A stretch of DNA of 11,170 bases from Octopus sinensis. Lineage: Eukaryota. Numbering within the stretch: the stretch's first letter is position 1; the number at the start of each line of letters is the position of its first letter. A program made the position numbers and the translations under genes. This document shows, one piece after another, positions 1 to 11,170 of the stretch. Under the pieces are notes generated by a model. The model was given only the letters and a program-made list of their open reading frames with translations, was not told where the DNA came from and did no database searches. The stretch lies in NCBI RefSeq assembly GCF_006345805.1, contig NW_021827051.1, positions 1 to 11,170 of the forward strand, in the 5' to 3' direction.

Positions 1-52
1 ACGAAACCAGGAAACTGGGCCCATGAGCCTAGCTAGGCTTTAAAAAGAGCGC
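1..52 (+). mobile_element. 3' tail of a family-A SINE, cut by the window edge
   Basis: gaaactgggcccatgagcctagctaggctttaaaaagagcgc closely matches the tail of the next copy (gaaaccgggcccccgagcctggctaggcttgaaaagggcgc, ~307-347). Confidence 0.75.
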
Positions 53-53
53 C

Positions 54-363
54 GTGGAGGCGCAATGGCCCAGTGGTTAGGGCAGCGGACTCGCGGTCGG
101 ATGATCGCGGTTTCAATTCCCAGACCGGACGTTGTGTGTGTTTATTGAGCGAAAACACCTAAAAGATCTAAGAGCTTCCGGCAGGGGTGGTGGCGACCCC
201 TGTTGTACTCTTTCGCACCAACTTTCTCTCACTCTTTCTTCCTGTTTCTTGAGTAACGCTGCGATGGACTGGCGTCCCGTCAAGCTGGGGGAACACATAC
301 GCTATAGAAACCGGGCCCCCGAGCCTGGCTAGGCTTGAAAAGGGCGCATAAATAATAAAAAAA
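54..363 (+). mobile_element. tRNA-derived SINE, family A, full length
   Basis: Pol III A box TGGCCCAGTGG at 66-76 and B-box-like GGTTTCAATTCC at 109-120. The head and body are shared with 10237-10597. Contains gcgatggactggcgtcccgtc (Meta/V-domain-like, from recall) and an A-rich tail. Confidence 0.85.
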
Positions 364-616
364 CTCATTTCATATATGTATGTATTTGTTTCCATATATA
401 AATCGGTATCTATCAGAACTAGAGACTTCAGTCTAATATTTCTTTATTCATTTCTTAATATCTGTTTTTACTCTAGTATTAATATTCGTATTTTATGGCT
501 ATATTCTTGCTAAGTTTGTATTTGATTACATATTAATAATTTCTACGTTATGGAGTGATCAGTCTGCGTGACTACAAAAGCAATAGATATTTAAATTGAT
601 AAAAGAACTATTTCTG

Positions 617-824
617 TCTATGTATGTGTGCACGTAAGCATGTATGTATATGTGTATATATATAATATATATATATTATATATATATATGAATGAATGTA
701 TATCGATGTATGTACGTATCTGTACGTGTATGTATCTATGTATGTATGGATACGCTTGCAAGTTTCCGTATATATGTATGTATGCATGTGTTCATGTACG
801 TATGTACATATATATCTATATATT

Positions 825-910
<86 letters not shown>

Positions 911-995
911 GTGTGTGTATTTATAAATGTAGGTGTGTATGTATATGCGTATGATTATACGTATGTACCTGCTTATGAATGTTTGTATGTACATA
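617..995. repeat. Compound microsatellite (TATG)n/(TA)n/(TG)n
   Basis: Directly visible, with a long (TG)n run at ~855-918. Confidence 0.95.
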
Positions 996-996
996 T

Positions 997-1393
997 AGGC
1001 GCAAGCGTGGCTGTGTGGTAAGAAGCTTGCTTCCAACCACTTTGTTCCGGTTTCATTCCCACTGCCTGGCTCCTTTGGTAAATGTCTTCTACTATATACT
1101 AGGGCAGGCCAAAGCCTTTGTGAGTGGATTTGGTAGGCGGAAACTGAAAGAAACCCGTTGTATATACATTTATATGTATGTATATGCGTATGTTTGTGTC
1201 TCTGGTTGTCGCCCCACCATCTCTTGAAAACCGATGTTAGTGTCTTTAAATCACCGTAAGTTAGTGGTTCGGCAAAAGAGGGCGATAGAATAACAACTAG
1301 GCTTACAAAGAATAAGTCCCGGTGTCGATTTGTTCTACTAAAGGCGATGCTCCAGAATGGCCGCAGTCGAATGACTGAAACAAATACAAGAAT
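997..1393 (+). mobile_element. tRNA-derived SINE, family B, diverged copy
   Basis: Colinear with 3324-3711: A box tggctgtgtgg, gtgagtggatttggtag.cggaaactgaaagaa, internal TA/TG microsatellite, tail cagtcgaatgactgaaacaa. Confidence 0.9.
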
Positions 1394-1479
1394 ATATAGA
1401 ATATGTTGGTTCTTCGGTTTGCACGATATGTAGGTATTAATGTATAAGCCGTATTCGTATACATATATTATCCTTATAT

Positions 1480-1695
1480 GTATCATGAACTTATCCTTTC
1501 CCCAATACATCTCCCTGCACAGGACGCCAGTCTATTATACGGTTATTTCCCCGCTTTTAGTGATGTTCATTTTCAAATAAGCGTAGAATGGTATTCCCTG
1601 CTGATAAACACTACACACTGCGCAGTTTGATAATTGAAACATATGGACAAACAATTATGAGTCAGACTCCTTAACTACTGGTTAACGCCTTCACT
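1480..1695 (-). mobile_element. Old, degenerate family-A-like SINE
   Basis: The reverse complement starts gtgaaggcgttaaccagtagttaagg (compare gtggaggcgcaatggcccagtggttaggg) and contains agactggcgtcctgtgcaggg (compare ggactggcgtcccgtc). The 3' boundary is uncertain. Confidence 0.55.
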
Positions 1696-1706
1696 GTGTA
1701 TGTATA

Positions 1707-1737
<31 letters not shown>

Positions 1738-1812
1738 CTATTATATATATATATATATATATATATAGATATATATATATATATATATATATCTATATAT
1801 TATATATATAAT

Positions 1813-1848
<36 letters not shown>
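1696..1848. repeat. (TA)n followed by (TG)n microsatellite
   Basis: Directly visible. Confidence 0.95.
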
Positions 1849-1851
<3 letters not shown>

Positions 1852-2172
1852 CGCTGGATTGGCTGTGTGGTAAGTAGCTTGCTACCAACCACATGGGCCA
1901 AATGTCTTCTACTATAGCCTCGGGCCGACCAAAGCCTTGTGAGTGGATTTGGTAGACGGAAACCGAAAGAAGCCTGTAATATATATGTATATATAAATGT
2001 ATGTGTCTGTGTTTATCCTCTCCCCTAGCATCGGTTCGGCAACAGAGACCAATTTATAAGTACTAGGCTTGCAAAAAATAAGTCCTGGAGTCGATTTGCA
2101 CGACTAAAGGCTGTACTCCAGCATGGCCGCAGTCAAATGACTGAAACAAGTAAAAAGAGTAAAAAAAGAATA
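1849..2172 (+). mobile_element. Family-B SINE with internal deletions, B box lost
   Basis: Matches 3324-3711, but jumps accacatgg|gccaaatgtcttc (missing the ggttcagtccc segment) and ctagcatc|ggttcggc. Tail cagtcaaatgactgaaacaagtaaaaagag. Confidence 0.9.
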
Positions 2173-2240
2173 TGAGTGTATAGCTGTGTGTTTACGTATG
2201 TATGCATGTGTGTATATATGTGTGTATGTATGTATATATA

Positions 2241-2447
2241 TTTACTACCCACAAGGGGCTAAACATAGAGAGGACAAACAAGGACAGACATCGACCCCAG
2301 TGCGTAACTGGTACTTAATTTATCGACCCCGAAAGGATGAAAGGCAAAGTCGACCTCGGTGGAATTTGAACCCAGAACGTAACGGCAGACGAAATACGGC
2401 TACGCATTTCGCCCGGTGTGCTAACGTTTCTGCCAGCTCGTCGCCTT
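2241..2447 (-). mobile_element. tRNA-derived SINE, family C
   Basis: The reverse complement reads aaggcgacgagctggcagaaacgttagc...gggttcaaattcc (B box)...gtcgactttgcctttcatcctttcggggtcgataaattaagtaccag. Homologous to 6741-6937. Confidence 0.85.
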
Positions 2448-2515
2448 TGTATGTATGTATATATATGTATGTATGTATTATGTACGTAAGTATGTGTGTG
2501 TGTTTGTATATATAC

Positions 2516-2721
2516 CAGTTGCCGGATTCGTTATAATCTAGGTATATCAACATGTAGAGCGCTAGGATTGGCCGGGTACTGAGCATGCCAGTACGTTGAA
2601 GCACTTTCTTAGTTGCCGTATGTTGGTAAGTATGGCGGATTTTTGCCCTGATGTAATCTAAGAATGCATCAATAACACGTTGCCGAAACAGATGTGCAAT
2701 TTGAAACCCACTTGTGTTCTT
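2516..2721 (-). pseudogene. Possible highly degenerate non-LTR reverse-transcriptase fragment (RT domains 1-2, RTE-like)
   Basis: Minus-strand frames give VSNCTSVSATCY and AFLDYIRAKI...LSTRPILALYMLI. This loosely resembles the RT pattern GISLTSxxAKxY..LL.RIR.KI...RST..IL.L..LI. By-eye similarity only. Confidence 0.3.
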
Positions 2722-2750
2722 TGTATATACATACATATATGTGTGTGTGT

Positions 2751-2789
<39 letters not shown>

Positions 2790-2794
2790 GTGTG
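2722..2794. repeat. (TA)n/(TG)n microsatellite
   Basis: Directly visible. Confidence 0.95.
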
Positions 2795-2814
2795 ATTGTT
2801 TACACATAAGTATA

Positions 2815-3186
2815 TACTCTTTACTCTTTTACTTGTTTCAGGCATGTGACTATGTCCATGCTGCAGCACCGTTTTTAGTCGAGCAAATCGACTCCAGGAC
2901 TTATTCTTTGTAAGCCTAGTACTTATACCATCGGTCACTTTTGCCGAACTGCTAAGTTACGGGGACTTAAACACACCAGCATCGGTTGTCAAGCGATGTT
3001 GGGGGGACAAACATAGACACACACAAACACACACATATATATATACGACGGGCTTCTTTCAGTTTCCGTCTACCAAATCCACTCACAAGGCTTTGGTCGT
3101 CCCGAGGCTATAGTAGAAGACACTTGCCCAAGGTGTCACACAGTGGGACTGAACCCGGAACCATGTGGTTCATAAGCAAGCTACTT
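2815..3186 (-). mobile_element. Family-B SINE, body and 3' part; its head is displaced to 5594-5626 by an insertion
   Basis: Reverse complement of 3324-3711. Homology stops abruptly at aagcaagctactt (3186) and resumes at 5594 with agctacttaccacgcagtcactcctacgcctat. Confidence 0.92.
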
Positions 3187-3323
3187 TATGCCATAAAATT
3201 TGCCTTTACGGCATTACAAAAAGTAGCTTGCGGGCTGGACAGAAACATTAATGAAAAAAAACGTCCGCCGATTTTTCGCTTCTCTAATACATTATTCTTT
3301 TTTTAAAAAATAAAATGAGGTAT

Positions 3324-3711
3324 AGGCGCAGGAGTGGCTGTGTGGTAAGTAGCTTGCTAACCAACCACATGGTTCCGGGTTCAGTCCCACTGCGTGGCAT
3401 CTTGGGCAAGTGTCTTCTGCTATAGCTCCGGGCCGACCAATGCCTTGTGAGTGGATTTGGTAGACGGAAACTGAAAGAAACCTGTCGTATATATGTATAT
3501 ATATAAGTTTGTGTGTCTGTGTTTGTCCCCCTAGCATTGCTTGACAACCGATGCTGGTGTGTTTACGTCTTCGTCACCTGGCGGTTCGGCAAATGAGACC
3601 GATAGAATAAGTACTGAGCTTACAAAGAATAAGTCCCGGGGTCGATTTGATCGACTAAAGGCGGTGCTCCAGCATGGCCGCAGTCAAATGACTGAAACAA
3701 GTAAAAGAGTA
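3324..3711 (+). mobile_element. Family-B SINE, near intact, nested in the 3' UTR of the ORF1-only element
   Basis: A box TGGCTGTGTGG at 3335-3345, B box GGTTCAGTCCC at 3378-3388, internal microsatellite, tail stem-loop cagtc-aaat-gactg followed by aaacaagtaaaagag. Confidence 0.93.
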
Positions 3712-3729
3712 TTAAACCTCTTACTTTGG

Positions 3730-3735
3730 TTTATT
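3730..3735 (-). promoter_or_regulatory. Candidate polyadenylation signal AATAAA of the ORF1-only element
   Basis: TTTATT on the + strand, about 19 nt downstream of the inferred ORF1 stop codon. Confidence 0.45.
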
Positions 3736-3753
3736 ACAAATTTTCCTTTTGTC

Positions 3754-4990
3754 TTAAAAAAGAACGCACAACAATGAGGCAATAAACCTTTTAGCCGGAC
3801 TGAGACACCAAGTCTCTTCAATCATCCCTATCAATTTTCTTGCCGCCTTAAGGCAATCTCTCAGCCGAAAGTCGGGGCACCAAAAGATATAATTGTAATC
3901 TTCCTTCGAACAGGACTCCACTATTCAAAGGAACTCTCTTTCTTTTACCACTAGCGCCGCCACCTGCGACGGCCAATGCTGCTGATCAGTACAGGCCGAG
4001 ATCATTAGGTCCTGACCATCAAGATAGCTCTCAACAGAGTTGTCAACAACCTCTCCCCTAAGATAGAATACCACATATTCTTTACTTTCACTGGGAGGGG
4101 CCACAGCTCCCTCTGTTGGTGACACGATTCAAACCGAAGAGGCCTCAGAACATTCCGACAGTACACTGCATACCTCCGGCACTGTTCCATTCTTTTTTAT
4201 CTTTGGTGCGGGAGAGGTTGGCTCCTTCGCCATAACGGCAGGAACCTCGCTTCCTCCCGCAACCCCGGGATCCCTCGGAGAGCAACCATTGTTTCTCCCC
4301 TTATTCCTTTTTCTTCCCTTTTTTCGAGCGAGGTCACACTCTCCTCCCATCTCTCCTTCCGGAGGAGGGTAGGGGTTCTTCCACAACTAACTGCTCCAGG
4401 AGCCTGATCTGGTCCTTGGGACAGTTCTTCTTAATGTGGCCGGGCTCCAGGCACTGATGACACTGGGTGAGGGCGTCCTTCAAGAATCACTGGATACCTG
4501 GACCCGGCCATCCTCAAAAAATCTGGGAACACCAGATCATCGGTTGATTGGGTCCACAGGGTCAAAACTGCCTTTGACCCCACCCAATTAGCCGCAGGCA
4601 TCATTTAACATTCAAGACCTTGGCTCCGCTGTCATCCAGACCCCGGCGGATAGTATCATCTATCCACTTGGGCTTTATTCCGGATGGCAGCTCACACATC
4701 CAAGCTCTCGTCAATTTCCTCCCATGAAATGTGGGCAGAAACAGAATTTCCTCCCCTTCCAGAGACTGGCTTGCGTTTTTGCGAGTCTGCCCCTCAGGAG
4801 TAACAAATAGCAGCCACACTGCTGCATATTTGACACCCCTTGTAATAAACTTGATGGTTGGCAGGTATTCTGCCAACTCCTTCTCAATATCTACTTGAAA
4901 GAACACAGTGATGGTGTCGAAGGTTTTGGAATATGTCCTCAACACCACCGTTCTCTCATTAAGGTCCTTTACCCACTGATTGGGGGGCAT
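3754..4990 (-). pseudogene. Disrupted ORF1p/Gag-like nucleic-acid-binding protein (~410 codons) with a CCHC zinc knuckle
   Basis: ATG at 4990 opens MPPNQWVKDLNERTVVLRTYSK...FITRGVKY...LPTFHGRKLTR. After frameshifts it reads VILEGRP, then CHQCLEPGHIKKNC (CX2CX4HX4C, 4462-4421), then the basic patch ARKKGRKRNKG. The C-terminal frame continues through an internal TGA (3925-3927) to TAA at 3754-3756. Confidence 0.8.
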
Positions 4991-5593
4991 AATTTCCCAC
5001 TCCAAGACAGTGTTTTTATTTTTTGCTATGCTTTGCAAAAAAAAAAAAAACGCAGGAAAATGTTCAACAAAAAAGTTCGAAATATTCAAATAAAAGTCCG
5101 AAGAAACACAACGAAAGAACAGAAAAACAGAGTAGAGAAAAGGACGAAGGAAGACATTTCCAGCAGGGCAACAGAATTCCGCCACTTAGATCCGCAAATA
5201 ATCCACAGGTAATCCTCCAGAATATTGCTTCACACAGCTACTCCAGTTCAATGTAGTAGCAAAAAAAAAATTCCTTCACGAATGGGTCGAATTTTTATAA
5301 ACTTTTCAAAGTTTGGTAGCGAGACACGCCAACCAAAACAAAACAATTATCATCGCTAAGTGAGTTACCGAGCGCGACTGCAGCAGACAAACGTTCGAGA
5401 CCCAGTGGGGATTTCTTATATGAAAAAAGGAAAAACAATGTCATACAAGAAATTCCCCACTAAGTCCTTAAAAAAAAAGTGCGTACCTTGCAATCACGCC
5501 TCTTCAACAGTTCTTCGATTCAAAACGGCCATCAACGCACGTCTTGACTGTTCAATCCGATAAGCAACTAACAAACACGCATGCGCGTAAGTG

Positions 5594-5626
5594 AGCTACT
5601 TACCACGCAGTCACTCCTACGCCTAT
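5594..5626 (-). mobile_element. Detached 5' head (A-box region) of the family-B SINE at 2815-3186
   Basis: The reverse complement ataggcgtaggagtgactgcgtggtaagtagct matches ataggcgcaggagtggctgtgtggtaagtagct at 3322-3354. Confidence 0.9.
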
Positions 5627-5646
5627 ATGCGTATATTTATATATTA

Positions 5647-6035
5647 CTAGCAGTATCGCCCGGCGTTGCTCAGGTTTGTAAGGGAAATAACTATAAAGCA
5701 TTTTTAGAGAGTTATAGCCAAAAAATAGCAAAAAAATGAAAAAAAAATGATGGTAAATTTTTTTGAGAGTTAAAAAAGCTGGAGTTGCGTCCCCCCCTAG
5801 ACGGTCTGTGGTTTGGGTTTCTCTGATTCTCCGACCCCATGTCGAATTTATCGATTTTTTTCAGAACTGGGGGAACTTTTCAAAATTTTCGCTGCGTTAG
5901 TTTTGAATTATGACATTGGGCTATGTGTGTGTCAAGTTTCATCAGAATCGGTTGAAAGCCGTGGTCAGAGTGAGGGTACGAGAAAACAGACACACAGAAA
6001 ACGCACAGACAAACTGCCGTTTATATAGAGAGAGA
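5647..6035 (-). mobile_element. Non-autonomous Helitron, 389 bp
   Basis: The minus strand starts A|TCTCTCTCTATATAAACGG and ends cctgagcaacgccggg (imperfect GC-rich hairpin, 5659-5674)...CTAG|T. This gives 5'-TC, 3'-CTAG, an A|T target and no TSD. Confidence 0.8.
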
Positions 6036-6142
6036 TACTGGTGATATACAATACACCATATAATATAGTCGCAGCGTTTAAAAGCTCAATTATTAAATAT
6101 ATCTTAAAATTGCAACATGTATTTCTGGACATTGTGATAAGG

Positions 6143-6222
6143 TTTTCTACTTTAGTTACAAGGCTTGCAATTTTAGTGTAATGGCTTTAATCGATTACAT
6201 CGACGCCATTAATTGACTAGGG
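6143..6222 (-). mobile_element. Degenerate 3' fragment of a family-C SINE
   Basis: ttctactttagttacaaggcttgcaatttt resembles the reverse complement of the 6901-6932 tail, and acatcgacgcca resembles acatcgacccca at ~2288. Confidence 0.5.
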
Positions 6223-6264
6223 GCATCTAGAGACAAAACTCCAATAGCAATGCGAACATAAATA

Positions 6265-6305
6265 ATTCTTTCTGTTATAGGCACGAAACCCGAAAGTTTG
6301 GGGAA
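6265..6305 (-). mobile_element. Short 3'-tail fragment of a family-C SINE
   Basis: ctttctgttataggcacgaaacccgaaagtttgggg resembles the reverse complement of ccccaaatttcaagctttgtgcctatagtacaaag. Confidence 0.45.
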
Positions 6306-6471
6306 GAATTATTGCCGGGCATGTTTACCGCACAGTGGCATACATCCGCTACACGAATACATGTTGGTACAAGGGACATGCTCAACTGGCTAAGGTCAAA
6401 CAACTGACAAGCAAATCTGTGGTATTGAGCAGAATATTTGCTGTAGCCCATCTTTTATAGCAAGACAAAGC

Positions 6472-6484
6472 ATTATTGTTGTTG

Positions 6485-6523
<39 letters not shown>

Positions 6524-6666
6524 TATTATTATTATTATTATTATTATTGTTATTGTTATTATTATTATTGTCGTTATTATTATTATTGTTGTTTTTGTAG
6601 TTGTTTTTATTGTTATTATTATTATTATTATCATCATCATTATTATTATCATGATGATTATTATTA

Positions 6667-6727
<61 letters not shown>

Positions 6728-6740
6728 CATCATTATTATT
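6472..6740. repeat. (ATT)n trinucleotide microsatellite with GTT/ATC variants, ~270 bp
   Basis: Directly visible. It explains the poly-N, poly-Y and poly-I ORFs. Confidence 0.97.
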
Positions 6741-6937
6741 AAGTCGAAGAGCTGGCAGAATCGATAACTCGCCGGAGAAAATGCTTTGCATCATTTCTTC
6801 TGGCACTTTAGGTTCTAAGTTCAAATGATGCCAAGATCAACTTTTTTCTTTCACCCTTTCAGGATCGAGAAGAATATGTACCAGTCGAACGCCCCCCCCC
6901 CAAATTTCAAGCTTTGTGCCTATAGTACAAAGTGTAT
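6741..6937 (+). mobile_element. Family-C SINE, diverged
   Basis: aagtcgaagagctggcagaatcg...aagttcaaat...ctttcaccctttcaggatcga...gtaccag aligns with the reverse complement of 2241-2447. Confidence 0.75.
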
Positions 6938-7020
6938 TTTGAAATAAGCAGAATTCACATGGATTTCTTTATACACTTATAGTTAGTACTTAGTAACCAC
7001 TTTAGAAATTAGTGAGGTCT

Positions 7021-7051
7021 CCTTCTCTCTGTCTCTGTCTCTGTCTGTCTG

Positions 7052-7119
<68 letters not shown>

Positions 7120-7143
7120 ACAAGCACACACACACAAGCACAC
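7021..7143. repeat. (CT)n then (CA)n microsatellite
   Basis: Directly visible. Confidence 0.95.
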
Positions 7144-7427
7144 GTACCGACTGAAACGAAGCACTACTCCCACGTCTATTGTGCATAACAATGATTAATT
7201 TTTTGAATATTCATTTTTCTTTAACGTTGAAATTTTCTGAGATTCACTTGTCTAGGTAAATGGGCAATAGCATACGTGATTATTATTTTGTATTAAACTA
7301 AGAAACGTTTAATTAATTAATTAATATTATTACATTATTACCGTCTCTAGTATTAAGAAGAACGCCTTTCTTCTAAGTGATCAATACTGGACAAAAACAA
7401 AGCGGATGGCAACACCGAAATTAGATT

Positions 7428-7905
7428 ACACACACACGCGCATACAAACATACAGATTTACGCACACGTGTATACGTATATATGTCTATATATTCATGTA
7501 TGTACGTGTGTGTATATATATATGTATGCGTGTATATATTCATGTATGTACGTGTATGTGTGTATATATATGTGTATACATATATATATATATACACATA
7601 TATATATAAAAGTGCATACATATACATATGTATGTATATATGTATGTATGTATGTATGTATACACACACGCACATATATATGAGCTTATATTCATCTATA
7701 TATTTTTGTTTCTCTATATACATGCACGTATACCATCACACAGGCACTCAAATATACATATGTATATACACATATAGATATATATATTTATATATATACA
7801 TATCCATCCAAACATATGTATATATATATATATAAATATATACATATGTATGTATACATACACACACACACACACACTATATATATATGTATATATATGT
7901 GTGTG
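7428..7905. repeat. Compound purine-pyrimidine microsatellite (TA/TG/CA/TATG)
   Basis: Directly visible. Confidence 0.93.
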
Positions 7906-8494
7906 GATGTAGCATATACGAAGCTATGTAATCTCCATTAATATTACACACCCAGGAATGAGAACAATAATTTTCTAAATGACAAATTTTGATCAAAGGC
8001 TGTGGAAAACAGTTTAATTTGTTGAAAATATAATTCAAGTAATTAGAATTAATTAACTATAAAACGTAATAGAAAAAGAGTCTGTTGTTTAGCATTGCAG
8101 TCAAAATTGTGTACACGTTTCAGTTTTATTGTAGCTTTTCAGTAAAGAATACTTTTGTCGATATATCAGATCTTAGATTTACAAAAATAAGAAAAAAATT
8201 CATGTATAGTAAACCCTTTGATAAACAGTGATATGACCAGGGAAACTATCCAGGGAAGTCCACTGAGCGGAAACGTAATAGTAAAGTGCGTGCTATCCTA
8301 CTTAACGCACTAAATTAAATTGTTTCTGAATAATTAATGTTTTAGACCGTCTGTAGAATATTAGTGTGTGACCTAATTAGTAGATTATATCGAGTATCTG
8401 ACAATGTCCCTGATACATGATGCCCAACTTTGGCCTGACTTCACCCAAGTGTGCTGCTTAGTGCAACAGGATCTGTGTCACATGAACGGCGATT

Positions 8495-8594
8495 ATACAC
8501 ACACACGTACATACATATACATACGTTCGTTCATACATACATACATACATACATACACACACATACATACATACATACATACATACATACATAC
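8495..8594. repeat. (CATA)n microsatellite, 3' tail or target of the RTE-like element
   Basis: Directly visible. Confidence 0.95.
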
Positions 8595-9140
8595 CATGGT
8601 GGCTGACCCCTCGTTATCGAGTATGGCCATTGCACGAAGTTTAATCAATGTTGTTATCGTGCAATGCCTATACAAGACTTTTTTTTAAAGTAAGAAAGAC
8701 TGTGCACTGAATCAATCTCACTCACTAAGCAACAGCAGTCATAATCCGAAAAGAAGAACAAGTCAACATCATCGGTAACCACTGAGCTGTAGGTTTTATG
8801 TCGGAGTTATTCCAGTTACCTGAGTTAGCATCTCCTAGAAGGATGCCCTAACAAAGGCTAGGAGTCCTTCACTCCCAATGATCGAGTATTAACCGCGCGA
8901 TCGAGTATTCAGCCCGATTATTTCTATATCCCCACGCATGATACAGCCTTAAGAGTTCCTCCGACTCTCAAGAGTTCCTCCGCCCTTTGATGGGTTTTGT
9001 TTTTCATCCTGCAGGGTGTCCAATAAACACCTCCTCACCAAGCAAGCTAGGTGGGGTTACCGGTTTAGTCGCCGACGACCCGACCATGCAACAGGTTGTA
9101 CTGGGTTACATGTTACCAGTAGCACTCGAAAGTGACCTAA
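8594..9140 (-). mobile_element. Non-coding RTE-like non-autonomous retroposon, ~550 bp
   Basis: An island of higher GC content with (CATA)n on both sides. On the minus strand it runs into (TATG)n. Its 5' part (ggcgactaaac, ggtgaggagg, aaaaacaaaacc) recalls RTE-clade 5' UTRs from memory. There is a 10-bp hairpin near the 3' end and no A/B boxes or credible ORF. Confidence 0.6.
9060..9117 (-). ncRNA. Candidate degenerate HDV-like ribozyme
   Basis: Elements occur in HDV order on the minus strand: ccagt(P2) aca(P3) acctgt(L3) tgc(P3') atggtc(P1') gg(P1.1') gtcgtcggcga(P4) ctaa(J4/2) accgg(P2'). P1, P2 and P3 contain mismatches. Confidence 0.45.
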
Positions 9141-9243
9141 CATACATACATACATACATAGATATATACATACATACGTACATACATACATACATACATA
9201 CATACATACATACATACATACCATACATACATACATACATACA
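9141..9243. repeat. (CATA)n microsatellite
   Basis: Directly visible. Confidence 0.95.
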
Positions 9244-9551
9244 CTGAAACGATACAGCCTCTGAAATCATTACTAAAAGCACTGGCATTGAGGAACTATG
9301 CCAAGTACTGAGCATCGATGTTGTGGACAGTTTTTGTTAATGCAAGTAGGTCAAAGTTCCCCCGAAGTCAGGTTTTAGTGACCACTCTTTTTCCAATGGA
9401 TCGCCCGAAGTTGAAGTTGTCGTAGAAAGCTATTCTGCGAATTAGTAAAGCTTTGCGTGCTGCTGAGCCTAAAAGTGAAGACAGAATCCAATCATCTAAT
9501 CTCTTTGCGTGCATTTTGGCCAAAATCTGATAGTAAACATTCAGCAAGGCC

Positions 9552-9812
9552 GTGGAGATGCGTGGCTTAGTGGATAGTGAGTGGGATGCATGATCTTTAG
9601 ATAACAGTTTCGATTCCTGGACCAGGTGACGCGTTGTATTCTTGAGCGAAATACTATATTTCACGTTGTTCCAGTCCATTCAGCAGGCAAAAATGAGTAT
9701 TCCTACCACGGACCGGCGTCCTGTCCAGGTGAGGCATTTATACGTCATGAAACCGGCAAGCCGGCCCTCATGAGTCGGTATGATTCGAGATGGTAATTTT
9801 ACCTTTACCTTT
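9552..9812 (+). mobile_element. tRNA-derived SINE related to family A (older subfamily)
   Basis: Starts gtggagatgcg, A box TGGCTTAGTGG at 9563-9573, B-box-like GTTTCGATTCC at 9607-9617. Contains ttcttgagcgaaatact and ggaccggcgtcctgtccagg, with a (TTTACC)n tail. Confidence 0.8.
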
Positions 9813-9813
9813 G

Positions 9814-9998
9814 CCAGGCAACGCGTTTTCTGGAGCAAAACACTGTTTGAGGTTTCTCCGGTCTAGTTACCTGGTAAAAACGTGTTATCCTGCGACGGGT
9901 TGGCTTTCCTTCAAGGGGTGAATATATGCGTCATGGAAACCGAGAAACGAACCCTATGAGTTTATAAGACTCGGAAAAGATTTTTATCCCATTTATCC
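9814..9998 (+). mobile_element. 5'-truncated, more diverged tandem copy of the 9552-9812 SINE
   Basis: ccaggcaacgcgttttctggagcaaaacact parallels ccaggtgacgcgttgtattcttgagcgaaatact, and tatatgcgtcatggaaaccg...ccctatgag parallels tatacgtcatgaaaccg...ccctcatgag. Confidence 0.65.
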
Positions 9999-10236
9999 TT
10001 CTTCAGACAGGACGGAAGTGTTGATGCTATTTCTTAGTTCGCGTATTTGTCCCCTTGCATAACCACCTCCTAGCTAACATCTTGGAATATTTTTCCTTTG
10101 CTGTTTTGAGAGACGTCTTCCATGATTGAAGCGAATGGGTCTGACATGCATCCTAAATCTCAAACCATCCAATCTATGCATGAAATCTTACAGTCAATCA
10201 TATTCCTGATGTTATGGTTATTATTACTGCTTTTGT

Positions 10237-10597
10237 GGAGGCGCAATGGCCCAGTGGTTAGGGCAGCGGACTCGCGGTTTCGATTCCCAAACCTGGCGTT
10301 GTGAGTGTTTATTGAGCGAAAACACCTAAAAGCTCCACGAGGCTCCGGCAGGGGATGGTGGTGATCCCTGCTGTACTCTTTCACCACAACTTTCTCTCAC
10401 TCTCACTTCCTGTTTCTGTTGTACCTGTATTTAAAGGGACCGGCCTGTGTCACGCTGAATATCCCCGAGAACTACGTTAAGAGTGCACGTGTCTGTGGAG
10501 TGCTCAGCCACTTACACGTTAATTTCACGAGCAGGCTGTTCCGTTGATTGGGATCAACCGGAACCCTCATCGTCGTAACCGACGGAGTGCTTCCACA
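10237..10597 (+). mobile_element. Family-A-headed SINE with a different 3' tail and a 15-bp TSD
   Basis: Head and body closely match 56-249. Perfect TSD TATTACTGCTTTTGT at 10222-10236 and 10598-10612. Confidence 0.92.
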
Positions 10598-11133
10598 TAT
10601 TACTGCTTTTGTTGCCGTTTTTGGTTTCGTTGTAATGCACATGTTGCTTCTGTCGAGTTGATGTTGTTGCTATGCTTGTGGCATTGATAATAATGTGACA
10701 CGAAACTGTCTTGACTCCTGTGGCAGGAGAACAAAAAAGGCTGTCAGGGGACAAGTGCTACCTCATGTGTGACATTTAGTCCTACTCTCAACTCTAACGT
10801 GCATCTGGGTGAGGTTTGGAGGAAATCTGTATTAAAAGGGATCTTGGGCAAATATTCCATTTGTACATGGATGAGAACTTCCACGCCATCTCCGAAAGTT
10901 CTTCTCATGCTATTTTTTTACATCGAGGCTTGACTTCCCCTATCATAACACATGATCTAGTCACATATTTCAAAAAATATATTTTATTTATGAGTTGGTT
11001 TATGTCTATCATTGTTTGAATTAGATAATAGTGGTTTTTCTCTAATTTATATATATTATAATTCATATTGTGAAATTTGATTTAATACTAAATTGAATTT
11101 TTCCTGTAAGTTGGAGAGTTATACTCCCTAATA

Positions 11134-11134
11134 T

Positions 11135-11165
<31 letters not shown>

Positions 11166-11170
11166 TATTA
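11134..11170. repeat. (TA)n microsatellite
   Basis: Directly visible. Confidence 0.9.

Follow-up and report, generated by a model that had tools for sequence, protein, structure and literature searches.

The window, that is, the whole 11,170-nt stretch of Octopus sinensis DNA analysed, carries on its minus strand a Tx1-like retroelement with ORF1 only (Table 1). The insertion splits the head of a host SINE between its A-box-like and B-box-like parts. The SINE appears to be of tRNA type, judging from these box-like stretches and from general knowledge of such repeats; Rfam and ARAGORN returned no match on the window. A CCHC motif is directly visible in the window ORF1, and the two ORF1 fragments scanned against Pfam gave no match. 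No ORF2 similarity was found in the window element, and related full-length ORF1-only copies with both junctions measure 2.0–2.3 kb. In the family, an AATAAA signal spans the junction between element and duplication, which reads CATAAA in the window copy. Element-borne target-like 5' ends were also seen in other copies, for example L022.

Table 1. Features of the inserted element and of its host SINE in the window.
Feature	Position	Strand	Remarks
ORF1-only non-autonomous Tx1-like retroelement	3187..5593	-	~2.0 kb without the nested SINE; bounded by duplicated AAGTAGCT
3' target-site duplication, AAGTAGCT	3179..3186	-	Start of the SINE 3' half
5' target-site duplication, AAGTAGCT	5594..5601	-	Adjoining bases CACTTAC are an element-borne target-like 5' end
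Host SINE head, 5' half with A-box-like stretch	5602..5625	-	Assigned from sequence
Rest of host SINE (T-type), with B-box-like stretch	2822..3178	-	Matches the nested SINE at 87% in inverted orientation
Nested SINE, intact and younger, from the host SINE's family, inside the element 3' UTR	3324..3711	+	Displays an empty target site
Broken ORF1, gag-like, CCHC knuckle near 4480	3770..5035 (approximate)	-	59–62% identity to ORF1 of other ORF1-only copies
Antisense box GCAAGCTACT	3222..3231	-	Reverse complement of target positions 2–11; family-wide, covaries with the target variant
3'-tail hairpin of the family, TGCC-N5-GGCA	3201..3213	-	TGCC-N4-6-GGCA in 21/26 other copies
Private extra complementarity of the window copy	3188..3221	-	Five differences from the closest relatives (by eye), each adding pairs

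The target is quasi-palindromic, as at window positions 3341–3361 (its most frequent form, with TTACC, reads GGTAAG-TAGCTTG-CTTACC), so that a single endonuclease preference may be enough for both nicks. Elsewhere in the window, at 2250–2450 on the minus strand, lies a different SINE with a 3' end similar to the LINE tails described here, most closely to those of the L252–L266 and L267 families; SINE and LINE likely form a partner pair.

At the 3' junction, positions 3176–3187 (GCAAGCTACTTT) are the exact reverse complement of 3220–3231 (AAAGTAGCTTGC), as the original prediction had stated. This agreement exceeds chance, the longest antisense match between the last 120 nt and the flank being 11 nt (p=0.003, 300 shuffles). 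Likewise confirmed in the window copy was the inner stem 3188–3197/3205–3214, whose single mismatch becomes a G-U pair in the minus-strand RNA; the region 3176–3260 folds at -28.4 kcal/mol. The five private differences listed in Table 1, one of which is also present in L006, all add pairs, which suggests that the perfect stem of the window copy arose by template-switch correction. Alternative tail stems seen by eye included GGCC/GGCC and TGTC/GACA. The lack of poly(A) at the 3' end, also noted originally, is genuine but not special to this element, since the tails of the sister families sampled in this genome close with AATAAAGAAAT or something very near it, likewise with no A-tail.

A DNA search with the 3' end of the element retrieved 30 loci, comprising the window, 26 distinct other copies and three duplicates. 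The 8-mer AAGCTACT is present in 25/26 other copies and the 10-nt core GCAAGCTACT in 22/26, so the antisense core is inherited; none of the 26 has the full 12-mer or the GGCAT end, the perfect stem being private to the window copy. One of two models put forward originally, in which the RNA carries a 12-nt target-complementary segment and a terminal hairpin that direct insertion into the SINE head, thus holds across the family for the antisense core and for the insertion nucleotide, and fails for the full 12-mer and the terminal hairpin (0/26). Eighteen of these other copies enter the SINE at the same base, two enter a tandem copy and six lie elsewhere; the duplications of the four resolved off-site copies also start with AAG(T/C). 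Across the genome, exact 24-nt junction patterns gave 356 and 134 matches, and a looser pattern gave 1,415, compared with 26 for a control.

The target-site duplication spans ~8–11 bp and is longer in some truncated copies. Twenty of the autonomous loci were traced to their 5' ends, and the full-length copies among them begin with target-like bases of their own, irrespective of the flanking sequence, which sets the true duplication at this length; an alternative duplication of 15 bp was rejected on the same ground. L098, considered as an off-site insertion with RNA-derived target bases, was discarded because it has a normal 5' junction and a 19-nt duplication. At several loci (L004/L080, L022, L078, L090, L212, L213, L316), members of different families share the site in tandem, and each 5' end rebuilds target-like sequence. 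The 5' junctions of L065 and L237 contain 40–100 nt of extra SINE sequence, which would reflect either an extended duplication or a jump of the polymerase to SINE RNA as template. L217 (G000:C1:114495996) is a short insertion in which the SINE 5' half adjoins an inverted copy of the element/target junction, an arrangement that could reflect twin priming on read-through RNA or a DNA-level template switch. The duplicates of L237 and L023 are discordant; these single cases, together with L217, were not counted as evidence.

The loci selected by junction comprise several ORF1-only families and one autonomous element, which carries the same antisense box and tail. Its copy L061 measures 5.45 kb and encodes a zf-CCHC ORF1 (PF00098) and an EN-RT-zf-RVT ORF2 (PF03372, PF00078, PF13966) broken by one frameshift, with L1 ORF2p/EN as the best solved relatives. 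The young autonomous family retains long open ORF2 frames of up to 1,137 aa, and the 30 best ORF2-matching loci, chosen regardless of target, all end at the same base. Among named sequences, the partner protein is closest to unannotated proteins of cephalopods (Argonauta 60%, Acanthosepion 52%). Relatives of ORF2 from other organisms range from 37 to 65%, and a metagenome search yielded 17 distant relatives (25–39%), none with a defined target. The window ORF1 is only 27% identical to that of this partner, so the window element is not a simple deletion of it.

The element likely belongs to the Tx1 clade. An ORF2 with APE-type endonuclease and reverse transcriptase is found in the partner L061 and is missing from the window copy, a CCHC ORF1 is found in the partner and as a motif in the window ORF1, and the target preference, set at more than 20% of copies in PMC4494074, extends to 30/30 partner copies and to 18/26 copies, plus the two in tandem, of the window's family. 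The window's family resembles HAL1 (half-L1) in being non-autonomous, with ORF1 only (PMC5753468), and has full-length copies with target duplications; unlike HAL1, which originates from mammalian L1, the window element is Tx1-like and site-specific and shares its tail with a Tx1-like partner, so that it works like a HAL1 and is not one. A precise 3' junction without poly(A), as in R1/R2-type elements, is present and, being shared by the sister families, is not diagnostic.

The SINE target occurs in two variants, AAGTAGCT (T-type) and AAGAAGCT (A-type). The older SINE head, AAGAAGCTTGCTTCCC, has 1,925 exact intact occurrences with a median divergence of 0.18 (13 copies), and the younger head, AAGTAGCTTGCT(T/A)ACC, has 44,575 with a median of 0.05 (31 copies), the two search patterns differing by two bases in length. 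A-type junctions account for 380 of the 1,415, and 5' and 3' duplicates nearly always agree at the variant base, which identifies it as real target. With the box left free as AGCTWC, 26–42 nt upstream of the junction, 599 genomic junctions were obtained. Counted by eye, AGCTAC stands at 99 of the first 100 of 411 T-site matches and AGCTTC at 78 of the first 100 of 188 A-site matches. Among sampled ORF1-only loci, the box/target table reads 51/1/5/28, with mismatches deliberately over-sampled and with 29 rows without the strict motif and two with another target base set aside. Box and target are concordant in 16/16 autonomous representatives. All 32 autonomous tails and 91 of 107 ORF1-only tails form a better duplex with their own target than with the swapped one, while 13 of the ORF1-only tails pair better with the other variant. 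The box is kept even though its distance from the junction varies from ~42 to 79 nt.

Box and target change together in several lineages. On the ORF1-only tree (62/114 rows long enough), built like the other without the box, five target changes and five box changes were placed, giving approximately four concordant independent pairs, none opposite and one unchanged (p=0.125). The autonomous tree (26 rows, rooted on a sister family) has A-type copies at its base and three changes each of target and box, with two concordant pairs on starred branches (p=0.5 alone); a single T clade is rejected (p-AU 4e-46). Neither tree is significant by itself. Together they hold ~6–7 concordant switches and none opposite, with a nominal p of ~0.02–0.03 if tails were unswapped between families, as such swaps could inflate the count of independent switches. 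Element ages overlap (A clades 0.032–0.069, T clades 0.018–0.077), so time alone does not explain the A/T sorting. Young A-type clades (~0.03) sit in SINEs diverged by 0.05–0.13, and T-type heads were probably already common when these clades inserted. The comparison of A- and T-type partner endonucleases rested on few, decayed A-type copies.

A T-type box occurs in 22 of the first 100 of 188 A-site rows, 15 of them from one subfamily, which is absent from the first 100 of 411 T-site rows and for whose tail (L158) the stem is not predicted. Shortened boxes (AGCTCT, AGCTAAC) were seen in other subfamilies. Members of the NA2 family use the same insertion base, in ten A-type and two T-type targets, with no such box in the last 300 nt, and none of their 12 tails pairs better with its own target. 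Since the mismatched-box subfamily and the boxless NA2 still hit the site, the box is not the sole guide; the original proposal that the tail directs insertion agrees with the covariation and is nevertheless too strong. NA2 (e.g. L134, L166) is a 1.4-kb ORF1-only family. In its tail, CATGTGTTG matches the SINE 16–25 nt past the junction in antisense, with a bulge, and possibly offers an alternative pairing.

In sister families with other targets, an antisense box match was found in 0/29 rows tested, four more rows having no tail; this exact-match test likewise gave no significant result for three A-type tails, owing to a bulged match or a decayed flank. These families target (TC)n, a putative U1 5' end, another repeat and varied sites. 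L111–L120 and L122 form a young Kibi-like sister family in (TC)n microsatellites, with 68–69% aa identity to the partner, and (TC)n insertion was seen in 11/20 loci of the sister-family sample. A related LINE, L271 (G000:C15:29050931-29054074; one copy only), lies directly before ATACTTACCTGG, which we take to be the 5' end of U1 snRNA; its relative L264 sits at another site. L272–L277 and L279 belong to a young related family with a fixed site before TGTTGATCAGTTAGCTG in a repeat, often in tandem.

We propose, with about even confidence, that the 8–11-nt antisense target copy of the tail pairs, within the RNA, with read-through target sequence, forming a stem that would be helpful and not essential. 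The observed starting point is site-specific insertion with an ~8–11-bp duplication and no poly(A), next to an EN-RT partner with the same tail and site. In the box lineage, the internal AATAAA of the sister tails is gone and the signal forms only across the junction. Polyadenylation cleavage falls 10–30 nt downstream of the signal, which implies that transcripts would read through at least 10 nt into the target SINE. Box and read-through are predicted to close a stem around the tail hairpin, with a modelled pairing probability of the box of ~1 in four of five tails, and the co-change of box and target suggests that selection keeps this stem. The endonuclease of the partner presumably picks the site, and a heritable A/T preference may be due to ORF2p or to RNA ends that are homologous to the target, as they are in R1/R2; sense homology alone would suffice to make it heritable. 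The stem, in turn, may help to fix or protect the start of reverse transcription. RNAalifold found no consensus structure on a poorly anchored alignment. In an unanchored alignment the box region ranks top among element columns (0.47 bits; next outside, 0.26), and box conservation is 0.92 versus 0.51 upstream, a value biased by anchoring on the box.

The box, being antisense, can pair only with read-through RNA or with the top strand, and a bolder reading, which we regard as doubtful, assigns it both partners in turn. The RNA would carry both target strands as a latch (box and read-through), opened on the nicked site by strand exchange, with the read-through pairing the primer (bottom) strand and the box the displaced top strand. 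It would thereby check both DNA strands and help to choose the A/T variant, and a one-base RNA change would retarget even endonuclease-less passengers between SINE subfamilies. This is compatible with the stem within the RNA and adds a role at the DNA. It is consistent with a box that spans the core duplication (~8–11 bp), the stretch that would melt between the nicks, and with endonuclease-less ORF1-only subfamilies that keep a one-base target preference at overlapping ages. However, the mismatched subfamily goes to the variant that its box does not match, NA2 needs no box, the sister families are site-specific without one, and 6/26 copies with an intact box are off target. We consider it unlikely that the box has no function at all and is an inherited ancestral inverted target duplication, sometimes brought back into agreement with the flank when synthesis switches templates within the quasi-palindrome. 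The five private changes of the window copy, all perfecting the inverted repeat, the inverted junction copy in L217 and a box that can lag behind a target switch (L235) would fit such a history, but re-matching looks rare in dead copies (1/27 in the window's family) and no converted mismatched-subfamily copy was seen among the A-site rows listed. Moreover, the box survives across lineages 0.2–0.4 apart and despite deletion of adjacent sequence, and neither tree contains an opposite-direction pair.

It is quite unlikely that the box instead pairs with another carrier of the target sequence, either SINE transcripts in trans or the RNA's own 5' end; the latter would circularise the RNA, provided that transcription begins within the SINE head. 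Full-length copies do have an element-borne target-like 5' end, and in 4/20 copies a canonical 5' duplicate accompanies a deviating 3' duplicate, a hint that the RNA 5' end includes target sequence. These four cases are, however, within reach of chance mutation, L304 keeps the variant in both duplicates, and the 3' partner is only 30–70 nt away and dominates the predicted local fold. The other model originally put forward, a one-off snap-back at the window insertion that copied the flank, can account only for the 12-mer and the terminal stem, both private to the window copy (0/26 others); with the 8-mer core in 25/26 other copies and AGCTWC at 599 junctions, it is refuted as the origin of the core. 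The stem within the RNA is thus the reading that we retain.

Site-specific Tx1 elements, including those that target transposons (PMC4494074), and ORF1-only derivatives (PMC5753468) are known. Described target-specific members of the clade are Tx1L in Tx1D, Tx1-Mar in Mariner-N4_AMi, Keno (U2) and Kibi ((TC)n), and target choice is attributed there mainly to the endonuclease (PMC4494074). The partner resembles them in its EN + RT + zf-RVT ORF2, its CCHC ORF1 and its fixed site in another repeat, and its sister family (68–69% aa) shares the (TC)n target of Kibi; unlike in the named elements, the target here is a SINE head (PMC4494074). The main text of that article contains neither "complementary" nor "stem-loop", and we found no antisense box described there. 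In R2 and SART1/R1Bm, sense 3' target homology improves priming, and it is mainly protein that holds the top strand in R2Bm (PMC10499050, PMC6795142, PMC7265360). The R2, R1Bm and SART1 segments are sense to the target, whereas the box described here is antisense (PMC10499050, PMC6795142, PMC7265360). Like the 3' stem-loops of stringent LINE/SINE pairs, the tail has a conserved hairpin with compensatory changes that is common to partner elements, but one arm of its outer stem is supplied by the insertion site and not by the element (PMC3747384). In a recent annotation of octopus repeats, 13 L1-Tx1 families are given as recently active, and the word "target" is absent from its accessible text (PMC13282606). 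The open-access literature that we searched described neither an antisense target box nor this element family, which Repbase or supplementary files could already list.

The bridge or seek RNA of IS110 elements pairs with both target strands. The likeness to the present case would be one of analogy only, if the element RNA pairs with both strands of its target; the partner encodes EN-RT and the box lies within the 3' UTR. IS110 is a bacterial recombinase with a separate guide RNA (PMC13604230) and has no homology to the window element.

LINEs are held to choose their targets mainly through the endonuclease, helped by sense 3' homology. In the present group, the 3' UTR contains an antisense target copy that follows a one-base target change across several lineages, including elements without an endonuclease, and this tracking is natural compensatory evidence for RNA pairing with the landing-site sequence. 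The combination of A/T box and A/T target offers a ready-made two-by-two comparison in a young family. These retroelements parasitise a very abundant SINE and keep pace with it as an older subfamily gives way to a younger one. If the RNA does help to choose the site, APE-type LINEs could be retargetable through RNA.

What the first reader, a model, noticed from the sequence alone, without database searches (positions are those of the whole stretch)
3187..5593. ORF1-only (HAL1-like) retroelement bounded by a TSD, with no RT, nested inside a SINE
Seen: the family-B SINE is split, and both halves rejoin at the duplicated AGCTACTT. Removing the nested SINE leaves ~2.0 kb made of a 5' UTR, one ~410-codon zinc-knuckle ORF, AATAAA and a short 3' UTR, with no room for ORF2. 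Known: HAL1 elements are L1-derived, encode only ORF1 and are mobilised in trans; Tx1-clade ORF1 proteins carry CCHC knuckles. Inference: the TSD shows this unit was inserted in one event, so it may be an undescribed ORF1-only family.
Basis: partly seen in the sequence, partly recalled or inferred. Interest (0 to 1): 0.8.

Follow-up and report, generated by a model that had tools for sequence, protein, structure and literature searches.

The report
Half-LINE that targets an octopus SINE
This is a decayed copy of an abundant 2-kb jumping gene in an octopus genome that carries only one predicted RNA-binding protein, sits almost always at the same 15-base spot inside another short repeat, and likely borrows the copying enzymes of a full-size relative found at that same spot.

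Summary
Confirmed and extended. The unit (minus strand, 5586-3187; 2,011 bp without the nested SINE) is a decayed copy of an abundant ORF1-only non-LTR retrotransposon family. Of 69 related loci, 53 reach the 3' junction with no ORF2 and 16 are 3'-broken; none runs into APE/RT. Copies sit in sense orientation at one site in the head of a tRNA-like SINE, with a 15-bp TSD (AAG[T/A]AGCTTGCTT[A/C]C, not 8 bp), and occur 5'-truncated, in tandem arrays and off-target with their own TSDs. A 5.4-kb autonomous APE/RT element (Tx1-like) uses the same site and shares only the last ~38 nt; its ORF1 is only 24-31% identical. ORF1 shows dN/dS 0.16-0.33 between ORF2-less subfamilies. The cited AATAAA is not conserved; an AATAAA straddles the 3' junction instead. 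A 3'-tail motif is the reverse complement of the TSD and tracks its variant (T-target 78 TAC/0 TTC; A-target 14/19), though few independent switches support this. HAL1-like, new variant; not found in the papers searched; Repbase/Dfam untested.

The parts
5602..5627 (-). Host SINE 5' head (tRNA-like, A-box-like TGACTGCGTGG), upstream of the insertion
   Evidence: 91% identical to positions 1-34 of the intact SINE copy at 3321-3712; tRNA origin inferred from box-like motifs, ARAGORN and Rfam give no tRNA hit
5587..5601 (-). 5' copy of the 15-bp target-site duplication (AAGTAGCTCACTTAC)
   Evidence: 15-bp TSD across 47 related units; 12/15 match to the 3' copy
3187..5586 (-). ORF1-only non-LTR retrotransposon copy (2,400 bp; 2,011 bp without the nested SINE)
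   Evidence: closest full-length relatives 81-86% identical
5030..5586 (-). 5' UTR
   Evidence: many relatives begin at the same point, query position 3-11
3791..5029 (-). Broken ORF1 (~412 codons): predicted RRM-type domain, CCHC knuckle at 4462-4421, basic low-complexity middle, family-specific C-terminal region
   Evidence: intact relatives have 416-456-codon open frames; RRM fold for residues 27-103 of a relative's model
3324..3708 (+). Later SINE copy of the host family, inserted in the 3' UTR in the opposite orientation, 4-bp GTAT duplication (3320-3323, 3709-3712)
   Evidence: absent from full-length relatives L002 and L009
3222..3231 (-). Tail motif GCAAGCTACT, reverse complement of TSD positions 2-11
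3198..3214 (-). Inner 3' hairpin within the last ~38 nt shared with the autonomous partner
   Evidence: 87-95% identity of the two closest full-length relatives to the partners' last 38 nt; one pair UA in 21, GC in 10 of 32 rows
3172..3186 (-). 3' copy of the target-site duplication (AAGTAGCTTGCTTAT)
2822..3171 (-). Rest of the host SINE (B-box-like GGTTCAGTCCC and body)
   Evidence: 86.6% identical to the intact copy over 365 nt

Best explanation
This is a dead copy of an abundant ORF1-only retrotransposon family that sits at one fixed 15-bp site in the head of a SINE and is likely copied in by the endonuclease and reverse transcriptase of a full-length Tx1-like element found at the same site. 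Shown: family structure, site specificity, 15-bp TSD, 5' truncation, tandem arrays, off-target copies with own TSDs, a co-targeting autonomous element with a shared ~38-nt 3' end, and purifying selection on ORF1 between ORF2-less subfamilies. Inferred steps: (a) a donor copy is transcribed from within the upstream TSD and through the downstream TSD, because AATAAA is completed only by element end plus TSD and no poly(A) is inserted; (b) the family's own ORF1p (RRM-type fold plus knuckle) likely coats its own RNA in cis, which is why it stays under selection; (c) the partner's ORF2p recognises the shared 3' hairpin, nicks the SINE bottom strand at the TSD start and primes reverse transcription, helped by annealing of the read-through target bases; (d) the tail motif likely pairs with those read-through TSD bases to close a stem round the recognition hairpin; (e) top-strand cleavage 15 nt away gives the TSD, which regenerates the target and yields head-to-tail arrays of mixed families. 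Insertion between the box-like promoter halves would silence the host SINE copy.
For: Family: 1,901 first-look candidates for the body DNA and 8,174 for the ORF1 N-terminus (not copy numbers). Of 69 distinct loci chosen by body or ORF1 similarity, 45 are closed units of 1,831-2,553 bp, 8 more reach the 3' junction within ~2.3 kb of the ORF1 start, none with APE/RT between; the 16 without a 3' junction, viewed over ~10 kb, do not continue into ORF2 (the one sense RT scrap, L200, belongs to a separate truncated microsatellite-type element). Site: exact occupied junctions 300 (T-type) and 107 (A-type), reversed-pattern controls 0; exact empty sites 31,152 and 5,628. Among the first 60 junction loci, 36 have ORF1 and no ORF2 within 1.5 kb upstream, 8 have RT/APE, 16 neither. 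Independent insertions: 8 of those 60 are 5'-truncated to 37-707 bp with the SINE head joined directly; four off-target truncated copies carry their own 15-16-bp TSDs beginning AAG (L033, L043, L051, L059); both TSD copies agree on the T/A variant in 46 of 48; mixed tandem arrays (L180, L181, L208, L265). Partner: full-length 5.4-5.5-kb elements with ORF1 + APE/RT at the same site (L174, L176, L209-L211, L263, L265); young subfamily 99.1% identical while their host SINEs are 88.5% (10 copies). Selection: dN/dS 0.16-0.33 for pairs between deep subfamilies at dS 0.44-1.15. Homology: ORF1 aligns with partner ORF1 at 24-31%; RRM hits fill both fold searches (best Z 7.3, rmsd 2.4, 69 aligned). Read-through hints: 4 of 4 young full-length partners have CTAAC at the 5' TSD while 3 of 4 have TTAC at the 3' TSD. 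Tail motif: in 184 distinct junctions, T-targets 78 TAC / 0 TTC, A-targets 14 TAC / 19 TTC, 73 unscored; the motif lies 42-48 nt from the end in ORF1-only copies and 76-81 nt in partners. Precedent for annealing of target-like RNA bases in SART1Bm and R1Bm (PMC7265360 passages).
Against: No mobilisation, transcript or cleavage was observed; the partner is inferred from shared site and tail. No parent with a close ORF1 was found, and the genome search scores only top candidates, so a rare autonomous parent is not excluded. For the young ORF1-only subfamily host SINEs (95.2%) are barely more diverged than the elements (96.4%), though hosts are no closer to each other than to 5 empty SINEs of that variant (95.7%). 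dN/dS used copies picked for open frames, simple counting, and CpG decay can inflate dS; close pairs give 0.22-0.60. The tail-target covariation rests on few events: 5 tail changes in a weak ORF1-only tree and 2 in the partner tree, only 1 + 2 independent pairs on starred branches, all concordant but not significant; one whole A-target subfamily keeps TAC. RNAalifold on the MAFFT alignment recovered only the inner hairpin, not the long stem (motif not in register). The microsatellite-targeting relative has a similar AAGCTCTAC tail word that does not complement its target. The fold model is low-confidence overall (mean pLDDT 52.6) and Z under 8 can mean only a common fold.
Confidence: 0.86

Rival explanations
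1. The copies are repeated internal deletions of an autonomous lineage that carried this ORF1 and is now extinct or unsampled; selection acted on that parent and the ORF1-only copies never used their ORF1.
For: No parent was found, so its absence rests on sampling; internally deleted partner copies exist (L255, L258, L261).
Against: 0 of 69 loci continue into ORF2; all sampled autonomous ORF1s are 23-37% identical and fall outside a 100/100 clade on a long branch; subfamilies share a 3' UTR unlike the partner's; a young subfamily (96% identical) has intact ORF1 and still no ORF2.
Confidence: 0.07
2. One old insertion into a SINE was amplified as a composite SINE-plus-insert unit, so the shared site is inherited, not targeted.
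For: Element subfamilies tend to go with one SINE variant; young hosts are 95% alike; one subfamily travels with a fixed downstream ~500-bp piece (L206-L208).
Against: 5'-truncated copies joined exactly at the TSD, off-target copies with own TSDs, unrelated families and the autonomous element at the same site, mixed tandem arrays; partner hosts 88.5% versus elements 99.1%.
Confidence: 0.03
3. The ORF is a processed pseudogene or retrocopy of a cellular zinc-knuckle gene.
For: ESM Atlas lists a ZCCHC3-type RNA-binding cluster at rank 8, score 0.90; one octopus gene model is 73-78% identical.
Against: No poly(A), fixed site, many diverged subfamilies; homologous to ORF1 of RT-bearing elements; the only close protein hits are two octopus gene models; further hits are 20-33%.
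Confidence: 0.01
4. About the tail motif only: its complementarity to the TSD has no function and arises by DNA template switching between the tail and the adjacent TSD, then is inherited by subfamilies (confidence is for this sub-question).
For: The window copy's tail is a near-perfect 57-nt palindrome (-29.5 kcal/mol) and its differences from six relatives all improve pairing, so such correction seems to occur here; few independent switches.
Against: The motif is kept at two different distances in two unrelated 3' UTRs and follows the target variant in both; TTC tails were never seen at T-targets (0 of 19) although exact empty T-sites are 5.5 times more common, which could also reflect timing.
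Confidence: 0.3

Closest known systems
HAL1 (half-L1)
   Same: Non-autonomous L1-group derivative encoding only ORF1p, arisen several times (PMC5753468 passage); here at least three ORF1-only families share the site.
   Different: Described from mammalian L1 with a Transposase_22 ORF1; this one has an RRM-type + CCHC ORF1, no poly(A) tail, is sequence-specific, and is only 24-31% identical to its helper's ORF1.
Target-specific Tx1-clade elements (Tx1L in Tx1D, Tx1-Mar and SINEU-3 in Mariner-N4_AMi, Keno, Kibi, Koshi)
   Same: Insertion into another transposon, ~16-bp TSD, tandem copies sandwiching a TSD, non-autonomous passengers sharing the target (PMC4494074 passages).
   Different: Target here is a SINE head; the passenger keeps a selected ORF1 rather than being non-coding; a tail motif complements the TSD. 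Clade membership inferred, not tested against named RTs.
Dictyostelium TRE5-A.2
   Same: Lacks ORF2, moved in trans by TRE5-A.1, position-specific near tRNA genes (PMC5633606 passage).
   Different: A close deletion variant of its helper inserting ~50 nt upstream of tRNA genes; here an anciently diverged lineage inserting inside a tRNA-like head at a fixed sequence.
Drosophila HeT-A
   Same: Gag/ORF1-only, target-restricted, head-to-tail arrays with RT-bearing partners, ORF1 under selection (PMC5537684 passages).
   Different: Telomeric, host-beneficial, poly(A)-tailed, no TSD; different LINE group (recalled).
SART1Bm / R1Bm target annealing
   Same: Target-like bases in the RNA are thought to anneal to the nicked bottom strand (PMC7265360 passages).
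   Different: There the bases are sense to the target; the motif here is antisense to it, so it could pair with read-through RNA or with the top strand.

Membership tests
HAL1-type (ORF1-only non-autonomous LINE) | Encodes ORF1 and no ORF2 | tested here: met
   0 of 69 loci continue into APE/RT; 45 closed units 1,831-2,553 bp
HAL1-type (ORF1-only non-autonomous LINE) | Multiplied as a family with its own ends and TSDs | tested here: met
HAL1-type (ORF1-only non-autonomous LINE) | ORF1 homologous to ORF1 of an autonomous L1-group element | tested here: met
   24-31% identity over ~205 aa to partner ORF1; partner ORF2 matches L1 ORF2p at E 3e-26
HAL1-type (ORF1-only non-autonomous LINE) | Mobilised in trans by the autonomous element | not testable with these tools
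   Inferred from same site, same TSD and shared last ~38 nt
HAL1 in the strict sense (mammalian L1 derivative) | Mammalian Transposase_22-type ORF1p | tested here: not met
   Pfam finds only zf-CCHC; octopus host; so HAL1-like, not HAL1
Tx1 clade (partner element) | ORF1 with RRM/CCHC plus ORF2 with APE, RT and C-terminal zinc domain | tested here: met
   zf-CCHC E 1.8e-5, RVT_1 E 7e-28, zf-RVT E 7e-9; APE matches L1 endonuclease; such ORF1s are called consistent with Tx1 in PMC5203782
Tx1 clade (partner element) | Target-sequence preference | tested here: met
   9 of 10 young copies printed and 17 of 18 older loci in which the junction was in view end at the SINE site
Tx1 clade (partner element) | RT groups with named Tx1 members in a phylogeny | not testable with these tools
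   No named Tx1 protein among the hits listed
Processed pseudogene | Poly(A) tail and a cellular parent gene | tested here: not met
   No poly(A) at the junctions printed; no conserved parent among protein hits

The most novel reading that the evidence does not exclude
These LINEs use a short antisense guide in their own 3' tail: after the bottom-strand nick the motif pairs with the top strand of the SINE target, so RNA-DNA pairing, not only the endonuclease, picks which SINE variant is hit and sets up the second cut. An ancient ORF1-only lineage rides this system, outnumbers its helper at the site and has tracked the SINE's sequence changes through its guide.
Probability: 0.13. Interest if true: 0.88.

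Novelty: new variant of a known kind. Interest (0 to 1): 0.64.

Why it matters
It is a three-tier parasitism (ORF1-only element on a site-specific LINE on a SINE) in which the passenger is more frequent at the sampled junctions than its helper (36 vs 8 of 60). It extends ORF1-only elements to a sequence-specific Tx1-like system and gives a natural test of why ORF1 is kept in cis: ORF1 stays under purifying selection to dS of about 1 with no ORF2. The target-complementary tail motif with natural compensatory variants, plus a young near-intact helper, makes the open questions of RNA 3'-end recognition and second-strand cleavage in APE-type site-specific LINEs directly testable. Practically, these ORF1s are being called as uncharacterised octopus genes, and the insertions likely inactivate SINE copies.

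Tried and rejected
No RNA holder listed: none of the 20 runs holding the stretch is on record as RNA; contigs of four runs (coded organisms A-D) cover 29-30 of 30 bins of a young copy, which shows presence only. The young autonomous element first found downstream of a copy (L093/L112) was rejected as the partner: it ends in (ATCT)n microsatellite. Rfam gave only low-complexity miRNA matches under threshold and ARAGORN no tRNA, so the SINE head's tRNA origin is not confirmed by tool. Foldseek gave no match at E <= 0.001 (best 7e-3, RRM proteins); residues 118-190 of the model are unreliable and untested. Pfam has no ORF1 family for this protein. No named Tx1 reference turned up. The internal AATAAA was rejected as poly(A) signal. 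Two junction picks (L019, L086) were wrong matches and were dropped from later counts; nine duplicate loci were removed; the L258 row included its stop codon. Six rows with a SINE head inside the tail were left out of the ORF1-only tree and one from the partner tree. Bao and Jurka 2010 and Christensen 2000 are not held. Nine paper searches found no description of a SINE-targeting Tx1 or an ORF1-only Tx1 in cephalopods; Repbase, Dfam and the Zenodo library of PMC13282606 (80 L1-Tx1 families) could not be seen and may hold these sequences. Three look-ups of earlier scan findings returned nothing.

Full report
Observation. The window is AT-rich, repeat-dense animal DNA; the named protein hits are octopus gene models. 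On the minus strand a SINE head (5627-5602) is followed by a 2.4-kb insert and then by the rest of the SINE (3186-2822). A second SINE copy sits in the 3' UTR with a 4-bp duplication; without it the unit is 2,011 bp. The ORF (~412 codons, CCHC knuckle) is broken by frame changes and stops.

It is a family and it has no ORF2. The body gave 1,901 and the ORF1 N-terminus 8,174 first-look candidates in the 2.72-Gb genome (only the best 40 and 150 were scored). Of 69 distinct loci taken from these searches, 45 are closed units of 1,831-2,553 bp, 8 more reach the 3' junction, and 16 are broken at the 3' side; none continues into APE/RT, including the 16 viewed over about 10 kb. A younger subfamily has open frames of 416-456 codons and again ends about 300 bp after ORF1.

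It is site-specific. Nearly all copies lie in the same orientation at the same point of the same SINE. Exact occupied junctions number 300 for the T-type SINE variant and 107 for the A-type, with reversed controls at 0, against 31,152 and 5,628 exact empty sites. Insertions are independent: 8 of the first 60 junction loci are 5'-truncated to 37-707 bp with the SINE head joined directly; four off-target truncated copies have their own 15-16-bp TSDs starting AAG; the two TSD copies agree on the variant in 46 of 48; and arrays string different families head to tail through single TSDs.

The likely helper. Among those 60 loci, 36 have ORF1 without ORF2 upstream, 8 have RT or APE, 16 neither. Following the RT-bearing ones gave full-length 5.4-5.5-kb elements with ORF1 and an APE/RT/zinc ORF2 at the same site. 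One subfamily is young (99.1% identical over 10 copies, hosts 88.5%). An older one ends in a 38-nt tail 92-95% identical to that of the window's closest full-length relatives; no other nucleotide similarity was found apart from one shared 5' end. Helper and passenger ORF1 are homologous but only 24-31% identical, and the passenger ORF1s form a 100/100 clade on a long branch. Calling the helper Tx1 rests on architecture and target preference (PMC5203782, PMC4494074 passages); no named Tx1 protein was available for a tree.

ORF1 has been kept under selection without ORF2. Pairs between deep subfamilies give dN/dS 0.16-0.33 at dS 0.44-1.15; close pairs 0.22-0.60 (copies were chosen for open frames). 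A model of a relative's N-terminal 212 residues is confident only for about residues 28-104, which match RRM domains in both fold searches (best Z 7.3, rmsd 2.4, 69 aligned). At least two further, unrelated ORF1-only families use the site (L022/L181; L247).

The 3' end. There is no poly(A). The 5' TSD copy of young helpers reads CTAAC in 4 of 4 while 3 of 4 3' copies read TTAC, and ORF1-only units show the same skew 6 to 1, suggesting the RNA also starts inside the upstream TSD. Unexpectedly, the tail holds the reverse complement of the TSD start (GCAAGCTACT in the window's subfamily), 42-48 nt from the end in passengers and 76-81 nt in helpers. In the two fixed 30-locus sets T-targets had 20 TAC / 0 TTC tails and A-targets 3 / 15, 22 unscored; over 184 distinct junctions 78 / 0 and 14 / 19, 73 unscored. 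Copies are not independent: trees show 5 and 2 tail changes and only three contrasts on well-supported branches, all concordant, not significant. Single-sequence folds pair motif and TSD in 10 of 11 hand-picked examples, but the alignment fold recovered only the inner hairpin, which has compensatory changes. The window copy's tail has drifted to a near-perfect palindrome, so DNA template switching is a live rival for the motif.

Mechanism. Most likely target-primed reverse transcription in trans: own ORF1p in cis, helper ORF2p recognising the shared hairpin, nick at the TSD start, priming aided by read-through target bases, a stem between tail motif and those bases, second cut 15 nt away. Structure, site, partner and selection are shown; every biochemical step is inferred.

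Known relatives and novelty. HAL1 (ORF1-only, mammals; PMC5753468 passages), transposon-targeting Tx1 and SINEU-3 (PMC4494074 passages), TRE5-A.2 (PMC5633606 passages) and HeT-A (PMC5537684 passages) each share part of the picture. I also read passages of PMC7265360, PMC8869645, PMC4758252 and PMC5203782, and parts 1-2 of 3 plus a supplement term search of PMC13282606, which lists 80 L1-Tx1 families in O. vulgaris without describing targets or ORF1-only forms. Nine searches found no SINE-targeting or ORF1-only Tx1 in cephalopods; Repbase, Dfam and subscription papers were out of reach. Verdict: real, HAL1-like but not HAL1, a new variant of known kinds, with one testable oddity in the tail. 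Interest 0.64.

Noticed in passing
window 2241-2447, minus strand; 43 similar tails in fetched loci: A second SINE family ends in a tail closely resembling the autonomous partner's 3' end and is often followed by its own head sequence, so it is probably moved by a related LINE that targets that SINE; some copies carry AATACCT upstream, complementary to the AGGTATT that follows them.
   Followed up: partly
window 3175-3231: Tail plus TSD form a near-perfect 57-nt palindrome; the differences from six relatives all improve pairing, as in templated quasi-palindrome correction.
   Followed up: partly
L093/L112, L268, L269: Very young autonomous APE/RT family (96-100% protein identity among 120 listed hits, frames up to 1,163 aa) ending in (ATCT)n microsatellite.
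   Followed up: partly
L022/L180/L181 and L247: At least two more ORF1-only families with ORF1 about 30% identical to this one use the same SINE site; L180 holds four units in one array.
   Followed up: partly
L206, L207, L208: One subfamily always has the same ~500-bp truncated unit after its TSD, i.e. a tandem pair that seems to have moved as one.
   Followed up: partly
5' ends of L174, L209, L014, L091, L110, L030: 5' UTRs begin with remnants of older TSDs and share short starts between helper and passengers, suggesting repeated 5' additions from upstream sequence.
   Followed up: no
L255, L258, L261: Internally deleted partner copies joining ORF1 to the RT C-terminal part.
   Followed up: no
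window 5640-6040: A ~400-bp repeat about 90% identical to copies in several loci; its ends recall non-autonomous Helitron-type elements (recalled, untested).
   Followed up: no
window 54-350 and 10235-10590; 994-1395; 1845-2161; 6741-6885; 8645-9140: Further SINE copies of three families and one other dispersed repeat.
   Followed up: no
proteins P0001, P0125, P0126, P0128, P0136: ORF1s of these LINEs are annotated as uncharacterised or mis-named genes in Octopus sinensis, O. vulgaris, O. bimaculoides and Argonauta hians.
   Followed up: partly

What the first reader, a model, noticed from the sequence alone, without database searches (positions are those of the whole stretch)
9060..9136. Candidate HDV-like self-cleaving ribozyme at the 5' end of a non-coding retroposon
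Seen on the minus strand: cact-TTCG-agtg hairpin (9123-9134), then ggtaacatgtaac ccagt aca acctgt tgc atggtc gg gtcgtcggcga CTAA accgg. The order fits the nested double pseudoknot, with CC in L3 pairing to GG and a putative catalytic C at 9068. An alternative helix tactgg/ccagta could sequester P2. Known: HDV-like ribozymes define the 5' ends of R2, RTE and other non-LTR elements. Inference: this element may release its RNA from host transcripts without a Pol III promoter. This copy has mismatches in P1, P2 and P3 and may be inactive.
Basis: partly seen in the sequence, partly recalled or inferred. Interest (0 to 1): 0.7.

Follow-up and report, generated by a model that had tools for sequence, protein, structure and literature searches.

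The report
Virus-type nuclease shield heading a retrotransposon
The front of this abundant jumping element does not fit the proposed self-cutting fold but matches, pair for pair, the RNA knot that flaviviruses use to stop RNA-degrading enzymes, so the element likely uses it to shield, and possibly to set, the start of its RNA; this is untested, and such knots were described only from viruses in the papers I read.

Summary
The motifs exist and head a 545-nt non-coding element, an internally deleted RTE LINE. The HDV fold fails: 130 of 300 shuffles parse as well, and P3 pairs in 22% of cells across 34 relatives. The 'mismatches' are family-wide, not decay.

Instead, 9142-9085 maps one-to-one onto a flavivirus subclass-1a exoribonuclease-resistant RNA (xrRNA): three-way junction, junction C, U·A-U triple positions and both pseudoknots, with compensatory changes against viral copies. 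A model built only from genomic repeats hits all 6 flaviviral loci among 100 pre-selected viral loci. The module also heads other RTE families and RTE-like metagenome contigs, and sits in tandem in an unrelated repeat.

Likely role: blocking 5'-3' exonucleases, perhaps trimming host transcripts to the element's start. Against: Rfam's xrRNA models miss it, and no assay exists. The scan noted mini-RTEs with a 5'-3' stem before, on another genome; I found no note or paper on an xrRNA in a retrotransposon.

The parts
8595..9142 (-). Bipartite non-autonomous RTE element: about 500 nt of 5' UTR joined to the last about 55 nt of a full-length RTE LINE; lies between (TATG)n tracts
   Evidence: Matches full-length L117 at 800-1301 (84%) and 4937-4990 (91%); L117 ORF has endonuclease and RVT_1 domains
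9085..9142 (-). Module I: predicted subclass-1a xrRNA fold (three-way junction with two pseudoknots)
   Evidence: (74.3 bits at 9145-9081)
9140..9142 (-). 5' strand that would thread the ring: U9142 pairs A9097, G9141 pairs C9098 (Pk1); U9140 would form the triple with A9120-U9100
   Evidence: Register against viral xrRNAs; ZIKV U2-A45 pair described in PMC12397905
9135..9139 (-). P1 5' strand, pairs with 9096-9092; this copy has U at 9139 where the family has C (U·G instead of C-G)
9123..9134 (-).
9122..9122 (-). Unpaired junction C between P2 and P3, the subclass-1a discriminator
9099..9121 (-). P3 (9121-9116 with 9104-9099) and loop L3 holding the Pk2 5' strand (9112-9109)
9085..9096 (-). 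P1 3' strand (9096-9092), 3-nt spacer, Pk2 3' strand (9088-9085)
9060..9084 (-).
8960..9059 (-). Further conserved hairpins of the ~195-nt head, function unknown; this copy has lost about 20 nt at their 3' end and carries a short duplication there
8628..8666 (-). 10-bp stem (8666-8657 with 8637-8628) that joins 5' and 3' UTR in full-length elements; the deletion junction lies in its 19-nt loop
8500..8594 (-). (TATG)n tail / target microsatellite

Best explanation
The first 58 bases of this RTE-derived element carry the helices and key residues of a flavivirus subclass-1a exoribonuclease-resistant RNA, and likely fold into that ring to stop 5'-3' exonucleases, which would shield the element's RNA and may also set its 5' end. 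Shown here: the element's identity, the conserved pairings and the one-to-one register with viral xrRNAs. Inferred: the ring, the triple and nuclease resistance. Most speculative: the element is transcribed from a host promoter upstream, Xrn1 or Xrn2 removes the host RNA and stalls at the knot, and the trimmed RNA is copied by the RTE protein supplied in trans, so neither a promoter nor a ribozyme is needed.
For: (1) Features listed in PMC7527734, PMC5760640 and PMC12397905 (passages) are present: 5-bp P1, variable P2, 6-bp P3, junction C, U and A-U at the triple positions, Pk1 G-C plus the outer pair, L3-S4 pseudoknot after a 3-nt spacer.
(2) In a joint alignment of 5 genomic-repeat and 6 viral sequences, 96.7% of cells pair over 11 core pairs. 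Three pairs switch on both sides: P1 C-G/U-A, P3 C-G/U-A, Pk1 outer A-U/U-A/G-C.
(3) Model R1, built from 16 genomic repeat copies, hits all 6 flaviviral loci among 100 at E<=1.5e-3, against 1 of 92 other loci (two further RNA-virus-like loci also hit). Three hits are at second copies the pattern had not selected (Rfam labels).
(4) The class-1a descriptor matches the head and 0 of 20,000 shuffles.
(5) Pk2 covaries: A-U 23 / C-G 8 at one pair, and a differently lettered 6-bp version pairs in 20 of 22 copies at its central pairs.
(6) The base before G1 pairs with the base after the Pk1 C in 112 of 144 copies and 10 of 13 lineages, p about 0.035.
(7) The module is portable: 1440 pattern hits, control 0; R1 hits 19 of 23 metagenome loci chosen on a different motif; tandem copies occur in an unrelated repeat.
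(8) A lineage that captured 675 nt of upstream repeat has the triple broken in 13 of 14 loci.
Against: No assay of resistance exists, and the public runs offered were contigs, which cannot show RNA ends. Rfam's flavivirus xrRNA models do not hit the window or relatives. The descriptor and the pattern were written after I saw the resemblance, and the viral loci were pre-selected by that pattern, so E-values at pattern-matched places are inflated. Most P1 and P3 pairs never vary within the elements, and many rows were selected on those motifs.

The ring-sealing U (U51 in ZIKV) is C in most metagenome copies and G in the tandem family. Pk2 has only 4 Watson-Crick pairs in this family. Xrn1 halts 5-6 nt before P1, which predicts 3-4 inherited bases before G1; only 1-2 are lineage-conserved, and microsatellite targets blur the junction. 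In one metagenome lineage the outer Pk1 pair fails in 5 of 8 copies.

The extension lineage is a single event. 19 of 30 copies with the broken triple pair lack the extension, and most of them still start at the head. Nested folding of whole heads gives P1 a low probability, 0-0.31 (pseudoknots not modelled).
Confidence: 0.68

Rival explanations
1. The fold is an xrRNA but only stabilises RNA; the 5' end is set by an internal Pol II promoter or another cut, not by trimming.
For: The inherited boundary lies 0-2 nt before G1, short of the Xrn1 halt distance. Copies with a broken triple pair mostly still start at the head. Bipartite LINEs are thought to be Pol II transcribed from 5' regions (PMC5786205 section 23). 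This rival overlaps with the best explanation on the fold.
Against: No promoter was tested. 32 of 46 classifiable copies chosen on a downstream motif reach the head's first helix, which both models predict.
Confidence: 0.35
2. Module I is a self-cleaving ribozyme of an undescribed class that only resembles an xrRNA.
For: HDV-like and twister ribozymes occupy this position in other RTE-type elements (PMC5786205; PMC8501958 passages). The 5' boundary is sharp and tandem copies exist.
Against: The conserved residues are those of the subclass-1a xrRNA core. Tandem copies keep the sequence upstream of G1. No known catalytic motif is present, and Rfam gives no ribozyme hit.
Confidence: 0.1
3. One reading: an HDV-like ribozyme at 9136-9060, possibly decayed or switchable.
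For: The elements are in HDV order, one older lineage has complete P1 and P2, and R2 ribozymes tolerate P1/P2 mismatches (PMC3774820 section 16).
Confidence: 0.04
4. The head is a protein-binding or translation-initiation structure of RTE RNA, and the likeness to xrRNA is coincidence or a relic with no nuclease role.
For: The head has further conserved hairpins and a 13-nt A-rich loop, and it is swapped whole between RTE families.
Against: Tertiary-contact positions (junction C, triple, Pk1 outer pair) are kept or covary, which a relic would not need.
Confidence: 0.18

Closest known systems
Subclass-1a xrRNAs of mosquito-borne flaviviruses (MVE, ZIKV, WNV, DENV; Rfam RF01415, RF03539)
   Same: Same order and lengths of P1/P2/P3, junction C, triple positions, both Pk1 pairs and L3-S4 pseudoknot with a 3-nt spacer; 16 of 76 columns invariant across 5 genomic and 6 viral rows; tandem duplication also occurs.
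   Different: Sits at the 5' end of a cellular retrotransposon rather than in a viral 3' UTR; U-A instead of C-G at the junction-facing pairs of P1 and P3; ring-sealing base variable; Rfam models do not score it; resistance not shown.
Bipartite non-autonomous RTE LINEs (WALLSI3, RTESINE1/2, Bov-A; PMC5786205)
   Same: 5' UTR joined to the extreme 3' end of an RTE, no ORF, microsatellite tail.
   Different: Head is xrRNA-like rather than a predicted ribozyme; the junction lies inside a 5'-3' UTR stem.
HDV-like ribozymes of R2, RTE, Ingi/L1Tc (PMC3774820, PMC6765202) and twister variants of Perere-3 (PMC8501958)
   Same: A compact pseudoknot at the 5' end of a non-LTR element; the R2 ribozyme fold is said to protect against 5' exonucleases (PMC13708176 passage).
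   Different: No conserved P2/P3/L3/catalytic C; no twister GC pseudoknot or GA motif; here protection would be the primary job, and trimming would replace cleavage.

Membership tests
HDV-like ribozyme | P3 of 3 bp closing an L3 with C(s) that pair in P1.1 | tested here: not met
   P3 21.8% paired on 34 relatives
HDV-like ribozyme | P2 of at least 5 bp ending after J4/2 | tested here: not met
   Central pair unpaired in 23 of 34; its 5' strand is in P3 of the alternative
HDV-like ribozyme | Unpaired catalytic C in J4/2 | tested here: not met
   C9068 pairs G-C in 27 of 34; region absent in two families
HDV-like ribozyme | P1 starts at the element's 5' end and the register is conserved | tested here: not met
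   No register in more than 3 of 12 lineages; descriptor written from recall, no positive control run
HDV-like ribozyme | Self-cleavage in Mg2+ | not testable with these tools
   No assay; reads were contigs
Subclass-1a xrRNA | Three-way junction: P1 5 bp, P2 variable, P3 4-8 bp | tested here: met
   feature
Subclass-1a xrRNA | Unpaired C between P2 and P3 | tested here: met
Subclass-1a xrRNA | U·A-U base triple of the 5' U with a P3 pair | tested here: inconclusive
   All three bases in register in every lineage majority; the 3D contact cannot be seen
Subclass-1a xrRNA | Pk1: G-C pair plus outer pair with the 5' strand | tested here: met
   G-C 11 of 11, outer pair 9 of 11 in three types; outer pair 112 of 144 copies, 10 of 13 lineages
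Subclass-1a xrRNA | Pk2 between L3 and the strand after P1 | tested here: met
   92.6% paired with two-sided changes; other letterings
Subclass-1a xrRNA | Ring-sealing reverse Watson-Crick A-U pair | tested here: inconclusive
   U in the window's family (70 of 71), C in 26 of 30 metagenome matches, G in 10 of 13 tandem copies; the viral copies vary too
Subclass-1a xrRNA | Scores with Rfam flavivirus xrRNA models | tested here: not met
   No hit at E<=10, E<=5 or cut-off
Subclass-1a xrRNA | Blocks Xrn1, halting 5-6 nt before P1 | not testable with these tools
   Genomic junctions keep only 1-2 conserved bases before G1
Bipartite non-autonomous RTE | 5' and 3' ends of an autonomous RTE, no ORF | tested here: met
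Bipartite non-autonomous RTE | Partner belongs to the RTE clade | tested here: inconclusive
   Single endonuclease+RT ORF of about 1030 aa with microsatellite tail; clade name from recalled motifs, no tree built
Twister ribozyme | GC:GC pseudoknot and GA after P2' | tested here: not met
   Absent by eye against the layout in PMC8501958; no Rfam hit

The most novel reading that the evidence does not exclude
A group of animal LINEs uses a working flavivirus-type xrRNA, exchanged with RNA viruses, as its 5' end: host exonucleases trim read-through transcripts to the knot, a way to mature retrotransposon RNA without promoter or ribozyme, and a cellular xrRNA in over a thousand genomic copies.
Probability: 0.4. 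Interest if true: 0.92.

Novelty: new variant of a known kind. Interest (0 to 1): 0.8.

Why it matters
A 2021 review says xrRNAs had been characterised only in viruses and asks whether eukaryotic genomes hold them (PMC8374639, passages). This is a concrete candidate that one in vitro Xrn1 assay can test, and natural mutants are already in the genome. If it works, LINE 5' ends can be made or protected by nuclease stalling as well as by promoters or ribozymes. It would also raise the question of RNA-module exchange between RNA viruses and retrotransposons, and offer a natural 5' protector for RTE-based gene-writing templates (PMC13708176, passages).

Tried and rejected
HDV fold, short and with long L3/J1/2: rejected. 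Twister, pistol, hatchet and permuted hammerhead were considered by eye from recalled layouts, twister also: catalytic motifs missing. A second xrRNA or second P1 further downstream was not supported; a local hairpin covaries better, and R1 finds one hit in the window.

Rfam scans gave only microsatellite or chance hits. RF01788 in the genome gave none. Viral and prokaryotic contig scans for the downstream motifs gave chance hits or none.

Sequencing runs were all contigs, so RNA ends and expression could not be read. Target-site duplication is not resolvable inside microsatellite. The ORF behind the tandem family was not identified.

Literature: no paper with HDV-like+ribozyme+octopus. xrRNA+retrotransposon gave 8 listings, reviews or prime editing; one search gave 23 listings, none on this by title or abstract start. 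The library lacks most subscription journals and four primary-paper ids were not held, so absence from print is not established. No supplements were read.

Full report
OBSERVATION. It does so as well or better in 130 of 300 dinucleotide shuffles. Rfam gives no ribozyme hit. The head is abundant: 1128 exact hits of a 22-letter pattern with the P2-mismatched form, 185 with the alternative, controls 0. The 29 other best hits fetched share the window's letters apart from scattered changes, so the mismatches are not decay of this copy.

WHAT THE ELEMENT IS. The element spans 9142-8595 between (TATG)n tracts in a 2.72-Gb animal genome. Its first 500 nt match the 5' UTR, and its last 55 nt the 3' end, of full-length LINEs with one endonuclease+RT ORF of 1022-1030 aa. 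It is thus a bipartite non-autonomous LINE as described in PMC5786205 (passages and section 23). The label RTE rests on this anatomy and on recalled motifs; no tree was built. The deletion junction lies in the loop of a 10-bp stem that joins the two UTRs 3.65 kb apart in full-length copies, and a second family has its own 13-bp version. Earlier notes of the scan on another genome gave this lead.

RELATIVES. A metagenome scan on the downstream motif returned 23 loci, 22 homologous by eye and five of them duplicates; hosts are unknown. Pattern searches added older genomic families. Many of these rows were selected on that helix, so its invariance is partly built in; the metagenome rows were not. 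Of 17 lineage consensuses 12 could be segmented in full, and no HDV register is shared by more than 3 of them, even with L3 up to 60 nt.

THE FOLD THAT FITS. The first 58 nt form P1, a variable P2, a lone C, a 6-bp P3, and a pseudoknot from L3 to the strand behind P1. I recognised the flavivirus xrRNA from recall and then checked it. PMC7527734, PMC5760640, PMC3968743 and PMC12397905 (passages; abstract) give the subclass-1a features: three-way junction, junction C, U·A-U triple, Pk1 with G-C, a U2-A45 pair in ZIKV, L3-S4 pseudoknot and a ring-sealing A-U. A pattern generalised from the element matched 120 viral-contig stretches (scan truncated). Six of these are flaviviral 3' UTRs by Rfam, with stem-loop IV over the cut-off at the matched bases in two. 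Aligned with 5 genomic copies, 6 viral sequences keep 16 columns invariant, and 96.7% of cells pair over 11 core pairs, three of them switching on both sides.

Model R1, built from 16 genomic copies only, was run on 100 of the 120 loci. All 6 flaviviral loci hit at E<=1.5e-3, as did two other RNA-virus-like loci and 1 of the remaining 92. Three hits fall on second viral copies that the pattern had not selected. E-values are rough and are inflated at pattern-matched places. The class-1a descriptor, written after the fact, matches the window head and 0 of 20,000 shuffles.

Among 144 copies passing a motif filter, the junction base is C in 139, and the outer Pk1 pair forms in 112 copies and 10 of 13 lineage majorities (permutation p about 0.035; lineages are related). 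R1 finds the module in 19 of 23 metagenome loci, one of them a training sequence. A tandem repeat without RTE body keeps it with a re-lettered 6-bp Pk2, and another family keeps it with different downstream sequence.

RESULTS AGAINST. Rfam's own xrRNA models do not score the element. The ring-sealing base varies. Pk2 has 4 Watson-Crick pairs in this family. Nested folding gives P1 low probability in whole heads. Junctions keep only 1-2 conserved bases before G1, not the 3-4 expected from the Xrn1 halt site. A lineage carrying 675 nt of captured upstream repeat has the triple broken in 13 of 14 loci, which fits loss of need after gaining another 5' end. But this is one event, and 19 of 30 triple-broken copies lack the extension, most starting at the head. 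Available runs were contigs and show no RNA ends.

MECHANISM. Shown: identity of the element, the pairings and the register with viral xrRNAs. Inferred from established xrRNA biology: a ring around the 5' strand that halts diverse 5'-3' exonucleases without proteins. Proposed: host read-through or intronic RNA is trimmed to the knot and then reverse-transcribed by the RTE protein in trans. I put the xrRNA-like fold at about 0.85, nuclease resistance at about 0.68, and end-setting by trimming at about 0.4. This copy has U·G in place of the first P1 pair and has lost about 20 nt downstream, so it may be weakened.

NOVELTY. It works like, and meets the testable structural criteria of, a subclass-1a xrRNA. 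I do not file it as a proven member, because resistance is untested and the Rfam test failed. PMC8374639 (passages) states that xrRNAs had been characterised only in viruses, apart from putative copies inside integrated viral sequence. Searches (listings only) and the scan's notes showed no retrotransposon case; the library is incomplete. PMC9115989 and PMC13282606 (passages), on repeats in the animal group that I guessed from recall, contain no mention of a ribozyme; I did not search them for xrRNA. Common ancestry with viral xrRNAs versus convergence is open. Verdict: the HDV reading is rejected and the finding is more unusual than proposed; new variant of a known kind, interest 0.8.

Noticed in passing
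L302-L310, L312, L313, L321, L322, L330 (G000): An RTE copy inserted into another non-coding repeat. The chimera, with up to 675 nt of that repeat in front, spread to at least 14 loci; the 4 tails found among 6 fetched have different 3' flanks. 13 of 14 have a broken triple position.
   Followed up: partly
L365-L394: A repeat with module I in tandem copies 120-300 nt apart, near an unidentified ORF in several loci, without the RTE body.
   Followed up: partly
L117/L118 versus L119-L136: Two LINE families only 65-71% identical in the endonuclease start share the about 183-nt head at 93-96%, suggesting the head is swapped as a unit.
   Followed up: partly
L117 1282/4944; L118 1270/4946; L119 1235/4894: Both families have a 9-13 bp stem between 5' UTR and 3' end with different inner letters; more complementary blocks exist.
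   Followed up: yes
L468/L545 and L486/L546 (viral contigs): Class-1a-like folds in RNA-virus-like contigs without flavivirus Rfam hits. One follows an S-domain capsid gene; the other has two copies between ORFs. Both have the U-A P3 pair seen in the retroelement.
   Followed up: partly
L062, L067, L069, L077: A family that begins just after module I, at a second similar 5' motif.
   Followed up: no
window 8960-9059 (-): Covarying hairpin with a 13-nt A-rich loop of constant length in 12 of 12 lineages that could be segmented.
   Followed up: partly
window 4129-5185 (-): Broken ORF1-like stretch with a zinc-knuckle-like motif near 4430-4470; no Pfam hit.
   Followed up: no
window 55-350, 998-1390, 1850-2160, 2820-3190, 3325-3710, 10238-10580: Several copies of two other short interspersed repeats.
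   Followed up: no
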